From: Escherichia virus TH35
Length of the DNA stretch: 64,000 bases
Reading direction: 5' to 3' (one strand)
Sequence record: MT446408.1
In this document: piece by piece, positions 1-64,000 of the stretch
Layout of the letters: each line of letters starts with the position of its first letter
Numbering within the stretch: the stretch's first letter is position 1
Made by a program: the position numbers and the translations under genes
Notes under the pieces: generated by a model
The model's database searches: none
Told to the model about the DNA's origin: nothing
The model's input: only the letters and a program-made list of their open reading frames with translations

Positions 1-1
1 G

Positions 2-196
2 GCTAATCCTTTACTACAGCCGCAGTGCATCGGTATGGGTAAGTGCGCATTCCCTCGTCACGGTAAGGCCCATTGCCCATGGTATCGTGATTGGATGGAT
101 ACCACTGCACAGCAAGAAGAATTACGCATTCAGTTTTGGAATGCAATGCCAATCACCAATAATCCAGTGGCCAAAGATGGAGTATCAAAAGGATGA
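2..196 (+). CDS. Partial CDS, 3' end of an upstream gene truncated by the window edge (C-terminal ~64 aa, Cys/His-rich)
   Basis: Open frame from window start to TGA at 194-196, overlapping ATG of next gene (ATGA); translated by eye. Confidence 0.3.
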   Translation, partial: ANPLLQPQCIGMGKCAFPRHGKAHCPWYRDWMDTTAQQEELRIQFWNAMPITNNPVAKDGVSKG

Positions 197-1065
197 GTAT
201 CAAAAATAACCAAATCTTAAACGTATTCGACCTTGACGGAACTCTGTTTGATGACCGTTGGCGCTTAGACCGCATCAAGGTGGCAGGTCCGTTGTCAGAC
301 TATGATGATTATCACAGCGGTATTGGTTATGATCAGTTCTATCCTCACATTGCATCAGCAGTAGAGTCGGCATCTCTTCGCGGTGAGGCGGTTGAATATT
401 GGACTGCAAGGCCAGAAAAATACAGACAAGTGACTTTTGAACGTCTGGACAATGTTTTTCCTTTTGATGAATTTACAATCAAGATGAGAGACTATGGCGA
501 CAAACGTCCATCAACTATTATGAAATCTGCATGGCTATCGCACGCTTTGCGGCACGGCGATTATCGAATCATCAATGTATTCGACGACCGACAAGACGTA
601 CTCGCGCGGATGCAAGATGAAGCATTGTGTTATAATTCCGTTGCTCAAAATAAAATCGCTTTTACATTTAATCTTTGCAAGGCAGGTGAAGTGGTGCAAC
701 AATTAGCAATTGATCCAAGCGCAACAGGGCAAGAAGAGACTAAGTCTGTGGAAGTTGAACAATCTCCGGCAACTGCCGCCGATATTCTTGATGCAATGGC
801 AGCAACCTTCCGTGAGCGCAACGCTGTCTATGGCGATAACGCTGTGATGGTAGGTCAGGTTATGCAAGTGCTTTTCCCTAATGGCGTGACGTTGAAAACG
901 CCGGAAGACTACCACATGTGGCATCTGTTCGAGCTTAAGATTGTCAAGCTTACACGCTTCGCAATCAGCGGCCTGAAGCACGAAGACTCTATACACGATG
1001 ATGGTGTTTACAGCGCCATGTGTGAACGTCTTGTTAACACCCATAATATTAATTTCAATAAATAG
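193..1065 (+). CDS. HAD-superfamily phosphatase-like protein with an uncharacterised C-terminal domain
   Basis: ORF track 290 aa; N-terminal FDLDGTLF motif typical of HAD phosphatases; C-terminal domain function unknown. Confidence 0.55.
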   Translation: MSIKNNQILNVFDLDGTLFDDRWRLDRIKVAGPLSDYDDYHSGIGYDQFYPHIASAVESASLRGEAVEYWTARPEKYRQVTFERLDNVFPFDEFTIKMRDYGDKRPSTIMKSAWLSHALRHGDYRIINVFDDRQDVLARMQDEALCYNSVAQNKIAFTFNLCKAGEVVQQLAIDPSATGQEETKSVEVEQSPATAADILDAMAATFRERNAVYGDNAVMVGQVMQVLFPNGVTLKTPEDYHMWHLFELKIVKLTRFAISGLKHEDSIHDDGVYSAMCERLVNTHNINFNK

Positions 1066-1094
1066 TTTACTTGTGCGTTTCGATGAGTTATCTT
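1066..1094 (+). promoter_or_regulatory. Sigma70-like promoter (TTTACT-N17-TATCTT) overlapped by inverted repeat CGATGAG/CTCATCG
   Basis: Hexamers and spacing read from sequence upstream of 1130 ATG; shares about 50 bp of similarity with element at 7996-8040. Confidence 0.4.
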
Positions 1095-1129
1095 TATCTC
1101 ATCGAAACGAAGTCCAAAAGGATAAATAA

Positions 1130-1813
1130 ATGAAAAAAGTAATTGTTGTAACTGGCTGCAATTCCGGTCTTGGTAAATCCATTTTTGACACCCTTGGCGC
1201 TTACGGTCATGAAGTTGTCGGTATTGATTTGGAGAACGGCTATGACATCCGTAACGCGAAACAGATGAAAGAGCTTCTCTCTCAATACGACGTAGAAGGC
1301 TTGATCAACTGCGCTGGCGTCAACTCCAACAACTGGTTCGAAGATGTTAACTACGAAGAGTTCAATCGCGTTATGCACACCAACGCCTTCTCTTTCGTCA
1401 ACACGACTCAGGCCGCGCTGAAAAGTCTTATTGACAACAAAGGTTTTGTGATCAACATCGTTTCCAACGCTGCGCATATTCCTATGACGTCCAGCTTGTG
1501 TTATAATGCTTCCAAGGCTGCTGCGCTCATGATTAGCAAGCAGATGGCTCACGAGCTTACGCCTAAATACGGGATCACGGTGTTCTCTATTAGTCCTAAC
1601 AAGCTACGTGGTACTGGCATGTCCAAACAGATTGAAGATGCTGTTTGCGCGACTCGCGACTGGACTCCTGAGTATGCTGCTGAATACCAGAAAAAGGCGT
1701 TGATGAATGGATTGGAGACTGAGCCGCAAGTAATTGCTGACTTCATTCGACATATCTTAATTACGGGCGCATGGCGCTTTATGTCTGGTACTGATATTCC
1801 ATTTGGGAAATAA
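1130..1813 (+). CDS. Short-chain dehydrogenase/reductase (SDR) family oxidoreductase
   Basis: ORF track 227 aa; Rossmann motif VTGCNSGLGK and catalytic YNASK (YxxxK); RBS AAGGA upstream. Confidence 0.8.
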   Translation: MKKVIVVTGCNSGLGKSIFDTLGAYGHEVVGIDLENGYDIRNAKQMKELLSQYDVEGLINCAGVNSNNWFEDVNYEEFNRVMHTNAFSFVNTTQAALKSLIDNKGFVINIVSNAAHIPMTSSLCYNASKAAALMISKQMAHELTPKYGITVFSISPNKLRGTGMSKQIEDAVCATRDWTPEYAAEYQKKALMNGLETEPQVIADFIRHILITGAWRFMSGTDIPFGK

Positions 1814-1816
1814 ATC

Positions 1817-1987
1817 ATGACTATCAAAGTTGTTGTAGAAGTGATTGGCGACTTGGCAGAAGTGAAGATTGATCAAGAAGGCGTTGGATTTGAAGTAATA
1901 AGAATCGAAAACGCAAAGATTAACCACGAGCGCGTCGGTTCCATTGAGACTTATTCCATAGAAGGCAACACAGTAATTAATCAATAA
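1817..1987 (+). CDS. Small hypothetical protein (56 aa), below ORF-track size cut-off
   Basis: ATG 1817 to TAA 1985-1987 translated by eye; fills the gap between SDR gene and next gene on the coding strand. Confidence 0.3.
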   Translation: MTIKVVVEVIGDLAEVKIDQEGVGFEVIRIENAKINHERVGSIETYSIEGNTVINQ

Positions 1988-2007
1988 TATTTAATTAAGG
2001 AAACAAA

Positions 2008-2559
2008 ATGCCACATTTTAAAATTGAACAAATCGCCCTGTCAATTCCATGTGCTCAGCGCGCACAGAATTTCCTGGCTAAAATCGGCCTGACAGAATGG
2101 TTCCATGATCACGTTGTTGCTACTGGTCGCGTATTTGAAGCTGATGTCTTTAAGGGTCAGCGCGGCGATTGCACCAACGAAGCTGACTTGCGCTTCAACT
2201 ATCAGGCTGGCAACGGCACCGATGGCGGCGCTGGTAAGCCTCTTGAGCTTGAAATTCTTGACTATACAAAAGGTTGCAACTGGATTCACGAAAACATCGA
2301 ATACATCGATGCGCACGACAATCAGGTTAGCCATCTTGGTATGCACGTGACTGCCGCTGAACTTGCTGAATGGCGTAAGTTCTTTAAAGAAGAAGGTATT
2401 CAGGTTGCACAGGAAGTTGTAACTGACTCTCATACCAACCCGAACATTGCTGGTCAACGTCGTTACAACTATGTGATCTTTGATACGCGTGAAATCATCG
2501 GCGTTGATTTGAAGTTTATCGTGCGCTTGAATCAAGACGGTACTCCGTACACTGTATAA
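2008..2559 (+). CDS. Hypothetical protein (183 aa)
   Basis: ORF track; RBS AAGGAA upstream; no confident family assignment. Confidence 0.55.
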   Translation: MPHFKIEQIALSIPCAQRAQNFLAKIGLTEWFHDHVVATGRVFEADVFKGQRGDCTNEADLRFNYQAGNGTDGGAGKPLELEILDYTKGCNWIHENIEYIDAHDNQVSHLGMHVTAAELAEWRKFFKEEGIQVAQEVVTDSHTNPNIAGQRRYNYVIFDTREIIGVDLKFIVRLNQDGTPYTV

Positions 2560-2575
2560 CGAATCGTGAATCTGT

Positions 2576-2601
2576 GGCCGTCCTAATGGGCGGCCTTTTT
2601 G
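2576..2601 (+). terminator. Rho-independent terminator (GC hairpin GGCCG...CGGCC followed by T-run)
   Basis: Hairpin plus TTTTT read directly downstream of 2559 stop. Confidence 0.55.
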
Positions 2602-2613
2602 TAGGAGGCTAAT

Positions 2614-3156
2614 GTGTTATTTCTCCCTTATGACTTCGAAACAACCGGATTGACCGTGCACCCGAAAGCGCCGCTTGGGATGCAGCCGCGCCCTATTGAA
2701 TTTGCAGGTCTGTTGACAGACGGCAAAGAGATTCTTGAAACGTTTGAATTCATAATTAATCCTGAAATCGTGATTGAAGAAATTATCACAAAGATTACCG
2801 GATTAACAAATGAAGACCTTGAGTGCAATCCACCATTCATCAATTTTGTCCCGCAGCTAAAAGAAATCTTCAAGAAGACGGATGCCACTATCGCGCACAA
2901 CCATGCGTTCGATAAAAACATTCTTGATTATGCACTACAGCGCGAAGGACTTACGCTTGATGGTGTTAATTTTCCAGAAATAAACATTTGTACAGTTGAG
3001 CAAACCTTGCCTATTTTTGGCCGAAGAGTTAAGCTTCAAGAGCTGTATGAATTATATTTCGGAAAATATGAACAGAAACACCGTGCATTAGACGACGTAA
3101 TATTACTGCACAAAGTCTGCCAACAAATTGGCGTATATGACATCTGGAGTAAATAA
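2614..3156 (+). CDS. DnaQ-like 3'-5' exonuclease (DEDD family, proofreading-type)
   Basis: ORF track 180 aa (GTG start, RBS AGGAGG); Exo I YDFETTGL, Exo II AHNHAFD, Exo III HRALDD motifs. Confidence 0.8.
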   Translation: MLFLPYDFETTGLTVHPKAPLGMQPRPIEFAGLLTDGKEILETFEFIINPEIVIEEIITKITGLTNEDLECNPPFINFVPQLKEIFKKTDATIAHNHAFDKNILDYALQREGLTLDGVNFPEINICTVEQTLPIFGRRVKLQELYELYFGKYEQKHRALDDVILLHKVCQQIGVYDIWSK

Positions 3157-6053
3157 TGTTTCCACAATTGAGAGTTCGCAGCGGTTACACGTTCAAAGAA
3201 GTTTATGGACGGCATCCTGAAATTATAGCACGGCTCAAAGAGTTGGGCTGCGAAGTCGCGGCATTAGTTGATAACAACACATGGGGTCACGTTCGCTGGG
3301 AAAAGGAATGCCAGAAAAATGATATTAAGCCTATGTTTGGGATGGAGATTCCAATCATCGACCCTGATGCGGACCCGAAAAAGGGATTCAAACCGAAGGC
3401 TTGGATATTGGCCCTTGACTTGAAATCTTTTTACAATGCTACAACACTTGCAACGCAGCGCGGTGGACTTACCCGTTCAGAGTTCGGTGCGCTCGATGGC
3501 GTCGTTAAATTCTGTGGCGGTGCCGTGGAGTTGCTGCGGCCAGAGGACTACGACTATATAGACGTCAACCCATCATCGTTCCTTTTGGCAAAGCGCCAGG
3601 CATTGGCTCATCGTAGCAGTGGAAGGCCGCTGGTTTTAACCGGATACAATCACATGCCTTCACCTGAGCACGTTGACTTTGCTTATGCGTGGGAAGTGCG
3701 CGACACGGTTAAGCCGCATTGCATCGTTGACGTTGAAGACTTGCGCAAACAGCTTAAAGGCATCTTGACTGAAGATGAACTTGATCAGGCAACGGCCAAT
3801 GCTGTGGACATCGCAAACGGCATAGTCGGGCTTGACTTGAAATTGCGTAAGGCACCGATTATTCACCTTGCTGGTGACATGGTAAAGCTTGCTCGCGAGG
3901 GTATGGAGTACCGTCTAAAAGCAGGTCACATCAAAGAATGGACTCAGGAATACGAGGACCGCTTCAACGAAGAAATTCACCAGATTCAGCTGAAAGATTT
4001 CGACTCATACTTTCTGGTGGTAGCGGACCTTGTACGATTCGCAAAAACAAAAATGCTCGTCGGTCCTGCGCGCGGCTCATCGGCTGGTTCACTTGTTTGC
4101 TATTGCCTCGGCATCACGGAAGTGGACCCAATCCCGTATAAGCTGCTGTTTGCCCGATTCATCGACGTAAGTCGCGCCGACCTTCCTGACATCGACATCG
4201 ACTTTGAAGATACCAAACGCTATATGGTGTTTGATTATCTCAAAGAGAAATACGGCGAAATGAATGTTGCAAAGCTTGGCAACATCAACACGCTTAAGGC
4301 CAACTCAGTAATGGCGCAGGTTGGTAAGAAGTTCAACATTGGATACCACGAAACGGCCAACATTAAAAACGCACTGCTTGAATACTCATCCGGTGACGCC
4401 CGTTATGGTCACGGCCTGGAGGATACCTTTGCAACAACGACCACGGGCCAAGAGTTCGTGGCGAAATATCCTGACGCCGCGCGTTGCATGGGTGACCTTG
4501 AGATTCACCCTTCCCACACAGGGGTGCACGCAGCGGGAATCATCGTGTGTAATGACCCAATCTCTGATTACTGTACTGTAACTGCGGAAGGGATTGCGCA
4601 AATCGATAAGCCTGACAGCGAGTACCTTAACCTTTTGAAGCTTGATGCACTGGGCCTTCGTACTCTCGGCATTATTTCTGATACAGGCGTTATTGATGCT
4701 GAAACGCTCTACGGAATCAAGCTTGATGATCAAAGCGTACTTGACATTCTTAACGAAAACAAGATGTCAGGCATCTTCCAGTTTGAAGGTGACGCTGTAC
4801 GCTCAGTAACAAACTTTGTGCACGTCGACAACTTTAACAAAATCGACAACCTGACAGCTTTGGGTCGACCTGGCCCGTTGTCATCCGGTATGGCCCAGAA
4901 ATACATTGAACGCGCGGCAGGGCGTGCGCCGATTGAGTACGACGTGCCGCAGCTTGAGCCGTACTTGAAAGAGACTTACGGCGTGTTTCTTTACCAAGAG
5001 CAAATCATGGCCGTGGTTAAAGAGATTGGTTCATTTGACTGGGCGAAAACGTCAGCTGTGCGTAAGGCGATGTCAGGCCGTAAGGGTGAAGAATACTTTA
5101 ACAAGCTTGGCGAGGACTTTGTTGCAGGCGCAATCAATAACGGCGTACCGGAAGCGGATGCAAGAAAGCTTTGGCAAGCGATGGCCACGTTCGGGTCATG
5201 GGGCTTTAACAAGTCACACTCCGTGTCATACGCGGTCGTGACCTACTGGACCTTGTGGCTTAAGCGACACTACCCGTTGGAATTTGCCGCTGCCTGCTTA
5301 CGCGCTGCTAAGGACGAAGACCAGACGATTGCGATATTACGTGAACTAGCGAAGGAAGGCGTGGATTATGTGCCAATCGACCCTGATCACTCTTCGATGA
5401 ACTGGACCATCGCGAACGGAAAGCTAATCGGCGGCATCATGAACGCGAAAGGATACGGAATGGTGAAGGCGATGAAGTATATCGAAGCGCGTGAAGCCGG
5501 AACCTTAACGCAAAAGCAAAAGGACGCATTGGCCAATGCTGAAGTCAAATACGGCGACCTTACAGAGATGCACACAAAGTTCGGCTGGGCGTATAATGAC
5601 CCGTATCTGATTGGTGTGACGTCCGGCGCTTCAATACGCCAGATGAAGGAAGTCGGTGATGACGAGCGTGCAATAGTAATCGGCAAGTTGACAAAGAAAG
5701 TGCTTGCAGACGAGAACGAAGCGACACGCATCCGTAAACGACTTGAGCGCGGCATCTATACAAAGCACGGCAAGCTTAAAAAAGGTCTTCAAGCTGATGG
5801 CCGCTACGCAGAGTTTGACCAGTACGGAAACAAGCTTGAGACTCAGTTCATCGACCTTATGTGCAAAGACGACTCGACCGACTCGCCAATGCGCTTCAGG
5901 ATTCGTCCAGAAAAGTTCCAGAAGTACGGGAAATACATTGCTGAAAACGTCGGGAACGGCGCATTCTTCCTGATGAAAGGTCGCAAGCTTGAAGGCATTG
6001 ACATGTTCATAGTCGACGTTATCAAACAGGTGTATCCAGATGGCAACAAATAA
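3156..6053 (+). CDS. DNA polymerase III alpha-subunit-like replicative polymerase (DnaE family, PHP domain N-terminal)
   Basis: ORF track 965 aa; conserved GSSAGSLVCYCLGIT and DLPDIDIDFE polymerase motifs. Confidence 0.9.
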   Translation: MFPQLRVRSGYTFKEVYGRHPEIIARLKELGCEVAALVDNNTWGHVRWEKECQKNDIKPMFGMEIPIIDPDADPKKGFKPKAWILALDLKSFYNATTLATQRGGLTRSEFGALDGVVKFCGGAVELLRPEDYDYIDVNPSSFLLAKRQALAHRSSGRPLVLTGYNHMPSPEHVDFAYAWEVRDTVKPHCIVDVEDLRKQLKGILTEDELDQATANAVDIANGIVGLDLKLRKAPIIHLAGDMVKLAREGMEYRLKAGHIKEWTQEYEDRFNEEIHQIQLKDFDSYFLVVADLVRFAKTKMLVGPARGSSAGSLVCYCLGITEVDPIPYKLLFARFIDVSRADLPDIDIDFEDTKRYMVFDYLKEKYGEMNVAKLGNINTLKANSVMAQVGKKFNIGYHETANIKNALLEYSSGDARYGHGLEDTFATTTTGQEFVAKYPDAARCMGDLEIHPSHTGVHAAGIIVCNDPISDYCTVTAEGIAQIDKPDSEYLNLLKLDALGLRTLGIISDTGVIDAETLYGIKLDDQSVLDILNENKMSGIFQFEGDAVRSVTNFVHVDNFNKIDNLTALGRPGPLSSGMAQKYIERAAGRAPIEYDVPQLEPYLKETYGVFLYQEQIMAVVKEIGSFDWAKTSAVRKAMSGRKGEEYFNKLGEDFVAGAINNGVPEADARKLWQAMATFGSWGFNKSHSVSYAVVTYWTLWLKRHYPLEFAAACLRAAKDEDQTIAILRELAKEGVDYVPIDPDHSSMNWTIANGKLIGGIMNAKGYGMVKAMKYIEAREAGTLTQKQKDALANAEVKYGDLTEMHTKFGWAYNDPYLIGVTSGASIRQMKEVGDDERAIVIGKLTKKVLADENEATRIRKRLERGIYTKHGKLKKGLQADGRYAEFDQYGNKLETQFIDLMCKDDSTDSPMRFRIRPEKFQKYGKYIAENVGNGAFFLMKGRKLEGIDMFIVDVIKQVYPDGNK

Positions 6054-6462
6054 CCGTGAGCAGAAATACATATTCGTGCCTTTAAAGAAGCATTCAGAGT
6101 CAGTATTGAAGCTTCAACGAATCGAGTCGATGACTGGTGATGGCGTGCCGGACGTAATCGGCACCAACCGGAAAGGGCGCGGCTTTTGGCTTGAAATGAA
6201 GTTCTTTGAATCGTGGCCTGCAAGGGCCACCACTGCACCTTTCAGAAATGCATTTGAGAAAGGTCAATGCAGCTTTCTTTCTTCGTGGAATGATTGGAAA
6301 TACCCATCATTTGTTCTGCTTAAGGTTGATTCTGAGAAGATGTTTTATTTAGTCCACCCTTCTATTGAATTAAAGCGTTATAATACTGCAGACGTTCAAC
6401 GTGAGATAATCGTGAAGGGAACTATTCATCACATCATCAAGTATTTAGAGGAATTGTCGTGA
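6040..6462 (+). CDS. VRR-NUC domain nuclease (PD-(D/E)xK fold)
   Basis: ORF track 140 aa; GVPDVIG ... GFWLEMK motif arrangement. Confidence 0.7.
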   Translation: MATNNREQKYIFVPLKKHSESVLKLQRIESMTGDGVPDVIGTNRKGRGFWLEMKFFESWPARATTAPFRNAFEKGQCSFLSSWNDWKYPSFVLLKVDSEKMFYLVHPSIELKRYNTADVQREIIVKGTIHHIIKYLEELS

Positions 6463-7982
6463 AAACACAAGGAATGCGCCACCAATTATTGGCGCTTGAT
6501 AAAGCAGGCCGCAGAAAATACTTTGCTTATTTCATGGAGCAGGGTCTTGGCAAAACCTGGACCGCTTTGGCAGAGTTTGAAAAGCATTTTACCGCTGGCG
6601 CATTTGATGCCATGGTTGTAATCGCTCCTAACGGTGTACACTCAAACTGGATTCGTCGTGAAGCACCAGAGCACCTTTCCATTAAATGGATTGGTCATTA
6701 CTGGCGCGGCAATGACAAAATGAAAACTAAAAAGGGCAAGGCGCTTTGGGAGAAGATGTTTGCTGATCACTATCCTGAAGGCGAAGTGCCTGCACGAATC
6801 TTCTCATTCAACATTGACACGGTGAACACGCCAGTCGGTTATCAACACATTGAGTCCGTACTGAAGAAGTACCGCTGTTTGATGATCATTGATGAATCGA
6901 CGCGTATCAAAAATAACACAGCCAAACGCTCCATCAAGGTTGTGGAATTGGGACGGCTGGCAAAGGCCCGTCGAATCCTTTCCGGTACGCCGCTGCCGCG
7001 CTCGCCTGCTGATATTTACATGCAGTATCACTTCCTTGAAGCTGGCTTGCTTGGCACAAAATCGTTCCGTGCATTCAACTCTGAATTTACAGTCCTGCTT
7101 GAAGCGCACGACCCAGAGATGCAGGCCATTCTCAAGAAAATCGGCGGCAACGGTTATGGCATTCCGCAAGTGCCGCGCAAAGACCATTTTGGCCGACCGA
7201 TGTACAAAAACCTTGACAAGCTTATCCGGCTGATGGAACCGCACTATTTTCGTGCGACAAAAGCGGAATACTTGCCGGACCTTCCAGAGAAGGTGTACAA
7301 GTTTATTGACTTCGAGTTGTCGCCTAAACAACGCGATGTTTACGATGAACTCAAGAATGAGTACAACTATCTGATGGAGTACAAAGGCGAAGAAGAAAAC
7401 GTTAAGTTTGAGATGATCGCATCTCGCACTAAGATGAAGCAGGTGACATCAGGCTTTGTTAAGGTGTATGATGAGATGGTCTACATGGAAGACAACCCAC
7501 GATTCACGGCCTTTAAGGACTATGTGGAAGGGGTGCTGGAAGACGACCCAGAGCGCAAATTCATTGTTTGGGCCATCTTTAAGGAAGAGATGAACCAGAT
7601 TAAGGACTGGCTTGAGTCTGAAGGCGTGGTCACTGGTGTATATAACGGTGAAACATCAAAAGAGCAGCGCGAGTTCTTGATTGATGACTTCCAGAAGAAC
7701 ACAGTTGAGAACGGTGGAACGCAAGTCTTAGTTTGTCACGCTGCAGCGGCAGGCATCGGAATCACGCTTACCGCCGCCGACTTGGCAATCTATTATTCTT
7801 GCAACTATGACAACGAGTTGCGCAAGCAATCCGAAGACCGAAATCACCGCATCGGCACCAAATCAAGCGTGTTGTATGTTGATTTTATTGGGGTTGATAC
7901 CATCGACGAAGAAATTCAGCGTTCATTGAGTATGAAGTCTATGCTTGCTGATCACATCCTCGACGGCAAAAAGATGAATTAA
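6459..7982 (+). CDS. SNF2-family helicase
   Basis: ORF track 507 aa; motif I GLGKT, motif II IIDESTRIKN, motif VI QSEDRNHRIG. Confidence 0.85.
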   Translation: MKTQGMRHQLLALDKAGRRKYFAYFMEQGLGKTWTALAEFEKHFTAGAFDAMVVIAPNGVHSNWIRREAPEHLSIKWIGHYWRGNDKMKTKKGKALWEKMFADHYPEGEVPARIFSFNIDTVNTPVGYQHIESVLKKYRCLMIIDESTRIKNNTAKRSIKVVELGRLAKARRILSGTPLPRSPADIYMQYHFLEAGLLGTKSFRAFNSEFTVLLEAHDPEMQAILKKIGGNGYGIPQVPRKDHFGRPMYKNLDKLIRLMEPHYFRATKAEYLPDLPEKVYKFIDFELSPKQRDVYDELKNEYNYLMEYKGEEENVKFEMIASRTKMKQVTSGFVKVYDEMVYMEDNPRFTAFKDYVEGVLEDDPERKFIVWAIFKEEMNQIKDWLESEGVVTGVYNGETSKEQREFLIDDFQKNTVENGGTQVLVCHAAAAGIGITLTAADLAIYYSCNYDNELRKQSEDRNHRIGTKSSVLYVDFIGVDTIDEEIQRSLSMKSMLADHILDGKKMN

Positions 7983-7995
7983 TATCAAAAATAAT

Positions 7996-8024
7996 TTGAC
8001 TTGTCACGGAAGATGAGTCATAAT
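7996..8024 (+). promoter_or_regulatory. Sigma70-like promoter (TTGACT-N17-CATAAT) with downstream GATGAG...CATCGAAACGAA box
   Basis: Read from sequence upstream of 8057 ATG. Confidence 0.5.
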
Positions 8025-8056
8025 TACTTCATCGAAACGAAACAGAGGAATACAAA

Positions 8057-8320
8057 ATGGTACGCATCCTTGAACGTTACAAAAATGAAGCTACTGGCGC
8101 AATCGCTTTCAAACGTCTTTTGGTCAAAGAAATTGACGGAATGTTTCGCATTGTTAAAGAGTTTGATTATGGCAACGGTGCTGGGGTGAATACCGTTATC
8201 ATGCCTGGCATCAAGGCGTATAAAACCTTAAAAGGCGCTGAGAAGGCTTTGTCGGCTTGGAAACCTGAACGTTATCAAATGACCCGTGTTGAAGGGCTAA
8301 TGCAAGAAGGTAAAATATGA
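8057..8320 (+). CDS. Hypothetical protein (87 aa)
   Basis: ORF track; RBS GAGGAA upstream; preferred over overlapping 8001-8189 ORF which covers the promoter. Confidence 0.6.
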   Translation: MVRILERYKNEATGAIAFKRLLVKEIDGMFRIVKEFDYGNGAGVNTVIMPGIKAYKTLKGAEKALSAWKPERYQMTRVEGLMQEGKI

Positions 8321-8874
8321 GCAATATTAATTGGGAAGATGATTTGCCGCAGGTCGCTCCTGAGAGCATTCAAGAGCGCCTTGCGCGCTTAGTATCTGAA
8401 TTGGCAGAACGCCAAGAAGCTTTGACAGAGCTTGAAGATGAAGCTGATATGCAAAAGCAGCGCATCAGTGAAATCAAGACTGTTTTACTTCCTGGCGTCA
8501 TGGATGAGCTTGGCGTGTCTGAAATCAAGCTTGAAGACAAGACCAAAATCAAGGTCGAGTCGAAAGTGAATGCTTCAATCAAGAAAGAAAACGAATTAAA
8601 AGTTTTCGATTGGCTTGTCAACAACGGTTACGGCGGCCTGATCAAGTCCAGCGTCACGGCTGAGTTCGGTCGCGAAGAAATCGAACAGGCGCAAGAGATT
8701 GTTGCCGCGCTGCGTGAAGATGGTGTTGAAGCAACGTTGAAACAAGGCGTTCATTCTGCTACACTGAAGTCATTTGTAAAAGAACAACTGGAAGCGGGCA
8801 ATCCAGTTAGTGAAGATATTAGCGTTTTTGAATACAAAGAAGCTAAAATAACCTTGCCTAAAAGCAAAAAGTAA
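8317..8874 (+). CDS. Hypothetical protein (185 aa) with N-terminal coiled-coil
   Basis: ORF track; translational coupling with upstream gene; function not assigned. Confidence 0.6.
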   Translation: MSNINWEDDLPQVAPESIQERLARLVSELAERQEALTELEDEADMQKQRISEIKTVLLPGVMDELGVSEIKLEDKTKIKVESKVNASIKKENELKVFDWLVNNGYGGLIKSSVTAEFGREEIEQAQEIVAALREDGVEATLKQGVHSATLKSFVKEQLEAGNPVSEDISVFEYKEAKITLPKSKK

Positions 8875-8933
8875 TTTAACCTTTATCTTGAAATCAGGTT
8901 GCCACGAAACTTGATACTATAGGAAAATATCAA

Positions 8934-9794
8934 ATGTCTAAGAAAGAAACTACCGAAGTTGCAGTGAAAAACACCCAGATGTCCGCTATGGCTGATTTTG
9001 TCGACATGACCGATTTTGGCGCTGGTTTTGAAGGTGCCGATGCCGATGCGTATGCCATTCCTTTTATCGTCGTACTGCAGAAGATGTCTCCTATGGTCGA
9101 CGAAGATGATCCAAAACACGTTCCTGGCGCAAAAGCTGGCATGCTTTACAACACCGTTACTGGTGAGTTGTATGACGGCAAGAAAGGCGTGCAGATCATC
9201 CCTTGCGCATTCAAACGCACCTTCATCCTTTGGGGCGGTCGCGAGTCCGACGATAAAGGCTTTAAAGGTGAATTCACCAAAGAGCACGTTGATGCAGAAG
9301 TAGCGGCAGGCCGCGCTGTTGAGATCAACGGTAAAGTGTTTGTGCCGGACGAAAACGGCAAAGTGCACGAGAAGAAATCGCCTTACTACGCAGATACACG
9401 TAACCACTTCGTAATTCTGTTGAACGAAGAAACTGGTGAATTTGGTAGCGCAATGTTGTCTTTGACTTCTTCGATGATCAAGCCGTCTCGCATGCTGATG
9501 ACCGCGCTGCAGCAGAAGAAAGTTCAGACTCCGCAAGGTCTGAAAACGCCGCCGACCTTTATGAACATCGTTCGCATGGGTACTGCATCCCAGTCCAAAG
9601 ACGGGAACACCTGGTCTGTTCTGAAGTTTGAGTTGGAAGGTCTGGTGCAGGACAAAGGTCTGTATGAAGTCGCCAAAGCATTCCACAACGATGTAGTTGG
9701 CGGCAACGTTAACATTGACCGCAGCAAGCAGGAAGAAGCAAGCGGTGCCGCTGGCCCTGTTAATGAAACTCCGACCGACGCAGAAGAGTTTTAA
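8934..9794 (+). CDS. Hypothetical protein (286 aa)
   Basis: ORF track; position between helicase and lysis genes; no confident family. Confidence 0.65.
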   Translation: MSKKETTEVAVKNTQMSAMADFVDMTDFGAGFEGADADAYAIPFIVVLQKMSPMVDEDDPKHVPGAKAGMLYNTVTGELYDGKKGVQIIPCAFKRTFILWGGRESDDKGFKGEFTKEHVDAEVAAGRAVEINGKVFVPDENGKVHEKKSPYYADTRNHFVILLNEETGEFGSAMLSLTSSMIKPSRMLMTALQQKKVQTPQGLKTPPTFMNIVRMGTASQSKDGNTWSVLKFELEGLVQDKGLYEVAKAFHNDVVGGNVNIDRSKQEEASGAAGPVNETPTDAEEF

Positions 9795-9812
9795 TCGACA
9801 ATCAAATCAACA

Positions 9813-9838
9813 AGGCTGCCGATTGGCGGCCTTTTATT
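9813..9838 (+). terminator. Rho-independent terminator
   Basis: GGCTGCC-GATT-GGCGGCC hairpin followed by TTTTATTT. Confidence 0.55.
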
Positions 9839-9851
9839 TATCTGGTGCATC

Positions 9852-10370
9852 ATGATAGAAAGAATTGTACCACTCCTGAAGATTATGGCCCTTGTTGGCG
9901 CGTTTGCCGCTGGATCATACGTTGAAGACCTGCAGCAAACCAACGCATCACTGGCCAAGGATAACCAATATCTGACATCGCTTAATGAGCGTAAGGACAA
10001 GATAAATGCACTCGAAGAGCAAATTGCATCTTTACAGGTTGAATCGGCATCGGCATATGAGAAAGGTCGCCAGGAAGCGCAACTGGTTGCTGATGACACT
10101 ATTGCTCGTTACAAGTCTGGGAATATCAAGTTGCGCGAGCAACTCAGCTGCTCCCGTGAGTTACTCAGGAGTGTGCCCGACTCTGCGACCACTGGACGCC
10201 TCTCTATCCCAGAAGGAAACTGTGGACTATCAGAAGAAGATGTCAGATTTCTTGTTCAGTTCGCCGCAGAAACAAACCGATTAAAAGATAAAGTTAATAG
10301 CTTGATTGATACTTATAATCAGGCTAAAATAAAAATCGATCAATTCAATGCATCAAAGGAAAATAAATGA
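9852..10370 (+). CDS. Rz-like i-spanin (inner-membrane spanin subunit)
   Basis: ORF track 172 aa; N-terminal transmembrane segment then long coiled-coil; contains embedded lipoprotein ORF in +1 frame. Confidence 0.6.
   Translation: MIERIVPLLKIMALVGAFAAGSYVEDLQQTNASLAKDNQYLTSLNERKDKINALEEQIASLQVESASAYEKGRQEAQLVADDTIARYKSGNIKLREQLSCSRELLRSVPDSATTGRLSIPEGNCGLSEEDVRFLVQFAAETNRLKDKVNSLIDTYNQAKIKIDQFNASKENK
10057..10284 (+). CDS. Rz1-like o-spanin (outer-membrane lipoprotein), embedded in the i-spanin gene
   Basis: ORF track 10006-10284; start moved to internal ATG 10057 giving MRKVARKRNWLLMTLLLVTSLGISSC signal peptide with lipobox Cys. Confidence 0.5.
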   Translation: MRKVARKRNWLLMTLLLVTSLGISSCASNSAAPVSYSGVCPTLRPLDASLSQKETVDYQKKMSDFLFSSPQKQTD

Positions 10371-10960
10371 AACAGATTTATGCAAACATTCGCCAGTGGG
10401 CTTCTGACCGTAACATCATCCAAGGTTGCGACCTTAAGGACCAATACCCGAAGCTTATCAGCGAGTTTGGGGAGTTAACCGACCACGTTGATCAACTCCA
10501 TGACCTTGTGTTCTTTGACCATGAAATTGAATATACAGAGCAGGCCATCTGTGACCTGCAGGCCGCAATCAAGGACGACATTGGTGATTGTCTTGTTGTA
10601 TTGACTATCCTTGCCGCGCAAAATGGTGCAAAAATCGAAGACATCAACGGCGGCGGTTGCGCTGACAAAGGTGCCCACCCTCACTCGTTTATCCTTCGCT
10701 TGGCAAAGACTCTCGGACGGCTTGGTGACGCCATTGCTAAAAATCAGAGCATGGATATTGATGTCACCATCATGGTCGCAGTCGATTACCTTTCCGGCGT
10801 AGCTCATGATTATGGCCTTCGCTTATCCGACTGTGCGCAAGCGGCCTACGAAGACATCAAGGACCGCAAAGGTGTCATGTACAACGGCACGTTTATCAAA
10901 TCGACTGATCAGGCTTACGCCTATGCGCTGGAACAAGTAATGAATGAGGGGAAAGAGTGA
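10367..10960 (+). CDS. MazG-like nucleotide pyrophosphohydrolase
   Basis: ORF track 197 aa; EFGELTDH and IGDCLVVL motifs typical of all-alpha NTP pyrophosphatases. Confidence 0.6.
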   Translation: MKQIYANIRQWASDRNIIQGCDLKDQYPKLISEFGELTDHVDQLHDLVFFDHEIEYTEQAICDLQAAIKDDIGDCLVVLTILAAQNGAKIEDINGGGCADKGAHPHSFILRLAKTLGRLGDAIAKNQSMDIDVTIMVAVDYLSGVAHDYGLRLSDCAQAAYEDIKDRKGVMYNGTFIKSTDQAYAYALEQVMNEGKE

Positions 10961-11934
10961 TGGCAGGAGAGATCAAAGCGCTTAAGCCAATGAAAGGCTG
11001 TCAACGTAAGCAAATCATCGAACGCGGTGAAGACGTTCCGTTACCTTGCGGATTGTCATTTAAGGTTGATGGCATACGTGCTATGGCTTATGACAAGCTT
11101 CCTATGGGTACGTCTGGAATGCCGCTGCGAAACGTTCAAATCAAGAAAGAGTTCCTTTTCTTGGGCGATTTGATTTACGGCCTTGATGGTGAACTCATCG
11201 ACGGCAATCCTAATGACAAGAACGTCATGCAGCAGGCATATACTGCGTGCATGAATACTGATGCAATAACTAACTTTACATGGTGGGTGTTTGATGACTT
11301 CAGCGACCCCGATTTACCTTTTGAAAAGCGTTATGCGAACTATCGGGCTAGAGTTGCTGAGGTCAATCAGTATCTCTTGGACCATGGCCACAGACCATTC
11401 CTTCGCGCCCTTGAATACCGAAACATTGAGAATATGGATCAATACGCGGCAATGCAAGTCGAAGCGGACCAGCTTGGATATGAAGGCTTATACGGCAAAT
11501 CGTGGACGGGCAAATACAAGCATGGTCGCGCAACGCCGAAGTCGCGTGATGTATGGAAAGACAAGCCGTGGACCGACGAAGAAGGACAGATCATAGATTT
11601 CGTCGAGATGATGGAGAATAACAACGAAGCGTTCATTGATGAGCTTGGTCGCACAAAACGATCAAAGGAAGCTGAAGGACTCGTTGCCAAGGGTTATCTC
11701 GGATCATTTGTCGTAGTCAATCCAAAGTATGTAGATGAGAAGGGTGAGATGATTCCTTTCCGTGTGTCCGCAGGTTCAATGCCTATGGCAGAGCGGAAGA
11801 TGCTTTGGGATAATCGCGAAAATTATCGCCACAAATACTTGACGTATAAATTCTTTAACTTTGGCATCGTTGACGTGCCGCGCTCTGCGCTTTATAAATG
11901 CTTCCGTGATATTACCGATATGGAGTATTTTTAA
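10957..11934 (+). CDS. ATP-dependent DNA ligase
   Basis: ORF track 325 aa; nucleotidyltransferase motif I FKVDGIR (KxDG). Confidence 0.75.
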   Translation: MMAGEIKALKPMKGCQRKQIIERGEDVPLPCGLSFKVDGIRAMAYDKLPMGTSGMPLRNVQIKKEFLFLGDLIYGLDGELIDGNPNDKNVMQQAYTACMNTDAITNFTWWVFDDFSDPDLPFEKRYANYRARVAEVNQYLLDHGHRPFLRALEYRNIENMDQYAAMQVEADQLGYEGLYGKSWTGKYKHGRATPKSRDVWKDKPWTDEEGQIIDFVEMMENNNEAFIDELGRTKRSKEAEGLVAKGYLGSFVVVNPKYVDEKGEMIPFRVSAGSMPMAERKMLWDNRENYRHKYLTYKFFNFGIVDVPRSALYKCFRDITDMEYF

Positions 11935-12008
11935 CACACTGGATAAATAATTGTTGCGTATAATCTATCGCGCCGTTTTATAGAATTTAATATACAGTGT
12001 ATACATAA

Positions 12009-12035
12009 AGCCGGAAATTTCCGGCTTTTCTTTTA
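12009..12035 (+). terminator. Rho-independent terminator
   Basis: Perfect palindrome AGCCGGAAATTTCCGGCT followed by T-run. Confidence 0.6.
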
Positions 12036-12050
12036 TTTACTTTCGGCGTA

Positions 12051-12078
12051 TTTACTTTCAAAACCTTAAGCCTATACT
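12051..12078 (+). promoter_or_regulatory. Sigma70-like promoter (TTTACT-N16-TATACT)
   Basis: Read from sequence upstream of 12110 ATG. Confidence 0.45.
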
Positions 12079-12109
12079 ATTAATATTCATAATCAAAAGG
12101 TGAATTATA

Positions 12110-12652
12110 ATGAAAGCGAACAAATTAAAGATTGTTTTGATCATCATCATGGCTATGCTGACAGTTATATTCTTCACCAAGACTGCATCGGCTGAAAATA
12201 TGTTCACGCCGCCGAATGGAAGTGCAAAAGTTTTGACAAGATATTTCAACAATGGGCAGTCATTTGAGTTTTGCTGGAATAAATACGACGTAATAAAAGA
12301 AAGATTTGACAAAGAAAAGATGTGCGTAATGAATGATCGCGGTCGGCAGGTCGTGTCGTTTGTGTTCGGAATGTCGATGGCAAAAGTTGATGCCCCTGAA
12401 ATCGTTGTCAGGTATAATACATTGGACAGCGGCCTTGTCGACAAGACATACCCTGTTGCAGTAGACAGCAGGACAGGCGGCGCACTAATACTCACTCCAG
12501 AAGATAAATCAGATGTCGTTAACATGCTCATCAACAGCAAAGACGTAATCGTGTTTTATCACATTGAAGGCGTATCAGACTACCAAATGGCCTACTATCC
12601 ACTGCCCTTGAGAGATGCTTCAGGTAATGTTAAGACACAGGAAGTGCGTTGA
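12110..12652 (+). CDS. Secreted hypothetical protein with cleavable N-terminal signal peptide
   Basis: ORF track 180 aa; MKANKLKIVLIIIMAMLTVIFFTKTASA signal-peptide-like N-terminus. Confidence 0.6.
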   Translation: MKANKLKIVLIIIMAMLTVIFFTKTASAENMFTPPNGSAKVLTRYFNNGQSFEFCWNKYDVIKERFDKEKMCVMNDRGRQVVSFVFGMSMAKVDAPEIVVRYNTLDSGLVDKTYPVAVDSRTGGALILTPEDKSDVVNMLINSKDVIVFYHIEGVSDYQMAYYPLPLRDASGNVKTQEVR

Positions 12653-12879
12653 CATGGGTGGTAGTTATGCAGAAAGATTTGGAAGAAAACAAAAGGCTGA
12701 AAAAGGCTTTGACGTCTCAAATCTTGTCCCTGTTGGTAAAGCTTATTGGGGAGTCAATTAGCAACAAGGTGGCACGGGCCGCGATTGTAGGTGTGATTGG
12801 TATGGCGGGGTATTACTTCGACTTGCCAGACATTGATACAAGTTCCGCTCCGCCCGTCCAAGTTGAAGCCGTAAAATAA
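12649..12879 (+). CDS. Small membrane protein (76 aa), holin candidate
   Basis: ORF track; single hydrophobic segment AAIVGVIGMAGYYF; adjacent to convergent endolysin gene. Confidence 0.45.
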   Translation: MTWVVVMQKDLEENKRLKKALTSQILSLLVKLIGESISNKVARAAIVGVIGMAGYYFDLPDIDTSSAPPVQVEAVK

Positions 12880-12881
12880 AC

Positions 12882-12904
12882 AAAGGCCCATATGGGCCTT
12901 TTTC
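12882..12904. terminator. Bidirectional terminator between convergent + and - transcription units
   Basis: Perfect palindrome AAAGGCCCATATGGGCCTTT flanked by A/T runs on both strands. Confidence 0.65.
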
Positions 12905-13549
12905 TTACATGACTGCTAGTGCATCCTTGTAACGCTTTCTTCGCAACTCACCGTGGTTCGCTGCGTTCGGCGCGGCCCCATTAATCCGCTTAACGGTTGA
13001 ATCAAAATTCCCTGCATCCGCAAGAGGAATACAACCACTATTCTTAAAGAACCATGCCGCGCTGTCGGCAATGTATTTTGGTTCAGTCAGAATATCAGGA
13101 TTGTTCAATGCATCATAGCCTGATTGACGCGTATATTCAGCATAGTTCGCTTTGCCAGTCAGCTGAATGGCACCACGGCCACGGTACTTCCAACCGTCGC
13201 CAGATGCTACCGAACCGTTGCCCATGCGGTTTGCGTATGTATTATTGGCGATTTCCATAGGTTTACGTGCAATCGACAGGGCCAATGAGTTCGGGGCGCT
13301 TCCAGCACGACCGTTGACGCTGTAACGACTAGGCCATGTATTGGCAAGGCCCTGTGCAGAGTAGTTGAGATTTTCCACAAAGGTCTTCAAGCCGCCCGTC
13401 TCTACTCCTACGTTTGCAAGGAATGCTGCAATGGCATTCTTGCTTTTTATTCCGTAGTGCTCACAAGCCTGCTTGAAAGGATCCACCCAATTTTCTGCAA
13501 CATCCGTGCTGCATCCTGTCCCTTTAGATATTACGTTTGCATTAATCAT
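12905..13549 (-). CDS. Endolysin, glycoside hydrolase family 19 type
   Basis: ORF track 214 aa; AAFLANVGVETGGL and GDGWKYRGRGAIQLTGKANY motifs. Confidence 0.8.
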   Translation of the reverse strand: MINANVISKGTGCSTDVAENWVDPFKQACEHYGIKSKNAIAAFLANVGVETGGLKTFVENLNYSAQGLANTWPSRYSVNGRAGSAPNSLALSIARKPMEIANNTYANRMGNGSVASGDGWKYRGRGAIQLTGKANYAEYTRQSGYDALNNPDILTEPKYIADSAAWFFKNSGCIPLADAGNFDSTVKRINGAAPNAANHGELRRKRYKDALAVM

Positions 13550-13557
13550 AAATCACC

Positions 13558-15345
13558 TTATGCGCTTCTGTACCAGCCATTCAAAACAACGTATCGCGGC
13601 AAAGTCGCAACAGCCGTTGGCACCGACTGCCCTGCATTGCCAGTGTTACCGACCACATCGTGAGTGTGAGCGGGAAGGGTATAGCTGTGGCTGTGATTGC
13701 CAGCGTAATTTATATTCAACCCATGGGTGTGTGATCCAGAAGATTGAATATTATGAACGTGGTTGCCATTAGTTGACGTATTGTATTTGTAGTTATCCCA
13801 GTCGCCGCCTTTGCGACTTCCGAAGTTGTTGTGTGTCCCATCATAAACGCCGTACCGCGCATCGCTAGTATTGGCTTCACCCCAGCTACTGTCATGGTGG
13901 TGGTTGCCTGCCGTGTCCATTCCGTGCACGTGAGCGCCGTTTTGACTGGTATCGCCTGTGTGGTTGTGGTTGCCTGCGTCTCCAGTGGTATTGGACCATG
14001 GACCACTTTGTCGCGTGGTAATGTTCACGCTGTGATTGTGGAGAGGAAGCATGGCGGCGGTAAGGGTAACAGAGTCTGCTCCGCCTGTATCAAGACCGTT
14101 TCGTGCAGCGCCGGACGTGCGAATCACCATGTTATCAGGCAGTCGTGTCCATACCTGGCCGTAAGCGCCCAGTTTAGTATTCGGGTTGGTCCCGTTGGTG
14201 AGGAATCGAGTCTCACCGACTTCGAACACATCACCCATAGTGATCAACTTCGCAGCCAAAGCATCGAGTTGGCGCTTTGTAACAAACTGTTGCGGCTCAG
14301 TAGCATCAACGCCGATTTGCGCCGCGCCAAACGCCTGAAGGAGACGCCAAACAGTTCCGTCATAAATGATGGTGAATGGCAGCAATCCTACGATAGCGCC
14401 AGCTGGCAACTCGCCGCCGTCGAATCCAAGAACGGCAACTTTGTTTACACCAATGGTCACGGTGACAGGTCCGGTAGTCGTTACATCATTGACGATTGTC
14501 AGGCGACTACCTGCTGACGGAGGCCATGAATACCCTGCTGGAACGGTGAGAATTATATCTTGCGCGCCTTTACCTGATGCAAGATTCGGCGTTCCAATTT
14601 GCACATCTTGAACAGTGGCATTTTGAATCCAAGCACTCCAAGCACCAGAAGTATAAGAGCGAGTAAACAAATAGCCATTCATTGATGTATATTGCTGCAA
14701 GGCAAAGGTTTGCGCATCGACCTGCCAAGCGCAGACCTGCAGTCGACCTGCAACCTTCGTTGCGCCAACCGCATTCGGGATGTTAGAGCACAGAGCGGCG
14801 ACGGCATCGGATTGAATGACGATAGTTGTGGATGTCGTGATGTTATCGAAGTCCACAAAACTTGAAATCAATCCGCGAACAAAGTACGGGTTTTGCGCAT
14901 CGCCGCCAGCAGGCATCGGAATGTATTTTCGCGCTTCGCTGGGCAGTGTTAATTCCTGCCAAGATTCCGTTTCTCCGTTAGCTGGGACGGCGCTTGTGTT
15001 GCCGTCGACCACGCTCTGAAAGATGCGCCACTCAGGTGCTGAAGGCGTTCCAGAGTTGCTGACAACGATGGCATTTTTCGGGTATCCATCAGGCTTCAAG
15101 TCAGAAGAGAAATATTGTTGAGCGCCATGATCTTGAATAAACATAAGGTTGTCTGTGATCAAATTCAGCAACCAGTTCATCGATTCGCGCTCAACAGCTT
15201 TCGCGGCGACGTTTCCAGCCTCCAGAGCAAGCGCATAGTCAGGGGTGTAGCCGCGCTGGAAGTTTACATAACCGCTTGGGCTTGCATCCGGCACCACGGA
15301 TACATCACCGCTTTGCGCGAAAGGTCTGTTAATAAGTGTTGGCAT
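13558..15345 (-). CDS. Tail fiber protein with His-rich C-terminal repeats
   Basis: ORF track 13558-15402; start moved to ATG 15345 (RBS AGAGGAA); repeated HxH motifs near C-terminus. Confidence 0.7.
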   Translation of the reverse strand: MPTLINRPFAQSGDVSVVPDASPSGYVNFQRGYTPDYALALEAGNVAAKAVERESMNWLLNLITDNLMFIQDHGAQQYFSSDLKPDGYPKNAIVVSNSGTPSAPEWRIFQSVVDGNTSAVPANGETESWQELTLPSEARKYIPMPAGGDAQNPYFVRGLISSFVDFDNITTSTTIVIQSDAVAALCSNIPNAVGATKVAGRLQVCAWQVDAQTFALQQYTSMNGYLFTRSYTSGAWSAWIQNATVQDVQIGTPNLASGKGAQDIILTVPAGYSWPPSAGSRLTIVNDVTTTGPVTVTIGVNKVAVLGFDGGELPAGAIVGLLPFTIIYDGTVWRLLQAFGAAQIGVDATEPQQFVTKRQLDALAAKLITMGDVFEVGETRFLTNGTNPNTKLGAYGQVWTRLPDNMVIRTSGAARNGLDTGGADSVTLTAAMLPLHNHSVNITTRQSGPWSNTTGDAGNHNHTGDTSQNGAHVHGMDTAGNHHHDSSWGEANTSDARYGVYDGTHNNFGSRKGGDWDNYKYNTSTNGNHVHNIQSSGSHTHGLNINYAGNHSHSYTLPAHTHDVVGNTGNAGQSVPTAVATLPRYVVLNGWYRSA

Positions 15346-15355
15346 TGCCGTTCCT

Positions 15356-18094
15356 CTACACGATGTATTTAATTTTTGATAAAAGGGTCGATGCCCAATC
15401 ACCAGTCAAGTCAGTTATATTCATGCTTGAAACATAACCGCCAGCAGCACTTCTTGGAAAGTTTACTGTCGCTACAACATCACCATTCGAAGCTATCAAT
15501 TGAACTCCAGTCGCCAGTGACCCTGGGTTTTTGATGTATATAGAAGTTGCAGTTTTCTTTGCAAAATCTTCGCTTGTTGAAATCGCAAGCGCATTCATCG
15601 TATTACCAGAAACAAGCATCAAGCTTAAAATATCAAGTTCAAGAGTCGTACCAACTTCGGTCGGCAAGTCTTTCCCTGATATCAAACCAATGCTGATTCC
15701 ACCTGTCGAACCATCCCAAGTCGTTCCTGCAACAATCTCAGCGGCAAGGTCAATTTCGATACGTTGCAAATCACCTGCGCCTATGCTGTAGAATTTAGGG
15801 ATATAGCCGCCCATACCATCCGGTACGGTTACGAAAAGTTTTTGACCGTTTACCGTGTTGTTTTTAACTATTGCGATAAATGACAAAGGACCAGTCAGGT
15901 TGCCAGTGTATTTAGTAGCAAGTACAGCGCGTGCATAACCGGACGCTGGCACAGTCCCTATTGTAGCGGAAAGCTTGAATGATGGGAACTGGTTGGGCAC
16001 ACCGCTGATTGGCGTCGCCGTTACCGTGTTATCTCCGTCCTTGATGATATTGCCAAAAGATGTGCCGTCATTGGGCTGTGTGTATCGCCAGTAGTTTGTG
16101 ATCGCGGCACGTGGGATTTCACGACCAAAGTCATCTCTTGATGCTTTTGAGATTGAATAGTCGTTGACAAGCGCGCCATCGATAACTTGGTTAACACCTT
16201 TCAGAGACTCAAGCTGTCGTATTACGCCTTTAAAGTTGTTCAGCGGCCACTCGTTTATGCCGCCAACTCTGATGATCCCGTCAGTGTTAATCCATGCGAC
16301 ACCTTCCGTTTCGAATCCAACTCGCGTGTCTGTTATGTTGCTGACAGTCAAATCAATATCAGATAAGTCTGCGACTTCTTGGTAAAGTTGCCAACGTATT
16401 CCGGCATTTGCTGGCAAGAATCCTTCATTCCTGTCGCCAACTAGCGTCTTAAAGTTATCAGACAAGTTGTTGGCGAAATAAGGTCCGATAACATATTCCA
16501 TGTAATAGTCAGCGGTCGGCGGCGGCGGTACTCCGTCCAATCGGCTAACGTTCCATGAGCGTCTGATTCCGTCTGTTTCTGCGATTAGAGTGGCGTTTCC
16601 TGGGTACGGGTAGCCGCCGATTGAACCAGAGTACGCAAGTGATGACCCAGGCTGCATAAATGACTCGCCCACCACGCCATTTCTTGTCGTCAACGGACCG
16701 TTTGCGCAAGAAATGTTGTTGAGCGTTCCTGCCGTAACAGACAAAATTGCTGTGCCATCTGCAGGCGGATTTTGAGTCCCATAGAAATAAGGCTCAGGCC
16801 CATTAGGATTCTGAACAGGGTCGCAAACACAAATTGAGTATCCAAAAAGAAGCGCATCAGACCCTTCAGGCAATTCGCGAGTCTGAGTTGATCCAGCGGC
16901 AGTCGCTTTCAACTCAATTGAAAAGCTTGTGTTTACCCCAGCTGTCGCGTTCGCAGTTTGTTCTACAATCCAGATTCTGTACCAATCGCCGCCGATTGCC
17001 TTGATGCCACCACGGTTTGATTCCCTTCTCACACCGTCGAACTTGCCTGTGATGAAATAACTCAAAGAAGAGTCAAGGTTGAACTGCCCAGTCACTGGGT
17101 CGAAAAGTTTTCCATTACTCGATGCATCACTATTCTCTGTTACGGAAACAGAAGCCACGTTTTCAGAAAGCACTTTTATGTAGAAGCTATAGCAAACGTT
17201 GACACCAGCCTGAGAAGGAAGCGCAATAGATTGGGCGCTTGGATTGCTGGCCAAAGAATACACAGGCTCGCCGCTGGAAGCGGTTTTGATGACCCGTACT
17301 GCGTTGGCGAAATTCTCTATGGCTTCTCCTGGGTAATCACCACACAGCTGGCCGTAATAGTCAGGGCCGCCATATTGGCGTGTATCACCGCCGACAATAC
17401 CAGTGCCGGACCCGTTACCCCATGAATACCAGTCTGGGTGTGCCATTCGCGAAACGGTCCCTGCCACCCCACTTATGGTAAGTCCTGCGTTGTTGCCGTG
17501 ACTCAAAAGAACTTGTTTATAATCGTGCTGAATCTCAGTTGACCCCTGCCAGTCGTACAGAAGGAATGAACCGTTTGTTGATTCAGAAGAAGACACCGCG
17601 CCTTGAGTATTGTCTGTCACGTATGCATAGCGCGATGAAGAGTAATCCCAATCTTCTCCACGGTTAAAAATCCACTTAAGCATACGGTTGATGCTTTCGA
17701 TGCGGCCATCACTTGTAAGCGTCAGATAACGAAGCTTCAGAAGGATGCGCGCTTCTTCAATGTTTTTCACAACCTTTCCGCCAGCACCAAAGAAGTTGCC
17801 GCCGATATTGTCCGGCCCTTCAAAGTTGTCGCGTGTTGGCCCGAATGCCCAGTTGTGCTCATAGTTACTTAAGTCAACAAAGTCTCTTGGGATGCATAGG
17901 ATGTCGCACCAAATATAAATGCCCATTGCGTCACAAGTATCAATGTTGAATATGTTCTTGTACCAGTCAATCCAAAACTGATCTTGATATCGCTCATACC
18001 AGTCACTTTTCTTCTGAACCAAAGATGTGATGTTTGGCGCGTTGTTTTGCATCCACTTAAGGTTTTGCAACAGGTTTGTGTCAAACTTTTGCAT
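15356..18094 (-). CDS. Large tail fiber / baseplate-associated structural protein (912 aa)
   Basis: ORF track; size and position between baseplate genes and distal fiber. Confidence 0.6.
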   Translation of the reverse strand: MQKFDTNLLQNLKWMQNNAPNITSLVQKKSDWYERYQDQFWIDWYKNIFNIDTCDAMGIYIWCDILCIPRDFVDLSNYEHNWAFGPTRDNFEGPDNIGGNFFGAGGKVVKNIEEARILLKLRYLTLTSDGRIESINRMLKWIFNRGEDWDYSSSRYAYVTDNTQGAVSSSESTNGSFLLYDWQGSTEIQHDYKQVLLSHGNNAGLTISGVAGTVSRMAHPDWYSWGNGSGTGIVGGDTRQYGGPDYYGQLCGDYPGEAIENFANAVRVIKTASSGEPVYSLASNPSAQSIALPSQAGVNVCYSFYIKVLSENVASVSVTENSDASSNGKLFDPVTGQFNLDSSLSYFITGKFDGVRRESNRGGIKAIGGDWYRIWIVEQTANATAGVNTSFSIELKATAAGSTQTRELPEGSDALLFGYSICVCDPVQNPNGPEPYFYGTQNPPADGTAILSVTAGTLNNISCANGPLTTRNGVVGESFMQPGSSLAYSGSIGGYPYPGNATLIAETDGIRRSWNVSRLDGVPPPPTADYYMEYVIGPYFANNLSDNFKTLVGDRNEGFLPANAGIRWQLYQEVADLSDIDLTVSNITDTRVGFETEGVAWINTDGIIRVGGINEWPLNNFKGVIRQLESLKGVNQVIDGALVNDYSISKASRDDFGREIPRAAITNYWRYTQPNDGTSFGNIIKDGDNTVTATPISGVPNQFPSFKLSATIGTVPASGYARAVLATKYTGNLTGPLSFIAIVKNNTVNGQKLFVTVPDGMGGYIPKFYSIGAGDLQRIEIDLAAEIVAGTTWDGSTGGISIGLISGKDLPTEVGTTLELDILSLMLVSGNTMNALAISTSEDFAKKTATSIYIKNPGSLATGVQLIASNGDVVATVNFPRSAAGGYVSSMNITDLTGDWASTLLSKIKYIV

Positions 18095-18100
18095 AGTTCC

Positions 18101-19372
18101 TCACACAAATTTAACGTTGATGAAGCCGCGCATAGTATTGGCCTTATCCCAAGGATTGGCAATCCACTCGCTGCCATAATCGGAAGGGTAAGTTGGCGCT
18201 GCCTGTCCGCTTTTAACTGCTGCAATTTTGCAATCTTTGATATAAAGTCCTGGATATTCGCAGGATACTGCTGAAGCAATTTCAAAAGAAGATTGAGATT
18301 GACCTACTGTATATCCCTGCTCACCGTTAAAATTGCCATTGCCGTAATTCAGCACAGCGGCAATGATAGACTCAGCATCAGCGGTCGCCGTTCCTCTTGA
18401 AACGGTTATATCAACATACAAATCATATATCACTGCAGTGTTAAATTTGACGAAATAAGACAACTGTGATTCTGCATCGACCACTTCGATTCCATCAGGC
18501 GAGTTTACCGGATTGCCTTGATTAGTGGCACCAAAGTCCCAAGGTTGACCGCCCATCTTCGCCTTGAATATCGTCTCCGCAAACACTTGCTTGTCAAATG
18601 TTCCGCTTGCGCACACCCAAACACCGTTAGGCGTTGAGAAGGTAATGCCGCGCACCGTTCCAGGCACTCCTGTGTCATTCTCCACGACCATCACAGACTC
18701 TACACCGTCGACCGACATGGCGCGAGCGCGGATGGCACCAAGCGATGCAATGCCCTGCTGGTAAAGACGCTTAACGCGAGCGGCCTTTAATGCTCCGTCG
18801 CCCATGTATTGTGTTCCTGGCACGGTCGTCGTTTCCGACGTTGAATAAGTTCTTGACCATCCGATGACGTCATAACCTTGCACCACTGTGAACTCTTCAT
18901 CAGGTGCAACAGTGAATGATCCATAGTCTTTTGACGCAAGAGTCATATTGCTTGTCTTGCCAGTCGAAGCGATTTGAACGTCTTCCAGCACATACCAGTA
19001 TGTACCATTTGAATCAGTAAGAAGACTTCCAGCAGGAATTTCCAGCAGCGGCGTTCCCTCTGCAGTCACACCTTTCAGCATCGTGCTTACGTTTTTTGTG
19101 CGCTCGATACCAAGAAGCGCCGCGATTGCATCAAGATATACTCCATATGAGTAGTTAGGGTTGATGAGACTTCCCAATTCGGCATTGTTCTTCATCACTG
19201 AAGTTCTTGCCAACGTCTCTGTTGCGATTAGCGTGCCTTGCGGCGTCGAAGCATCAACATCAAGCCCGACCCCTAAAGACTCAATCCATTCACCTTGAAC
19301 ATCAGCCAATAAATCTGCCGTGTCAATGGTGATCACACCAGTGCTTACTATGTAAGAATATTGTGCACTCAT
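18101..19372 (-). CDS. Baseplate protein (J-like wedge protein candidate)
   Basis: ORF track 423 aa; position in baseplate cluster; family assignment by resemblance only. Confidence 0.5.
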   Translation of the reverse strand: MSAQYSYIVSTGVITIDTADLLADVQGEWIESLGVGLDVDASTPQGTLIATETLARTSVMKNNAELGSLINPNYSYGVYLDAIAALLGIERTKNVSTMLKGVTAEGTPLLEIPAGSLLTDSNGTYWYVLEDVQIASTGKTSNMTLASKDYGSFTVAPDEEFTVVQGYDVIGWSRTYSTSETTTVPGTQYMGDGALKAARVKRLYQQGIASLGAIRARAMSVDGVESVMVVENDTGVPGTVRGITFSTPNGVWVCASGTFDKQVFAETIFKAKMGGQPWDFGATNQGNPVNSPDGIEVVDAESQLSYFVKFNTAVIYDLYVDITVSRGTATADAESIIAAVLNYGNGNFNGEQGYTVGQSQSSFEIASAVSCEYPGLYIKDCKIAAVKSGQAAPTYPSDYGSEWIANPWDKANTMRGFINVKFV

Positions 19373-20121
19373 TCTATCATATTCCCAGTTCTGTTTCCAG
19401 GCCCGTTACCGATATGCCCGTGAGTGGATACATCAATGCCGCCGACCGTTGTGCCAGTCGGAAGCGTTGCCGTCGTTCCTTCTTTGCCTTCTATCCCGCC
19501 ATTGAATGTTGCCTTTCCATTTACTATCAATTGTTGATCGATAGTGGTTATCGGGGTCTTGACGTTTACTCCAGCAGACGCAGTTATGTTTATTGAGTCA
19601 TCGCTTAGTGCAATTCTCACAGCGCCGCTGAGGGATTGAATTACCATTGACCCCGCATCCTCTCCGCTTATGGTGTATTTTCGGAATACATCCGGTATGA
19701 ACAGTCCATCAGCGAAAGTTTTTACACGGCCATTGGTAGGCGCGGTCGGCTTCAATTCTTCAAGGAATGTCGACAACTCGCGGTCGCCAGCGAATATCCA
19801 GCCCAAGTCGCCTTCCTTCAAAGGGAAGTTGATCACGAATCCGCCGCCGCCGATTGCCAGTACCGGAATTGACACCAAAGGTTGACGCTCCACTGGCTTA
19901 TCATCAAGACTTACGAAATGAATAACAGGTTTTATGACTGCTAAATTTTTCTTGCGGTCATAAGATATTACTTGCGCAGGAATCATGCCATCAGTGGTAT
20001 ACTTGCCACGGTCCAGCATTCCCTGAAGCGCGGCAAACATACTTGATTTGTCAGTTTGGTTGGGGCTTGTAAGTTGGGTTAACTTTTCTGCCATCATAGA
20101 CTCCTTATATCTGATCAACAA
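19369..20121 (-). CDS. Baseplate hub/spike-like protein
   Basis: ORF track 250 aa; position; Gly-rich beta region. Confidence 0.45.
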   Translation of the reverse strand: MLIRYKESMMAEKLTQLTSPNQTDKSSMFAALQGMLDRGKYTTDGMIPAQVISYDRKKNLAVIKPVIHFVSLDDKPVERQPLVSIPVLAIGGGGFVINFPLKEGDLGWIFAGDRELSTFLEELKPTAPTNGRVKTFADGLFIPDVFRKYTISGEDAGSMVIQSLSGAVRIALSDDSINITASAGVNVKTPITTIDQQLIVNGKATFNGGIEGKEGTTATLPTGTTVGGIDVSTHGHIGNGPGNRTGNMIE

Positions 20122-20154
20122 ATTATAATCTATAAGGAGTCTATAAGCAATATT

Positions 20155-20676
20155 TTAGCGATTTGACTTTGATTCTTTAATGGCAGCTTCGTTTGAGTAG
20201 GCTTCATTAAGTGATTTTGCTATTAAACCATCAAACATGGCAAATGCATCACGCAGTGAATAGTATTCTTCCAACTCCTTTAAAGATGCAAGGCCGTTAT
20301 TTATTAGACTTGCAACCATTGGCTCAAGATAATTAGGCTCTACTGTCGGTGCATCAGCCAAGAATCTATTTGGAATTTTGGTGCTTTTCCAATCGCTAAG
20401 GAATCCAAAGTTGTGCTTTTTAACGGCTTCCATCAATACTTTCAACACAAGATTAGGCGGCAAGTGATTAGGAATACTTTTCACTTCCTCACTAATTACT
20501 TTTTCAGAATTAAGCCTTACTTTGGACCCGTCATATTTGATCACATAACATTCACTCAATAATTCAAGTGGAGTTAATATACTTATGTCATCCACCATTT
20601 CAAATGCATCTATTGCGCTAAATTGATGAATTTCATAAGTCACGCCAAACAAGTCGATTATTTTATTCTTTCTCAT
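20155..20676 (-). CDS. Hypothetical tail/baseplate protein
   Basis: ORF track 173 aa; position. Confidence 0.5.
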   Translation of the reverse strand: MRKNKIIDLFGVTYEIHQFSAIDAFEMVDDISILTPLELLSECYVIKYDGSKVRLNSEKVISEEVKSIPNHLPPNLVLKVLMEAVKKHNFGFLSDWKSTKIPNRFLADAPTVEPNYLEPMVASLINNGLASLKELEEYYSLRDAFAMFDGLIAKSLNEAYSNEAAIKESKSNR

Positions 20677-20678
20677 AT

Positions 20679-21551
20679 TTATGCCGATGGTGCAACGCCG
20701 CCCGTCACCGTAAATATATCATCACGACTCGCTAAATCATATTCAAGTTGCATGATGACAAATGTGGTGTCGTTCAAGCTTGGGTTTAAGACTGATTTGA
20801 ATTTAACACCTTGTGCAAGCTTCAAATCTGCGTTATACATACAAGTGAAGTCTGCACCCCACTCGTTCCACATCGGTATTCCGACAAATTCCTCAATGAC
20901 CGTAATCTGGTCTGGATTTAGAATTTTGTCTTTATCCTTGACAATTAACGTATCGTCATCAATGTATGCCGCGATGGAGTTGCGTTGATAGTTCTGGATC
21001 TCAAGCAGCAGCGCAGCAGCAACATATGTCGTTCTTCCTGGATTCACAAGTCGCTGATTGTTAATCGACGTATCACAAATAACAGTATCGATGTCCATTT
21101 GTTTTGCAGACCATTCCACAAACTCTTTGAAAGTCGGGTTGGATGGCGCAGCTTGAGTGATGAACTTAGTTCTGTTTATTTGGTTGGTGTAGCAAGTGAT
21201 TCTGATGACAATATTCGGCGGCGGCGCTGTTATCTCAACTGTCGTCACCTGTCCCTTGTATACCAAGTTGCTGCTGATGACACTCCCTTCTCTGTATCCA
21301 GCTTCAATAGTCACGTTGACGTAGTTCGCCGCCAGCTGGCCTTGATCACGCAGACGTTTGTTGAATGCCGTGAAGTTGGAAAGCAGGTACTCTCTCAAGT
21401 ACCCTGTTAATCCTGCGACTTCAATCGTTGCCTTATTCTGAACGGAAAGTGCTGCCTTTTTGATTCGGCATCTAAGCATCAATCCTTCGTCAAGCACTTG
21501 ACTTGTGCCATCCGGCATGGATAAGGTGACTTTAAGGATTCTCTTTTTCAA
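20679..21551 (-). CDS. Hypothetical tail protein downstream of tape measure
   Basis: ORF track 290 aa; position. Confidence 0.5.
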   Translation of the reverse strand: MKKRILKVTLSMPDGTSQVLDEGLMLRCRIKKAALSVQNKATIEVAGLTGYLREYLLSNFTAFNKRLRDQGQLAANYVNVTIEAGYREGSVISSNLVYKGQVTTVEITAPPPNIVIRITCYTNQINRTKFITQAAPSNPTFKEFVEWSAKQMDIDTVICDTSINNQRLVNPGRTTYVAAALLLEIQNYQRNSIAAYIDDDTLIVKDKDKILNPDQITVIEEFVGIPMWNEWGADFTCMYNADLKLAQGVKFKSVLNPSLNDTTFVIMQLEYDLASRDDIFTVTGGVAPSA

Positions 21552-21555
21552 ATGA

Positions 21556-23736
21556 TCACCACTTCAAAGGTGTAGCAGTAAGGTTGTTTATGTCGTTGAT
21601 ATCATCTTGTTCAAGCACGCGCTTAGTCTCAATAGCCGTGCTTCGTGGGTCTTGAGCGCCGTTGACGTTGATGACAACGTTTTTCTGACCCATAGTAATA
21701 TCACGCCCACCAGGTCGACTATTCGCGGAGAGGTCGCTGCCGTATTTCTGGAACGCCTCAAGCTGGAATGCGGCAAGACGAGCATTCTTCATCGCTTCGG
21801 CCTGAATGTTCGGTCTTACGCCTGGAGTTGAAGCCAACTGCATGTTTTTAATATAATCCCTTTGCGTTCCAAGTTTAAGGTAAGTTTGAGCAAAGTCAAT
21901 ATCGCCTTTGTTAACTTGCCCTTGCATCAACTGCTCAACTGGCACGTTTAGGTATCCTGCAATGGCTTCTTGCAACTGTCTGTATTGCACCGTTTGGCGG
22001 GATTGGCCTTGTACTGGTGCATAGCTTCCTTTCGGCGCTTCTGCTCCGCTACCGCTAAGCACTGGAGTAACTGGTGCACCTTGCGGCGCTCCTGTGGCGT
22101 ATTCTCCATTCGCCTGTCGGTCGAGAGCGGCCATCACCTTGCCAGGATATGCACGGGTGTTCTTTCCCCATCCGCTTCGGTCATATCCACCGTGATACAT
22201 AGTCAGCGCAAGATTCCAATCGCCATTGGCAGCTGTTAAATATTCCTTGAGAAGTTGAGCGCCGCCCATAATGTTTTGTCTTGGGTCGTTACCGTCAGTG
22301 ATTCCAAGACCCTTGAAGTTGGAAGGCATTATTTGCATCAATCCGGTCGCGCCTGCTCCGCTCACAGCATTAGGGTTGAATCCAGATTCGACTTCTGTGA
22401 CGGCCTTCATCATCGCAACAGGGATTCCATAACGCTTGGAGGCTTCCTCATAGATTGAGTCATATGCAGTCGGATTTCCTGACCCCAAGTTGTTGCCTAC
22501 GGTCGCACCAGTGCTTAGTGCTGGCGTGCCAGGCATTGCGGATTGGCCTGCGCTTCGTCCTATCTCACCAGCCCATGCAGCCCACGCTTGTCGCTCATCA
22601 ATAACACCAGCAAAGGTTGAAACGGCGCTTGAAAACAGGTTTATATCGCGAGTGAAAAGTGCTTGCGCAGAACGTTGTTCAGCCGCGTTTTGCTCCTGGT
22701 TCCTCTGGCGCTTCACATCGCCGTCAGCCATCTGAGTTATCCATCTATCAACTGCACGCTCGTGACGCTCGTTAACAGCCGCCTGTTTATCGAACGGGTG
22801 TTTCAAATCAGCAATGAAATTGTCGACAAATTCAGACCATCCATCAGACATCCTTTGGAACATCATCTGGAATCCTTCGACTGTATCGGCGGTCTTGCTG
22901 ACAAGCGTCGAGAATGCAGGCATCACGTTCTCACCGATTACCAGTCCAATGCGTCGCCAGTCTTCTTGAATTTGGCCCATGCTGTTTCGTATCGTTTCAA
23001 GCGCAGCCTGCTGTCTTTGCAGCTTCGCCGTTTCTTCGTCGCTTATACGGGTGCTTTCTTTGACTGATTGATTTCGCTCACGAAGCGCACGGACTTCATC
23101 GGCGGTAAAACCTGCCAGAGCACCAATAGCACGAGCGGTTTGCTCATTCACACTTCTCAGCTTTGTGCCAATTTCATCAAGAAGCTGGTTTGTGTCTTTG
23201 ATGCCGCCGTTACTATTGAAAGGACTGGTCCCCATCTTGTTCAGCAACAAGTTGTCCTTGTTCATCACATCTGGGTTGGTGTATGCGTTAAATGCGAGAT
23301 TAGAAGCCTTGCTGATTAAATCCCTTGACCCTTGCGCACCAAGAACTCCGCCTGAACTCTCATTCAATTGTCGCTGTAATTGCTCCACGCCAATTGGTGA
23401 AAGTCCTGCTTCAAATCCAAGCTTCCTTTGCGCTTCATATTCTTTTCGAACATCAACGATTGATTTAACGACAACAGCCAATCCTGCGACAACAGGAACG
23501 AGCGCGGCAAAGCGGTAAGTAAGCCGCGCAAGGATTCCGTCAATGGACCCCAGTTCAGCTGTGAGAGGCTTCAGCTCACCAAACACATCTTTGAATGCTC
23601 CGGTGAAGTCCTTGCCAGCGGCCTTTGCCTTTTTGTTTGTCTGATCAACCTTATCTTGCAATTGCTCAAGACGATTGATGGACTCTTTCAAGTCCACCGT
23701 GTATTGAAGAACAAATTTTTCTAATGAGTCAGACAC
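21556..23736 (-). CDS. Tail tape measure protein with C-terminal lytic transglycosylase (SLT) domain
   Basis: ORF track 726 aa; coiled-coil-rich N-terminal part; SLT motif EVESGFNPNAVSGAGATGLMQIMPS. Confidence 0.8.
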   Translation of the reverse strand: MSDSLEKFVLQYTVDLKESINRLEQLQDKVDQTNKKAKAAGKDFTGAFKDVFGELKPLTAELGSIDGILARLTYRFAALVPVVAGLAVVVKSIVDVRKEYEAQRKLGFEAGLSPIGVEQLQRQLNESSGGVLGAQGSRDLISKASNLAFNAYTNPDVMNKDNLLLNKMGTSPFNSNGGIKDTNQLLDEIGTKLRSVNEQTARAIGALAGFTADEVRALRERNQSVKESTRISDEETAKLQRQQAALETIRNSMGQIQEDWRRIGLVIGENVMPAFSTLVSKTADTVEGFQMMFQRMSDGWSEFVDNFIADLKHPFDKQAAVNERHERAVDRWITQMADGDVKRQRNQEQNAAEQRSAQALFTRDINLFSSAVSTFAGVIDERQAWAAWAGEIGRSAGQSAMPGTPALSTGATVGNNLGSGNPTAYDSIYEEASKRYGIPVAMMKAVTEVESGFNPNAVSGAGATGLMQIMPSNFKGLGITDGNDPRQNIMGGAQLLKEYLTAANGDWNLALTMYHGGYDRSGWGKNTRAYPGKVMAALDRQANGEYATGAPQGAPVTPVLSGSGAEAPKGSYAPVQGQSRQTVQYRQLQEAIAGYLNVPVEQLMQGQVNKGDIDFAQTYLKLGTQRDYIKNMQLASTPGVRPNIQAEAMKNARLAAFQLEAFQKYGSDLSANSRPGGRDITMGQKNVVINVNGAQDPRSTAIETKRVLEQDDINDINNLTATPLKW

Positions 23737-23739
23737 AGT

Positions 23740-24156
23740 TTACCCCTTGTTTGGAGTCTCGCCGCTGAGGAATGGCGCGATTAATCGCATCGATTCGCCA
23801 ATAAATGCTGCAGCCATTTCGCCGCCAGCTTGCTCCCAGTATCCTTCACGTTCAGCGTGAGTCTCTGGGTTGATTCCGTTTTCCATCAACACTGCTTCGA
23901 AAACCAATTTCAAGTTTTCCCAGTCGCCAAGATGGTTGTCAATAAGTGCGCCAGTGCTCAGAGGAATTTCTTGCCCGACATCAAGTTCAACCTTCGCAAA
24001 GCTTAATACTTCCATTGTGTATTCTGAACGAAAGGCAGGGTCTTTTGACATCGCAAATTCGATGAATCGGCGCTGTATGTTCCAACCTTCCATCGCAGTC
24101 ATTTTGCTGATTTTAATTTCTACTTTGCGACCAGTTTGTTTATTGGTGATCTTCAT
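23740..24156 (-). CDS. Tail assembly chaperone-like protein
   Basis: ORF track 138 aa; immediately upstream of tape measure gene. Confidence 0.45.
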   Translation of the reverse strand: MKITNKQTGRKVEIKISKMTAMEGWNIQRRFIEFAMSKDPAFRSEYTMEVLSFAKVELDVGQEIPLSTGALIDNHLGDWENLKLVFEAVLMENGINPETHAEREGYWEQAGGEMAAAFIGESMRLIAPFLSGETPNKG

Positions 24157-24157
24157 T

Positions 24158-24718
24158 TTATATTCCTACTGTTGATTTTATTTTATTATATAACGAACTC
24201 ACAGTTGTAGTCAAACTGACTGGCTCTTTAATAGCCACGCCATTTGACGATTCATCTGCGGACTGTTTAGGGTCAAAGCTTCCTTGAATACTAAATGACG
24301 TCTGTTCAAATGTTATTACAATTGAGACTCCATTCAGGTTTTCTTCTGACTGAGTTATTTCGACATCAGACATCGACATTTTGCTTGCAATTATGCTTCG
24401 AGAAGTTATCGAAAATGTGACTTCATCATTGTCGAATGTATTAATTATGTTTTCAATAGTCGATTGGTCGTTGCAAATTACGTTTAGCGCCATGTGCGCT
24501 GGCATTATTACTTTTGCCGCCTGTAAATTGCTTACTGAGGATGTGCTTGATACTTCCACCACCTGCATCGCCGTTCCAGCAAGGGGAAATTGAGTAGTTT
24601 CTGCTGGTGATGTTATTTCTGCAGACACTGGAGAAAGCCTTGTCCAGACAGGAAGCCCTGTCGACTCGTTCGTTATGGTCAGAGATTGACCAGAAAGCAG
24701 AATCGAAACAAAGTCCAT
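24158..24718 (-). CDS. Hypothetical tail protein
   Basis: ORF track 186 aa; position. Confidence 0.5.
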   Translation of the reverse strand: MDFVSILLSGQSLTITNESTGLPVWTRLSPVSAEITSPAETTQFPLAGTAMQVVEVSSTSSVSNLQAAKVIMPAHMALNVICNDQSTIENIINTFDNDEVTFSITSRSIIASKMSMSDVEITQSEENLNGVSIVITFEQTSFSIQGSFDPKQSADESSNGVAIKEPVSLTTTVSSLYNKIKSTVGI

Positions 24719-25251
24719 CAGAACATCCCCTTGATGCCATTCATCACCTTTGTTGCAACGCCAGTGACGCTGGCAGTAGTCTCTTTTATATAAGCGATGC
24801 CGCGCTCAATGACAGTGGAGTCGGCTGCTTGCGCTGTTTGAATAGACACATCCTGCTGTGTTAATATCTCATGGAAGACCAGTTGTATGGGTTGTGAAGT
24901 TATATTGTCAGCATCTTGGCTGAAATTGTTATTTTGCAGCACCATACGTTCAAATATTAGCCCACGAGAATTTATTGTGTATATCGTGGACCTGTTCTGC
25001 AACATCTTTGCGATTGCGTCGGATGCGCTTTTTGTCTGTGCTATTACAGTCACAGTCAATATTCTAGGCATTTTGACTCTGCCATCGACAATATAGCTTC
25101 CATCTTCCCTTTGGTTCTTGAATATCTTTGCTTGGAGTCTTATTTTAACGTTAACAATTGCCCAACCAAGCGTTGACACTTCCCCAAGGTTGAAGCTTCT
25201 TATTGTGAAGCTTCTGTTGGAAAGACTATATGACAATAAATCGATAGCCAT
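24718..25251 (-). CDS. Hypothetical tail protein
   Basis: ORF track 177 aa; position. Confidence 0.5.
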   Translation of the reverse strand: MAIDLLSYSLSNRSFTIRSFNLGEVSTLGWAIVNVKIRLQAKIFKNQREDGSYIVDGRVKMPRILTVTVIAQTKSASDAIAKMLQNRSTIYTINSRGLIFERMVLQNNNFSQDADNITSQPIQLVFHEILTQQDVSIQTAQAADSTVIERGIAYIKETTASVTGVATKVMNGIKGMF

Positions 25252-25748
25252 TAAATTGACCCCAATATGCTCTGCACCACGCCTTTTGCAATTTGCGATG
25301 TGCTCTGTGCGCCGCCGTAGCTGGCAAACACGAATGTGTATCTGTTTGTCTTACGACGACCGGATTGCTCAATGGAGTCGCCAAGCGGACCGCTGATGAT
25401 GGTTCCGTTTGAAAATGCCACTCTGCCGCCATCAGGATATGTAATAAGCATTGACGTGACATCCTGTATAGGAAGCCACTTGAATCCGCCTTTACGAGCG
25501 GAAAGCAAAAGCTTTAGGTTTATATCGTCTTCAGTGTTTGGGATCACCGCAATGGATACGCGAACGACGGCGGCCTTGTCATAAATACAAATGCCACCGT
25601 CATAAGTAAGTTGATAGCCTACTGATTCAACTTCCTCAATAATTAGCGAATCCTGGTCATCAGACAAAGAACTGATATTCAGCCCAACAGGGAAAGATTG
25701 GAGAGCGACAATTCTAATGCTTGTGCCAAATCCACTAATATTGACCAT
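25251..25748 (-). CDS. Tail tube-like protein, paralog of 26699-27166
   Basis: ORF track 165 aa; N-terminal MVNISGFGTSIRIVA similar to MINVSGFGASIRLVA of the other tube protein. Confidence 0.55.
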   Translation of the reverse strand: MVNISGFGTSIRIVALQSFPVGLNISSLSDDQDSLIIEEVESVGYQLTYDGGICIYDKAAVVRVSIAVIPNTEDDINLKLLLSARKGGFKWLPIQDVTSMLITYPDGGRVAFSNGTIISGPLGDSIEQSGRRKTNRYTFVFASYGGAQSTSQIAKGVVQSILGSI

Positions 25749-25750
25749 GT

Positions 25751-26017
25751 TTACTCCGCAGATGCAGATTTAACTGCCGCAAGAATTTCATCCTTATAAG
25801 AAAGACCTTTGATGTCAATCTCATGTTCCTTTGCATAAGCCTTCAATTCAGAGACGCTCATTGAATCAAAATCAACTTTCGACTCTACTGGCTTCTCTTC
25901 TACCTGTTCTTTCTTTTCCGCAACAGGCTTTGAAGTCTTGTTGAATAATTCCGATGCGTCTTCAAATTTTTCGCCAAATTTCATGACGCCATTAGCAAAA
26001 TGAATTACTTGTGCCAT
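25751..26017 (-). CDS. Hypothetical protein (88 aa)
   Basis: ORF track; position in tail module. Confidence 0.5.
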   Translation of the reverse strand: MAQVIHFANGVMKFGEKFEDASELFNKTSKPVAEKKEQVEEKPVESKVDFDSMSVSELKAYAKEHEIDIKGLSYKDEILAAVKSASAE

Positions 26018-26373
26018 TATTGATTACTCACCTTTATACGTTCGCCATAAATAGTCACCACTTCAGCGGTAAATCCAAGAATACCGTTTTGGATGGTGAC
26101 AGTCAATGAGTCGATTCCGGCAACGTCTGCTTTCTTCAGAATAGCATCTGCAATCGACTTTCTCGCACCGTCTTCATCAACGGGCGATTTGAAAACAGTG
26201 CCCAAATAATCGACTCCGTTTTCAACATCGTACAAGTCTTCACCAAGTCGCATTTGATGCGCCGCCTTGATAACTTGTACCATGGCCTTTTCTCCTGACA
26301 GAATATTCAAATTTCTTCCATCAGGCAGAAACAGGTCATTGTTATCATTAACTTCAATCGTTAGAGTTGTCAA
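26017..26373 (-). CDS. Hypothetical protein (118 aa)
   Basis: ORF track; position. Confidence 0.5.
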   Translation of the reverse strand: MTTLTIEVNDNNDLFLPDGRNLNILSGEKAMVQVIKAAHQMRLGEDLYDVENGVDYLGTVFKSPVDEDGARKSIADAILKKADVAGIDSLTVTIQNGILGFTAEVVTIYGERIKVSNQ

Positions 26374-26699
26374 ATTGCAAACTCCGCTTCAGCAGTTTTC
26401 TGGAATTCAGCCAACTCAGATTCTGACATGTAATATAAATTACAGCCGCCAGAGTTAAAATGCTCATAATCGGGCAAGCTGTCAAAAATAAAGTTGCCGT
26501 ACCCAATCATGAGATATTTATAAGGCACCATTGGTATACCACCAAAACAGCGCACCCCTTGAATCAACAATTCGCCATTGCGGTAAACATCTGCGCACAT
26601 GTGCTCAATTGCGGCGAATATGTGCAGTTGCCAATAAGCACCGTCAACGTTAAAGCTGATATTCTGGTTAGGTACGCTGTCAAGTGGTATTTGATACAT
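26370..26699 (-). CDS. Hypothetical protein (109 aa)
   Basis: ORF track; position. Confidence 0.5.
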   Translation of the reverse strand: MYQIPLDSVPNQNISFNVDGAYWQLHIFAAIEHMCADVYRNGELLIQGVRCFGGIPMVPYKYLMIGYGNFIFDSLPDYEHFNSGGCNLYYMSESELAEFQKTAEAEFAI

Positions 26700-27166
26700 T
26701 ATAAAATCTCTTGGTTGCTCACGCCAGTTTTGACTACGTTCTCAAACTTAAAGCGATATTGACGTGTTTTTACACGACCCTGAGACTGGATGCCAGGAAT
26801 CACTGAACCAGTCGTCAAAGTACCCTTGTTCAGTGTGATGACCATGCCAGAAGGATAGGTCAGAATAAGGGTGATCACGTCTTTCGCAGAGTTCTTGCGC
26901 TTGCCTACACGGTTAGCCGCTGCCAGAACATCTAAGTTTACATCGCTTTCAGAAGTAGGGATGATGTTGACGCCTACTTCAAGAGGGTTGGCACGGTTCC
27001 AGACTACCAAGTCACCGTTCAATCCCATTGCCGCTTCAGAGATTTGAAGATCAGGCGCGTCAATCGGATCAGCATCGTCTGCGAAATCAGAAAGAGTTAC
27101 ACCATTTGGAAAAGTGTTTGATGCCACTAAACGAATCGAAGCGCCAAAACCGGAAACGTTAATCAT
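26699..27166 (-). CDS. Tail tube protein
   Basis: ORF track 155 aa; immediately downstream of sheath gene. Confidence 0.6.
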   Translation of the reverse strand: MINVSGFGASIRLVASNTFPNGVTLSDFADDADPIDAPDLQISEAAMGLNGDLVVWNRANPLEVGVNIIPTSESDVNLDVLAAANRVGKRKNSAKDVITLILTYPSGMVITLNKGTLTTGSVIPGIQSQGRVKTRQYRFKFENVVKTGVSNQEIL

Positions 27167-27213
27167 TACAGATTCCTCTCAGAGAGATGGCCGCCAGTTA
27201 CGGCGGCAATTAT

Positions 27214-28752
27214 TTAGATAAGAACGTCACGACCTTCAACGCGACGCACAGCATCATCTTTAGAGTAGATTAGCGTGTATGTTGCATAGTATTCGGTGCG
27301 TCCATCGGAAGTGGTTTCAGTATCAAAATCTACAGTCAGCCAGTAACCGATAGTTTCAACCTGTCGCCAAGCAGTGTTGTCACCGGAAGTTTGCGTGATG
27401 TATTGTTTCTGAATCTCAGTCAGCGCCTTGCCAACAGAGATGGTGCCGTTTACTTTTGCGTTATCCACAGCAACCTGAATCATGGCTTGTACAGTCGCTT
27501 TCCCTTCTTCGTTAGCAGGCACGCGACCCAGATTCAAGAACATGCTAAACAGCTGAGATGTAATAGCAGACTTTAGCCACATTTCGTTGGCATAAGTGTT
27601 CATATCAACTGCTGCAGTTGAACCGCCCATCAATACGCCGCGCTGGAAGAATGCCAAGGTTTGTCCGGCCTGCTGAGTAGCACCGATGTAGTTCGCACGG
27701 TTTTGATCAGCAGTATCTGCGCGAGAGTCAGTTGAAACAGTCACGTTGCGAGTATCAAACTGATAATACATGTAGTTTTGAGTCGCATTTACAGTATTAT
27801 AGTTTGTTGCCGCGAGGATTTCAGCAGGTGCTTGGTCGATGTAATCGTTGGCAAGGTTAGTTGCACGAATCATCATGCCAACGCCTGAGTACCCTTTCAG
27901 AGCGGTGTAGTATGACCCGATATTGGCGAACGAAGTCGAGAATAAATACATGTACATATTATTCTGCGAATGAGTCCACGCTGCCACAGCGGTAATTTCT
28001 TCCAGAGTTCGGTCAGCCCCAGCAAAAAGGAATGAGCCGAAGTTGTTGGAGATTTCCACAGATGCTGCGATTGCTTCTACCGGACTTGAAACGCCCTGGC
28101 CTGCAACGGTTACAGTGCCAGTGGTGGTCCAACCTAATGCTTGAGACGGGTCGGTCGGTTGGCCTGTGACATTGATAGACAGATTGCCTGCACCAGCGGT
28201 CGACGGCGCTGCTTCCAGCGTGAACTGCTGAGTATTAGCGTTCCAATACACTTCTGCATCAGCAAGTGCAGGCACCGACATGCCACCTTCTGCTGCAAAT
28301 TTAGTATTGATTGCCGTTTCCAGAAGTTCAGCCACATTTGCCAGACTTGTTGCCGCTGAAAGGTTAATTGCGTCAGTCAGGTAGTCTGTGCCGTCATAAG
28401 TGATGCTTAAAATAGCGCCAGTAAACGCTTGAAACGTAGCAAGCACTTTAGGCTCAGTATCACCGATTACCATCGCTGGAATCGCAGTTGAAACAATACG
28501 CGAGAAGCTGATTGAATCAGGCGAGTTAATTTGCTTGCTGATGAATCCAAAATATAATGCTGCGCGCTTATATTCTTCGGAAGAATAACCGAAATATGAT
28601 CCAACAGCATCAGCCGTTGAAAATTCTGCTACAATGCCTGGCGGCAGAACTGTATTAGAAGTCATGACGCGAAGCGACAGTTTGCGAACTGCAACAGCCG
28701 CGCCTGCTCCGACCCCTGATACAATTTTAATATAACGAGATTGACTGATCAC
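27214..28752 (-). CDS. Tail sheath protein
   Basis: ORF track 512 aa; size and position upstream of tube gene. Confidence 0.6.
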   Translation of the reverse strand: MISQSRYIKIVSGVGAGAAVAVRKLSLRVMTSNTVLPPGIVAEFSTADAVGSYFGYSSEEYKRAALYFGFISKQINSPDSISFSRIVSTAIPAMVIGDTEPKVLATFQAFTGAILSITYDGTDYLTDAINLSAATSLANVAELLETAINTKFAAEGGMSVPALADAEVYWNANTQQFTLEAAPSTAGAGNLSINVTGQPTDPSQALGWTTTGTVTVAGQGVSSPVEAIAASVEISNNFGSFLFAGADRTLEEITAVAAWTHSQNNMYMYLFSTSFANIGSYYTALKGYSGVGMMIRATNLANDYIDQAPAEILAATNYNTVNATQNYMYYQFDTRNVTVSTDSRADTADQNRANYIGATQQAGQTLAFFQRGVLMGGSTAAVDMNTYANEMWLKSAITSQLFSMFLNLGRVPANEEGKATVQAMIQVAVDNAKVNGTISVGKALTEIQKQYITQTSGDNTAWRQVETIGYWLTVDFDTETTSDGRTEYYATYTLIYSKDDAVRRVEGRDVLI

Positions 28753-28764
28753 GTCGGTGTCCTC

Positions 28765-29250
28765 TTATTTAATGACTTGGCTGCTGACAGATTGCCACAT
28801 GAGGCTAGTGTGAATCAAAGGCTTGTCGAATCCCTTCACACGTACAGTATATCTGGCGTTTGGTTGCCACGGTCCGTTTTTAATTGATTCGACAATCTTT
28901 GCTTCCATCGCAAGCCCAATTTGACCTAATGCCTGTCTAGCGTCTATTTTACCGGAAAAAATCTTTTTAGCAATTTTATTCTCTATTTCACTGCGCTCAC
29001 TAACGAATAATTCATAGGCATATCTCATGAATGGTCTGGGTGGAACTTCTACCCTGACTGGCCCTTGTCCAAAGTTCAAAACGGCTATGTGACCAAACTC
29101 GTTAAGCCGCGCGACTTCTGACACCAGTATTCCTTCTCCACCAGTTTCTGAAGGGTATCTGGTAGAATCAAACCATCCTGCCTCAACAGTAAGACCCTTC
29201 ATAGACTGAAGCGCCTTAATCTGTTTCTCTATCATTTTTGATTTTGTCAT
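28765..29250 (-). CDS. Neck / head-tail joining protein candidate
   Basis: ORF track 28765-29310; start moved to internal ATG 29250 abutting upstream stop. Confidence 0.5.
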   Translation of the reverse strand: MTKSKMIEKQIKALQSMKGLTVEAGWFDSTRYPSETGGEGILVSEVARLNEFGHIAVLNFGQGPVRVEVPPRPFMRYAYELFVSERSEIENKIAKKIFSGKIDARQALGQIGLAMEAKIVESIKNGPWQPNARYTVRVKGFDKPLIHTSLMWQSVSSQVIK

Positions 29251-29251
29251 A

Positions 29252-29833
29252 TTACACCGGAATATCACCCAAATCATTATTAACAGCTCTTGCAACAGCA
29301 GGAGTATCAATTGAAATTGCGTTTCTGTGAAGTATTACCAAATCAAAAGAAGGGAATGATTCAAATTGCGACATGTCATCATAAAACTTTTCATTATTAT
29401 TCATGTCGATTCGATATACTGATGCCTGATGCTTTTTGAACCAATCCCTCAAATTCGCTTTATGAGTTATGAATCTTGCCAAATAAGTCAATACGTCATT
29501 AGCAGTAGGCTTTTCTGGATTGCCAGGAACTTCTGGAAATAAGCCGCTGATTTGAAAACGTGTAGCGTATATTTGATCTTCAACATCTTTGAATTTTCCG
29601 TTTACAAATTGAGACTCATCATTGACAAATTCACTTTTCCTCATGGACCATCCAAACGGAACTGAGAATAAAAGGTTAAACCAAATTTGGTCACCAGTCG
29701 GAAGACCCTGTTGAGTCGGTTGATACTTTTTCTGGACCGGAACAGCAGAAAGGTCTGCACGACTATACGCCGCCAGACCTTCTTCAATTCGCGTTGCCAG
29801 CATGTCAATCAGGTCGACATCTGTCATATACAC
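29252..29833 (-). CDS. Hypothetical head-tail connector region protein
   Basis: ORF track 193 aa; position. Confidence 0.5.
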   Translation of the reverse strand: MYMTDVDLIDMLATRIEEGLAAYSRADLSAVPVQKKYQPTQQGLPTGDQIWFNLLFSVPFGWSMRKSEFVNDESQFVNGKFKDVEDQIYATRFQISGLFPEVPGNPEKPTANDVLTYLARFITHKANLRDWFKKHQASVYRIDMNNNEKFYDDMSQFESFPSFDLVILHRNAISIDTPAVARAVNNDLGDIPV

Positions 29834-29834
29834 C

Positions 29835-30221
29835 TCAAGTAGACACTGGAAAGCTTTGTTTTATTTCCACGGCAAGGCAAGTCGTCCAACCATCTTGGTC
29901 AAACCATGTCGTTTCATCTTCCATTTTATACGTTTTCCCACCAAACACAAAATAGTCGCCGGAAGCGTCGCGGTCAAGGTCAACAATGTCTTTGTCTACC
30001 CAGATTTTGACATAGTTCTTTTGAAGCTCCAATCCAAGCTCGACGTATTGATTTCGAAGAACAGCCTGCACCGAAGCAAGTAGCGTGATTGGTTCTTCAT
30101 AAGTGGTAACGTAGTTGCGCATTTTATCAAGGGTGCGCCCCTTGTACATGTAATATTGAATCGGTTGGCGACCGATGACCTTTGTCGCAACTCGATATAA
30201 GTTTACGCCAGGAATCCTCAC
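29835..30221 (-). CDS. Hypothetical protein (128 aa)
   Basis: ORF track; position. Confidence 0.5.
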   Translation of the reverse strand: MRIPGVNLYRVATKVIGRQPIQYYMYKGRTLDKMRNYVTTYEEPITLLASVQAVLRNQYVELGLELQKNYVKIWVDKDIVDLDRDASGDYFVFGGKTYKMEDETTWFDQDGWTTCLAVEIKQSFPVST

Positions 30222-30682
30222 CAGAATACCCCACCAATTTTACGAAATCCTTCGCGCTCTGGAAGACCGCCAAACGACAAGCCGCCGACAGCCAGTGCTT
30301 GCAGAAGCGCCCAAAGCGCCATGCCATAAGGAGTGCTTGAAAGCCAGTATTCCCAACCATCACTTGCAGGCGGCGCTACCTTATTCACGGTGATGTCACC
30401 GATTGTTGCACCAGTCACGAAGCCGCCTTGTTCAACTCCGTCACCAGAAGACACAGACACCTGTTGGTCTGTGGCTATGCATAAAAGATGAGCCGTCATA
30501 TATTCCAATGCCAGCTCCAATTTACTGCCATTTAAAACACGACAAGGACTGTCTTGTGATTCAATAAATTCACATGCCATGTCATAGAATACTTGAAGCG
30601 TTGTGTCAGGGAATTTTACCTGATCAGCAAACTGTGGAAATTTTATTCTGAACTTTTCGTAATCTAATGACATGGCATTCAC
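30218..30682 (-). CDS. Hypothetical protein (154 aa)
   Basis: ORF track; position. Confidence 0.5.
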   Translation of the reverse strand: MNAMSLDYEKFRIKFPQFADQVKFPDTTLQVFYDMACEFIESQDSPCRVLNGSKLELALEYMTAHLLCIATDQQVSVSSGDGVEQGGFVTGATIGDITVNKVAPPASDGWEYWLSSTPYGMALWALLQALAVGGLSFGGLPEREGFRKIGGVFW

Positions 30683-30687
30683 CTTAT

Positions 30688-31152
30688 TTAAACGCGGAAC
30701 AAATCATCTTCTTGTTCGCCGCTCAATTTAACCTTGATGCGCTTGTCAGCCGTCTCACGCGTCATAGGTGCGAACGGGTCATCTGACATGCCGCGCACTT
30801 CTTTAGCGACAGCTTTATGATTGCCAACGATGTCGTGGTTAACCACTTTAACCAGACCTTTTTCAAGGTGCTGCTTGAATACGTGATGATCTTTTAAATG
30901 TTCAAAATCAGCATCGCTTACAACGGTGACGATTCCTTCAGGAGTCCACAAAGGTGCACCATCAGCGCCTTTTGCCATTTCACCAAAGCCGGAAGTTGCC
31001 GAAGTAAGACCAGCACCGCCCTTGATCAGAATCTGTTTGCGAATATTTGGAAGAGCGCCTGAACCAGCTTTTGCATTCGGGTTTTCTTTCACTTCCGTAT
31101 AGAAAGTGTAGTTGACTGACATAGACATAGTTGAAACGATGTATTTTGGCAT
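30688..31152 (-). CDS. Hypothetical virion protein downstream of capsid gene
   Basis: ORF track 154 aa; position. Confidence 0.5.
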   Translation of the reverse strand: MPKYIVSTMSMSVNYTFYTEVKENPNAKAGSGALPNIRKQILIKGGAGLTSATSGFGEMAKGADGAPLWTPEGIVTVVSDADFEHLKDHHVFKQHLEKGLVKVVNHDIVGNHKAVAKEVRGMSDDPFAPMTRETADKRIKVKLSGEQEDDLFRV

Positions 31153-31267
31153 TTTGTAGTCCTATTTATATAAGCCTCAGATAAGCCCCTACAGCCCTTG
31201 AGGTCTATTGATATGGGGCGAAGCCTTTCGACCACGCCCCATGTGTTTTACTGTGTAATCACAGCAA

Positions 31268-32407
31268 TTAGATACCAGTCATACGGACGACTGCGAAAGG
31301 ACGCTTGAGCAGAACGCCTGCTGTTGCGTTTGCGTAGTCTTCAACGTAGCTCTTAGCGCGTTTCTCAACGCCCAGAGTCATAAACTTAGTCTGGACCAGC
31401 TGACTGAATACGGAACCATCATCGCTTGAGCCATCAATTGAGGAATCGATGTGATCAGCGTACAGATATGCCACGTTCAGGAAAGTCGGGTCACTGCCAA
31501 GTGCACCGTTGAGTTCCGGTGCAGATTTGATCTTCATCTTCGGATAAGTCTGGGTGATCCAGTCACGTACAGAAATACCGAAGTCGGTGGTGTTTGACAG
31601 CCAATCAATAGAGTTGGTCGGCAGCGCCAGAGTCATATCAACCTTCTCTGGATCAATCTGGTCCTGAGAGTTGACACGGATTTGACGAACCATCAAACGG
31701 ATGTCTGCAGTCACCTGTTGGAAGGTCGCAGTAGCCCAGCCGGAAGTGGTGTTTGAAGTCATTGCCGCTGGCAGGTTTGGATCATTCAGGAAGCCGAACG
31801 TGCGGTTGTTCCCGTTATACCAACCATAGAAGCCGATTGCGTTACGCATGATTTCCAGAGATACAGCAGCCTGCTGGCGCTTGGTCTCTGCAGAGTTCAG
31901 ACGCATCGCAGACGCGCGGCCTTCTTCCAGCATGCCGACTGCCATGCCCATTTCACCGCGAACGATGGAACGGCGTTCAAAGTTCACGTTCCAGCTTGCC
32001 AGAGGAATAGAGGTGAAATCACCATATTCAACTGCGGTGCCAGCTGGTTCAACGATGCCCTGAACGATTTCTGCATCTTCCCACTGACCAACGGTGTCAA
32101 TACCAACCAGCTCGTCAATTTTACGGGCAGCGGTCATGATTTTGACGAAGCCAGGCAGCCACTGTTGCAGGAACTGCAGCGGGGTCGGGATTGATGGCGT
32201 GGTTTGCGGCGCAGTAAATGCGGCGTCACCTACGCGGAAAGCGCCTGCACGGTTTAAGTGCTCAATCTGATCACGCACAATCGCGGAATCAAACACAATA
32301 CCGATACGCGCAAGCTGGGAAACAGCCGCGTCGGTCACGGATTGCATATCAAAAGGGCGCACCTTGCTCGCTGGGAGGCGAGAGTGTGTTTGGCTAATGC
32401 GAGTCAT
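31268..32407 (-). CDS. Major capsid protein
   Basis: ORF track 379 aa; size and position after scaffold/protease gene; followed by hairpin at about 31215-31245. Confidence 0.8.
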
Positions 32408-32421
32408 TATTCACCTGCCTA

Positions 32422-33039
32422 TTAACGAGTCAATTGTACAATGGTATAAGTGGAAGACTGGACGCTTGGGCCGGAAAGGGCAATAGTCGTCGGGTCAATC
32501 ACAATACCGCCTGGGATGGCAACCATGCCAGTTGGCAATGAGCCAGTATAGGCGATAATTGCACCAATAGGCAAGTTGTTCGGGTTGTTACCGCTGGAAA
32601 TGCCTTTAGGTACATAAGCAAGCAGGTCGCCATAGTTAAGCGTCTGCGGACTGGTGCTTGGGTTGAATACTTCAACTACGAGGCCCGTGCACATATCATA
32701 GAACTCGCCTTCGCTATATTGAGGCAGAACCATGCTGGCACCCAAAGGACCAGTAGAGTTGCCATACAGCGCGTAACGCTTGCTATTGCCGAGGATGCCG
32801 TAGTAGTTAGTGCCGCCCAGCTCAACTTCAAAGTCCTGCGCGCCCAAAGTTTTGGTTTGACCAGTACCCATTAAGGATACGTCAGTCTTAAAACCGAACA
32901 CACGGCTGATGGCGTTTACGTTTGCGCCTTCGTTAGCGTTGGCAATTCGGCCTGGCTTCCCACGCTGTGGGCCGTCGCGAACGATGTCGCCAGGAAAGCC
33001 AGTTGTATATTGACGGCCTACACTAGTTTGGAAAGTCAT
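32422..33039 (-). CDS. Hypothetical head protein (decoration protein candidate)
   Basis: ORF track 32422-33060; start moved to internal ATG 33039. Confidence 0.5.
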   Translation of the reverse strand: MTFQTSVGRQYTTGFPGDIVRDGPQRGKPGRIANANEGANVNAISRVFGFKTDVSLMGTGQTKTLGAQDFEVELGGTNYYGILGNSKRYALYGNSTGPLGASMVLPQYSEGEFYDMCTGLVVEVFNPSTSPQTLNYGDLLAYVPKGISSGNNPNNLPIGAIIAYTGSLPTGMVAIPGGIVIDPTTIALSGPSVQSSTYTIVQLTR

Positions 33040-33041
33040 GT

Positions 33042-34460
33042 TTATTCCCCTTTCAACCAAGCTTCAAACGCTTCGTCAGTTGCTGCAGAATCCGCAGCGG
33101 CCTTTTGTTTTGCGACTACACGCTGTTTTTGACCGTGTTCAACGCCGCGCAGATAATTATCCACCACGTCAAACTCAGCACCATCAACGCACTTCAAGCC
33201 TAACTTTTTAGCGCCATATTTCGCTACGGACTTGGAGTCCATAGTTGCATGATCAAAGGCACCAACAACTTTAGACAGGCGCTGGTAGAGGCTATTCTTA
33301 CGAGCAGAATCAGCGTAGAAAGCAGCAACTGCTGAATCAGATGCCATTGAGTGTTCCCCTTTTGCTGGACCTGGCGACGCTTTCGCCGCTTTTGTCGGTT
33401 TGTCATCTTTTTCGACCGAAGCCCCCTTTACGTTGCTGTTTTGCAGGCCGCTAACCACATCTTCAGCTTTGTCGCAAGGTGATACATCTTCAGCCTTGAC
33501 TTCAACTTCTTCGTCTTTGACTTCGGCTTCAACTTCTTCTTCATCACCTACCGCGCCACCTTTCAGTTTTGCAATAAGTGCTTCGATTTGGCTGATCAGT
33601 TGCGGAAGCTCGCCGCCAGCGTGAGATTCAGTTTCAACTTCAAACTTCTCTTCACCTTCTGGAGTCTCTTCAGCTTCTGCTTTGACTTCTGGATCAACCA
33701 TCACTTCTTCACGTTCTTCGGTTGAATCCTTCTCTTCTGCTTTCACTTCAACTTCGTCCTGATGAGCAGCTTCGGTGCTCTCTTCATTCAGAAATTGTTC
33801 GAGCGCAGGGATCAGTGATTTCAGCTGTTCAACAGCATTATCACGCGCTTTACCTTTTAACGGTTTTGGCATGTCTAAATCCTCGTTGGATGGTGTTACA
33901 GTCGTCAAACAAAGATGGTCAAAGCAACGACCATCCAGCACCCGTGCACCTGGTACTCGACCAACGTCCACGAGAGCAATGTGGTTGCCGCGAAGAGTTG
34001 TCTGTACCACTTCATACGGCTGCCCGTCAAACTCTCCAGACTGTATGATGAATTCACAGTCATAGCCCAAAGACAAGTCAACCTTTCCAGAATCGATGGC
34101 CTTCTTCAGACGACGGCTAAAAACTTTAAGGTCGCCGCGCATCCATGGCTTGTCATAATAAACATTGCCAGTTAGAACGCCATCAACGCCATACTCTTCG
34201 GGTGCTGTGTTATCCTCATCACCTTCGAATCCAGAAAGCATTTCGTGATTGTCGATGAAAGGGATATTTTTGAATGAATCTATCGCTTCGGGGTCTTTCA
34301 CCGCTGACTCTGGGCGATAAACTTTTACGATGCGATTCGGATCACCATCAAGTCCAACCTGACCTGCAGAATAATCAAAAATGCCAAATGACGAAATGGG
34401 ACAACCCACAATCGTCAAGAATCCATTTTTGTCAATTTCGCGTGCCGTTTGCATTCGCAT
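33042..34460 (-). CDS. Prohead scaffolding / protease-like protein with acidic coiled-coil central region
   Basis: ORF track 472 aa; long E/K/A/V-rich low-complexity segment; position upstream of capsid gene. Confidence 0.55.
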   Translation of the reverse strand: MRMQTAREIDKNGFLTIVGCPISSFGIFDYSAGQVGLDGDPNRIVKVYRPESAVKDPEAIDSFKNIPFIDNHEMLSGFEGDEDNTAPEEYGVDGVLTGNVYYDKPWMRGDLKVFSRRLKKAIDSGKVDLSLGYDCEFIIQSGEFDGQPYEVVQTTLRGNHIALVDVGRVPGARVLDGRCFDHLCLTTVTPSNEDLDMPKPLKGKARDNAVEQLKSLIPALEQFLNEESTEAAHQDEVEVKAEEKDSTEEREEVMVDPEVKAEAEETPEGEEKFEVETESHAGGELPQLISQIEALIAKLKGGAVGDEEEVEAEVKDEEVEVKAEDVSPCDKAEDVVSGLQNSNVKGASVEKDDKPTKAAKASPGPAKGEHSMASDSAVAAFYADSARKNSLYQRLSKVVGAFDHATMDSKSVAKYGAKKLGLKCVDGAEFDVVDNYLRGVEHGQKQRVVAKQKAAADSAATDEAFEAWLKGE

Positions 34461-34564
34461 CCACCCTCAAATAAGTATTGTGTATTATATCTAATGAAAA
34501 AAACTTAGGCAAACAATAATTATGGTTTGAATATGTATAACAACCGATATAGCCGCGCCTTAAT

Positions 34565-34835
34565 TAGTGTGATACGGATGATACGGATAAAATGAGGCGT
34601 ATTTTTATCCGTATCGGTGTATAAGCCGCGCTATCACTGGTGTGCTACGGATGATACGGATGATACGGATACTTTTCATATATAAGAGTTTATAAAAAAA
34701 AATAAAATTAAATTAGATATATAATTTTAAATTAATTTATTTGAATTCCTATAAAGTATCGCGGCAACGCGTATCATCCGTATCATCCGTAAGATTCTTT
34801 TGAAAACAACTACTTACTTGATACGGATGATACGT
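34565..34835. repeat. Iteron-like array of GATACGGAT 9-mers (both orientations) flanking a ~70-bp AT-rich core
   Basis: About 9 copies read directly; 21-mer ATCCGTATCATCCGTAAGATT is shared with 50974-50994. Confidence 0.6.
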
Positions 34836-34878
34836 CATTATACGCGTAAAATCCTGCGGCAATCCATTGCCAGGCGAT

Positions 34879-35016
34879 TCAGTGAATATTAAAAAGCACT
34901 CCAGCAACTAAAACGCCAATCAGCATCGAGTCGTAAACAGCCCATTTCCAAGAAAGCAAAGAGTTGCAATTAATATTTCGCACTTTAACGTAACGTGACT
35001 GAATAATCTTTTGCAT
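34879..35016 (-). CDS. Small membrane peptide (45 aa), not in ORF track
   Basis: ATG 35016 with strong RBS AGAGGAAG; hand translation MQKIIQSRYVKVRNINCNSLLSWKWAVYDSMLIGVLVAGVLFNIH. Confidence 0.35.
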   Translation of the reverse strand: MQKIIQSRYVKVRNINCNSLLSWKWAVYDSMLIGVLVAGVLFNIH

Positions 35017-35026
35017 AACTTCCTCT

Positions 35027-35947
35027 TTAGTTCAACTTAATTGCGGTGATCTGTCCGTAAACGGTAGATGTCAATGCGTCTGTGCATTGATAGTTTAGAT
35101 ACACGTTGCCAGGCGCGGCAAGAGTAATTATCTTTGTTGGAATATTGCCGCCGAAACGACCTGCAGCCCGAATGCCAGCAGACATCGTGAATGCATCATC
35201 CGTAATATCTGAATTACTTGTTGACAATTTTACTGTAATTCCGGTATTCGCTTGAACTCCTTCTGTTGCTACAGTCAACTGACTTGCTGTCACAAGCCAT
35301 TTCCCTGCAGGCAGGTTTAATGTTGCCAGATTCACCAGAGTTGTCGGAGGATTGCTTACACTATTGCTTGTGTTTTGCACATTGCTTGCAGCAGCATTAA
35401 GAACTCCAGAACCATCAATTGATAGTGTCGTTCCTACTTTTACGCCACCCAAGGTTGATGCTGATGCAATCGGTAACGAGTATTGAGTAACACTAATTGT
35501 ACCGTCACCTGCAACACTTATGCCACTTCCTATCTTGACGCCGCCGAGAATAGAAGCCGTTGCCGCTGGTAACGTGTATTGGTTGCCGCTGGATTTGACT
35601 ACCTTAACGGCGACAGCATTCTTGGAACCTCCAGACTCCATGCCTATAATCACTGCTTCTCCAAAAGCGATGGTGATTGTAGATGCAGTTAAACCAGTCT
35701 GCACGTCTGTTATGTTCATTTTGGGAACTGAAAGTGTCAGATTCGGCTTGCTGGTAGAATCGCCATCATTACCGATCATAAAGAATTGACCAACTGAATT
35801 GTATCCAGACGCCAATGGCGGACTCAATGGAACAATCAGGTTTTTATCGGATGTAAATTCTGAAACAATCGCCAAACCGTTAGCATATACAGCAGGCAAT
35901 ACTGGCGTTTGTCCAGATAGAGGAAACGTGCTGATTGGTATCGTCAT
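35027..35947 (-). CDS. Fiber-like structural protein with internal tandem repeats
   Basis: ORF track 35027-36016; start moved to ATG 35947 (RBS GAGGT); repeats YTLPAATASILGGVKIGSGISVAGDGTISV and YSLPIASASTLGGVKVGTTLSIDGSGVLN. Confidence 0.6.
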   Translation of the reverse strand: MTIPISTFPLSGQTPVLPAVYANGLAIVSEFTSDKNLIVPLSPPLASGYNSVGQFFMIGNDGDSTSKPNLTLSVPKMNITDVQTGLTASTITIAFGEAVIIGMESGGSKNAVAVKVVKSSGNQYTLPAATASILGGVKIGSGISVAGDGTISVTQYSLPIASASTLGGVKVGTTLSIDGSGVLNAAASNVQNTSNSVSNPPTTLVNLATLNLPAGKWLVTASQLTVATEGVQANTGITVKLSTSNSDITDDAFTMSAGIRAAGRFGGNIPTKIITLAAPGNVYLNYQCTDALTSTVYGQITAIKLN

Positions 35948-35954
35948 AATGACC

Positions 35955-36806
35955 TCAAATGATTGGTATTTTTCTGCACTTGCAGTGTATTGCCCATCCA
36001 GGAGGACCGATGTCACCCTTTTTGAACTTCAATTCGCCGCCAACTTCCCATAGGCGCTTGTCATCAAGTTTGAATCTCATTCCGTCGACGTGTTCATGAG
36101 AGATTCGCGGCTCCTTTCCTGCTCCTGAGTGCGCCCACTCAAATTCTTCGACTCCATTCTGGCGCATCCTTTCATCGCTTAGAACGCAATACAATTTGCT
36201 TGTCTGGTCTTTAGCGATCAAGTCGACTCTCTTTGCAGAGAAGTGTTTTACGTTTCGCAATGCCGCCTGAATGCCTGACGTGCCTTGCTGGGCTGGGTCG
36301 GGAGAAGTCAGCGAAAGCATGACTGCTTCGTACACTCTGTTGTGAATATCCTCGCCGACCTTAGTCACTAGAGTCGTGTTAAACTTCTCGCTTGTTCTAA
36401 GAGTGTTCTCAACGAATTTGTTATATGTGGCCTTTGGCGCTTCTATGCCTGCGGACTTAAGGCTTGCGAATGTAGCAGAAGTGGCACCCTTTTCGACCGA
36501 TTTGATAAAATCAGCGGCAATCTTCGACCCAACACGTGCAAACGCCTTTGCCCATTTCAGTTGCAGCCGTTTCATAAGGGTCTGGAATGTCGAATCAGCA
36601 GAGTCCTGCGCAAAAAACTTCTGCACCTGCTTCTTGTCAAGCCATTCTGAAATGCCTGCCTGATAGTCATCAATCATCGCATAGCAAAGACCTTTCATCT
36701 CACGACGGTAGGCCATCGCAATAGCGTTTGATGGGATTATCGGACTGCCGCGCCCGATTCTATCGGGTGAGCGGCGTTCACGTTTTTTCGAAGCTTTAAA
36801 AGCCAT
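35955..36806 (-). CDS. Head morphogenesis protein (MuF-like minor capsid protein)
   Basis: ORF track 35955-36869; start moved to ATG 36806 just after portal stop; position between portal and capsid genes. Confidence 0.65.
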   Translation of the reverse strand: MAFKASKKRERRSPDRIGRGSPIIPSNAIAMAYRREMKGLCYAMIDDYQAGISEWLDKKQVQKFFAQDSADSTFQTLMKRLQLKWAKAFARVGSKIAADFIKSVEKGATSATFASLKSAGIEAPKATYNKFVENTLRTSEKFNTTLVTKVGEDIHNRVYEAVMLSLTSPDPAQQGTSGIQAALRNVKHFSAKRVDLIAKDQTSKLYCVLSDERMRQNGVEEFEWAHSGAGKEPRISHEHVDGMRFKLDDKRLWEVGGELKFKKGDIGPPGWAIHCKCRKIPII

Positions 36807-36807
36807 A

Positions 36808-39183
36808 TCAACCTTGCTTCGGTGAATTAGTAGGATTATTGAGTGCTCCGTATGCTTGAGAGCAATCACCCTTCAACCACTCCTTGAATGAGTTCACATC
36901 TAATTCGTGGATTGAGTCGAATCCGTTCCAACCGTTACCAAATGATGCTTGATAAGCTTCTTTCGCTTCTTCTGCTGAATCGAATCCAAGCATACACTTG
37001 TGTTCATCAAACTCGCCAGAGTAGTTATCGTTTTGGTTCACGATAAAGACTTTCGGCGACTTCAGATTTGGACCCACAAAGCAGTCGACTTCATCACCGT
37101 CTGCGCCCTTGGTGCCCTTGATGAATCCGTAGTGGTGCGGCATCTTCACGGCCCATTCACCGTCAAGGCTGTTTCCTCTACGAATGCTGTTTCGCGGATT
37201 CTCAATGCCAAGAATCATTCCGTGCAACTTCATCTTAGGTAATGATGCTGCGTCCATTTTACCCACGTTGTGGCGTAAGTTGACGACGTGTCCTTTAACG
37301 CTTGGAAGGGTAGACGGTTGCACCGACCGTGAATCTTTTTGAGGGTCAAAATCCACATCCTGACCTTCTTTCAGGTAGTAATCCGCAATACCCTCCAGCC
37401 CTTCTTTCAACTGCGTTAGGACATCAACCTTATGGCTTGATTCATCATCGGTATCGTCCATGTTGATTTCGACAGGCGCTTTGTCAGGGTTTTCCGCCAA
37501 CTCACCACGCGCGGCACCCTCTGGCATAATACCTGTTTCGCTATAGAACTGGCCGCCCATCTTAACGACATCAGCTTTCGCCTGTTCAATATCGGCCTTA
37601 CCTTGCAGGACTTCACCAGCAGACTTGCCAAGCAATGCCATATTCTCTGGAGACATCCCTGGGGTTTCTTCTGCCGCGTCTTCCGGCAGACGGTTGTAGC
37701 CGCTGTTTTTGTCGTCTTTGATGCGGTCGCGCTCTTCATCAGGAGAAATGACGCCAGCATCAATAAGAGTTTTGCCAGTGTTGGCTCGCTTATCATTGAT
37801 TTCTGCAAGTTGAGTAGCAGTAAGTGAGCCAACTGGTTCCCATGCAACCTTAACATCGACATCCACCCCTTCTGATTTGAGAAGGATTTTGTAATGGCGG
37901 TCGAGAATTTTTGTCAGGTCATGCTGCTGGCACGTTTCCAACTCTTCGTGATAGCTGACCATCTCGAATTCACCAGTGGCGTTAAAGCCTTTTGGCGAAG
38001 TCCCAAGCAGTTTGGTCGACGGAACTTTTGCGATTGCGGCCACAAGCTGGTACTGGTTCATGATGATGCTGTCGAAGTCTGACAAGTTGATGTCAAACTG
38101 GTCCATCTCTTCTTTTTGGCCAAGCACTTTGACTGCATAGTTGTCGCGGTACTTGATCCACATCATCAGACGTTCTGCAAAAGACCGCTCATTGGCAATA
38201 GCCTTGTCAACGTCGGTCCGCAGCGTCGTTGTACGCTTGGACATCGCCAGCAATGGCGCTTCGTTGGCGGTACGTTCAGCGGCATAGATGCGTTCATAAA
38301 TCTGCTGAGTCAGAGGAATGCCGCCGTAAATATAAGTCGGCTTGAGAATATCAGCTGGCTCATCGTTGCGCAAGATTATGAGGTGGCTGCGATGATAACG
38401 TTGTCCGCTGATTACCCAATATTCTGGGTCATAGAAGTGCTGTGATGCAGGGTCTGCTGTGTTTTCAGACGTCAGAAACGGCATCATCCAATAAGGGTCA
38501 ACCTGAATGATTCCCTTATAAGACCCCTTTGTCACACCATCAATGTTAAAAGGCTTGCTGTAATATTCTGGGTCATCGCTACGCACATCAAATATGATGA
38601 CGCGGATACCAAAAATATTTTTGAATCGTTCGGCTTCAACTAAGTGCTCTTTGATATTAAATTCTTTATCAATTTGCTTTAGGCGTTCGCTTGCCTGTAC
38701 TGACAATTCTGACTCAGAACTGGATTTGACTTCCCAGCCTTTACGGACTGCATCGCGGCCTACCATGGAACACGCTTTGTTCACCAGCCAGTGCTGCGCG
38801 ATGATTGCGCAAGCTTGATAGCCGATGAATGACTGTGACAAATACCAGTTTTGAAGTTGAATAGGTACTGTGTATGGGTTGACCTGCCCTTCTGAACTGA
38901 TGTTCTTCAAGGCATTATCCATAACTTTTTTGGATACTGTTGCGGAATCGACTGAACGACCTTTTATGATAGCAACACCGTCGCCATTAATATCAGGCTC
39001 ATACAAAGGGAAGTCATCAACCGTTTTAAAGGTAGGTCGATTGCTTTCAGTCTTTTCCCAGCGTTGACCGCTGCCGCGCCTTTCAAGGCGTTCAAACGGT
39101 GCCAATGGGTCGCCTGGCGGCATCTCCGCTGGTTCGGCTTCTGGTTGCGTCTTCTCCCAGAGTTTTATGCCAAGAATTTTCAT
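36808..39183 (-). CDS. Portal protein with C-terminal inorganic-pyrophosphatase-like domain
   Basis: ORF track 36808-39216 (TTG); start moved to ATG 39183 (RBS AGGTGG); position next to large terminase; C-terminal D-G-D-E-V-D-C signature. Confidence 0.75.
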   Translation of the reverse strand: MKILGIKLWEKTQPEAEPAEMPPGDPLAPFERLERRGSGQRWEKTESNRPTFKTVDDFPLYEPDINGDGVAIIKGRSVDSATVSKKVMDNALKNISSEGQVNPYTVPIQLQNWYLSQSFIGYQACAIIAQHWLVNKACSMVGRDAVRKGWEVKSSSESELSVQASERLKQIDKEFNIKEHLVEAERFKNIFGIRVIIFDVRSDDPEYYSKPFNIDGVTKGSYKGIIQVDPYWMMPFLTSENTADPASQHFYDPEYWVISGQRYHRSHLIILRNDEPADILKPTYIYGGIPLTQQIYERIYAAERTANEAPLLAMSKRTTTLRTDVDKAIANERSFAERLMMWIKYRDNYAVKVLGQKEEMDQFDINLSDFDSIIMNQYQLVAAIAKVPSTKLLGTSPKGFNATGEFEMVSYHEELETCQQHDLTKILDRHYKILLKSEGVDVDVKVAWEPVGSLTATQLAEINDKRANTGKTLIDAGVISPDEERDRIKDDKNSGYNRLPEDAAEETPGMSPENMALLGKSAGEVLQGKADIEQAKADVVKMGGQFYSETGIMPEGAARGELAENPDKAPVEINMDDTDDESSHKVDVLTQLKEGLEGIADYYLKEGQDVDFDPQKDSRSVQPSTLPSVKGHVVNLRHNVGKMDAASLPKMKLHGMILGIENPRNSIRRGNSLDGEWAVKMPHHYGFIKGTKGADGDEVDCFVGPNLKSPKVFIVNQNDNYSGEFDEHKCMLGFDSAEEAKEAYQASFGNGWNGFDSIHELDVNSFKEWLKGDCSQAYGALNNPTNSPKQG

Positions 39184-39345
39184 TGTTAACGCCACCTGAC
39201 AGTGAAAGGGAATCAATCTATATTATAAATATTCATGTGTTTGTAAGCAAATGATATGTATGGTGATCATAAATAGTTCATAAAATATTTTGCTTTTGTA
39301 TCATTTTGAGTTATATTTTAGTTAACCAAACGAAAGGAGATTGAA

Positions 39346-39762
39346 ATGAGCACAACAATTGTATTTGTCGTCTTGAATAAAGGCGAAGTCGTTAACGTAT
39401 GTGAATATGAAGAACTGGCAAAGGCCACTGCTGCGCGATACGAAGGTGCTATTATTGACCCGTGGATTTTAGATGCGCGCAACGTCTTGCAGGCGACTTT
39501 GGATGAGTGGTTGTTGGGCCGCAAGGTCTATCCAGTAGACAACATCGACTCAATTCAAGGTGAAACAGTATACTTTGAAGATGAATGCGTTCGCGGAATC
39601 GGCAAATTTATGGGATTGTGCCCATCTTCATCCAAAAATAAATTCTATCGTATTCAAGTTGAAGAAAACGATATGTTTGATAAAGTCACGCGCTCGATTG
39701 TTCCTGGCGGCGGAACTCCAATCTTTATGGCAGAATCAGACATCAAGGGGATTATCAAATGA
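39346..39762 (+). CDS. Hypothetical protein (138 aa), opposite strand to flanking structural genes
   Basis: ORF track; RBS AAGGAGA upstream. Confidence 0.6.
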   Translation: MSTTIVFVVLNKGEVVNVCEYEELAKATAARYEGAIIDPWILDARNVLQATLDEWLLGRKVYPVDNIDSIQGETVYFEDECVRGIGKFMGLCPSSSKNKFYRIQVEENDMFDKVTRSIVPGGGTPIFMAESDIKGIIK

Positions 39763-39998
39763 GAACTTTAACCGAACTCGATGTTTTGAAAGACGTTGCA
39801 GCCGCGCTGGGCGTTGAAGTCTCTGAAAAGTCGACACTGGGTGCTCTGCGTCGTGATTTACTCGAAGCCGTCGACCGCAACGATTTTGATCGTAAGTGTT
39901 TGCAAAAGAAGATTCGACAGGCAGTAAGGGCGGGTAAGCGATTCCGTGCCAGGTCGTTTGCCGCAAGAAAACTCGACCTTCAGCACGGAATGCTTTAA
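39759..39998 (+). CDS. Hypothetical basic protein (79 aa)
   Basis: ORF track; ATGA overlap with upstream gene. Confidence 0.55.
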   Translation: MRTLTELDVLKDVAAALGVEVSEKSTLGALRRDLLEAVDRNDFDRKCLQKKIRQAVRAGKRFRARSFAARKLDLQHGML

Positions 39999-40001
39999 TT
40001 G

Positions 40002-41462
40002 TTAAAGGTTAGAGAAGAAGCCGGATGCTGCAACAATTGGTTTCATCAACGCCATGATTGCTGCGTCCGCTTTGTTAGGCGATTTGACTCCACGCTTTGC
40101 CATATCCTTTTTCGATTCAACTTTAAACTTACCAAGCACAGACGTGTCTTTGCGCGGCGCTGACATCTCAAAAAGAAATGTCTCAATTTCTTCCGCAGAC
40201 CAAGCAGGAATCCCAAGTTCTGGAATGCCGTCTGTGTCGATGGAAATCAGCTCATCAGTCGGGTATACAGCCTGCCCTGTTGCATACTCATATGTCTTCC
40301 TGAATCGTTCGGCAATCTCAGTCCATTTTTGCGCTTTTATGTTTGCGAAATGGTCTTTATTGAGTATTTCAACGTGTGGTAACTCAAGGAAGACGTCATC
40401 AGGATCATCAACAGCACCTTGCGCGTTGAACGCATTAAATTCGATTCTTGGGAATGTTGGATTTTCATGGATTGCATACTCATTAAGCTCATCAAATTTT
40501 GAACCAGCAAATGCACCAACACCGATGGCGTCATAGGTAATTGATGCGCCGAATGTTAATGCATCTTTCCAAACTCCGCTTGCGGACTTAAGCAATTCAT
40601 CTTCCAGACCTTCCCATGTCTTGATGCCGCGCAATACGTTGCCCGTGACAAATGCTGTGGCGTTTAAGTCGTCGCCGTCGTCTGCCACGTCAAAGCCTAT
40701 ACGGTTAGACCCTGACAAGCTCCATCCCAACGTAGGGTGTTTGTGGAGGTTTAGCGCGGCCTTGACGAATGCACGGTTGATGACCGACTTGTCGCCGCCT
40801 GTCTTCGGTACTCCGCCATAAACGTGTTCTGCCTTTTTCGGGTCGCGCTCATACATGCCAGCGATAACGTCCAGCATTGTTTGCGACAAGAATGGATTGT
40901 CCTGCCAGTTAATCTTCTTAACAATGGCATTTTTAGGCGGTCGCATAACAAAGTTCTGGTAGACGAAATCAGCCTCTTCATCAGGGTTAAATATGATCCA
41001 TATTTCGGACCCTTCCTTACGAATTGTCGGCTCAATAATATCCCACTGCTCTTCAGTCAGCGCGTGCGCTTCTTCAAGCCAAAGAACGTCAACACCTTCT
41101 GTTGATTTGATTTCGTCAACGTTGCGTGCGATACCGTAAAATAAGAATTCAGATTTTGTTCTTTTGTGTTCAATGGAGTTCTTTAATAAGTTGAACTCAT
41201 CTTTGAAATCAGAAATTTCTATTTTGTCTTTTAATAGCGTATATACTGATTCAGAAATCTTGTTCTGGAATTGTCGAACGCAAAGGAATTTTAATTTAAA
41301 ATTTGCCGCCAAATAAATAGCAAAACCAGCGGCATCATGCGATTTGGAAGATGCACGACCGCCGTATATAACTTTGTATCGCGCTTTCGTCTTCCAGACT
41401 TCTCTTAAAGCAGGATTCAACTGGTACATGACTTTCCAATTATGTGTTAATATTTTATTCAT
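40002..41462 (-). CDS. Terminase large subunit
   Basis: ORF track 486 aa; Walker A-like VIYGGRASSKSHDAAG; nuclease-type C-terminal half. Confidence 0.9.
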   Translation of the reverse strand: MNKILTHNWKVMYQLNPALREVWKTKARYKVIYGGRASSKSHDAAGFAIYLAANFKLKFLCVRQFQNKISESVYTLLKDKIEISDFKDEFNLLKNSIEHKRTKSEFLFYGIARNVDEIKSTEGVDVLWLEEAHALTEEQWDIIEPTIRKEGSEIWIIFNPDEEADFVYQNFVMRPPKNAIVKKINWQDNPFLSQTMLDVIAGMYERDPKKAEHVYGGVPKTGGDKSVINRAFVKAALNLHKHPTLGWSLSGSNRIGFDVADDGDDLNATAFVTGNVLRGIKTWEGLEDELLKSASGVWKDALTFGASITYDAIGVGAFAGSKFDELNEYAIHENPTFPRIEFNAFNAQGAVDDPDDVFLELPHVEILNKDHFANIKAQKWTEIAERFRKTYEYATGQAVYPTDELISIDTDGIPELGIPAWSAEEIETFLFEMSAPRKDTSVLGKFKVESKKDMAKRGVKSPNKADAAIMALMKPIVAASGFFSNL

Positions 41463-41470
41463 ATTATAGT

Positions 41471-41499
41471 TTGCTTGCGACAGCTATATCAAGTAAAAT
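41471..41499 (+). promoter_or_regulatory. Candidate sigma70-like promoter (TTGCTT-N17-TAAAAT)
   Basis: Read from sequence; lies in divergent intergenic region between terminase and + strand genes. Confidence 0.3.
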
Positions 41500-41539
41500 T
41501 ATGATTCCAGCTTAGTAGTGGATAAAGGATGATCTTTTC

Positions 41540-41568
41540 GGCCAGATTCTTTCTGGCCATTTTTTTTA
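41540..41568 (+). terminator. Terminator-like hairpin (GGCCAGA...TCTGGCC) followed by T8, immediately upstream of an RBS
   Basis: Read directly; unusual position 5' of gene 41582. Confidence 0.5.
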
Positions 41569-41581
41569 TCAGGAGTAAATC

Positions 41582-41812
41582 ATGGCCCTAGTAAATATTC
41601 AACTCACTCCATCTTACACTTCCGTTCTTTCTGTTGCTGAAAACGTATCAGGCGCACTTATTCAAGTTCGCGGCGGTGCCGCAGAGATCTGTTTCGAAGA
41701 AAAAGCCGATGACAAGTTGATCGGCATCGCAGTTGTTGGCACGGTCACAATCCCGCCAGGCGTTGAGATTTTCGCGAAAGGAAGCGGCACATTAGTCGTG
41801 TCTTCTCACTAA
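41582..41812 (+). CDS. Hypothetical protein (76 aa)
   Basis: ORF track; RBS AGGAG upstream. Confidence 0.55.
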   Translation: MALVNIQLTPSYTSVLSVAENVSGALIQVRGGAAEICFEEKADDKLIGIAVVGTVTIPPGVEIFAKGSGTLVVSSH

Positions 41813-41901
41813 TCATTTGCCATGGACGGCATAAATTCACAAAAAGTTTGCCTTTCTGAAACTCTGCGTTATAATCATATTAACTCAAAACCGGAGGTAA
41901 T

Positions 41902-42117
41902 ATGAAACTCATCGACCGTGCCATCAAAGCCATTGATAACCACTCCACCGCGCTTGCTTTCGTGATGGGATTTTGTTTCACTGCTGCGTTTGGCGACGTT
42001 CACACATTCAAGTCTGTCATCTTGTGCTGGTCCATCTGGTCCCTTATTTCTCTGGTTTTGATTCTTCCGATGACGTGGCTTGTTCTTACTTGTCTTGAAT
42101 CTCAAGGTGAAGACTGA
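41902..42117 (+). CDS. Small multi-pass membrane protein (71 aa), holin candidate
   Basis: ORF track; two to three hydrophobic segments. Confidence 0.45.
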   Translation: MKLIDRAIKAIDNHSTALAFVMGFCFTAAFGDVHTFKSVILCWSIWSLISLVLILPMTWLVLTCLESQGED

Positions 42118-42338
42118 TGAGACTATCAATCAAAGAGCGGGCAAAGCGACCCAAAAGGAGTGAGCCAAAGGCCAAATACATATGCGTTGGCGGACCGTTC
42201 GACGGTCAAGCGATGTGGCTTTCAAAATCTAATCCATCGACGGTTGAGTTCAGCCTTCATGGAATGCGCGGCAGGTATCTGCTAAACAGAGAAACAAGCG
42301 GCAGCACATTTGTGGAGTGGAAAGAAAATGGCAAGTGA
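42117..42338 (+). CDS. Hypothetical protein (73 aa)
   Basis: ORF track; ATGA overlap. Confidence 0.5.
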   Translation: MRLSIKERAKRPKRSEPKAKYICVGGPFDGQAMWLSKSNPSTVEFSLHGMRGRYLLNRETSGSTFVEWKENGK

Positions 42339-42561
42339 ATTATCAATCGAAGTACCGAAAGAATGGCTGGATAAGGCATACGCAGATTCTGTAAAAGAAC
42401 TTGCTGTTGTGCTTGGAATCGAAAATGAGTTTAACGTTCAACTTCAATTCCTAAAAGATACTCTTCAAATCAAAGAGAATAGAGAAGCTGGCGGCGGTGC
42501 GCCTTTGGCTCTGGCAATAATCTATGCGGGATTAATTTTGAAGTCTGGAGGCGAACTGTGA
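42310..42561 (+). CDS. Hypothetical protein (83 aa)
   Basis: ORF track. Confidence 0.45.
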   Translation: MWSGKKMASELSIEVPKEWLDKAYADSVKELAVVLGIENEFNVQLQFLKDTLQIKENREAGGGAPLALAIIYAGLILKSGGEL

Positions 42562-42757
42562 ATCGTTGGTGCAGTTGGAAGTTGAAACGTCTCGCCTGGG
42601 CCAATGCCGCCAATTCTGCTGGCCCAATCACCGCTGGTGTTGGGTCGATATGGGACGGCGAAGGACGTTGGGACTCTCTGTGTGGCACGCGCCTATTCTT
42701 TCGCTTAAAATAACATTCGCCCTTCCCGATATGGGAAGGGAATTTAAAGAGGTTATC

Positions 42758-43099
42758 ATGAACAATACTTTATCACAACTGCTAATCTGGACAATTGCTG
42801 CTATCATCGGCACCGTTATTATGATGTCGAGTGCAAAGGCCGATACGGATATTTGCGGCAGACTTATTTCTGAGAATGGCGAGATTTATTATGGCAACTC
42901 AAAAGGCGATTATATATCGCCTGAGGTTTGCGCTCAGAAGAAAGCAGAAATGCAAAAGCAGTATCATGAAGATCAATCTATATCTCAAGCCGCGCTGATT
43001 GAATTAAGTATATCAGCCATCATCTTTCTAATCGTTTTTATGCTCATTATTAAACCAGATAATGGCAGCCACCGTCATATTCCTCTCAAAAGAAATTAA
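42758..43099 (+). CDS. Membrane protein with N-terminal signal/anchor and C-terminal transmembrane segment
   Basis: ORF track 42566-43099; start moved to ATG 42758 with RBS AAGAGG. Confidence 0.45.
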   Translation: MNNTLSQLLIWTIAAIIGTVIMMSSAKADTDICGRLISENGEIYYGNSKGDYISPEVCAQKKAEMQKQYHEDQSISQAALIELSISAIIFLIVFMLIIKPDNGSHRHIPLKRN

Positions 43100-43137
43100 G
43101 GTTATAATACGGTTGTCGACAAAACGAGGACCGTAAA

Positions 43138-45480
43138 ATGCCAAGGCTAATATTCAAAAACAACTTTGAGGTCGCGCTGGCTCAACCAACGACGACTTCA
43201 GACACCACAATCACAATTCGCTCAGGGTCGGGCTTTCCGACTTTGGGCGCAAACGAGCGTGTAGTGGCGACAATCGTCGACGCTGCAACAGGCCTCCAAT
43301 TCGAAATCGTCACAGTAACAGCCGTGGTTGGAAACGTCCTGACCGTGCAGCGTGCTCAAGAAGGAACTGCAGCGCGTGCATGGGCTGCTGGTGACATGCT
43401 TTCCATTCGAACTACTGCCGCGACTTTGACGGGTACTGTCCGAAACTTTGGCGCTGTTCCATCCGGTATGAATTTGAACGCTCTTACTGGCAGCTGGTTT
43501 GGGCAATATTATCAGAACTCTGACGGCGCAGCCTCTTCTGGGTTGAACTATCCTGTTGAGCAGGCAGGAGTCCTAGAGGTGTTGCAAACAGGAGTATCGA
43601 CCGAAAGTTGCATCCAAAAATACACATCATATTCCATCAACAACACTTACCAAAGAAGATTCAATGCGCAAAATAGCACATGGTCTCCTTGGGTGATGAT
43701 TTATTCAGAATCAAGCGTCATACCTGTGTCCAACGGCGGCACGGGTCAAACAACCATTCAGGGGATGAAGTCCGCGTTTGGATTCGGTACAGTTGCTGAT
43801 CAGAATGTCGTCCCTACTTCCATGGGCGGTACGGGCTCAGCAGACAATGCACAAGCATGGCTGAATATTCGTCCACAAGGGTCAACGCCGCTCGCTGGTG
43901 ACCCAGTTAACGATTATGATGCCGCGACCAAGCGTTGGGTTGAAAACTTAGTTAACACAGGCACCATTGGTCCAAGCATGAACGGTGTCATGAACTATGG
44001 CGTTGGTGATTTTCACTTACGCGACAGTCGTGCATATATTCAACCGTATGAAGTCGTTGCTGATGGGCAGTTATTAAACCGCGCTGACTGGCCTGAACTT
44101 TGGTCATATGCGCAAATGCTGTCGCCTATTGCAGATGCTGACTGGCTGGCGGACCCGCAAAAGCGCGGAAGATATTCCTTGGGGAATGGCACCACCACAT
44201 TCCGAGTGCCAGACCGCAACGGCGTCCAGACAGGGTCAATAAAAGAGCTTTTCTGCAGAGGTGATGGCGGCAACCCGACAAACGATGGAATGGTGTATAA
44301 TGCTGCTGCGCCTAACATACTTGCCTATACGCCTCACACAGTGCTCACCGCTGCCAGTGCAAAAGGCCAAGTGGCCACTGATGGGTCTTTCACATCAACG
44401 ACATCCACTAGTGGTGTTTGGCCTACGTCCGGTGGCGAAGGCCTGTATGCGAATATCCGTTTCGACGCTTCCCAATCATCTCCATTGTATGGTCGATACG
44501 GAATCGTGGACAACCTGATACCAAAGAACTTTATTGGCGTTTGGGTGATTCGTGCATCGGGTGGATTTGTTGCCGCGAATACGTCTTGGAGTGTTATAAA
44601 TGGTGATGGCACAAGACCGCCTGGCGGGACGAGAGTTGAATCAGGGAAAGTAAGCGTTGAATACAAGATTGGAACTTCCATTGAAGCGCAAGGAACGGTT
44701 TACACATCAGCAACGATGGGTGGTTCATACTCCACCCAGTTGTCCGTAAAAAACGTCACTGCAGGTAAAGAAAAAGACATCAGCTTGACTGATGACGGTC
44801 TATTGTGGTCTGACCGATTTGCGGCACGTTACGGAACATTGATGTCATGGGCTGAAACAGGTTCAAAGTCAGGCACCTTCTCGATGACGAGACAGGCACT
44901 TGGTCAAAACTATGGCTTTAACAGCCTTATCAGCGGTAGTCAATCTGTTAATACAGGATACGCAACTACTGTTCACCATGGCATGATTCACAACAACAAT
45001 GGAAGTTTTGCGCAAGCTACGTGGATTGCTTCTGGTGATGATGATGCAAAGTATCAAACAAAGATGCAAATCCAGCCTAACGTAGAGGATGTATTTTTTT
45101 CAGTATCCGTTCCAGGCTCTGACAGCTTCTTTACTCTTCAAAAGAATGCCATCTCTGATGAGAATTTGAAGCATGACATACGACCAGGAACGGTTGAAAA
45201 AGCATGGAGCAACCTTTCATCGCTGGAGTATGTAACGTTCATATACAACAATGATGAAAAGGAAAGGATAAGAAGGGGTATTATCGCTCAACAGGCAGAG
45301 ATTATTGACCCTTTGTATGTTAAGACGATTAAATTCTATCCGAGTGAAGGTGTCGAAGTTGAACAAAAACAACTTGACACGACACCTATGCTTTTGGATA
45401 CGATGCACGTGGTGCAGGAGTTGATGAAAAAAGTTGAATCCCTAGAGGCAGAGATAGCCGCGCTGAAAGCAGCAAAATAA
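43138..45480 (+). CDS. Tail fiber/tailspike protein with C-terminal intramolecular chaperone (peptidase S74-type) domain
   Basis: ORF track 780 aa; C-terminal NAISDENLKHDI motif followed by coiled-coil. Confidence 0.7.
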   Translation: MPRLIFKNNFEVALAQPTTTSDTTITIRSGSGFPTLGANERVVATIVDAATGLQFEIVTVTAVVGNVLTVQRAQEGTAARAWAAGDMLSIRTTAATLTGTVRNFGAVPSGMNLNALTGSWFGQYYQNSDGAASSGLNYPVEQAGVLEVLQTGVSTESCIQKYTSYSINNTYQRRFNAQNSTWSPWVMIYSESSVIPVSNGGTGQTTIQGMKSAFGFGTVADQNVVPTSMGGTGSADNAQAWLNIRPQGSTPLAGDPVNDYDAATKRWVENLVNTGTIGPSMNGVMNYGVGDFHLRDSRAYIQPYEVVADGQLLNRADWPELWSYAQMLSPIADADWLADPQKRGRYSLGNGTTTFRVPDRNGVQTGSIKELFCRGDGGNPTNDGMVYNAAAPNILAYTPHTVLTAASAKGQVATDGSFTSTTSTSGVWPTSGGEGLYANIRFDASQSSPLYGRYGIVDNLIPKNFIGVWVIRASGGFVAANTSWSVINGDGTRPPGGTRVESGKVSVEYKIGTSIEAQGTVYTSATMGGSYSTQLSVKNVTAGKEKDISLTDDGLLWSDRFAARYGTLMSWAETGSKSGTFSMTRQALGQNYGFNSLISGSQSVNTGYATTVHHGMIHNNNGSFAQATWIASGDDDAKYQTKMQIQPNVEDVFFSVSVPGSDSFFTLQKNAISDENLKHDIRPGTVEKAWSNLSSLEYVTFIYNNDEKERIRRGIIAQQAEIIDPLYVKTIKFYPSEGVEVEQKQLDTTPMLLDTMHVVQELMKKVESLEAEIAALKAAK

Positions 45481-45487
45481 TTCACTC

Positions 45488-45512
45488 AAGGCGCTGAAAA
45501 GCGCCTTTACTT
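45488..45512 (+). terminator. Rho-independent terminator (weak T-run)
   Basis: GGCGC-TGAAAA-GCGCC hairpin after fiber gene stop. Confidence 0.45.
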
Positions 45513-45561
45513 TATGCGCAATTAAGTTATACTCATTATACGTTAACAAGTGAGGTGATTT

Positions 45562-45849
45562 ATGAAATTTGAAGATATTGATAAGGCTCAGAAAGCAAAG
45601 ACTCTTCCAAAATACTTAATTTGCGGCATCGACCCTGCGGACAAGCGCCTTGTCTTTTTGAAAGCCGTCAAGGGTGATGAACATGGCAACGCAGTTGATT
45701 GGTGCATCCCGCTCTTTGAGACAAAGGGAGAAGCCGAACAGGCATTGTTAGAAAGCAAGATGCCTTCGCATTACAAAGTCAGGACTCAAGATGAAATTCC
45801 AACCTTGATTTTGGACAACATTAACAGCGGAGAAGGCTCTAATGGATAA
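45562..45849 (+). CDS. Hypothetical protein (95 aa)
   Basis: ORF track. Confidence 0.6.
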   Translation: MKFEDIDKAQKAKTLPKYLICGIDPADKRLVFLKAVKGDEHGNAVDWCIPLFETKGEAEQALLESKMPSHYKVRTQDEIPTLILDNINSGEGSNG

Positions 45850-45940
45850 AGAGGCACGACGCTTTGCATTTTGGGGCACGGTTTGTGTTGTCGCCCTGTT
45901 AGGAATTGTTTACGCAATAATTCATGCTGCTGCGGCATAA
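45842..45940 (+). CDS. Small hydrophobic peptide (32 aa), not in ORF track
   Basis: ATG 45842 with RBS GGAGAAGG; hand translation MDKEARRFAFWGTVCVVALLGIVYAIIHAAAA. Confidence 0.3.
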   Translation: MDKEARRFAFWGTVCVVALLGIVYAIIHAAAA

Positions 45941-45943
45941 ATC

Positions 45944-46339
45944 ATGATCATTGATATTGAAAAGGCGCTTAAGCGCGAACTGACGCCAGGTGCAACTCCT
46001 GGTGAAGAGGCTTATTACCGGCCCAAGCCGCAACGCACTAATGATATTCCGGTCTTCAAGCGTACAGTGAATAAAAACGGTCAGCGGTCGCGACCGCGCT
46101 CTATCCGGTCCGGTGAGAAGCTGAAAACGATTCGCCAGTGTCTACAACGACTCGAAATCATGGGTTGTCGCGCTTATATCGACCCTGATGGAAAGGTTCT
46201 GGTGAGAATTGGCAATAGTACACATCTACAGGACGGATTGCCCTGCGGCGAATCCAGACCCATAGCCAAGACCGACCGTGTGGCTACTGGCCGCGAGATT
46301 GAGGAAAGTTGGTTGGGTGCTTTCTTATTAAAATATTGA
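45944..46339 (+). CDS. Hypothetical protein (131 aa)
   Basis: ORF track. Confidence 0.55.
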   Translation: MIIDIEKALKRELTPGATPGEEAYYRPKPQRTNDIPVFKRTVNKNGQRSRPRSIRSGEKLKTIRQCLQRLEIMGCRAYIDPDGKVLVRIGNSTHLQDGLPCGESRPIAKTDRVATGREIEESWLGAFLLKY

Positions 46340-46346
46340 GGATTAT

Positions 46347-46595
46347 ATGAATCAAAATGAATCAGTAGCATTCTTACAATGGCTGGAAGGTGTGGTGGAG
46401 TATAACGCAGCAAACGACCGCTTCATCTTTCAAGGTAAAAGTTACAAGCGCAAAGGTCAAGCCCAGAAAGCTGCGCGCAAGTACTGGAAAGAAGTTTATT
46501 CAGAATTTTTCTCTCAGATGGGTATCGTCGGCGCTACTGTTCACGGCGACCCAGCACAATTGGTATCGATTGATGAATCCAATCGTCACAATTAA
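46347..46595 (+). CDS. Hypothetical protein (82 aa)
   Basis: ORF track. Confidence 0.55.
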   Translation: MNQNESVAFLQWLEGVVEYNAANDRFIFQGKSYKRKGQAQKAARKYWKEVYSEFFSQMGIVGATVHGDPAQLVSIDESNRHN

Positions 46596-46638
46596 CAAAC
46601 CGATTTGAATGCCGCGCCATGCGACTTTATTATAGTTA

Positions 46639-47049
46639 TTGTTAATCACCCTCATGAAAGGTAATGATATGTCAAATAAGAATGATTCTATTCACAATAC
46701 ATATACTAAAGGCAGCGGAATGGCCTTTGGTGGCAGTATCAAAATTGACGTTCCATCTTGCGATTCTGATGGATTGGAAGTCGGCAACCGCGACTTAACA
46801 TGGGTTTTACGTCGCCAATCTGATTTAGAAGAGAAGCTGGAAAATATTGAGCGTTCTCTCGAAAGTTTGCGCGATCAGCTTTTTGGTTGTTCTGAAGATG
46901 ATTCACAACCTGGACCATATGCAGCCAATCATGGTTTGATTGATAATATGCTTGCTATTACCGCTCGATCAATTGGTAAAACTGTGTCCATTGAATCATT
47001 GATCAGCCAGATTGCGGATGGCTTTGGTGATGCCCATAAGAGCGAATAG
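46639..47049 (+). CDS. Hypothetical protein (136 aa)
   Basis: ORF track; true start may be internal ATG near 46669. Confidence 0.55.
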   Translation: MLITLMKGNDMSNKNDSIHNTYTKGSGMAFGGSIKIDVPSCDSDGLEVGNRDLTWVLRRQSDLEEKLENIERSLESLRDQLFGCSEDDSQPGPYAANHGLIDNMLAITARSIGKTVSIESLISQIADGFGDAHKSE

Positions 47050-47079
47050 TGGGTGGATGTTGCTTTAACCGTGAATCGT

Positions 47080-47105
47080 GGGTCGCTGTGGCGGCCCTTT
47101 ATTTT
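47080..47105 (+). terminator. Rho-independent terminator
   Basis: GGGTCGC-TGTG-GCGGCCC hairpin followed by TTTATTTT. Confidence 0.55.
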
Positions 47106-47109
47106 GCCT

Positions 47110-47745
47110 GCCGCGCAGGAGTGTACTGCAAATTTACTGTGGGCACAAAATAGTACGGTACTGTCTAGGACTTTTTCTTTGAAAAGTTAGTGGACCAAAT
47201 GTGTCGTATTTTGATTAGTGTACTGCAAATTTCATCAAGTACCAAAACGCACCAAAAGACCCATGCCCTAAAAACCACACGAACGCAATAATCAATCGCC
47301 GTTACAGTTTCCAGCGTTACAATTCGAAAGCGAATGATTCGATACACAATAATATGAAGCATAATGATTCGAAAGCGAATGATTGCGTGTAGTATAATAT
47401 CGGTGGGGATTATTCTAGATGCATGTAATTTCGCATGCGTACTATTTTCGGACGAAGGGTCGGCATATTCCTCGTTTTAGTTCGGAACGAAGGGAAAGTT
47501 TTGCGCCTTTATAAAACAACGACTTACGCAACCCGCCCTAACGGTCCGATATAGGTGTCTATATAAAACAAGGACTTACGCGATGTTCTCCATTTAACGT
47601 AATACCCGTTATGCGAACTAAGGAGCATCTCGAAGAAGATTATGAGGCGACGAAGGGAAGGATAAAGGAGTTTTCGCGGAGAAGCGCATCGAGATAGGGA
47701 CGAAGAAAAGCCGCGACTAAGCGCGGCCTATTAGTAACGGAAGGA
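47110..47745. repeat. Noncoding repeat-rich region (~640 bp) with several direct repeats
   Basis: TACTGCAAATTT x2, TTCGAAAGCGAATGATT x2, TATAAAACAA(C/G)GACTTACGC x2, ACGAAGGG x3-4 read directly; only one weak 65-aa ORF. Confidence 0.5.
47689..47712 (-). terminator. Rho-independent terminator for acidic paralog A
   Basis: On - strand GCCGCG-CTTAGT-CGCGGC hairpin followed by TTTTCTT. Confidence 0.45.
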
Positions 47746-47747
47746 TA

Positions 47748-48038
47748 TTATAAGGAGACAATTTTAAAATAAGTTACTTCGCCGCCGAGTTGCGGTACAG
47801 CGATATATTCGCCGCCGATTTCGGTAATCGTATAAACGAAGCCGTTAATCGTTACGCGATAGGATACGATGTCCTCGTCGCGATACTTGTAAAGGTCGAG
47901 GAAGTTGATCGGCTCATAAATAGACTCGATAATCGCGTCGACGTTAGAGAGATAAACGCTCTCTAAGGTTTCGCCAAATACGTTAGAGTTTTCGGAAGTT
48001 TCGACGCGAGCGGAACGGATAGCGGCTAAAGTAATCAT
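47748..48038 (-). CDS. Acidic small protein, paralog A (96 aa, net charge about -10)
   Basis: ORF track; RBS AGGAG; own promoter; similar to 48146-48448 and 48674-48958. Confidence 0.65.
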   Translation of the reverse strand: MITLAAIRSARVETSENSNVFGETLESVYLSNVDAIIESIYEPINFLDLYKYRDEDIVSYRVTINGFVYTITEIGGEYIAVPQLGGEVTYFKIVSL

Positions 48039-48105
48039 AATAATCTCCTAGTTGGTCGGGCGGGTAGCGACCTATTCGCTACCTCATCCCCTCTCGATAT
48101 AAAAC

Positions 48106-48134
48106 ATTATAGTATTAGTGTACGAAGAAGTAAA
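48106..48134 (-). promoter_or_regulatory. Sigma70-like promoter TTTACT-N17-TATAAT with upstream CGAAAAAGTGC element
   Basis: Read on - strand; near-identical to promoter at 48577-48604. Confidence 0.6.
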
Positions 48135-48145
48135 GCACTTTTTCG

Positions 48146-48448
48146 TTATTTTGCGATAAAATGTTTATAAGCTTTATCGCCTTCTACGTCGATATACTCG
48201 ACGATAATTAACGCTTCGTCGCGAGGCGTAACCGTCTCGATAAGGGTAACGGCTTCGTCGTCGGTCTTCGCGAAGCGGATGGCGCTACGTTCGGCGTATT
48301 TCATATCGTCGAAGGAAAGGCCGACGAAGGCGAACGCGCGGACCTTAATAGCGGTCCCGTCTAGTTCCGCGTTAACGGCTTTAAGAAGAGAAGCGACGGT
48401 TAAGCGGTCTTCGTCGTAAGTAAGGATAGAAGAGATTAAAGTGGTCAT
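48146..48448 (-). CDS. Acidic small protein, paralog B (100 aa)
   Basis: ORF track 48146-48505; start moved to ATG 48448 (RBS GGGAG) because the promoter -10 lies at 48505-48510. Confidence 0.6.
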   Translation of the reverse strand: MTTLISSILTYDEDRLTVASLLKAVNAELDGTAIKVRAFAFVGLSFDDMKYAERSAIRFAKTDDEAVTLIETVTPRDEALIIVEYIDVEGDKAYKHFIAK

Positions 48449-48504
48449 AATAAAACTCCCGATGCTAGTAGAAGGAAGGGCCATCGCCCGTCTCGATATA
48501 AACA

Positions 48505-48532
48505 AGTATACGCGAGTGTACGAAGAAGTAAA
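48505..48532 (-). promoter_or_regulatory. Sigma70-like promoter TTTACT-N16-TATACT
   Basis: Read on - strand upstream of paralog B. Confidence 0.5.
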
Positions 48533-48576
48533 GAAAAAAGATAAAATAATTTATCTCATTTTTATCGAAAAAGTGC

Positions 48577-48604
48577 TTTACTTTTTTCTACACTATATTA
48601 TAAT
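48577..48604 (+). promoter_or_regulatory. Sigma70-like promoter TTTACT-N16/17-TATAAT with upstream CGAAAAAGTGC element
   Basis: Read on + strand upstream of paralog C; about 60-nt leader to ATG. Confidence 0.6.
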
Positions 48605-48673
48605 GTACTCATATCGGGACGGGATGAGTTAACGAATAGGTCGTTAACGCCCGTCGAGAACTAGGAGTTTAAA

Positions 48674-48958
48674 ATGGCTATTCTTAACGTTTCTTCCATC
48701 CGTAACGCTATCGTCGAGAACTACGGCGTAAAACAAATTTTATCCGAAGTCTACGCCGCGAACGTAGACCAAACTATCGAGGCAGGTGGGGTAACGGTCG
48801 CCGAGGCTTTTAAACTTTACGCGGCGCTACCGGAATCGGACCGCGAAGCCTTCGAAGTAAACGTTAACGGATACTTCTTCGAAGCGGTCGAAATCGGTAA
48901 CACCTTACTCGTTATGGGCGAAGAAGAATTTGAGACCTTCTCCCTCGTCGAAGCGTAA
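48674..48958 (+). CDS. Acidic small protein, paralog C (94 aa, net charge about -12)
   Basis: ORF track; RBS AGGAG; own promoter and terminator. Confidence 0.65.
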   Translation: MAILNVSSIRNAIVENYGVKQILSEVYAANVDQTIEAGGVTVAEAFKLYAALPESDREAFEVNVNGYFFEAVEIGNTLLVMGEEEFETFSLVEA

Positions 48959-48972
48959 GAGAGGATTTTTAG

Positions 48973-48998
48973 AGCGTCGTGCGCGACGCTTTAATAAA
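48973..48998 (+). terminator. Terminator hairpin after paralog C
   Basis: AGCGTCGTGCGCGACGCT palindrome followed by TTTAATAAAATTCTTT. Confidence 0.5.
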
Positions 48999-49038
48999 AT
49001 TCTTTCGCGCCTAGCGCCCTAACAAATAGGAGTTTATT

Positions 49039-49665
49039 ATGGTTAGCTTAAATCGTTTCTCGACTAGCGGCGACGTTATCGCAACTAAGACCGCCGACCT
49101 CGTTGCATTTTATAATGCAAATTCCGGTTCGAAGCCGATTAAGAAATTTTCGGACCGCCGGACCGCCGAGGCTCGCGTAATAGCGTTAATCGAGTCCTTA
49201 AACGCGCTCGATGAGCCGTCCAACGAATCGCCCATCCCAGACGCGAAGTCGCGCGAGGAAGTGCCCAGCGATGTAAAAACGCATAAGGCGCGTGCGGTCG
49301 TTAAAAAGTCCGAGCCGACCCAGGAAGAACTCGACGCGATGACCGACGAAGAGTATGAAGCCTTCGTTAAGAGCGGTTTAAACGATAGTGCAAATTGCGT
49401 AGTGCAAAATGGAACTCCTTCCCATCGCCGTTCAAATAGCGAAGGTATTGCGAAAAGTTGGGATAACAAGGAAGTGGCGCAAAAGCGTCTCACGCGTAAC
49501 GGCGTTATGGTCGAGGGTGTAGGCGAGTTCAAATCGGTCCGCGTAGCGTTTGCTGCGCTGGGCTTACCGGATAGCAAGCACATTCGCTTCCGCATGAAGC
49601 TTAAAGAAGCTGGACGATTGAACTTTGAGTTCGGCAACAAGTCCTACACCTTCCAGATCATCTAA
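49039..49665 (+). CDS. Hypothetical protein (208 aa), mosaic composition
   Basis: ORF track; RBS AGGAG; 5' half CpG-rich like the acidic cassette; contains two ATAGTGCAAAT-type motifs at 49385-49410. Confidence 0.6.
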   Translation: MVSLNRFSTSGDVIATKTADLVAFYNANSGSKPIKKFSDRRTAEARVIALIESLNALDEPSNESPIPDAKSREEVPSDVKTHKARAVVKKSEPTQEELDAMTDEEYEAFVKSGLNDSANCVVQNGTPSHRRSNSEGIAKSWDNKEVAQKRLTRNGVMVEGVGEFKSVRVAFAALGLPDSKHIRFRMKLKEAGRLNFEFGNKSYTFQII

Positions 49666-49671
49666 TCGAAT

Positions 49672-49694
49672 GGCGGCCCTTCGGGGTCGCTTTT
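49672..49694 (+). terminator. Rho-independent terminator
   Basis: GCGGCCC-TTCG-GGGTCGC hairpin (one G-U pair) followed by TTTT; followed immediately by ATAGTGCAAAT. Confidence 0.5.
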
Positions 49695-49715
49695 CATAGT
49701 GCAAATTGGTGGCTT

Positions 49716-49979
49716 ATGAATACGCTTATTCTTATCGCTACGTTGTCCATCGGAAGTGGTCGCACCTTATCCCTTTATGATCATAGTGCAAATTGCGCTT
49801 ACCCAACGCGCGTTGCGGTGATAGTTAATAGTGCAAATCGAATGCTATTCGAGACTTGTTGGCGGGTCGATAACGAGAAAGGTCGGGTAGTCTTAGGTTA
49901 TAGTGCAAATCTGCTGGTGGAGTCGTTCGATTGGACGGTTGAAGGCCGTAAATTGTTACGGAAAGTGACTAAAAGATGA
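49716..49979 (+). CDS. Doubtful ORF (87 aa) carrying three ATAGTGCAAAT motif copies
   Basis: ORF track; GGTGG as possible RBS; coding status uncertain. Confidence 0.3.
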   Translation: MNTLILIATLSIGSGRTLSLYDHSANCAYPTRVAVIVNSANRMLFETCWRVDNEKGRVVLGYSANLLVESFDWTVEGRKLLRKVTKR

Positions 49980-50040
49980 CTTATAATAATACACTTTCTA
50001 ACGCGTTTATGGTTGTAACCTTCCCCGTCGTATTACCGAT

Positions 50041-50080
50041 GGCCCTAGAAGTGGAGAAAATGTGTTCTAGGGCCGTTTTA
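50041..50080 (+). terminator. Rho-independent terminator
   Basis: Perfect 10-bp stem GGCCCTAGAA/TTCTAGGGCC followed by GTTTTA, then ATAGTGCAAAT. Confidence 0.55.
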
Positions 50081-50093
50081 TAGTGCAAATTGG

Positions 50094-50582
50094 CTAGTGG
50101 CGGGAGAATTGCTCACCTTCTTTGGCCGCCTCTCCAAAATCCTTGTAGAAATCGTCCATAGAACGGCCCATTTTACTATTGCCGTTTTCATCAATCATCG
50201 TGATGCCGTAGATGATATTCAGTTCACGAATAGCATTAAGCTTGGCTGATGCCGCGACTTCTGGATCACGCACAAGCTTGACCAAATTGTGAATTGCACC
50301 TTTTACGCTCCACAAATCCTTTAGCGGCATTTCTTCCATACGCTTTTTGAAGCGCATTTTGTAGTACGGATTGCGTTGTGCGCAAAGGATTCGCTGGCCA
50401 GTGTAGTTATCCGTTGCAACTTCCATTCCAAATACTAGTGCAAAAGCTGCGCGCATGTCATGGCCCTGAATAACAAGGTCAATGAACTCATCGAATAAGG
50501 CCTGATTGTGCTCTGCAAATCGCGGGTCTTCAAAGTCTTCAGGCATCGCTACATAGTCTTGACTCATAGTGCAAAATCCCAT
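50094..50582 (-). CDS. Hypothetical protein (162 aa); motif copies overlap both gene ends
   Basis: ORF track; start codon overlaps an ATAGTGCAAAAT copy; no clear RBS; function not assigned. Confidence 0.55.
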   Translation of the reverse strand: MGFCTMSQDYVAMPEDFEDPRFAEHNQALFDEFIDLVIQGHDMRAAFALVFGMEVATDNYTGQRILCAQRNPYYKMRFKKRMEEMPLKDLWSVKGAIHNLVKLVRDPEVAASAKLNAIRELNIIYGITMIDENGNSKMGRSMDDFYKDFGEAAKEGEQFSRH

Positions 50583-50714
50583 AGTGCAAATTAATAGTGT
50601 GAATTATACAATGGATGAACATTATATTCAAGTGCAGATTGATGTTCATTATGGCTATAAACGTACACAAATCATATTGCGGAATGAATAGCGGACCGTG
50701 GTGCGTGGTGTACT

Positions 50715-51130
50715 GTTTGATACGTATAAAAGAAATCCATCCCTTTCGCCGCTTGTTATGCAAATCAATGACTTAGCCGCTGCTGGCTGGTTTAAGCGTA
50801 TCATGACGTATCATCCGTATTGCCGCAAGTCTTTGTTTTTACTTATATCTTACGGATAATACGTATAAATATAAGTTTAGTATAAGTATGAGGATATGAA
50901 AAAAATTAATTTAAATGTTTTTAAAATGGAGTTTATTTATTTTTGGAGTTTTATATATAACGATGCCCAGTTTTATCCGTATCATCCGTAAGATTAATGT
51001 ACAAGCCAGGCGCGGCAAGGGCTGTACACTGATACGGATAAAAAAACATGACGTATCATGACGTAAGGGTGTACCACTTTGGAAAAGAGGAATCCAGGAA
51101 CGGTGCGGCCTGCAGCCATGATACGCTTAA
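50715..51130. repeat. Second iteron-like array (GATACGGAT and GTATCATGACGTA repeats) flanking a ~90-bp AT-rich core
   Basis: Read directly; shares 21-mer ATCCGTATCATCCGTAAGATT with 34774-34794. Confidence 0.6.
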
Positions 51131-51397
51131 ATTTTAGCCGTATTTTAGGCGTATCAAATGTGTGCAAACAACACGTTTCACGACACTAAAATTTCAATCC
51201 ATAGATAATTCCTAACAAACACCACGGACCAATAGACACGATCTATGAAATATATTTCTAAATATTTCCGCACAATTAATAAATAAAACACAACCTCATA
51301 ATTATTCCATCGCAAAACACGACCCAAACGACAAAAGGCCGCATAAAGCGACCCATTGCACACATTCCATTCTTCAAAACACACAAATCAATGTTCT

Positions 51398-51934
51398 TTA
51401 TCCGCTGACCTTCCAGTCACCATTCCTTTTATCACGCTTCTTTAACTCCGTTTTAATGACATTATTATCCACAATAACTCCTAAACGGCGCAATTCACAC
51501 ATGACCTTGTGGCGATATTGTCGAAGCTTTTTGACGTCCATTGTGCTCCTTGAATAAGATAGTACCATAAAAATAATATCATCATTCATTTTGTAACGCA
51601 TACAAGTTTTATAATGCCTTTTGAAAATTGCATTTACGGCATCTGTTTTCAGCAATTCATCCATTAATTCTGGATTCCCTTCACAGACGTTAATGACCCA
51701 TTCATCCCTTGATTTTGCCGCTTTCAATCCCCTTAGAGTTAATAACTCATATAATGCCTTTCTGCACTTAGAGCAATCACCAATTGTCAAACTTGATTCC
51801 ATTTCTTGAGCATCGGTCAACTCTGTATTGCCTTTGTTGAATTTACCGCACAAGCTGATTTGCTCGCCGTTGTCAAAGTAGTGGGCAAGTTTTGAGTATC
51901 GCGGCTTGCCCCATCCTGCAACGTTACCCATCAC
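51398..51934 (-). CDS. Hypothetical early protein (178 aa)
   Basis: ORF track. Confidence 0.55.
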   Translation of the reverse strand: MMGNVAGWGKPRYSKLAHYFDNGEQISLCGKFNKGNTELTDAQEMESSLTIGDCSKCRKALYELLTLRGLKAAKSRDEWVINVCEGNPELMDELLKTDAVNAIFKRHYKTCMRYKMNDDIIFMVLSYSRSTMDVKKLRQYRHKVMCELRRLGVIVDNNVIKTELKKRDKRNGDWKVSG

Positions 51935-52356
51935 CCCTCCTTAACGACCCGATAAGCAACAATCTTTGCACCAGTCGGGCTTGTGACTTTATCCCATGTC
52001 AAACTATCCGAAGGAACGGCCTCTTTTGATTTATAACCGTTGAGTAATTCAAACTCAACCATCTTCCCAGGCACCGGATTCGCGCCACCAAACCACACGA
52101 TCCACATTTCCTCCTTCGGCGCATCATCATCCACGCCTATAGTAGCAACAACGTCATGCAACTGCTTAACAAGCGCTGACGCATCACGGACCTGTGAGCG
52201 TAATGCGACCAACTCGCGTTGCGCTTCACTATATTTCGCTTCCAGCGCGGCATAGTCCTCATATGCAACAAAACGTCCTTCGTGACTTTCTGGAACAGGA
52301 GTGATGTCGAAATCTTCTGTCGCCACATCGTATGTCAGGTCATAACGTTGTATCAT
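51931..52356 (-). CDS. Hypothetical protein (141 aa) with C-terminal domain shared with 53240-53749
   Basis: ORF track; shared W..W.GG.NPVPGK ... Y.VV.E pattern. Confidence 0.55.
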   Translation of the reverse strand: MIQRYDLTYDVATEDFDITPVPESHEGRFVAYEDYAALEAKYSEAQRELVALRSQVRDASALVKQLHDVVATIGVDDDAPKEEMWIVWFGGANPVPGKMVEFELLNGYKSKEAVPSDSLTWDKVTSPTGAKIVAYRVVKEG

Positions 52357-52573
52357 TTAACTTCTCCAAAATTTCAATAGCGATTTGCGTTTTCTTCTCA
52401 AGAGCTAGACGCAGCATATCAATTTGCAAGTCACGATGGGCCAGTTCAGCGGCAATGTCCGACTTGCTGTAAAGACCTTCATGCGTCATGGCATAGATGT
52501 GGCGCGTATAATAGCCGCCCTCGTCGAGTTGCTCGATGTCACGCTGCCCGACTGCGTATTGTTTATCGGTCAT
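52340..52573 (-). CDS. Hypothetical protein (77 aa)
   Basis: ORF track. Confidence 0.5.
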   Translation of the reverse strand: MTDKQYAVGQRDIEQLDEGGYYTRHIYAMTHEGLYSKSDIAAELAHRDLQIDMLRLALEKKTQIAIEILEKLNDTTL

Positions 52574-52902
52574 GATGCATCCTTAGTTGGATAGAATTTA
52601 GGGTTGTTCTTATAGAACGCCTTGAGCCATGCCTTTGCTTCAGCAATGCTGCTGAACTCTTCTTTGGAGAGTCCGGTGCGGTCCTCACCTGCGACCTTGA
52701 AATGGATGCGCACCTTGAGCCGAAGGTTGGTTGCTCTCGCGTAGTGGCCTTCATAGCCGTCATGATTAAGACTTACTATCGCGGCGAGCATCTCGCAGTC
52801 TTCTTTATCGGGATTGCCGCTGTAACAAATCGGCCAGCCACGACGTTGGAATGACCTGTATTGGCCTGTCGGCTCAGGGTCCACATACCATTTCAATTTC
52901 AT
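52570..52902 (-). CDS. Hypothetical protein (110 aa)
   Basis: ORF track. Confidence 0.55.
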   Translation of the reverse strand: MKLKWYVDPEPTGQYRSFQRRGWPICYSGNPDKEDCEMLAAIVSLNHDGYEGHYARATNLRLKVRIHFKVAGEDRTGLSKEEFSSIAEAKAWLKAFYKNNPKFYPTKDAS

Positions 52903-53240
52903 TCAACCTTCTCCAATTGGAATCTTGTTTCTGGAAAACCTGCGACAAACATGTCACGGCCCTCGACATCACGCTTCACAAACCAACGCATTCCGCTGAC
53001 TACCGTGAAGACAATTTGCCTTCCATCAATAATAAGTCCTTTTGCCTCATAAAGCAAATAGGTTTGACCGACCTTGAAGCTTGAAAGCTCTTTGCTTGCG
53101 CTGGTGCACTTGAGCCGCCACTGGGTGAGATTGGATTCGCTTGCCTCGATGTCAACAACCTTACCGCGCAGCGGCGATGTGCGCTGAAGCTCTTGCATCT
53201 GCTCGTCGAAAGTTAGCTCACGACCTTCTTGCTCTTCCAT
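52899..53240 (-). CDS. Hypothetical protein (113 aa)
   Basis: ORF track. Confidence 0.55.
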   Translation of the reverse strand: MEEQEGRELTFDEQMQELQRTSPLRGKVVDIEASESNLTQWRLKCTSASKELSSFKVGQTYLLYEAKGLIIDGRQIVFTVVSGMRWFVKRDVEGRDMFVAGFPETRFQLEKVE

Positions 53241-53749
53241 TATTCCTCCACGACTTTGTATTTGATGACATCGCCGTCGCGGTGGCGCTCAATCTTCTCC
53301 CAGCGCAATTCATTTGATGCAATCGGCTTTGTCGCTGTAGCACCGTCGCGCAGCATGTAAAGCACCTTCTTTCCTGGTACTGGATTCAAGTCGCCGCCGT
53401 CCCAATCAATCCAGCCGTCATCTGTCGTTGACTTCTCCTTTAAGTGGTCGTACTTCTCACCGATGTGGGCGATTGGCTGGTTGCTTTTGTAAAAGAATCC
53501 AAGTGCAACGTCGTAGCACGGGTGACTATGAGAAAGGCAAATGTCATCACACCAAAGCTCCATGGTGCGCGACTTAAGAGTCATCATATTAGTATACCAC
53601 TCGATGGTGTAGTGGTCATTAAGGTTGCCGACAATATAGAAGTTGCGACAAAAGTGCGCGGCATCATCCGACTTCTCGCGGCTATAGCTTCTGATTGCGC
53701 CTGCCTTTACAGCCATTTCCAATACTGCTTCGAGTTGTTCGATTTTCAT
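53240..53749 (-). CDS. Hypothetical protein (169 aa) with C-terminal domain shared with 51931-52356
   Basis: ORF track. Confidence 0.55.
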   Translation of the reverse strand: MKIEQLEAVLEMAVKAGAIRSYSREKSDDAAHFCRNFYIVGNLNDHYTIEWYTNMMTLKSRTMELWCDDICLSHSHPCYDVALGFFYKSNQPIAHIGEKYDHLKEKSTTDDGWIDWDGGDLNPVPGKKVLYMLRDGATATKPIASNELRWEKIERHRDGDVIKYKVVEE

Positions 53750-53765
53750 TGTTGTCTTCTCCTAT

Positions 53766-53930
53766 TTATTTGATGGATGTTGTGTAAGAATATACCTTCT
53801 TGCGACGCTTTGCCTTGTAAAGACAACGGTCGCCGCTGCGGTTGTAGATGTTAAGCCAGGTACGCTTGCTAATCTTGTACGGCACATGCGGCTTTATGAA
53901 TAGTAAACGGGCTTTAAGGTTGGATGTCAT
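53766..53930 (-). CDS. Small basic protein (54 aa), not in ORF track
   Basis: ATG 53930 to TAA; hand translation MTSNLKARLLFIKPHVPYKISKRTWLNIYNRSGDRCLYKAKRRKKVYSYTTSIK; RBS weak. Confidence 0.3.
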   Translation of the reverse strand: MTSNLKARLLFIKPHVPYKISKRTWLNIYNRSGDRCLYKAKRRKKVYSYTTSIK

Positions 53931-54225
53931 AATAGTATTTTCCTTCTCTCATATTCTTTTTAATTCCTTGTAATGCCTCGCGCCCCTTCTTTGTCATCAC
54001 CACAAATGAATATAGTCTTGGGTCTTTTTCTCCTTGAACCGCCCAATCAACAAGCCCAAGGCGAAACAAAACAGGGATTGATGGTGCATTGACGTCATAA
54101 AACGGCGATGGGCGCTTCTCATGAGCCTTCTTGCAATCGCCACGCAACATATATCGCGTCCCGTCTTCCATACGGTATAATGTTTGGACTTGTGCTAAAC
54201 TTAGTTTCATTGCTGTCTTCTCCAA
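53914..54225 (-). CDS. Hypothetical protein (103 aa)
   Basis: ORF track. Confidence 0.5.
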   Translation of the reverse strand: MEKTAMKLSLAQVQTLYRMEDGTRYMLRGDCKKAHEKRPSPFYDVNAPSIPVLFRLGLVDWAVQGEKDPRLYSFVVMTKKGREALQGIKKNMREGKYYYDIQP

Positions 54226-54392
54226 ACTGCATGTAATGTTTTCTGGTCAAACTTGGACAGCGTTTCACGCTCCGAAGCCTTAAGGAAGCGCGTGCCAAAG
54301 AACAGCATGCCTTGCGGCGTTTTAACGAGAGACACGCCTTTGTTACGGTAAAAGCTTACCATTGCTGAAGCGTTATGGACTTCGGTACTCAT
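54207..54392 (-). CDS. Hypothetical protein (61 aa)
   Basis: ORF track. Confidence 0.4.
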   Translation of the reverse strand: MSTEVHNASAMVSFYRNKGVSLVKTPQGMLFFGTRFLKASERETLSKFDQKTLHAVWRRQQ

Positions 54393-54694
54393 AAATTCCC
54401 TCCAAACGTTGCAACACGGATGGCGCGACGCTCAAATGCCAACATAGGATTAAGGCCGTCGGCACAAGTGATGAATGCATCATCAGCGACAAGGTCGTAA
54501 CCGCCGACGCAAAGAATAAATGTATCATCACTATTCTTTAATAGCATGATTGCCGCTACACCGTCCTTTTTATTCTTAAAGAAGAATACTGGCTCACCGC
54601 CTTCTTGAGTCTCCTTGAACTCTTTAATGGCACCACAGTTCACGGCTTCTTGCAAAGTGTTCAAAATCTTTTTCTTCATTGCTTCGGTACTCAT
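54389..54694 (-). CDS. Hypothetical protein (101 aa)
   Basis: ORF track. Confidence 0.55.
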   Translation of the reverse strand: MSTEAMKKKILNTLQEAVNCGAIKEFKETQEGGEPVFFFKNKKDGVAAIMLLKNSDDTFILCVGGYDLVADDAFITCADGLNPMLAFERRAIRVATFGGNL

Positions 54695-54993
54695 AGCTCA
54701 CCCTCTTTAAAAACAAATCCGCTGATAACAGATTGATAGTAGTTCACGCCGCGCACCTCTACAACCTTGCACCGATGAGCCTGACCCTTGTATTCTATCC
54801 ACCAGACTTCCATGTCAGGCAAGTTGTTGCGACGCGTCAACCAGCCGTGAAACAGCTTGTATGTTTCGCCGACCTTAAAAGGTTTCAGCGTACCGTAAGA
54901 ATCAACCTTGAATGCGCAGACAACATCTTTGCTGTCTTTGTGTACAGCGTCATGAAATAATCCGCTTCTGCCAAACCTTTCGTCGTAACTCAT
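54691..54993 (-). CDS. Hypothetical protein (100 aa)
   Basis: ORF track 54691-55053; start moved to internal ATG 54993 with RBS AGGAGA. Confidence 0.5.
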   Translation of the reverse strand: MSYDERFGRSGLFHDAVHKDSKDVVCAFKVDSYGTLKPFKVGETYKLFHGWLTRRNNLPDMEVWWIEYKGQAHRCKVVEVRGVNYYQSVISGFVFKEGEL

Positions 54994-55071
54994 AATCATT
55001 TCTCCTTTGCTTGATGAACTAAGTATAATGCAGGCAAATAAAAAGGCAAGCATTTAGCTCACCTTTTTGAA

Positions 55072-55332
55072 TTAAATATTCTTCGCCTCTTCGTGAAGGC
55101 CGACCGACCTTAGTTTGCGCCGCAAGTAAGCTTTCTTTTCGCTCTCCCGCCCTTTCGGAGTAACGCGCCAGCGTAATGTGTTCTCCAGATTCTTGCGTCG
55201 GTTGTGCTCGTCGAGTAGCTCTACCAGTGCCTTTGCGTCGTCGAGTGTTAACACCACGGGCCGCGACCCATTAACGGCTTGTCGAAGCTTCCGCGCGGCA
55301 ACGGCTAACTTAGTCATCGGACCCTTGTTCAC
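55072..55332 (-). CDS. Hypothetical basic protein (86 aa)
   Basis: ORF track. Confidence 0.55.
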   Translation of the reverse strand: MNKGPMTKLAVAARKLRQAVNGSRPVVLTLDDAKALVELLDEHNRRKNLENTLRWRVTPKGRESEKKAYLRRKLRSVGLHEEAKNI

Positions 55333-55712
55333 GGCAACTCCTTATTCATCGGTGTGATAGACAACACCTTCACTTCAGTGATGTCACGGTTGTATTCGCG
55401 CTTGATTTGTAGAATCTGAGATTGGATGCGCGCAATAAAGTGCGGCGTGATTCCTTCCTTAACGTTAATCCAAGCCGCAAGCTGAATTGAGTCGATGTCG
55501 CTTCTCAATGTTGTTGGACAGTAAATCGTACTTGGTGCGCCGTAAGAACGTTGCACTTCATAAGCAGAAGCTTTGAATGACACCAAGAACATTCTTTCTT
55601 CAAGTTGGCTTTCGCTATTAGGATTCTTATCACAGTTAGTCATGTGCTGCACAAACTCTTCGTGTGGAAGGTGCATCACATCGTGGCAGTAAGGGCAACG
55701 CTTCATTCTCAT
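55329..55712 (-). CDS. Zinc-ribbon-containing protein, paralog of adjacent gene
   Basis: ORF track 127 aa; N-terminal MRMKRCPYCHDVMHLPHEEFVQHMTNCDKNP. Confidence 0.55.
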   Translation of the reverse strand: MRMKRCPYCHDVMHLPHEEFVQHMTNCDKNPNSESQLEERMFLVSFKASAYEVQRSYGAPSTIYCPTTLRSDIDSIQLAAWINVKEGITPHFIARIQSQILQIKREYNRDITEVKVLSITPMNKELP

Positions 55713-55713
55713 T

Positions 55714-55998
55714 TCACACCTCGTGCAAGAAAGATAAAGATTTAATGCAGACTATTTCTTTGCCAGACACTTCCTTGATTGTATCCAGCAGGCTTTCATA
55801 CGCCTTTTTGGTGATCACCATTTCTTTCGTAGTGACGATGCCTGTTGCGCCTGAGCCGTCTTCTGCTTCCGCATGATAATGATAATAGTAACGTGTCGAG
55901 TTTTCAGGATTAGCATCACAAACGTTAACGTGATGTAAATATTCTTCAGCAGTAAGCCGCATCGTGGACAAGCAATGGGGACATCTTTGCATCTTCAT
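55714..55998 (-). CDS. Zinc-ribbon-containing protein, paralog of adjacent gene
   Basis: ORF track 94 aa; N-terminal MKMQRCPHCLSTMRLTAEEYLHHVNVCDANP. Confidence 0.55.
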   Translation of the reverse strand: MKMQRCPHCLSTMRLTAEEYLHHVNVCDANPENSTRYYYHYHAEAEDGSGATGIVTTKEMVITKKAYESLLDTIKEVSGKEIVCIKSLSFLHEV

Positions 55999-56231
55999 TT
56001 TGCATACTCCATAGCATATTGCTGCAGCTTGAATGCAGCATGTTGTAATTGTTTACGACGCTCATTCAATTCTTTCCATTCTTCTTCAGGACAATTTAGA
56101 GAGTATGCCTTGTTTGCAATCTTGATTAGTGATAAATGCGTTTGTTGAAAGCGCGATACCATGCGCAACTCATTACGCTTATTGAATGGCAACTTACCCA
56201 GCGCGGCGTTCATAATTGCACCTCGACACAC
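55995..56231 (-). CDS. Hypothetical protein (78 aa)
   Basis: ORF track. Confidence 0.5.
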   Translation of the reverse strand: MCRGAIMNAALGKLPFNKRNELRMVSRFQQTHLSLIKIANKAYSLNCPEEEWKELNERRKQLQHAAFKLQQYAMEYAK

Positions 56232-56527
56232 GATTCACTAGCCTCGAAGCTCCAGCCTTCCAGACCGACTTCGCCGCAGTAACGCGCCATTGCACGCTCG
56301 TCCAAAAACCAACCGTGATATTGCTCTATATACTTTGGTTTTTCCGAATAACAGTGAATGACTCCGTCGTCATCAATGGCCACGTAACGCGTGCCAGGAG
56401 CGACTGGGACAACAACGTCTGGGTGGGCGATTGGCCAAGGCTTGATGTGTACAGCTGTGTCCAACTTAACGTTTGGCACCCTTGAAAGGTCTTTGTAAGC
56501 ACCCTCGTCCATTCCTAAGTAAATCAT
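56210..56527 (-). CDS. Hypothetical protein (105 aa)
   Basis: ORF track. Confidence 0.55.
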   Translation of the reverse strand: MIYLGMDEGAYKDLSRVPNVKLDTAVHIKPWPIAHPDVVVPVAPGTRYVAIDDDGVIHCYSEKPKYIEQYHGWFLDERAMARYCGEVGLEGWSFEASESCVEVQL

Positions 56528-56612
56528 GATTCACCTCACTTGTTAGTCTTGATGAAAAGAGTATAAGTATTGATAAAAGAAAAGGCAAGCATTTAGCTCA
56601 CCTTTTTGATAT

Positions 56613-56945
56613 TCATTTTACATAGTGGAGTAGGTCAATCTCTATCTGGTCACGCGTCCTTGTTATCTTTGTATCACCCGTCCGGTGAGAGAATCGATAG
56701 ATGGTCAACTCTCCGTCATTTCCTCTATCGAACTTCATGCTGGCTAGTCGACAAGCATATATTGCATTAAGCTTTTCGCCATAAGACAGAAGATTAAAAG
56801 TCAATACTGTGTTGCCCATTCTTGCATTTTCTTTTATGCACTTCTTTAAGAAGTAATAAGAATCAGCAAAAGCATTGGCCTTCTTCCACACTTCTTTTAT
56901 TAATCCACGCTCATGCGCGACGAGTATCTGATCACGGGTCATCAC
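56613..56945 (-). CDS. Hypothetical protein (110 aa)
   Basis: ORF track. Confidence 0.55.
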   Translation of the reverse strand: MMTRDQILVAHERGLIKEVWKKANAFADSYYFLKKCIKENARMGNTVLTFNLLSYGEKLNAIYACRLASMKFDRGNDGELTIYRFSHRTGDTKITRTRDQIEIDLLHYVK

Positions 56946-57181
56946 TGCACCTCTGTTATTCCGGTAATTCGAACGATGACGGTGTCATCCAAATTGAACT
57001 GCTGCCGCGCGACGCGTTTGATGTCGTCCTTAAGGTCAGAAATCAACTCCCTTGTTAACACTGTACGCTCTGAAACGTCATATTGAACGTCAAAGGTATA
57101 CTCGCCATAGAATACCGCGCCATTCGGAAGTTGCACGACATAGAATGCCATATACATAGCGTTGATATAATCTTCCATCAT
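56942..57181 (-). CDS. Hypothetical protein (about 79 aa)
   Basis: ORF track 56942-57292; start moved to internal ATG 57181 to remove overlap with 57178-57525. Confidence 0.45.
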   Translation of the reverse strand: MMEDYINAMYMAFYVVQLPNGAVFYGEYTFDVQYDVSERTVLTRELISDLKDDIKRVARQQFNLDDTVIVRITGITEVQ

Positions 57182-57525
57182 ACATTCTCCACGGGTCGAC
57201 GGATGAGTTTGCGTAATCCTTCGGGCCATACCTTCTTGATCACGGCTTTCGCTGGGCTGGATGAAAGTTTCTTCAGCTTCAATAGGACACATCCTTCATC
57301 ATCGTTCGGTTGTACCTGGATAACGACGCGCGCTTGTCGGTCGATGACCATGACATCGCCAATGCGAATGTCTTTTACCAACACGCCCATCTCCTTCGTG
57401 CCGGATACGCCGTTGATGTGATCAAAACCTTTTCGCAGCGACTTCACTCTTTCTTCTCCTGCCATTTCTCTGACACGTTTCTTAATCTCTGCGCCAAACA
57501 ACACTTCGTCTTTAACATGAGCCAT
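57178..57525 (-). CDS. Hypothetical protein (115 aa)
   Basis: ORF track. Confidence 0.5.
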   Translation of the reverse strand: MAHVKDEVLFGAEIKKRVREMAGEERVKSLRKGFDHINGVSGTKEMGVLVKDIRIGDVMVIDRQARVVIQVQPNDDEGCVLLKLKKLSSSPAKAVIKKVWPEGLRKLIRRPVENV

Positions 57526-58006
57526 GGTCGAGTACCTTATAAAGAGTGCAAGAAGGACTGTTGAATTCCCTTAATGCGTAAGCCACGTTCAAGCTGCCAG
57601 GTTCTTTCTTTGCGTTTGTCACTTCCATGTGTTGGCAGCCGTTTATACTGTATCGTCTTACTACAACAGCATTGAAAATCTGACTGCCGTAATAGACGCA
57701 GACGATAACATCACCGACTTCTATTTTATCAGCCGGAACAGGCTTAAGGCGCGGCTTTTTATCAACATAAGTCTTGATAGGAGCTTGTACGCAACGAGAT
57801 TGATGGTAAATAGGTCTTGTTGCACCCTTGACGTTGCGCTTCAGCAATTCATCAATGGCATAGTCAACATCATCACTTTCGAACTGCTTCATAATGAAGC
57901 CTCTTACCTTTACGCGAAGTTTAACATCTGCTTCTGCACGTCTCAATGCGTGTAAAATTTCTTTAGCTTCTTCTTTCTTTAACATTAAAGGGCGATGGAT
58001 GATCAT
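57512..58006 (-). CDS. Hypothetical protein (164 aa)
   Basis: ORF track; RBS AGAGGT upstream. Confidence 0.55.
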   Translation of the reverse strand: MIIHRPLMLKKEEAKEILHALRRAEADVKLRVKVRGFIMKQFESDDVDYAIDELLKRNVKGATRPIYHQSRCVQAPIKTYVDKKPRLKPVPADKIEVGDVIVCVYYGSQIFNAVVVRRYSINGCQHMEVTNAKKEPGSLNVAYALREFNSPSCTLYKVLDHGSC

Positions 58007-58008
58007 AA

Positions 58009-58164
58009 TTAACCTCTGATTTGTGACACAAAACGTTTATAATGTTCTTTGGCTAGGACGCGTGCACGCTCTTTCGTATGGCCGCTGGCTTCAAGTACGC
58101 GACGAAGCTGCTTGATTGCATCCGCCTTACTGATTTTATTATCGCTAAATTGATATTTATTCAT
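58009..58164 (-). CDS. Small helical protein (51 aa), not in ORF track
   Basis: ATG 58164 overlapping upstream stop (ATGA); hand translation MNKYQFSDNKISKADAIKQLRRVLEASGHTKERARVLAKEHYKRFVSQIRG. Confidence 0.4.
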   Translation of the reverse strand: MNKYQFSDNKISKADAIKQLRRVLEASGHTKERARVLAKEHYKRFVSQIRG

Positions 58165-58382
58165 GCTTCACAAGCCGCCTTAATTTGACGTGGAGTAACG
58201 ATGACCACTTCACCAACCATTGACTTGTCATCTTCTTTTACTGTATCGATTCTTACACGGTAATGATTGCGACCGCGAGAATCGGTAAGGTATTCATCCA
58301 GCTCAAGGATGGTGCCCGCACGCATGTGCTGTCCTGACACCCAACGGATACGGTCGCCAGCCTTAAGGGTTTTCTTGCTCAT
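58161..58382 (-). CDS. Hypothetical protein (73 aa)
   Basis: ORF track 58161-58547; start moved to internal ATG 58382 because upstream part overlaps 58390-58668 out of frame. Confidence 0.45.
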   Translation of the reverse strand: MSKKTLKAGDRIRWVSGQHMRAGTILELDEYLTDSRGRNHYRVRIDTVKEDDKSMVGEVVIVTPRQIKAACEA

Positions 58383-58389
58383 CTTCAAC

Positions 58390-58668
58390 TCACTTATAAT
58401 ATTTAAACATTGCCGCGCAGAAGTCTTGCATGGCATTCTTAATGTGCTTCTTAAACAACGGGTCGTGCATATTTTCGACATTGGTCTTGAGTCGCACATG
58501 ACCGACGACCTCAAACGCAGTCGCTGGCATAGGTTCATAGATGTCATAATCGTTCAAGATTATATCGATATTTGGATTGGAAATCACGCAATAGTTTTTA
58601 CCAGCAGTAAATTGGTCATCAATGGATGATGTGCACTTGACAAAGAACACTTTGTATGTAGTAATCAT
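58390..58668 (-). CDS. Hypothetical protein (92 aa)
   Basis: ORF track. Confidence 0.55.
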   Translation of the reverse strand: MITTYKVFFVKCTSSIDDQFTAGKNYCVISNPNIDIILNDYDIYEPMPATAFEVVGHVRLKTNVENMHDPLFKKHIKNAMQDFCAAMFKYYK

Positions 58669-58874
58669 AGCGAGTCCTTCGGGCCGCAGTAGCGCCCGTC
58701 CAGGTAGCGGTCGTATTGGATTAAAGCGAATGTCTTCAATGAAAGGTTACGGCGCTTAAACAGGTGACCCGTTGATGGATTCTGCTCGTGCGCCGTTGGA
58801 TAAAGGCGTGACAGGTAGTGGATGAGGACTTGTAAAGCCCTACGTTGCTTTGTTATTCTCCCTTGTGTATTCAT
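58665..58874 (-). CDS. Hypothetical protein (69 aa)
   Basis: ORF track; weak RBS. Confidence 0.4.
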   Translation of the reverse strand: MNTQGRITKQRRALQVLIHYLSRLYPTAHEQNPSTGHLFKRRNLSLKTFALIQYDRYLDGRYCGPKDSL

Positions 58875-59064
58875 GGCTGAATCTACCCTCTGTCAATATC
58901 CGGTCGTGGATAACTATACCAGTACAGCGCAGGCGGTTAGCATTGCTTCGCGCCTTTGCTGCTTGATGAGGATTGAACAAGCCGAACAAACTAGCCTTAA
59001 AAGCAAACTGGTAATATTTGATTAAGGTACTAAGTGCTAACTCAATCCTGTCTAAATTAATCAT
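58840..59064 (-). CDS. Hypothetical protein (74 aa)
   Basis: ORF track; strong RBS GAGGTGA upstream of ATG 59064. Confidence 0.5.
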   Translation of the reverse strand: MINLDRIELALSTLIKYYQFAFKASLFGLFNPHQAAKARSNANRLRCTGIVIHDRILTEGRFSHEYTRENNKAT

Positions 59065-59103
59065 AATATCACCTCGTCAGAAAAGCAAATATTTTGATGA
59101 TGA

Positions 59104-59751
59104 TTATCCTGTGGCCTGCATATTGCGTACATACTTCTGCTCTAATGAATAGATGAAGTCGGCGACAGTCAATCCCTTCGTGTGCCATTCATACATGGTG
59201 AAGCCTGTATTCAGGAAATAGCCGCGCACCTTGTCCATCGCTTCAGCTTCCTCCAGTGAAGCCATCAGCGCGGCGACGTTGTCATAAGAAGGTACAAATC
59301 CCTTCTTGCGTAGCGCATTGCGCAAATCTTTAGTTCTGAAGCCAATCTTGCAAGGGTCATCGCGGCCCGTGGATGATGCAACCTTTGGAAGAGCAAGGAA
59401 CTCTTTGAGGAACATTGCAATGTTCAAGTCGCCTGCATCATCAAGCTTCTGGATTCGGTTGCGACCGCGACCCTTGAATTCACTCGCACGAGGGTGAGCG
59501 CCAAAACAGTGCGCCCCTTCCAGTTTAGGGTCAATGATCATCACATCTTTCCCAATGCGCAGCTCTACGTAGTAAAGATAAGACTCATCGACAAGCTTTG
59601 TGCGCTTGCAAGTGATTGAGTCCTTATCATAACCAAAGCCGCGCAACACGGTTGAGATCATTCGGTTCATTTCTTCGCCGTGAACGTCACTTTCTTTGTT
59701 CAGTTCACCAAGATGTTGAAAGAATTTAGCGATGTTGATTGCTTTATTCAT
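59104..59751 (-). CDS. Hypothetical protein (215 aa)
   Basis: ORF track. Confidence 0.6.
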   Translation of the reverse strand: MNKAINIAKFFQHLGELNKESDVHGEEMNRMISTVLRGFGYDKDSITCKRTKLVDESYLYYVELRIGKDVMIIDPKLEGAHCFGAHPRASEFKGRGRNRIQKLDDAGDLNIAMFLKEFLALPKVASSTGRDDPCKIGFRTKDLRNALRKKGFVPSYDNVAALMASLEEAEAMDKVRGYFLNTGFTMYEWHTKGLTVADFIYSLEQKYVRNMQATG

Positions 59752-61421
59752 CAGAATTCATCCTTATCTCTTCCCAAAGAACGTTTACGCTCAATAACCT
59801 TCTTCAAGAATTCAATATCTTCAGGGTCAGACTCATCGCGGATAAGATACGCTAAGATGGTCATCAAATCAGAAATGTATTCTCCTGCTTCATTCTTAAT
59901 CAGCGGCGTAAAGTACCCGCGCTGGTTGCGATAGGTTGCAGGCTCAAAACCAAGCTTCGACATGTGCGGCGCAAGGGTACGTGAGAAAGGCGACTTGCCG
60001 CACTTAGCTCTGAAGCCCATAGCGATTGCACCACTAGTGATGTGCCAGCGTCCGCTGTGATGTCGGTCATAAGGCGCGGTAATGATGACTTCAACAAGGT
60101 CGTTGTCGACCATCTCATCACGGATAACGCCGCGAGCGCGTTCCATTTCGTTCTTACTGAACTCAGTAAGCATACGAGATGTTTCACCAACAAAGGCATT
60201 GTAACCTGCTTCACCGTGCTTCTCCATCCACGCAGCGCACTCAGCCATCAGTTGCCAAACGTCTTCTTTCAAAGTGGAAAGGTCAGCTTGGAAGTCTTTA
60301 GACCAGTTCGGTTGCCCGTCCTTGTCAGCAAGTTGTCCAACAAAGATAGGGTACACACGACGGTTGCCCGTGTCGTCACGCTGCATACCTGCGTATTCGT
60401 TGCCGTCCATGATAGCAATCCACTGGCGTGGTTTAACCTGCGTGTCTTCAAATTTGAAGTCCAGGTCATCTTCCGTCTTAGTCAGGAATGCTTTCATGTT
60501 TTCGATGTCAGCCTTTTTAAAGCCTGTCATCTCGCCAACGTTCGCGATAATTGAGCGACCCGTAATAGCTCGCAAGAACGGGTTGAAGTTCTGCGCGGCC
60601 AAGTTCAACGGAATCGGTGTTGCGTGGCGGTCGTTCATAATAGCTTCGCAAAGTAGCTTACTAAAATAACTCTTCCCTGCGTTCTGGCCGCCGATGAGCG
60701 CAATGGAGATTGGCGCTTGACAGCCAGGGTTGGTCAGGCGGTTATAGAGCGATAGCCAAAAATACACACCGATTTGTCGGTTTAACTCTGTATCGAACGG
60801 TCGGAATAGCTCGATAAGGTATTTCTCAATGCGCGCAGTACCGTCCCATTCAGGCAGCTTCTTGTAGAAGAAGTCCATCAGGTCATCGCGCTGATAACGC
60901 ATGGCCCATTCCTTATAGGATTGAGCGACCTGACGTGAGTTTGGGTTGGACAGGCCTGCTGCGTCGACAGCGGCAACTATCTCTGTGACTTCCAACGTCC
61001 GGTCGGTGAATGTTTCTCCGCGATGGTCGACTAAGCGTCCACGAAAAGTATCTTTGTGAGGGAATGGGACAATGCCGCTTCCCTTATCAAACAACGCGTC
61101 GAAAACCGCATAACGGTTCATGTCACTCGTCCGGTCCGCCTGAAGAACAAAATCATCTTTCGTCGGTTTGTAGTGAGGGAACTTGATTACCTGAAGTGAG
61201 GCGAGCAAACGTGCTCTTTCAACCAAGTCTTCTTCACCGTAGCATTCCATGCGCTCTGCATCTTTCTCAACAGCCTTATGCTGGAGGCTGATTTTAGCTC
61301 TGGCGCCTTGCTGCTCTGCCGCTTGCATTTCTTCTGAAACACCAGCGTCTTGAATTTCGTCAAAGATTGCACCAAATTCATCACCTGTATCCTCTGGAAG
61401 ATTGTCATGTTCAATTGACAT
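59751..61421 (-). CDS. P-loop NTPase of the primase-associated D5/VirE-like helicase type
   Basis: ORF track 556 aa; Walker A IALIGGQNAGKS; directly downstream of primase gene cluster. Confidence 0.55.
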   Translation of the reverse strand: MSIEHDNLPEDTGDEFGAIFDEIQDAGVSEEMQAAEQQGARAKISLQHKAVEKDAERMECYGEEDLVERARLLASLQVIKFPHYKPTKDDFVLQADRTSDMNRYAVFDALFDKGSGIVPFPHKDTFRGRLVDHRGETFTDRTLEVTEIVAAVDAAGLSNPNSRQVAQSYKEWAMRYQRDDLMDFFYKKLPEWDGTARIEKYLIELFRPFDTELNRQIGVYFWLSLYNRLTNPGCQAPISIALIGGQNAGKSYFSKLLCEAIMNDRHATPIPLNLAAQNFNPFLRAITGRSIIANVGEMTGFKKADIENMKAFLTKTEDDLDFKFEDTQVKPRQWIAIMDGNEYAGMQRDDTGNRRVYPIFVGQLADKDGQPNWSKDFQADLSTLKEDVWQLMAECAAWMEKHGEAGYNAFVGETSRMLTEFSKNEMERARGVIRDEMVDNDLVEVIITAPYDRHHSGRWHITSGAIAMGFRAKCGKSPFSRTLAPHMSKLGFEPATYRNQRGYFTPLIKNEAGEYISDLMTILAYLIRDESDPEDIEFLKKVIERKRSLGRDKDEF

Positions 61422-61557
61422 TTAATCCTCCTGATACGGCTTTGTTATATTGTTGCATGGATATATCCTTTCAGGGTGCGGTAAATAAACGCCAGAAATC
61501 TGGCGTTGTATATTAATATAGTAAAACTCAGTTTAAAGCAATATAACTGGTGAACTA

Positions 61558-61848
61558 TCAACAAGGAAATTGGTCAGCGTATGCCTTTCTCAATTTGTTT
61601 ACTGACTGAACAGAATGAAGGTATTGGCAATCGGTGAAGATGCGGCGCAAACAATCCATAGAAGACAGGTCATCGTTAGTAACCACCAGAATCTCTTCAG
61701 AAGGGCAACCAGCTTCTTTGGCAATCTCATTAAGATTTGAGCCATTAATTTCTTCAACACGTTTCACCTCATCGATACCGTAAACATCAACGGCAACTTC
61801 GATGTCGTCATCGCTGATATTCTCACCATAAAGAATTACAATATTCAT
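61558..61848 (-). CDS. Hypothetical acidic protein (96 aa)
   Basis: ORF track. Confidence 0.5.
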   Translation of the reverse strand: MNIVILYGENISDDDIEVAVDVYGIDEVKRVEEINGSNLNEIAKEAGCPSEEILVVTNDDLSSMDCLRRIFTDCQYLHSVQSVNKLRKAYADQFPC

Positions 61849-61967
61849 TTACTCACCCCTGCCAAATAATATGCCATATCCAATACATATAATAGCCCCA
61901 GGATGATTACAAGGGAAATGATTAATGTGTATTTCTTTACGGCTTTCATATGTATCTATACCTAAAT

Positions 61968-62231
61968 TTACTGTTGAGGATCACCGATGGAGTTTGTCGC
62001 ATCCCATTCAACGCGTGCTGAACGTTCTGCTGGTGGACAACCTTCTCCTGCGTAAAGCTCCACCACGCCTTCGTGAGAGCAGCACTGGCACTCTACAAGG
62101 TCGCCGTCCTCCCAGGCACCTTCCTCTGCACTACGATGCTGCCGCACCTTGATCACATCGCTCGCACAGTTAGGACAAGTCGAAAGACTGCTTGTGACGT
62201 TCCAAATAAACTCGTTGCGGAAAGCGCCCAT
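61968..62231 (-). CDS. Zinc-ribbon protein (about 87 aa)
   Basis: ORF track 61968-62282; start moved to internal ATG 62231; CPNC ... CQCC cysteine pairs. Confidence 0.45.
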   Translation of the reverse strand: MGAFRNEFIWNVTSSLSTCPNCASDVIKVRQHRSAEEGAWEDGDLVECQCCSHEGVVELYAGEGCPPAERSARVEWDATNSIGDPQQ

Positions 62232-62232
62232 G

Positions 62233-62523
62233 CTACACCTCTTGATCTCGCTGTTGTTGAATTGCGGCTGCGGCTTCTTCAAAATTTACTGGCTCAACGG
62301 TGAATGTTGCACTGACAGTAAATTTGTTGATCGTCAGCAAAGTATTGAAACGCTCTGCATTCAGATTCATCGCTACGTGCGTCGACACATTAAGGATTGC
62401 GCCAACGACTTCTTCAACTGCATAGCCTTTAAACAGAGGAAGAATTTCATTGACAAGCTTAAGCTCGTTCTCCACGCGAAGTTTTTGCGCTTCTTCAGGA
62501 GTCATCATTTTTGGTTCGTTCAT
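62233..62523 (-). CDS. Hypothetical protein (96 aa)
   Basis: ORF track. Confidence 0.55.
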   Translation of the reverse strand: MNEPKMMTPEEAQKLRVENELKLVNEILPLFKGYAVEEVVGAILNVSTHVAMNLNAERFNTLLTINKFTVSATFTVEPVNFEEAAAAIQQQRDQEV

Positions 62524-62526
62524 TTT

Positions 62527-62673
62527 TTATTCCTTAACAAATTCAAAGTAGTGTTTGGCCGCAGCCGATTGGTGGTGAGCCATGACACCTTCAAGGGTGG
62601 GAAGCTCTACGTGCTTAGGTTCTAACGAATTTAACAGACCTTCAAGCTCGATGTTCAATTCTTCGCTTTGCAT
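62527..62673 (-). CDS. Small acidic protein (48 aa), not in ORF track
   Basis: ATG 62673 with strong RBS AGAGGTGA; hand translation MQSEELNIELEGLLNSLEPKHVELPTLEGVMAHHQSAAAKHYFEFVKE. Confidence 0.45.
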   Translation of the reverse strand: MQSEELNIELEGLLNSLEPKHVELPTLEGVMAHHQSAAAKHYFEFVKE

Positions 62674-62731
62674 AGATCACCTCTGCTTCAGTTCATAAAA
62701 TGATTATAGTTGCTAGAAAAATAAAAGCAAA

Positions 62732-63814
62732 CTATTTTATGCCACCTGCGCGACGATTTATCATATCAAGTTGATTCTCAATATAAGGCATGACTACTGC
62801 TTCAACAAAAGCGGTCCAGCCTTTCTTGCCTTCCCCTTTCCGGTGACAGTCGTGAGCACAACCGAAAACGAATTCATGTTCAGCACCAGGGATGGGGCCG
62901 CGAAAATAAGCGCCGTATGGGTCGCCGTTGGTGTGCTCTTCACCCCAAGGGCAAATGATTCGGCATTTACCTGACATGTTTTCAACCACATCGCCATCAG
63001 ACCCTTCGCCCATCTTATTGCGCGCAAGGATTTGCTGGGCTATCTTATACCAAACAGCATCATATTTGTATTCGTCAACGTCGATTTGAATTTCACGCTT
63101 TTGCGGCATAACGACGTGGAAACCGAAGGCTTGGCAAATCTCTTCGATTGTGTAGCGCAAAGAATAGTCTGCATGGACAAGTCGGCAGCGGAACGGGTCG
63201 CCGTTCTCATCGACATATTTATAGGGGCCGTCGTGAGTCACGCGCTTGTTGTTGATGCACCCAGGAACACGGCCCACGCGCGTCACGTCTTTAATCGTAT
63301 TGTCGCCGCCCTTCTTGAGTACCATGTTTACGAAAGACCCAAGGAATGCTTTGAACTGAATAAGATGGTCAATTGGCTCTTTAAAGAAATACCACAGCTG
63401 GTGGTTGTTCGGCGAAGTCTCAACGATGACGGTTGGCTTCAGACGCTCGAAAAAGAACTCCAAATCTAAATCGCCTTTAGACCCTTTACCGTGACCGATG
63501 TCGTCGACCATCATCGCCATGCCATGACCAAAGGCCGATTCCGTGCGCCAGTATCGCATCTCGCCTGTCTTTGGGTTGGGAGACTTACGCATTGAACTTA
63601 TGCAGGCGTAACCGTTCTGATGTTGCATCAGCGGCTTGCCAAGCTTCCAAGGCTTAGGCCAGAAGCTGCTGTTAATCTTTTTGCCGCGCTCGTCGGTCTG
63701 CACCGTTGCTTCAGGCGCAAACACGGTCATGACGCGTTCATCTTCTGGAATGCCTCTTTGGAGTTCCGTCAAAAACTCTTCGATTATTTTTGCTTCTTCT
63801 CTTAAACTAGCCAT
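62732..63814 (-). CDS. Archaeo-eukaryotic-type primase (primase-polymerase-like) with C-terminal zinc-binding region
   Basis: ORF track 360 aa; AEP-like motifs MMVDDIGHG, ETSPNNHQLW, RVGRVPGCINNK; Cys/His cluster CPWGEEH ... FGCAHDCH. Confidence 0.65.
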   Translation of the reverse strand: MASLREEAKIIEEFLTELQRGIPEDERVMTVFAPEATVQTDERGKKINSSFWPKPWKLGKPLMQHQNGYACISSMRKSPNPKTGEMRYWRTESAFGHGMAMMVDDIGHGKGSKGDLDLEFFFERLKPTVIVETSPNNHQLWYFFKEPIDHLIQFKAFLGSFVNMVLKKGGDNTIKDVTRVGRVPGCINNKRVTHDGPYKYVDENGDPFRCRLVHADYSLRYTIEEICQAFGFHVVMPQKREIQIDVDEYKYDAVWYKIAQQILARNKMGEGSDGDVVENMSGKCRIICPWGEEHTNGDPYGAYFRGPIPGAEHEFVFGCAHDCHRKGEGKKGWTAFVEAVVMPYIENQLDMINRRAGGIK

Positions 63815-64000
63815 CTTTCTTTCCTTCGGTGATCAATACCTGCAGTATAATATTGAGTGATACAAAGTCAACAATATTTACCATTTAGTTCACAATTTCG
63901 ATTTACTTTGCTTTATACTATATCTGCAATTATACTATCAGAAAATATTTCCGCACTAACAAAGGTCGCCTGAAATGAACGAAAAAGAGACGAAGCAACG

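Follow-up and report, generated by a model that had tools for sequence, protein, structure and literature searches.

Does the gene at positions 9,852 to 10,370 of this phage DNA encode one lysis protein or two? The window that we analyzed is a 64,000-nucleotide stretch of Escherichia virus TH35 (MT446408.1). An original prediction, made from the letters of the window, had proposed that this gene encodes the inner-membrane subunit of a spanin (i-spanin), and that the outer-membrane lipoprotein subunit (o-spanin) is encoded in another frame inside it. The embedded two-component spanin is a functional class that was reportedly defined by Summer et al. in 2007. The class is also defined by Kongari et al. 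2018 (PMC6139136). We find that the locus is very probably a two-component spanin in the embedded arrangement typified by lambda Rz/Rz1. Those features of the embedded architecture that can be tested in a sequence are present and conserved, and curated sources give the same reading for orthologues that are 97-99% identical.

Some 28 myophages of E. coli and Shigella, all in the genus Wifcevirus, match the 4 kb of DNA around the locus (9000-13000) with 92-95% identity; ECML-117, WFH, WFC, FEC19, Mansfield and Bas98-101 are among them. By this similarity, the source phage is a Wifcevirus-type E. coli myophage. The 519-bp spanin region has 96-99% DNA identity to other Wifcevirus genomes, and its being better conserved than its flanks fits the extra constraint imposed by two overlapping reading frames. 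We also use four metagenomic relatives of the i-spanin (L007 to L010), which are 53-65% identical to it in a full-length alignment and 57-66% by BLASTP. The source phage and these four relatives are the five lineages referred to below.

The outer gene

The 172-aa open reading frame is present exactly as originally described. It has the following features:

9852 to 10370 (stop codon included), plus strand: i-spanin gene, 172 aa, Rz-like, with an ATG start; from the open reading frame listing, PHROG 1327, orthologues and an AlphaFold2 model.
9864 to 9923, plus strand: predicted N-terminal transmembrane segment, residues ~5-24, IVPLLKIMALVGAFAAGSYV; from hydropathy.
10149 to 10223, plus strand: the two periplasmic cysteines, C100 at 10149-10151 and C124 at 10221-10223; invariant in the family.

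The N-terminal transmembrane segment proposed for this protein agrees with the hydropathy profile, which has a single hydrophobic stretch at residues ~5-24 and none elsewhere. The Kyte-Doolittle maximum is 2.2 with a 15-residue window, and 1.65 with a 19-residue window. Basic residues are found ahead of the hydrophobic segment and the acidic residues E25 and D26 behind it, so that by the positive-inside rule the i-spanin would have an N-in, C-out (type II) topology.

We modeled the protein with AlphaFold2 from six family members. The model (mean pLDDT 79) presents one helix at residues 5-106, an unstructured linker at 107-127, and a second helix at 128-171. The spanin class is characterized by a mostly alpha-helical periplasmic domain consisting of two helices and a linker, and this is the arrangement that we observe in the model. 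A coiled coil had also been proposed for the outer protein, and here the outcome is mixed. The helical model favors it, but our own crude heptad test is weak, with the observed contrast being reached in 100 of 2000 shuffles (p ~0.05). Because that test is only marginal, the coiled coil rests on the helical model and on a published result for the ECML-117 orthologue, for which Pepcoil reports one coiled coil (Kongari et al., Table S3, PMC6139136).

The nested gene

The +1 frame of the outer gene contains an open reading frame with two in-frame ATG codons, for which we list both forms:

10006 to 10284, plus strand: o-spanin open reading frame, long form (92 aa), read in the +1 frame and contained over its whole length in the i-spanin gene; the Mansfield and Bas98-101 records use this start.
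10057 to 10284, plus strand: o-spanin open reading frame, short form, 75 aa, with a 25-residue signal peptide MRKVARKRNWLLMTLLLVTSLGISS; the start of the original prediction and of Kongari et al.
10117 to 10134, plus strand: predicted lipobox L-G-I-S-S and lipid-modified cysteine (10132-10134); from a pattern match; Pantoea phage LIET2 and all four diverged relatives have it too.
10132 to 10281, plus strand: mature o-spanin, 50 aa with 4 prolines, and a second invariant cysteine at 10174-10176; from the sequence and the family alignment.

The nested gene was thought to begin at ATG 10057. An ATG is indeed present there and in frame, but it is one of two conserved candidates. The lipobox cysteine is found 25 residues after Met-10057 and 42 residues after Met-10006, and the mature o-spanin is identical whichever start is used. 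The lipoprotein signal with lipobox LGISS-C is recovered as one match to a PROSITE-style pattern (LLVTSLGISS/C). The residue at position +2 is alanine, not aspartate, and there is no inner-membrane retention signal.

Another characteristic of the spanin class is at least one periplasmic cysteine that could form a disulfide between two copies of the same subunit. C100 and C124 of the i-spanin, and C15 of the mature o-spanin, are all invariant.

Conservation and chance

In all four metagenomic relatives, the +1 frame is open over the same stretch. Their lipoboxes read AISSC, AISGC or ATSSC, the second cysteine is retained, and the mature nested peptide is 60-67% identical to that of the source phage.

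If both frames are translated, we expect to observe it in the third positions of the outer gene. Among the five lineages, the third-position divergence of the i-spanin gene is 0.27 within 10057-10284, compared to 0.59, 0.53, and 0.49 in three segments not overlapped. Synonymous differences at identical i-spanin residues amount to 0.245 in the overlap versus 0.42-0.57 outside, and the drop starts at 10057. Third-position columns that are invariant number 35 out of 76 in the overlap, and 9 out of 88 outside (Fisher p = 3.5e-7). This pattern is the signature expected of two translated frames that are both under purifying selection.

How often would such a nested frame appear by chance? When we shuffle the codon order of the outer gene, an ATG-started lipoprotein-like open reading frame in an alternative frame appears in 8 of 20,000 trials (0.04%). 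Across the 64-kb window, 2 of 61 long open stretches contain an ATG-started lipobox frame in an alternative frame. Of these two, one is the spanin locus, and the other is a look-alike, a +1-frame reading frame at ~9016-9303 (FTTPLLVS/C) in the Pam3_gp34-like gene at 8934-9794. It has stops in all four diverged relatives, and we reject it as a chance match; it doubles as a control for the conservation test.

Beyond the genus, Pantoea phage LIET2 (NC_048751.1) has a nested o-spanin homologue, MKKPWLIIALVISGCANNS…, at ~3990-4185 within the gene at 3734-4234. It is 50% identical to ours, and the RefSeq record does not annotate it.

These observations bear on an alternative in which only the outer gene is real and makes an Rz-like membrane protein. 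The nested frame would be an untranslated by-product of the sequence of that gene, and the outer membrane would be disrupted in some other way. Such an alternative would account for the weak profile matches of the source phage's nested peptide (described below), and for the o-spanin being missing from the annotation in many relatives' records. It has difficulty explaining, however, why five lineages have retained the open frame, the lipobox, both cysteines, and both ATGs, and why LIET2 also has a nested lipoprotein with a lipobox. It does not explain either why constraint on the outer gene's synonymous sites is confined to the overlap, or how a configuration so seldom produced by shuffling is conserved here when the look-alike in the neighboring gene is not. 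We consider a non-translated nested frame extremely improbable.

Family assignment

Against PHROG 1327, 'Rz-like spanin', the i-spanin scores E = 2.1e-26 in a full-length match, its residues 6-160 aligning to profile positions 9-156 of 158. By tblastn, it matches the annotated i-spanin or Rz genes of Yersinia phages PY54 and P840 (1e-12 to 5e-13), and those of Pantoea LIET2, Nafs113, and Burkholderia Mica. The o-spanin of the source phage matches the spanin PHROGs weakly (3e-3 to 4e-4), and mostly across the signal peptide. For PHROG 3198, the lambda Rz1 family, the source phage o-spanin has E = 0.47, while the LIET2 o-spanin reaches 9e-6, that of L007 reaches 5e-4, and lambda Rz1 itself 1.5e-29.

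We scanned both spanin proteins and the six-member family against Pfam, and obtained no usable match. In particular, the i-spanin has no significant Pfam match, PF03245 (Rz, Phage_lysis) included. Membership in PF03245 is defined by a score above the Pfam gathering threshold, and the source phage i-spanin has no match to this profile; one of the six i-spanin family members reaches it, with E = 0.002. A comparison of the i-spanin family to lambda Rz using hhalign is not significant (E = 0.1), and we reject the lambda Rz sequence family as the family of this i-spanin because the profile comparison is not significant. Judged by these comparisons, the pair shares the functional class of lambda Rz/Rz1 but forms a sequence family of its own, separate from that of lambda.

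Proposed mechanism

The product of the outer gene would be anchored in the inner membrane by its N-terminus (type II), with a helix-linker-helix domain in the periplasm. The nested gene would produce a small lipoprotein precursor, which signal peptidase II is predicted to cut before the cysteine at nt 10132. Because its +2 residue is alanine, the mature o-spanin would be sorted to the outer membrane, where the Lol system would carry it.

Our analysis shows the gene architecture, the sorting signals, the match to the family, and the conservation with its dual-coding constraint. How the complex forms, whether disulfides link it, and how and when it fuses the membranes we infer from lambda. By that analogy, the i-spanin and the o-spanin would bind via their C-terminal parts, and the conserved periplasmic cysteines may produce covalent homodimers. 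Reaching across the periplasm, the complex would be threaded through the peptidoglycan mesh, which would keep it inactive. Once a glycoside hydrolase of family GH19, the endolysin, degrades the wall, the complex would then fuse the inner and outer membranes, completing lysis.

Location of the lysis genes

Two features of the surrounding DNA are relevant here:

9812 to 9843, plus strand: intrinsic-terminator-like hairpin (9812-9833; 9-bp stem with 6 G-C pairs) followed by a T-run; from a scan, and annotated in Mansfield.
12905 to 13549, minus strand: GH19 endolysin gene, 214 aa, the last gene of the structural block; from Pfam and PHROG, and annotated as endolysin in relatives.

The endolysin matches Pfam GH19 with E = 2.5e-8 (above cut-off) and PHROG 181, endolysin, with E = 5e-70. 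The original prediction that the spanin pair is 2.5 kb from the endolysin on the opposite strand is accurate: 2,534 bp separate the endolysin from the i-spanin stop. So is the claim that the lysis genes are split, with the spanin genes within the plus-strand block of replication genes, presumably an 'early' block, and the endolysin gene at the end of the minus-strand structural block. The split is conserved in relatives. The gene order in the metagenomic contigs is DNA polymerase III alpha, SNF2 helicase, DUF7307, Pam3_Gp34-like, i-spanin, MazG-like, and ligase, and 3′ of the ligase there are two small genes and then the convergent endolysin and tail genes, the same order as in the source phage.

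At 10367-10370 (ATGA), the stop of the i-spanin gene overlaps the start of the MazG-like gene, and the MazG-like gene abuts a gene for an ATP-dependent DNA ligase. From this overlap and the adjoining ligase, the spanin genes look co-translated and co-transcribed with nucleotide-metabolism genes. The terminator-like hairpin ends ~9 nt ahead of the i-spanin ATG. It is kept upstream of the i-spanin gene in all four diverged relatives (L007 to L010), with stem changes that preserve the pairing. A scan for sigma-70 promoters near the spanin genes does not outdo shuffled sequence, with 12 found and 9.1 expected, and none of them is between the terminator and the ATG. The gap between the hairpin and the i-spanin ATG is too short to hold a promoter, so transcription of the spanin, MazG-like, and ligase genes must come either from read-through or from a promoter that lies upstream of it.

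This location invites another alternative, that the pair is some other envelope system expressed with the replication genes, as for instance a superinfection-exclusion or receptor-blocking lipoprotein and its membrane partner. The genes are within the replication module and translationally coupled to the MazG-like gene, the endolysin is at a distance, and there is no holin nearby, all of which such a system would accommodate. The specific family match to Rz-like spanins argues against it, as do the helix-linker-helix periplasmic domain with a cysteine pattern typical of spanins, and the match of the LIET2 and L007 o-spanins to the Rz1 family. Against it, too, unlinked spanin genes are known in T4 (Kongari et al., PMC6139136). 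There, the spanin genes pseT.3/pseT.2 are found away from the e and t genes, so that dispersed lysis genes in a virulent myophage have a precedent (Kongari et al., PMC6139136). We hold a different envelope system to be very unlikely.

For the spanin reading itself, we count as points against it the weak o-spanin profile matches, the lack of a Pfam match, the non-significant comparison to lambda Rz, and a mature o-spanin with proportionally fewer prolines than Rz1. To these we add the location among replication genes, directly behind a terminator and at a distance from the endolysin, and the lack of a holin.

We searched for a holin using hydropathy, PHROGs, and the annotations of relatives, and found no family match and none annotated in the group. 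Small membrane proteins that we considered in that search are a 71-aa open reading frame with two hydrophobic segments at 41902-42117 (plus strand); a 180-aa protein with an N-terminal signal or anchor at 12110-12652 (plus strand); and a 70-aa protein at 12667-12879 (plus strand) that belongs to PHROG 5165 (function unknown), and ends 25 bp from the convergent endolysin gene. We set all three aside, as they have no informative family match and no annotation in relatives.

As a separate observation, the endolysin slot of L007 (8078-8530, minus strand) and L008 (8065-8520, minus strand) is occupied by a 150-aa protein that matches PHROG 90, endolysin, and has no Pfam match at E up to 0.1, GH19 included. 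The endolysin of L009 is a GH19, like that of the source phage. Going by these matches, the endolysin has been swapped among relatives while the spanin pair stayed.

Comparison with known spanins

The closest known systems are the orthologues in ECML-117, Mansfield, and Bas98-101, with i-spanins of 96-99% protein identity and DNA of 96-99% identity; the i-spanins of ECML-117 and Mansfield are 98.8% identical to that of the source phage. They have in common with our pair the embedded +1 arrangement, in which the o-spanin starts 205 nt from the beginning of an i-spanin gene of 519 nt, as well as the GISS lipobox, the 50-aa mature o-spanin, two cysteines in the i-spanin and one periplasmic cysteine in the o-spanin, and the same neighbors. 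They differ only by a few amino-acid substitutions, such as M12 versus L12.

The prototype of the arrangement is lambda Rz/Rz1, in which the o-spanin gene is also wholly within the i-spanin gene in the +1 frame. Lambda Rz is ordered as a transmembrane domain, then a helix, a linker, and a helix. The i-spanin has the same N-terminal transmembrane domain, helix, linker, and helix, and a cysteine near residue 100; in a MAFFT alignment, C100 aligns with C99 of lambda Rz. The o-spanin, like lambda Rz1, has a lipobox, a second cysteine followed by a proline-containing stretch, and a D-[YW]-Q motif. The differences are also clear. Lambda Rz has 16% identity to the i-spanin, which is not significant, and the mature o-spanin here is longer and less proline-rich (4 prolines in 50 residues versus 10 in 40 in lambda Rz1). 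Instead of the lambda S-R-Rz cassette, we find spanins 2.5 kb from a convergent GH19 endolysin.

The T4 pair PseT.3/PseT.2 is alike in that T4 is a virulent myophage whose spanin genes are unlinked to endolysin and holin (Kongari et al., Fig. 8, PMC6139136). It differs in having separated, non-overlapping genes, an i-spanin without cysteines, and an o-spanin with a structured beta-alpha-beta domain (Kongari et al., PMC6139136). We see no sequence relationship between the T4 pair and that of the source phage.

The nearest named relatives outside Wifcevirus are the Rz-like spanins of Pantoea LIET2 and Nafs113 and of Yersinia PY54, which differ in genome context. The LIET2 i-spanin is 48% identical over residues 83-153.

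Existing annotation

The spanin pair is a correct assignment, but it is already known, as it was catalogued in 2018 in a near-identical phage. In Kongari et al. 2018 (PMC6139136; BMC Bioinformatics 19:326; Tables 3-4, S1, S4), ECML-117 is listed as having an embedded ('emb') two-component spanin. Its i-spanin has 172 aa, of which 24 are N-terminal and 148 periplasmic, and 2 cysteines. Its o-spanin (CDS 45462..45689, 75 aa) has the signal MRRVARKRNWLLMTLLLVTSLGISS and the lipobox GISS, and a mature form of 50 aa with one periplasmic cysteine (PMC6139136). That o-spanin start, 205 nt into the i-spanin gene, corresponds to position 10057 here. Both ECML-117 subunits are described as singleton families outside the lambda family, and the wording used is cautious: 'best possible candidates', 'putative o-spanin' (Kongari et al., PMC6139136). 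Our literature search turned up no experimental report on this family.

In GenBank, the records of Mansfield (CPT_Mansfield_057/058) and Bas98-101 annotate both the i-spanin and the o-spanin, the latter with 92 aa. Lysis genes are not a topic of the published genome announcement of Mansfield. RefSeq labels the outer gene as 'Rz-like spanin' in ECML-117, WFH, WFC, and FEC19. In several other Wifcevirus records, the nested o-spanin is missing, or both genes are called hypothetical. The comparative evidence can be used to correct those GenBank and RefSeq records, in the Wifcevirus genus and in LIET2, that lack the nested o-spanin.

Beyond correct annotation the significance is small. With the spanin pair added to the endolysin, the set of lysis genes in this phage is mostly complete. 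Wifcevirus phages are reported to have very short latent periods (BASEL paper), and work on that short latent period depends to a modest degree on knowing the lysis genes and their dispersed arrangement. As minor new points, absent from published annotations, we report that both o-spanin starts are conserved, that the upstream terminator hairpin is conserved, and that no holin is identified.

Two candidate start codons

The comparison also exposes a disagreement about the start codon: the 2018 census of Kongari et al. uses the 75-aa form, and the later Mansfield and Bas98-101 entries in GenBank use that of 92 aa. One more feature is needed here:

9993 to 9997, plus strand: Shine-Dalgarno-like AAGGA, 8 nt upstream of ATG 10006; same spacing in all five lineages.

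ATG 10006 is the only candidate start with a good Shine-Dalgarno, and the lysine codon that overlaps AAGGA is AAG in all five lineages. Near ATG 10057, we find no Shine-Dalgarno within ~12 nt. ATG 10006 is itself kept in five out of five lineages, even though the overlapping i-spanin residue varies between N, H, Y, and D. All of these use NAT codons, and the i-spanin codon that follows always begins with G, and thus ATG 10006 is preserved. ATG 10057 is also kept in all five; it arises from a conserved Tyr-Glu of the i-spanin, for which TAT is used in every lineage. The 17 codons between the two starts are open, with little peptide conservation and no dual-coding constraint.

One could speculate that the o-spanin carries a conserved dual-start motif, and that two precursor isoforms tune the rate or timing of export, acting together with the upstream hairpin, which in this scheme may limit the spanin dosage obtained from the replication-gene transcript. 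We find the scheme doubtful, and more improbable than probable by a good distance. If it were true, ATG 10006 would produce a 42-residue signal peptide with an unusually long and highly basic n-region, and ATG 10057 a canonical signal peptide of 25 residues. With ATG 10006, the signal peptide would be much longer than that of lambda. The LIET2 o-spanin differs from ours in this region, having a short signal peptide of 14 residues and no second ATG upstream.

Follow-up and report, generated by a model that had tools for sequence, protein, structure and literature searches.

The pac site of phage P1 spans ~160 bp within the pacA gene and contains seven TGATCA/G hexamers, grouped as four and three on either side of the cleavage zone, as well as an IHF site. 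The classical repeat sets bound by a small terminase subunit (TerS) are pacL-pacC-pacR of SPP1 and cosB of lambda, in which the elements are ordered R3-I1-R2-R1. The T4 TerS, gp16, has been linked to a pair of pac-like sequences, located in genes 16 and 19, in what is termed the 'synapsis' model. Clusters of repeats with AT-rich DNA are also found at replication origins; SPP1 oriL and oriR, which are bound by G38P, and P4 ori and crr are in each case two distant initiator-binding clusters of this kind. In the T7 model of terminal-repeat formation, DNA synthesis is primed at the repeat boundary. We know of no classical pac or cos system with two co-evolving copies of its signal and, to our knowledge, no origin has been mapped in the PB1-like phage group. 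The PB1-like group, to which the E. coli Wifceviruses also belong, includes some of the phages most widely used therapeutically against Pseudomonas aeruginosa. The packaging signal of PB1-like phages is undefined, and reports on the genome ends of Pbunavirus conflict.

The window, by which we mean the whole 64-kb stretch of DNA that was analysed, belongs to a Wifcevirus, a PB1-like myovirus of E. coli. Over the 4 kb around the element under study (el1, ~34570-34846), identity is 99% with Escherichia phage FEC19 and ranges from 92 to 99% across 27 further Wifcevirus records. All genes around el1 lie on the minus strand, and el1 fills a 418-bp non-coding gap upstream of the protease gene. Thus, the position assigned to it by the first-pass annotation, upstream of the protease-scaffold-capsid operon, holds. 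The genes and features at this locus, in gene direction, are as follows.

36808-39216, minus strand: portal gene, followed by a MuF-like gene
35027-36016, minus strand: head-fibre-like gene
34879-35016, minus strand: ORF for a 45-aa membrane protein, the last before the gap
34819-34846, plus strand: el1 distal array D, TGATACGGA-TGATACGTCA-TTATACGCG, with periods of 9, 10 and 9; a within-genus mosaic boundary lies here
34768-34792, minus strand: el1 inner array C, inverted relative to array B, CGCGTATCA-TCCGTATCA-TCCGTAA; holds the 21-mer in common with the second element (el2)
34760-34771: small GC hairpin, CGCGGCAACGCG, before array C
34667-34761: el1 A+T-rich core, ~91% A+T, an imperfect palindrome centred at ~34716 with an internal inverted repeat
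34643-34670, plus strand: el1 inner array B, which directly borders the core and consists of three tandem units of 9 bp, TGCTACGGA-TGATACGGA-TGATACGGA-T
34570-34615: el1 promoter-proximal repeats, consisting of TGATACGGA-TGATACGGA-T (34570-34588), a degenerate unit (GGCGTAT) and an inverted ATCCGTATC (34607-34615)
34484-34512, minus strand: sigma-70-type promoter of the protease-scaffold-capsid operon, TTGCCT-17-TATAAT, near-consensus (10/12 matches)
33042-34460, minus strand: head maturation protease gene, followed by a scaffold-like gene and then the major capsid gene

The repeat unit GATACGGAT has 10 exact matches in the window compared to 0.30 expected, a number reached in none of 100 shuffles, and seven of the 10 fall within 34571-34828, in both orientations and several of them in 9-bp tandem. 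When near-copies (GCTACGGAT, TTACGGAT, GATACGTCA, GATACGCG and TATACGCG) are counted, el1 contains ~12-13 units of 9-10 bp, which occupy positions 34570-34588, 34607-34615, 34643-34670, 34768-34792 and 34819-34846. The earlier count of about nine copies, in both orientations and partly in tandem, was therefore a fair one, given the seven exact and the degenerate units. The core heptamer TGATACG occurs 22 times in the window, with eight copies in el1 and eight in el2; the complete genome of the sister phage Bas99 contains it 23 times, nine in el1, eight in el2 and six as singletons. Each genome thus has exactly two clusters of the repeat. The stretch of ~70 bp reported as exceeding 90% A+T is real (34676-34748, 91.8%) and forms part of the longest run of at least 90% A+T in the window (34669-34759, 91 bp). 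Indeed, the el1 core is the sole site in the window where 70-bp windows reach 90% A+T. Inner arrays B and C form a perfect 22-nt inverted repeat with a spacing of 102 nt, and the centre of el1, folded as single-stranded DNA, gives -32.7 kcal/mol (z = -7.45), indicating a strong cruciform or hairpin potential. Searches against the covariance models of Rfam 15, judged by their gathering scores, returned only sub-threshold chance matches in el1 and none in el2. The motif GCGGCA(A), which adjoins the arrays in every lineage, was considered as a further part of the module and dropped, as it is not enriched in the window (2 + 2 copies observed compared to 2.1 expected).

The first-pass annotation also pointed to a 21-mer held in common with an element 16 kb away, and this 21-mer, ATCCGTATCATCCGTAAGATT, was found exactly twice in the window, at 34776 and 50975, compared to 0 expected. 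The second occurrence lies in el2 (~50719-51155), which has a layout like that of el1 and aligns with it across the arrays and core at 68% identity. The features of el2 and its surroundings are as follows.

50975-51155: el2 half beyond the terminal repeat, with inner array ATCCGTATCATCCGTAA (50975-50991), GATACGGAT (51031-51039), array ATGACGTATCATGACGTAAG (51048-51067) and degenerate units at 51120-51155
50867-50974: el2 A+T-rich core, holding the left genome end, with the cut between 50927 and 50928 (AAACTCC/ATTTT in gene direction, the slash marking the cut)
50719-50866: el2 half within the terminal repeat, with unit GATACGTAT (50719-50727), array GCGTATCATGACGTATCATCCGTAT (50796-50820) and inner array TTACGGATAATACGTAT (50850-50866)
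50763-50775: IHF-consensus match in el2
50603-50648: two overlapping near-consensus sigma-70 promoters before terS, including TTGAAT-17-TATAAT at 50631..50603
50094-50582, minus strand: terS, small terminase gene, directly downstream of el2 and inside the terminal repeat
47255-50927: direct terminal repeat, 3,673 bp, as mapped in sister phages, with the right cut between 47254 and 47255

The genome ends that define these features were mapped by three groups in sister phages, rather than in the phage of this window. Direct terminal repeats of ~3.7 kb were reported for WFC and WFH (Korf 2019, PMC6563267), and PhageTerm gave repeats of 3,533 bp in Ro157lw (PMC6454146) and 3,673 bp in Mansfield (PMC6753283). 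WFH, WFC, Ro157lw, SP13 and Mansfield have records with a common first base, which corresponds to the complement of T50927 in the window. This base is central in the el2 AT core, and the cut lies ~7 bp off the point midway between the two inner arrays. The right ends are likewise identical in WFH, Ro157lw and Mansfield, and because both ends agree across the sister phages the terminal repeat can be placed at 47255-50927 of the window. The right end has repeats of its own, which are unrelated to the el1 and el2 units. The el2 half within the terminal repeat (50719..50866) is invariant in four Wifceviruses, while the flank on its outer side varies among Wifceviruses, with the repeat arrays present in every version. 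Thus, el2 has an end mapping inside it, an adjoining terS and repeats that flank the cut. Since the sister-phage end falls in its AT core and terS adjoins it, el2 is assigned as the left terminus and packaging site, beside terS, which is the usual placement of a pac or cos site. In el1 the repeats are similarly clustered around a core, and its neighbour is the protease gene, with terS 16 kb away; no genome end has been reported at el1, and none of the 28 Wifcevirus records starts there. In WFH, 46 bp of the el2 outer half are 95.7% identical to el1, which suggests sequence exchange between the two copies in that phage.

Conservation in related phages had been put forward as a check, and the two-copy layout was found to recur across genera, with a unit that is specific to each lineage. 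In these relatives one copy is located upstream of terS; a distance of 16-20 kb separates it from the second, which is found between the protease gene and the genes on the MuF side. The units are as follows.

Pantoea phage PA1: TAACCGTTA, 9-bp tandem, in two clusters (14 matches compared to 2.1 expected in a 12.5-kb locus)
Pantoea phage Kyle: AATAACC, with 10/10 copies inside the two elements
Pbunavirus Ab27 and JG024: GGTAATTT, with an 8-bp period
Salmonella phage PCSE1: ATATCGG and TATAACGG, with 16/18 copies inside the two elements
Burkholderia phage BcepF1: inverted repeats around an AT-richer palindrome before terS (terS-side copy only)

Kyle and PA1, both Pantoea phages, have different units that have only the core ATAACC in common. 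In every genome the two copies are much more alike than are positional counterparts across genera. A scan of IMG/VR for GATACGGATGATACGG recovered the paired arrangement in Wifcevirus contigs only, in addition to single chance matches. The relation of the elements to genome ends also extends beyond the Wifceviruses. Kyle has a terminal repeat of 3,603 bp, and here too the left end falls within the AT core, 357 bp upstream of terS. For JG024, position 59,376 has been described as a putative pac site, together with a pac fragment that matches it (PMC10913387). This position lies within the homologue of el2 and coincides exactly with the first base of the Ab27 record. Overall, in three genera the cut occupies a central position, with inverted arrays to either side.

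Because the unit differs by lineage while the copies in each genome stay matched, the pattern points to one co-evolving trans-acting factor. These lineage-specific units, matched within each genome, are the main evidence that the elements form a functional module, and the conservation of the layout across genera strongly supports the reading of el1 as a protein-binding platform. That both copies bind a single phage-encoded factor is, in our estimate, probable. Identity within the genus was rejected as proof of selection. Although el1 is 97% invariant in five Wifceviruses and 98.3% identical to Bas99 over 350 bp, the third codon positions of the neighbouring protease, scaffold and capsid genes are equally alike (97-99.5% identity to Bas99), which points to recent shared ancestry. 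Third positions in the head-fibre and MuF cassette are 66-72% identical, and this divergence begins at the distal edge of el1. Both el1 and el2 lie at within-genus mosaic boundaries. A literature search for the arrays or the second copy found no paper describing either.

In every lineage it is el2 that contains the cut and adjoins terS, which makes TerS the prime candidate for the common factor. The terS product matches PDB 7UXE, 'Small terminase', with a phmmer E value of 6.1e-34, and the Mansfield record annotates its orthologue as TerS. The gene is the first sizeable one within the terminal repeat, 345 bp from the end, with el2 situated 136-570 bp upstream, and is located ~9 kb from terL in the window. 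According to a review of TerS proteins, PDB 7UXE is the TerS decamer of Pbunavirus E217, in which terS is ~58 kb from terL and TerS dosage is critical (TerS review). According to the same source, DNA binding by the purified E217 protein was not appreciable in vitro with the DNA used in that assay (TerS review). Other candidates were sought among the neighbouring genes. Pfam, PHROG, NCBIfam and PDB searches yielded nothing informative for the 208-aa protein next to terS (49039-49665), a conserved neighbour of that gene, for the 178-aa protein before el2 (51398-51934) or for the others examined; a homologue search with the candidate binding proteins near the elements returned near-identical Wifcevirus proteins only, and a single-sequence AlphaFold model of one candidate neighbour protein was uninformative (pLDDT 39). 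No regulator-like or Rep-family protein was found among the genes neighbouring el1 and el2. We hold with medium confidence that the factor binding both copies would be TerS.

The reading that we favour, and to which we give about an even chance, treats el1 as a paralogous copy of the site recognised by the terminase, a copy at which the same phage protein, probably TerS, would dock without cutting. The proposed module consists of inverted arrays of a lineage-specific 8-10-bp repeat placed around an easily deformed A+T-rich core. One sequence-specific phage protein, the prime candidate being ring-shaped TerS, would load cooperatively onto the tandem 9-mers at either flank of the core, and the bound protein would bend or wrap the AT-rich DNA. 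At el2 this complex would recruit the large terminase, leading to the cut at AAACTCC/ATTTT, while at el1 the same complex would assemble at a site with no reported genome end. The likeliest role of el1 would thus be that of an uncut TerS docking site, acting as an operator-like regulator of the head genes or serving the packaging site as its reservoir or synapsis partner. The case for a packaging role of el1 itself is its paralogy to el2, and the case for an uncut docking or operator site is its location, 60-360 bp before the strong sigma-70 promoter from which the head operon is transcribed. One point against the wrap-around model is that the period of 9 bp (8 bp in Pbunavirus) does not equal one helical turn.

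The first-pass annotation read the anatomy of el1 correctly, while the two functions that it offered, an iteron-type replication origin and an activator-dependent late promoter region, are not those that fit best. In the origin reading, an initiator would bind the arrays and melt the AT core, such that el1 and el2 represent two origins, or an origin and a cis-acting enhancer, and the genome end at el2 would arise because a melted or nicked origin also starts terminal-repeat duplication or cutting. Several properties of the elements agree with this. Arrays of either orientation surround the DNA with the highest A+T content in the window, which is equally how the unwinding element of an origin looks, and the hairpin or cruciform potential at the centre of el1 is strong (z = -7.45). 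Two distant, matched copies have precedents in SPP1 oriL/oriR and P4 ori/crr, and in models for long terminal repeats DNA synthesis has to be primed at the boundary of the repeat, a requirement that would give el2 an origin-like character. However, the genes next to the elements encode a head-fibre-like protein, the 45-aa membrane protein, the protease and TerS, with no initiator-like gene among them, and the replication genes are 20-30 kb distant. Neither el1 nor el2 contains a match to the DnaA box (TTWTNCACA), and the units are 9-10 bp and arranged head to tail, rather than the helically phased 17-22 bp of iterons. Moreover, the sister element is a genome end. In Pbunavirus the minima of cumulative GC skew fall in the replication-gene region, away from both elements; the skew of the window tracks gene orientation only. 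A role of el1 as a replication origin is thus less likely than the binding of a packaging protein, and we regard the origin reading as unlikely.

The second possibility is that the elements serve transcription control alone, whereby a phage regulator would use the repeats as its operators, with the AT core as a UP-element or bending region, the two together setting the timing of terS and the head operon, with the end at el2 being separate and merely adjacent. Both copies do lie upstream of near-consensus sigma-70 promoters, one into terS and the other into the protease-scaffold-capsid genes, and near-consensus promoters of late genes would need some temporal restraint. The latter promoter (34512..34484) lies downstream of el1, ahead of the start codon of the protease gene (34460), and is invariant in five Wifceviruses; the nearest el1 repeat is ~58 bp upstream of its -35. 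In phage 14-1, ONT-cappable-seq mapped start P014 at 13257, with the sigma-70-class promoter TTTACC-17-TATAAT driving the protease gene gp22, and start P041 at 59807, just before terS (bioRxiv 10.1101/2023.10.13.562163, supplement). The window promoters 34512..34484 and 50631..50603 are the orthologues of P014 and P041, respectively. A third start, P040 (59399), also drives terS from a promoter that overlaps the tandem GGTAATTT repeats of the el2 homologue (bioRxiv 10.1101/2023.10.13.562163). The P040 spacer and -10 are inside the tandem repeats, with AT-rich DNA at the position of a UP element; therefore, a protein bound to the repeats would control terS. The critical dosage of E217 TerS and the overlap of P040 with the repeats fit autoregulation, at least at el2, by analogy with these relatives. 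When P040-like sigma-70 promoters were sought in the Wifcevirus cores, el2 yielded none and el1 only a weak candidate, the promoter-like site ATGAAA-17-TATCAT (34679..34651), which likewise overlaps repeats, those of array B.

Against transcription control alone stands the size of the element, as ~12 sites spread across 280 bp and located 60-360 bp upstream of a promoter make an arrangement of much greater complexity than that of known operators or activator sites. In 14-1, no start was mapped within the el1 repeats by ONT-cappable-seq (bioRxiv 10.1101/2023.10.13.562163), and no regulator-like protein was found among the products of the neighbouring genes of the window. The centring of the cut between the inverted arrays in three genera would be hard to call a coincidence. 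The activator-dependent late promoter originally proposed is also weakened, since such promoters combine a weak core promoter that lacks a good -35 with an abutting activator site, and this combination was not seen at el1, where a near-consensus sigma-70 promoter lies downstream of the repeats and its orthologous start has been mapped in 14-1. We consider that transcription control alone is distinctly unlikely to account for the elements. Within the favoured TerS-docking reading, regulation of the head operon by el1 is a tentative and somewhat unlikely proposal, based on the arrangement of the element and promoter. More speculative, and in our view quite unlikely, is the fuller model in which each genome has two TerS platforms, one cut to form the genome end and the other uncut before the head operon, where TerS would regulate the head genes or synapse with the packaging site to license cutting and the duplication of the terminal repeat. 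In a sharper variant, el1 may be nicked or cut at low frequency, or may start the DNA synthesis that duplicates the terminal repeat.

Finally, it is very unlikely that the repeats are sites for a host nucleoid-associated protein or transcription factor, or a recombination or mosaic-boundary element without a dedicated protein, as, although the unit differs with host genus (E. coli, Pantoea, Pseudomonas and Salmonella), both elements lie at mosaic boundaries and el2 has one IHF-consensus match, the two Pantoea phages Kyle and PA1 differ in unit, IHF-consensus matches in the window are at chance level with none in el1, the elaborate conserved layout speaks for a specific function and we know of no E. 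coli factor that recognises GATACGGAT.

By comparison of the sequences across genera, el1 and el2 are a conserved two-copy cis-element, of which el2 is the predicted packaging and genome-end site and el1 is probably tied to the same protein. A candidate TerS target can now be named for each lineage, namely the GATACGGAT arrays in Wifcevirus and the GGTAATTT arrays in Pbunavirus, and the packaging signal appears as two co-evolving copies. This raises the question of why a packaging signal would be duplicated before the head genes. If TerS does bind the second site and there regulates the head genes or synapses with the packaging site, it would directly couple capsid production to genome packaging. 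Knowledge of the sites would be useful for the rebooting and engineering of genomes, for predicting transduction and for understanding the origin of long terminal repeats.

In comparison with the known systems, el1 is classed as a paralogue of a pac site rather than as a pac site, the one feature that it has in common with such sites being its architecture. The likeness of el2 to P1 pac is that short repeats lie on both sides of the region cut by the terminase, in or next to the gene for the recognition subunit. Unlike in P1 pac, the units here are 9-10 bp and non-Dam, the core is extremely AT-rich, the ends are exact with a direct terminal repeat of 3.7 kb instead of permuted headful ends (Pbunavirus excepted) and a second, apparently uncut copy lies 16 kb away. 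Similarly, SPP1 pac and lambda cosB resemble the present arrangement in having boxes in both orientations beside the cut, a contribution from DNA bending and an adjacent terS. However, those genomes each have one site, whereas here there are two paralogous sites with a shorter tandem unit, and terS is apart from terL.

The SPP1 and P4 origins provide the parallel of two homologous and distant elements per genome that combine repeats with AT-rich DNA and presumably bind one protein. In SPP1 and P4, however, one copy is in or next to the initiator gene, whereas here no initiator is nearby and one copy is the genome end by terS; the repeat unit is also half the usual iteron length. The closest protein is the E217 TerS (7UXE), of which the window terS product is a clear homologue (E = 6e-34), and the JG024 pac position lies in the el2 homologue; the repeat arrays and the second copy are not described in those parts of the E217 and JG024 studies that were available. 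T4 offers a likeness in the number of sites, as two related TerS targets lie kilobases apart and have been proposed to be bridged by TerS rings. The T4 targets are single 24-bp sites inside genes and the T4 ends are not sequence-specific, whereas in the PB1-like phages the two copies are elaborate intergenic arrays.

The element upstream of the protease-scaffold-capsid operon (el1) and its matched second copy upstream of the small terminase gene terS (el2) are both located at mosaic boundaries. Within the genus, a mosaic cassette is present at window 34750–36700; its head-fibre-like and MuF genes show only 87–89% identity to those of the sister Wifcevirus Bas99 (66–72% at third codon positions) compared to 99–100% identity on both flanks. 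One boundary of this cassette is the distal edge of el1 (~34800–34850), and the divergent block relative to WFC, another sister phage, spans 34850–35600. In the case of el2, Wifcevirus sequences cannot be aligned on the side that lies beyond the terminal repeat, with the exception of the repeat arrays. The genes directly upstream of the two elements are as follows.

34879–35016, minus strand: 45-residue ORF, small hydrophobic protein, directly upstream of el1
51398–51934, minus strand: 178-residue protein of unknown function (phrog_2358), directly upstream of el2

The 45-residue ORF is listed as hypothetical in Bas99. Read by eye, the corresponding syntenic region in Pantoea phage PA1 seems to code for a similar protein, with W-x-W-A-V-Y-D in common. 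In the 178-residue protein, the pattern H/C...C...CxxC may bind zinc.

El2 holds one exact match to the IHF consensus (AATCAATGACTTA; 50763–50775, plus strand), which is positioned between two of the repeat arrays and is unchanged across four Wifceviruses. The whole window contains five such matches, which is the chance level, and a scan of el1 for the consensus found none.

Around the cut between 47254 and 47255, where the terminal repeat has its right end, lies a separate repeat set (47120–47400) that bears no relation to GATACGGAT, the repeat unit of el1 and el2.

47120–47135 and 47217–47232: two exact copies of AGTGTACTGCAAATTT, spaced 97 bp apart, immediately outside the terminal repeat
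47313–47355 and 47358–47400: two copies of a 43-nt repeat with the core TTCGAAAGCGAATGATT, immediately inside the terminal repeat

Pantoea phage Kyle also keeps the outside motif beside its right end. The window has four occurrences of AGTACAC, three of which are at 47121, 47218 and 50708.

An alternative candidate for binding the el1 and el2 repeats is encoded within the terminal repeat itself.

49039–49665, plus strand: 208-residue protein of unknown function (phrog_4730), transcribed opposite to terS

Orthologues of this protein are found at the same position in Kyle, PA1, the Pbunavirus Ab27 and Salmonella phage PCSE1, and together they share a strongly conserved C-terminal motif, LGLPDSKHIRFRMKLKE. 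Family and PDB searches with the 208-residue protein returned no match, and its single-sequence AlphaFold model was uninformative.

The terS gene (50094–50582) is also inside the terminal repeat and is thus present in two copies in virion DNA. It is preceded by the following two promoters, TGAACA-16-TATAAT and TTGAAT-17-TATAAT.

50603–50648, minus strand: two overlapping near-consensus sigma-70-type promoters, ahead of terS

The large terminase gene, terL (40002–41462), is ~9 kb from terS and is the sole minus-strand gene between plus-strand neighbours. The two terminase genes are likewise apart in the Pbunavirus E217, by ~58 kb, measured the other way round the genome.

Follow-up and report, generated by a model that had tools for sequence, protein, structure and literature searches.

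Why would a phage promoter be followed, ahead of its first gene, by a hairpin of the kind that stops transcription? The question is posed by an intergenic locus in a 64-kb stretch of DNA (the window, in which positions are counted from the first letter) that belongs to a virulent Wifcevirus (ECML-117-like) myophage. The first-pass annotation had listed a plus-strand promoter candidate, a hairpin, a run of eight Ts and the ribosome-binding site of gene 41582, in this order, and each element is found where it had been placed; it had proposed that together they produce either a small RNA of ~55 nt or an attenuator controlling the downstream plus-strand genes. We consider it probable that the locus holds an intrinsic (Rho-independent) terminator, constitutive and promoter-proximal, within the 5′ leader that a genuine phage promoter serves; this terminator would free an RNA of ~60 nt and let a minority of transcripts read through.

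Overlapping divergent promoters

The plus-strand promoter, P+1 (41471..41499), consists of TTGCTT (41471-41476), a 17-nt spacer and TAAAAT (41494-41499), with a predicted start at ~41506. Its -35 hexamer matches TTGACA at 3/6 positions only, which is why it failed a generic sigma-70 filter, and by PWM scoring it ranks 37th in the window. It is one of 10 matches in the window, versus 0.21 expected, to a phage promoter class that is new here, TTGCYT-N16-17-TAWAMT, and the A/T-rich upstream block of this class is present at P+1 as well. P+1 is the sole class member with a terminator in its leader: among the other members that have a downstream gene, the distance from the -10 hexamer to the ATG is 25-41 nt, compared with 82 nt, hairpin included, for P+1. 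Both P+1 hexamers are invariant among 11 distinct Wifcevirus sequences, and TTGATT-N17-TAAAAT/TAATAT stands at the same position in Kyle and PA1. A second plus-strand candidate, GCGACA-N17-TATGAT (41477-41505), was rejected, its -35 hexamer not being conserved (GTACAA or GTGCAA in relatives).

It had also been anticipated that the promoter of the large terminase gene, on the other strand, would lie in this region, and a sigma-70-type promoter indeed overlaps P+1 back to back within the same 40 bp. This promoter of the terminase and late structural operon (41463..41492, minus strand) reads TTGATA (41492-41487), N18, TATAAT (41468-41463), agrees with the consensus at 11/12 positions and has a predicted start at ~41456. 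Its two hexamers are likewise invariant in the 11 distinct Wifcevirus sequences, and its counterpart, with TTGAAA, TTGATT or TTGATC followed by N18 and TATAAT, is kept in Kyle, PA1 and the Kylevirus-like locus L018. The first ATG of the terminase ORF (41462) adjoins the -10 hexamer and would be untranslatable from this promoter. DNA homology to Kyle stops at 41429, the alignment with the TerL of Kyle and Pbunavirus begins at Met 41429, and the short form of the protein is annotated in WFH, WFC, Mansfield, FEC19, SP13 and Bas99; based on this homology and on the annotation of relatives, the start of the large terminase gene (40002..41429, minus strand) is corrected to ATG 41429. The terminase start codon is thus an annotation to mend, as is the Kyle annotation that runs over the hairpin.

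A terminator-type hairpin in the leader

The leader of P+1 opens with a 34-nt body (41506..41539, plus strand), composed of a small 5′ hairpin (41506-41522) and an A/U-rich linker. The hairpin GGCCAGA/TTCTT/TCTGGCC (41540..41558, plus strand) begins 40 nt downstream of the -10 hexamer of P+1, whose start is predicted from sequence. Its 7-bp stem, with five G-C pairs, and 5-nt loop fall within the ranges of intrinsic terminators (G+C-rich stem of 5-14 bp, loop of 3-8 nt), and the U-tail (41559..41567), an A at 41559 followed by T8 at 41560-41567, corresponds to the usual tract of at least six U located 0-2 nt from the stem; the 3′ ends of the putative short RNA would be expected here. An AGGAG Shine-Dalgarno (SD) motif (41571-41575, plus strand) lies 3 nt past T8, and the ATG of the gene follows at 41582.

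The hairpin folds with -12.1 kcal/mol (z = -4.2; 1/200 shuffles equally stable), and its palindrome pattern is expected 0.12 times per window. A loose consensus scan of the 38-45 kb interval returned seven terminator-like sites versus 6.8 expected, that is, chance level. A strict scan of both strands of the 64-kb window, for a run of T≥6 preceded by a hairpin of dG ≤ -6, returned two sites only, the leader hairpin being the stronger one and, in these 128 kb, the sole hairpin followed by T≥7. That intrinsic termination is employed by this phage is indicated by the remaining strong terminators of the window, each of which is located directly 3′ of a gene stop. The hairpin is already annotated as a putative terminator, from an automatic ARNold prediction given without explanation, in the GenBank records of WFC and WFH (MK373777, MK373776; Korf et al. 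2019, PMC6563267), and the value given in the WFC record, an independent prediction, is -14.1 kcal/mol. The upstream promoter is not annotated in these two records, and in the searched text of Korf et al. (PMC6563267) there is no mention that the hairpin stands in a leader, is followed by an indel or is conserved in Kylevirus.

In the window, there is a C-A mismatch at the stem base, which leaves an unpaired A between stem and U-tract and may lower the efficiency of termination; in some relatives, the A after the stem pairs with a T upstream of it, forming an eighth pair. Two other roles considered for the hairpin were rejected. Read on the minus strand, as a bidirectional terminator would be, it runs into GAAAAGATC, with no T-run. 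A DNA-level role (pac, cos or genome end) was discarded in view of the 3.7-kb terminal repeats reported by Korf et al. (PMC6563267) and of the distance of the hairpin from the genome end, ~9.3 kb as inferred from the starts of the WFH and WFC records.

Conservation of the structure in two genera

The terminator is found in 28/28 Wifcevirus records. Among the 11 distinct sequences, none of the 14 positions of the stem arms varies and all five loop positions do (Fisher P = 9e-5; 37% of neighbouring third-codon positions vary), a contrast which suggests that selection acts on the structure. Every Wifcevirus sequence has a tract of T7-T8. The four Kylevirus-like sequences (Kyle, PA1, L018 and L098) have A+T7 throughout; promoter, leader, hairpin, tail and SD are all kept in them, and their TerL is 75-80% identical. 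L018 and L098 were the only further Kylevirus-like loci obtained in metagenome and IMG/VR scans, which yielded no third stem variant. The Kylevirus structure is nevertheless built from a different stem, GGTGGACAG/CTGcTCCACC: when the stems of the two genera are compared in register from the stem base, 5/7 comparable pairs are changed on both sides relative to Wifcevirus. An alignment of both sets of hairpins with MAFFT/RNAalifold was discarded, as it misaligned the stems and rendered the pair counts meaningless. Both the difference between stem and loop variation in Wifcevirus and the retention of the layout in Kylevirus with compensatory replacement of the stem are new here.

A dispensable gene and an independent downstream promoter

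Gene 41582 (41582..41812, plus strand; 76 aa) and its flank constitute an indel of ~262 nt (41569..41830), which contains the SD, the gene and a weak hairpin and whose left breakpoint in the alignment falls directly after the T-tract; in 20/28 records, BLAST matches end at query positions 167-170 (41566-41569). The gene is missing in these 20 of the 28 related GenBank records while P+1 and the terminator stay in all 28, so the conserved unit is promoter plus terminator rather than a regulator of gene 41582. ECML-117 (ATCC PTA-7950), Bas100 and Bas101 are among the phages that carry the gene, Bas98 and Bas99 among those that do not. The cargo behind the terminator is accordingly variable: none in 20 Wifcevirus records, the 76-aa gene in eight, and genes for 301-aa and 85-aa proteins in Kylevirus. 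The position just after the T-tract can be regarded as a tolerated insertion slot. Compared with Eco4M-7, gene 41582 shows 28 synonymous and five nonsynonymous codon changes, with 27/37 differences at third positions; it is thus a real coding sequence under purifying selection, but a dispensable one. Homologues were found in Wifcevirus only, and there was no match to a PHROG or Pfam family. A weak similarity to the Kyle 85-aa protein (pairwise E = 1e-4 over 18 residues) was not recovered by tblastn and is not relied on.

The only upstream promoter on the strand of gene 41582 is P+1, across the terminator. The small-gene and tail-fibre operon further on (41902 to ~47049, plus strand; tail fibre at 43138-45480) is headed by P+2 (41848..41875, plus strand), TTGCCT-N16-TATAAT, which agrees with 10/12 consensus positions, belongs to the phage promoter class and is conserved in all relatives, lying ~20 nt past the terminator where gene 41582 is absent. 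Judging by these features, P+2 is an independent promoter of the tail-fibre operon, stronger than P+1. The proposal that the leader element controls the downstream plus-strand genes therefore shrinks to the single 76-aa gene located before P+2.

A probable constitutive terminator rather than an RNA switch

The interpretation posed at the outset, small RNA or attenuator, is supported in part. With a terminator inside the 5′ leader, a short RNA of ~55-62 nt is the expected main product, be it a functional small RNA or the outcome of simple premature termination, and both the promoter and the terminator look genuine and conserved. A classical attenuator finds no counterpart in the leader. Folding of the complete leader from six phages (the window's own, WFH, WFC, Kyle, PA1 and L018) gave pair probabilities of 0.98-1.0 for the terminator and no antiterminator fold. 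No leader peptide is conserved on either strand, by inspection of the alignment of relatives, because single-base indels shift every small frame. Rfam gave no real match at the gathering threshold over the whole window, and at E≤10 the best sub-threshold match to the locus scored 19 bits versus the 55 needed; the RyhB and MicA matches (16-19 bits) were rejected as due only to the hairpin and U-tail.

We propose that host RNA polymerase would initiate at P+1, at ~41506, and elongate through 34 nt of leader and the G+C-rich hairpin of 7 bp into the U8 tract. There, the majority of complexes would release a product of ~60 nt, in which the A/U-rich linker connects the 5′ hairpin to the terminator hairpin and U-tail. 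The read-through minority would provide the mRNA of gene 41582 and continue into the P+2 tail-fibre operon. Most likely, then, the ~60-nt leader RNA is made and the small accessory gene is throttled. Because no RNA fold competes with the hairpin, the level of read-through would be either a fixed leak or the work of a trans-acting factor, not an RNA switch. Since the unit is kept whatever the cargo, its conserved job is probably to end rightward transcription from the shared divergent control region; termination would leave the downstream operon under P+2 alone, and P+1 would share, and compete for, the 40 bp of the late-operon (terminase) promoter. Besides the poor -35 match and low PWM rank of P+1 and the C-A mismatch, two observations sit uneasily with this explanation: purifying selection on gene 41582 behind the terminator is odd if termination is efficient and unregulated, and a plain terminator needs no low variation in the leader body (3/34 positions).

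Alternative explanations

The terminator might instead serve as insulation from the left, its place behind P+1 being incidental. A plus-strand promoter at 39291-39318 (TTGCTT-N16-TATATT) precedes genes 39346-39998. Only 3 nt, and no terminator, separate the end of these genes from the terminase stop, and transcripts from this promoter would run antisense through the entire terminase gene; from 39998 to 41540, no other plus-strand terminator-like site of any strength is present. Kyle has the same convergent arrangement, with a 4-nt overlap, and where gene 41582 is lacking the terminator stands ~20 nt before P+2, as an insulator would. We nonetheless regard insulation as a doubtful primary role, given that Rho, or an encounter with polymerases transcribing the late operon, would probably cut short an untranslated antisense RNA of 1.5 kb before 41540, and that the placement of the terminator downstream, not upstream, of a conserved promoter is left unexplained. 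The two functions are compatible rather than exclusive.

A second alternative, somewhat less probable than insulation, is that the element serves to make the ~60-nt RNA, which would base-pair in trans with host or phage mRNAs, probably as an Hfq-binding sRNA, with gene 41582 hitch-hiking on read-through. In the predicted RNA, the 5′ hairpin, the A/U-rich linker and the terminator with its U8 are arranged as in enterobacterial sRNAs, and the features of the Hfq type (terminator hairpin, U-tail of at least six, A/U-rich single strand upstream) are present. The unit is kept in the 20 records with no gene behind it. Precedents include StxS, derived from PR′-tR′ (PMC7547250), and genus-conserved ncRNA candidates derived from 5′UTRs (PMC10914365). 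The leader body, unique in sequence within the window, is near-invariant in the genus, varying at 3/34 positions versus 37% of terminase third-codon positions (binomial P = 2e-4), but nearby noncoding regulatory stretches are similarly conserved, so that this low variation says little either way. Conservation of the leader body does not extend to Kylevirus, nor do Kyle, PA1 and L018 share a common one, in contrast to the block of hairpin, tail and SD, which is 90-98% identical among these three. Nor did a search for antisense targets favour an sRNA: the phage genome contains no site complementary to the leader over more than 10 nt and none at a translation start, with matches of 9-10 nt occurring at chance level. 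No Rfam family was matched, and BLAST of 5,426 complete E. coli genomes with the leader as query returned no host homologue. A double antisense match at 58797-58823 lies inside an ORF, not at its start.

Third, P+1, leader and terminator, instead of being a leftover, could together control the late programme of the phage. The near-consensus terminase promoter and P+1 occupy the same 40 bp and would hence be mutually exclusive for RNA polymerase, so that firing of P+1 would set the firing of the 28-kb structural operon, at a cost, thanks to the terminator, of only a 60-nt RNA; timing would come from the abundant short RNA or from a hypothetical phage factor with the conserved leader as its target. 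We hold this to be improbable. If true, it would amount to a Q-less analogue of lambda PR′-tR′ in a virulent myovirus with a reported latent period of 3-5 minutes.

A switch of the lambda PR′-tR′ type proper, in which P+1 is constitutive but terminated until, late in infection, a phage antiterminator allows gene 41582 to be expressed and tail-fibre operon transcription to rise, appears slightly more improbable again. A promoter-proximal terminator before late-type genes, as found here, is the hallmark of Q-type control (PMC7547250), and the gene that comes next after the terminator is under purifying selection. As the hairpin has no RNA-encoded bypass, any such regulation must come from a trans-acting factor, yet no Pfam Q, N or other antiterminator family, nor a sigma family, was recovered among the 55 small non-structural ORFs, for which the only matches were DUF7307, DUF7501, DUF6879 and a weak Gemini_AL3, and the curated Bas99 genome has no annotated antiterminator. 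Furthermore, the downstream operon has its own strong promoter, P+2, and a single -10-like hexamer occurs near the start, TATGAT (41500-41505), which varies to TGTGAT and precedes the predicted start, whereas a sigma-dependent pause element would be expected in the transcribed region.

Finally, that the hairpin is no terminator in vivo but a 5′-UTR stabilizer, with the U-tract as a ribosomal-protein-S1 translation enhancer for the next gene, is very improbable: although in either genus no more than 0-3 nt separate the U-tract from the SD, and the hairpin would not occlude the SD in read-through mRNA, hairpin and T7 are kept in 20 Wifcevirus records with no SD or gene behind, a G+C-rich stem against 7-8 U is the defining terminator signal, and protective stems normally occupy the very 5′ terminus, a place taken in this leader by the small 5′ hairpin.

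Relation to known systems

A stop hairpin between an apparently genuine promoter and its first gene, in a Wifcevirus phage of E. coli and its Pantoea relatives, would be an element of a known kind. Short RNAs arising from termination inside 5′UTRs, with minority read-through, have been documented experimentally in other virulent phages (PMC10914365, PMC11512511), ONT-cappable-seq having revealed them in phiKZ, PAK_P3, YuA, LUZ19, LUZ24 and Pbunavirus 14-1 (PMC10914365) as well as in 201phi2-1 (PMC11512511); at phiKZ T102, >90% of transcription is aborted to give a 71-nt RNA. The Wifcevirus locus resembles these cases in having a terminator directly past a phage promoter and before the first gene, in its conservation within the genus and in the predicted outcome, a dominant short RNA with a minority long transcript; some of the mapped RNAs, too, lie upstream of tail genes. 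The position is also the same, with the terminator between transcription start (TSS, predicted at ~41506) and ribosome-binding site in a unit of <250 nt (T-tract end at 41567, SD at 41571). Unlike the mapped RNAs, the Wifcevirus RNA is a prediction from sequence, and the Wifcevirus/Kylevirus unit persists with three different states of downstream cargo, including none. The nearest studied relative of Wifcevirus is Pbunavirus (TerL 64% identical), but its equivalent intergenic region lacks such a hairpin, so the Wifcevirus element is not a homologue.

In lambdoid phages, the late promoter PR′ and the terminator tR′ give rise to 6S RNA and, in Stx phages, to StxS (PMC7547250). The likeness lies in the order of elements, with an intrinsic terminator directly after the promoter and late genes beyond it, and in a short by-product RNA that can gain sRNA function. 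In contrast to PR′-tR′, the Wifcevirus phage is virulent, no Q-family protein was found among the small ORFs and no qut-like pause element past the predicted start, and the downstream operon has its own promoter. The lambdoid 6S RNA is 194 nt long, whereas the predicted Wifcevirus RNA is ~60 nt. Classical attenuators and riboswitches, exemplified by the leaders of trp and pyrBI and by T-box elements, share with the locus an intrinsic terminator between promoter and first gene; they differ in the features sought above, a mutually exclusive antiterminator helix, a conserved leader peptide or an Rfam match, and a 34-nt leader is too short for an aptamer.

Wifceviruses are under development against E. 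coli O157, and unusually fast replication has been reported for them (bioRxiv 10.1101/2024.09.12.612763). Those who annotate or engineer these phages should take the predicted short RNA into account. If the RNA or the promoter competition proves regulatory, lambda-like promoter-proximal termination would be extended to virulent phages; if neither does, the locus would be one more leaky leader terminator. In either case, the point where the structural and tail-fibre operons meet, with its pair of overlapping divergent promoters and its conserved terminator in a leader, offers a compact, testable handle, for which nature has supplied a series of variants behind the terminator, with no cargo, with the 76-aa cargo and with the 301-aa plus 85-aa cargo.

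Architecture of the leader and its promoter

The element in front of gene 41582, a plus-strand gene of 76 aa (41582-41812), is best described as a real, conserved, promoter-proximal intrinsic terminator, as predicted from its sequence. Megablast with the region 39000-45500 matched 35 phage records, nearly all Escherichia/Shigella phages of the genus Wifcevirus, and the locus is 99% identical to that of ECML-117. The group comprises virulent myoviruses of ~68 kb, with Pseudomonas Pbunavirus as distant relatives (64% TerL identity). The large terminase gene (40002-41462, minus strand) is the first gene of a ~28-kb structural operon that extends to the endolysin and ends at a strong terminator (12901-12882, minus), and the plus-strand block carries small genes along with the T-shaped tail fibre (43138-45480); the leader terminator is situated in the divergent control region between the two blocks. 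Each component listed in the first-pass annotation was found in its place on the plus strand, namely TTGCTT (41471-41476) and, after 17 nt, TAAAAT (41494-41499), the hairpin GGCCAGA-TTCTT-TCTGGCC (41540-41558), an A (41559) followed by T8 (41560-41567), AGGAG (41571-41575) and the ATG at 41582.

The promoter TTGCTT-N17-TAAAAT (P+1) was not listed by a generic promoter scan because its -35 fits TTGACA at only three of six positions, and it ranks 37th in the window with our own PWM. The high-ranking intergenic matches have in common the unusual -35 TTGCYT, and TTGCYT-N16-17-TAWAMT occurs 10 times in the window against 0.21 expected, a count reached in no shuffle. Eight of these matches are intergenic and point toward a gene, with SD-ATG next, one is antisense inside the sheath gene (28531-28558, plus) and the tenth is P+1 itself (41471-41499, plus). 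On the minus strand, class members precede the portal (39222-39250), protease (34484-34512) and a baseplate gene (20122-20150), as well as early genes (55022-55049, 56560-56588 and 62703-62730); the remaining plus-strand members are P+2 (41848-41875) and 63908-63936. An A/T-rich 'CATAAAATAGT'-like block upstream is common to the class. Where a gene follows, the distance from -10 to ATG in the other members is 25-41 nt, against 82 nt for P+1, which alone has a hairpin and U-tract in its leader. P+1 is thus a credible promoter with an exceptional leader. The class serves both structural and early-looking genes, and the match in the sheath gene may act as an antisense promoter.

For the hairpin, the folding energy is -12.1 kcal/mol (z = -4.2). 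A loose consensus scan revealed no excess of terminator-like sites in the 38-45 kb region (7 versus 6.8 expected); a strict scan of both strands of the whole window returned only two hairpins followed by at least six Ts, and the one at 41540 was the sole site with at least seven. With intermediate stringency, 16 sites were found versus ~5 in shuffles, and the strong ones (2576+, 9812+, 12007+, 12901-, 47080+ and 51354-) each lie directly 3' of a gene stop; the phage therefore does employ canonical intrinsic terminators, among which 41540 is the odd one out, being preceded by a promoter rather than a gene. Already known was a terminator flag in two database records: those of WFH and WFC mark precisely this hairpin as a 'terminator' (in WFC, 'putative transcriptional terminator, -14.10'), produced by the ARNold program (PMC6563267), and the searched text of that paper does not mention its position.

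Conservation within and beyond the genus

In an alignment of 11 distinct Wifcevirus sequences, neither stem arm varies (0/14 positions), whereas all five loop positions do (TTCTT, AATAA, TTTTT, TTATT, TTTTTT; Fisher P = 9e-5). Third-codon positions of the terminase gene provide the neutral rate (95/255 variable, 37%, as compared to 5/256 and 2/256 at first and second positions), against which the stems are again significantly conserved (P = 0.0015). The T-tract is T7 or T8 throughout, and the promoter core varies at 5/49 positions, four of them within the shared spacer. The leader body (41506-41539) is also conserved (3/34 variable; P = 2e-4), a figure to which we attach little weight because nearby regulatory noncoding DNA is well conserved too. 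The invariance of the stems relative to both the loop and the neutral rate indicates that pairing, not loop sequence, is under selection, a pattern that marks hairpins with a structural role in RNA or DNA. A chance origin of the hairpin is excluded by this pattern.

The layout upstream of the terminase is kept in all four Kylevirus-like sequences, namely Pantoea phages Kyle and PA1 and metagenomic contigs L018 and L098, with TerL 75-80% identical. The minus promoter (TTGAAA, TTGATT or TTGATC-N18-TATAAT) is divergent from, and overlaps, a plus promoter (TTGATT-N17-TAAAAT or TAATAT), which is followed by a ~50-60 nt leader, the hairpin GGTGGACAG-loop-CTGcTCCACC, an A, T7 and directly GAGAGG and ATG. 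Stem pairs 1-2 from the base are identical to those of Wifcevirus, and pairs 3-7 are changed on both sides with pairing retained. Among the Kylevirus-like sequences, identity across the hairpin, tail and SD block is 90-98% and only the loop differs, and leader bodies score 65-68% under a scheme in which unrelated sequences reach ~52%. Relatives at 55-64% TerL identity, Pbunavirus among them, lack such a hairpin. The retained layout with its re-paired stem, together with this absence, argues that the promoter-proximal terminator is an old Wifcevirus-Kylevirus feature kept as a structure, with a lineage-specific leader body.

Five IMG/VR contigs with TerL ~62% identical (L023-L025, L028 and L066) carry long A/T-rich palindromes, e.g. 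AATTATTTTCAGATTTTTTGAAAATAATT, directly upstream of a TTGCCT-type promoter. In the intergenic region upstream of the terminase they occupy the position of the Wifcevirus leader terminator, and they may be an operator or insulator.

Variable cargo behind the terminator

Gene 41582 is a real gene, since it differs from its Eco4M-7 counterpart by 28 synonymous versus 5 nonsynonymous codon changes. It has no promoter of its own and no PHROG or Pfam family, and its homologues are restricted to Wifcevirus. One cluster of the 76-aa protein (homologue P0004) bears an NCBI name taken from an Escherichia coli assembly (BO117_RS13665). Because none of the complete RefSeq E. coli genomes contains the leader sequence, the source is probably a phage contig that ended up in a draft bacterial assembly.

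The gene resides within a 262-nt indel (41569 to ~41830), the left edge of which is the exact end of the T-tract. The segment is present in 8 and absent from 20 of 28 Wifcevirus GenBank records; its presence does not track flank similarity and two sequence sub-lineages share the same breakpoints; the segment therefore spreads through recombination. In records without the segment, TTGCCT-N16-TATAAT (window 41848-41875), the tail-fibre operon promoter conserved in all relatives, comes ~20 nt after the terminator. In Kyle, genes of 301 and 85 aa, then a second terminator and a TTGCCT promoter, lie behind the hairpin. With the cargo different or absent and the tail-fibre operon under its own promoter, the conserved unit consists of promoter, leader and terminator, and the main downstream operon is independent of it. 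The proposal that the hairpin controls the downstream plus-strand genes thus does not hold for that operon.

The GenBank annotation of Kyle (MN038177, 3262-4261) places a minus-strand ORF of 74 aa, KYLE_22, across the hairpin, which is wrong. The following plus-strand gene is annotated from 3530; the sequence favours a 301-aa plus-strand ORF from 3356 (phrog_11600), with the SD GAGAGG right after T7.

Overlap with the terminase promoter

As anticipated in the first-pass annotation, the same region holds a terminase promoter on the other strand, TTGATA-N18-TATAAT (41492..41463), matching 11 of 12 consensus positions. Its -10 abuts the ATG at 41462, the first in the terminase ORF, and this ATG is therefore unusable from this promoter. 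Homology begins at the second ATG (41429), in DNA against Kyle and in protein against all TerL relatives; six GenBank records (WFH, WFC, Mansfield, FEC19, SP13 and Bas99) give this start and a 475-aa form, and ECML-117, Eco4M-7 and Ro157lw are annotated with the 486-aa form. The -35 of P+1 is placed between the -10 and -35 of the minus promoter, and its -10 lies just outside the minus -35, the predicted starts (~41456, minus, and ~41506, plus) being ~50 bp apart. Polymerase bound at one promoter would presumably exclude polymerase from the other.

Probable mechanism and relation to known systems

In the complete leaders of six phages, the terminator stem pairs with a probability of 0.98-1.0 and no alternative helix uses either stem arm. 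The 34-nt leader is too short for an aptamer, an Rfam search found nothing, and indels among relatives disrupt the small frames of both strands that might encode a leader peptide. For these reasons, the element is not an RNA-switch attenuator but a predicted constitutive terminator, with read-through either a fixed leak or set in trans. The original interpretation is partly right: the terminator between promoter and gene stands, and the attenuator falls. The most parsimonious model involves three steps: P+1 would fire, the U-tract would end most transcripts to give a ~60-nt RNA, and a minority would run on into gene 41582 and beyond. The predicted RNA opens with a 5' hairpin (41506-41522), continues with an A/U-rich linker and ends in the terminator and U-tail. 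Where transcription starts, how efficiently it terminates and any part played in regulation are predictions.

This model can coexist with a possible role of the terminator as an insulator against plus-strand transcription from the left, where genes at 39346-39998 have their own TTGCTT-N16-TATATT promoter and end, without a terminator, 3 nt away from the terminase stop; the first plus-strand terminator to follow, strong or weak, is the 41540 hairpin. Those genes (39346-39762 and 39759-39998, in the stretch 39291-40002) lie inverted within the minus-strand late operon, flanked by its terminase and portal genes, and head-on transcription seems unavoidable there; the 39998/40002 junction lacks a terminator in either direction, and Kyle has an equivalent arrangement with a 4-nt overlap. 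That the terminated RNA is itself a functional small RNA would fit the architecture, the within-genus conservation and the retention without cargo, but the phage genome yielded no target, there is no host homologue, and the body is unconserved in Kylevirus. An antitermination switch dependent on a factor is attractive given the selected gene behind the terminator; however, neither a known antiterminator nor a clear pause element was found, with no Q, N or sigma-like families among 55 small non-structural ORFs and no antiterminator annotated in the curated Bas99 genome. A hairpin serving only as stabiliser or translation enhancer is contradicted by the 20 records without a gene behind it.

As predicted from sequence, the element belongs with the leader terminators and 5'UTR-derived RNAs described from other virulent phages. 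In six Pseudomonas phages, including Pbunavirus 14-1, Putzeys et al. mapped experimentally 42 terminators within 5'UTRs and 29 ncRNA candidates, and at T102 of phiKZ >90% of transcripts are aborted to yield a 71-nt RNA (PMC10914365); similar cases are known in 201phi2-1 (PMC11512511), and StxS, the lambdoid PR'-tR' RNA, illustrates that such by-products can turn into regulators (PMC7547250). Whereas leader termination with minority read-through has been experimentally mapped in the virulent Pseudomonas phages, the Wifcevirus case is predicted from sequence. New here are the promoter class, the compensatory stem replacement across genera, the independence of the unit from the cargo behind it, the lack of an RNA switch and the overlap with the late-operon promoter.

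Elsewhere in the window, strong terminator-like hairpins lie at ~47.1 kb and ~51.4 kb (47080-47097, plus; 46097-46077 and 51354-51336, minus). Extrapolation from the WFH and WFC record coordinates would place them on either side of the 3.7-kb terminal repeat that has been reported for these two phages.
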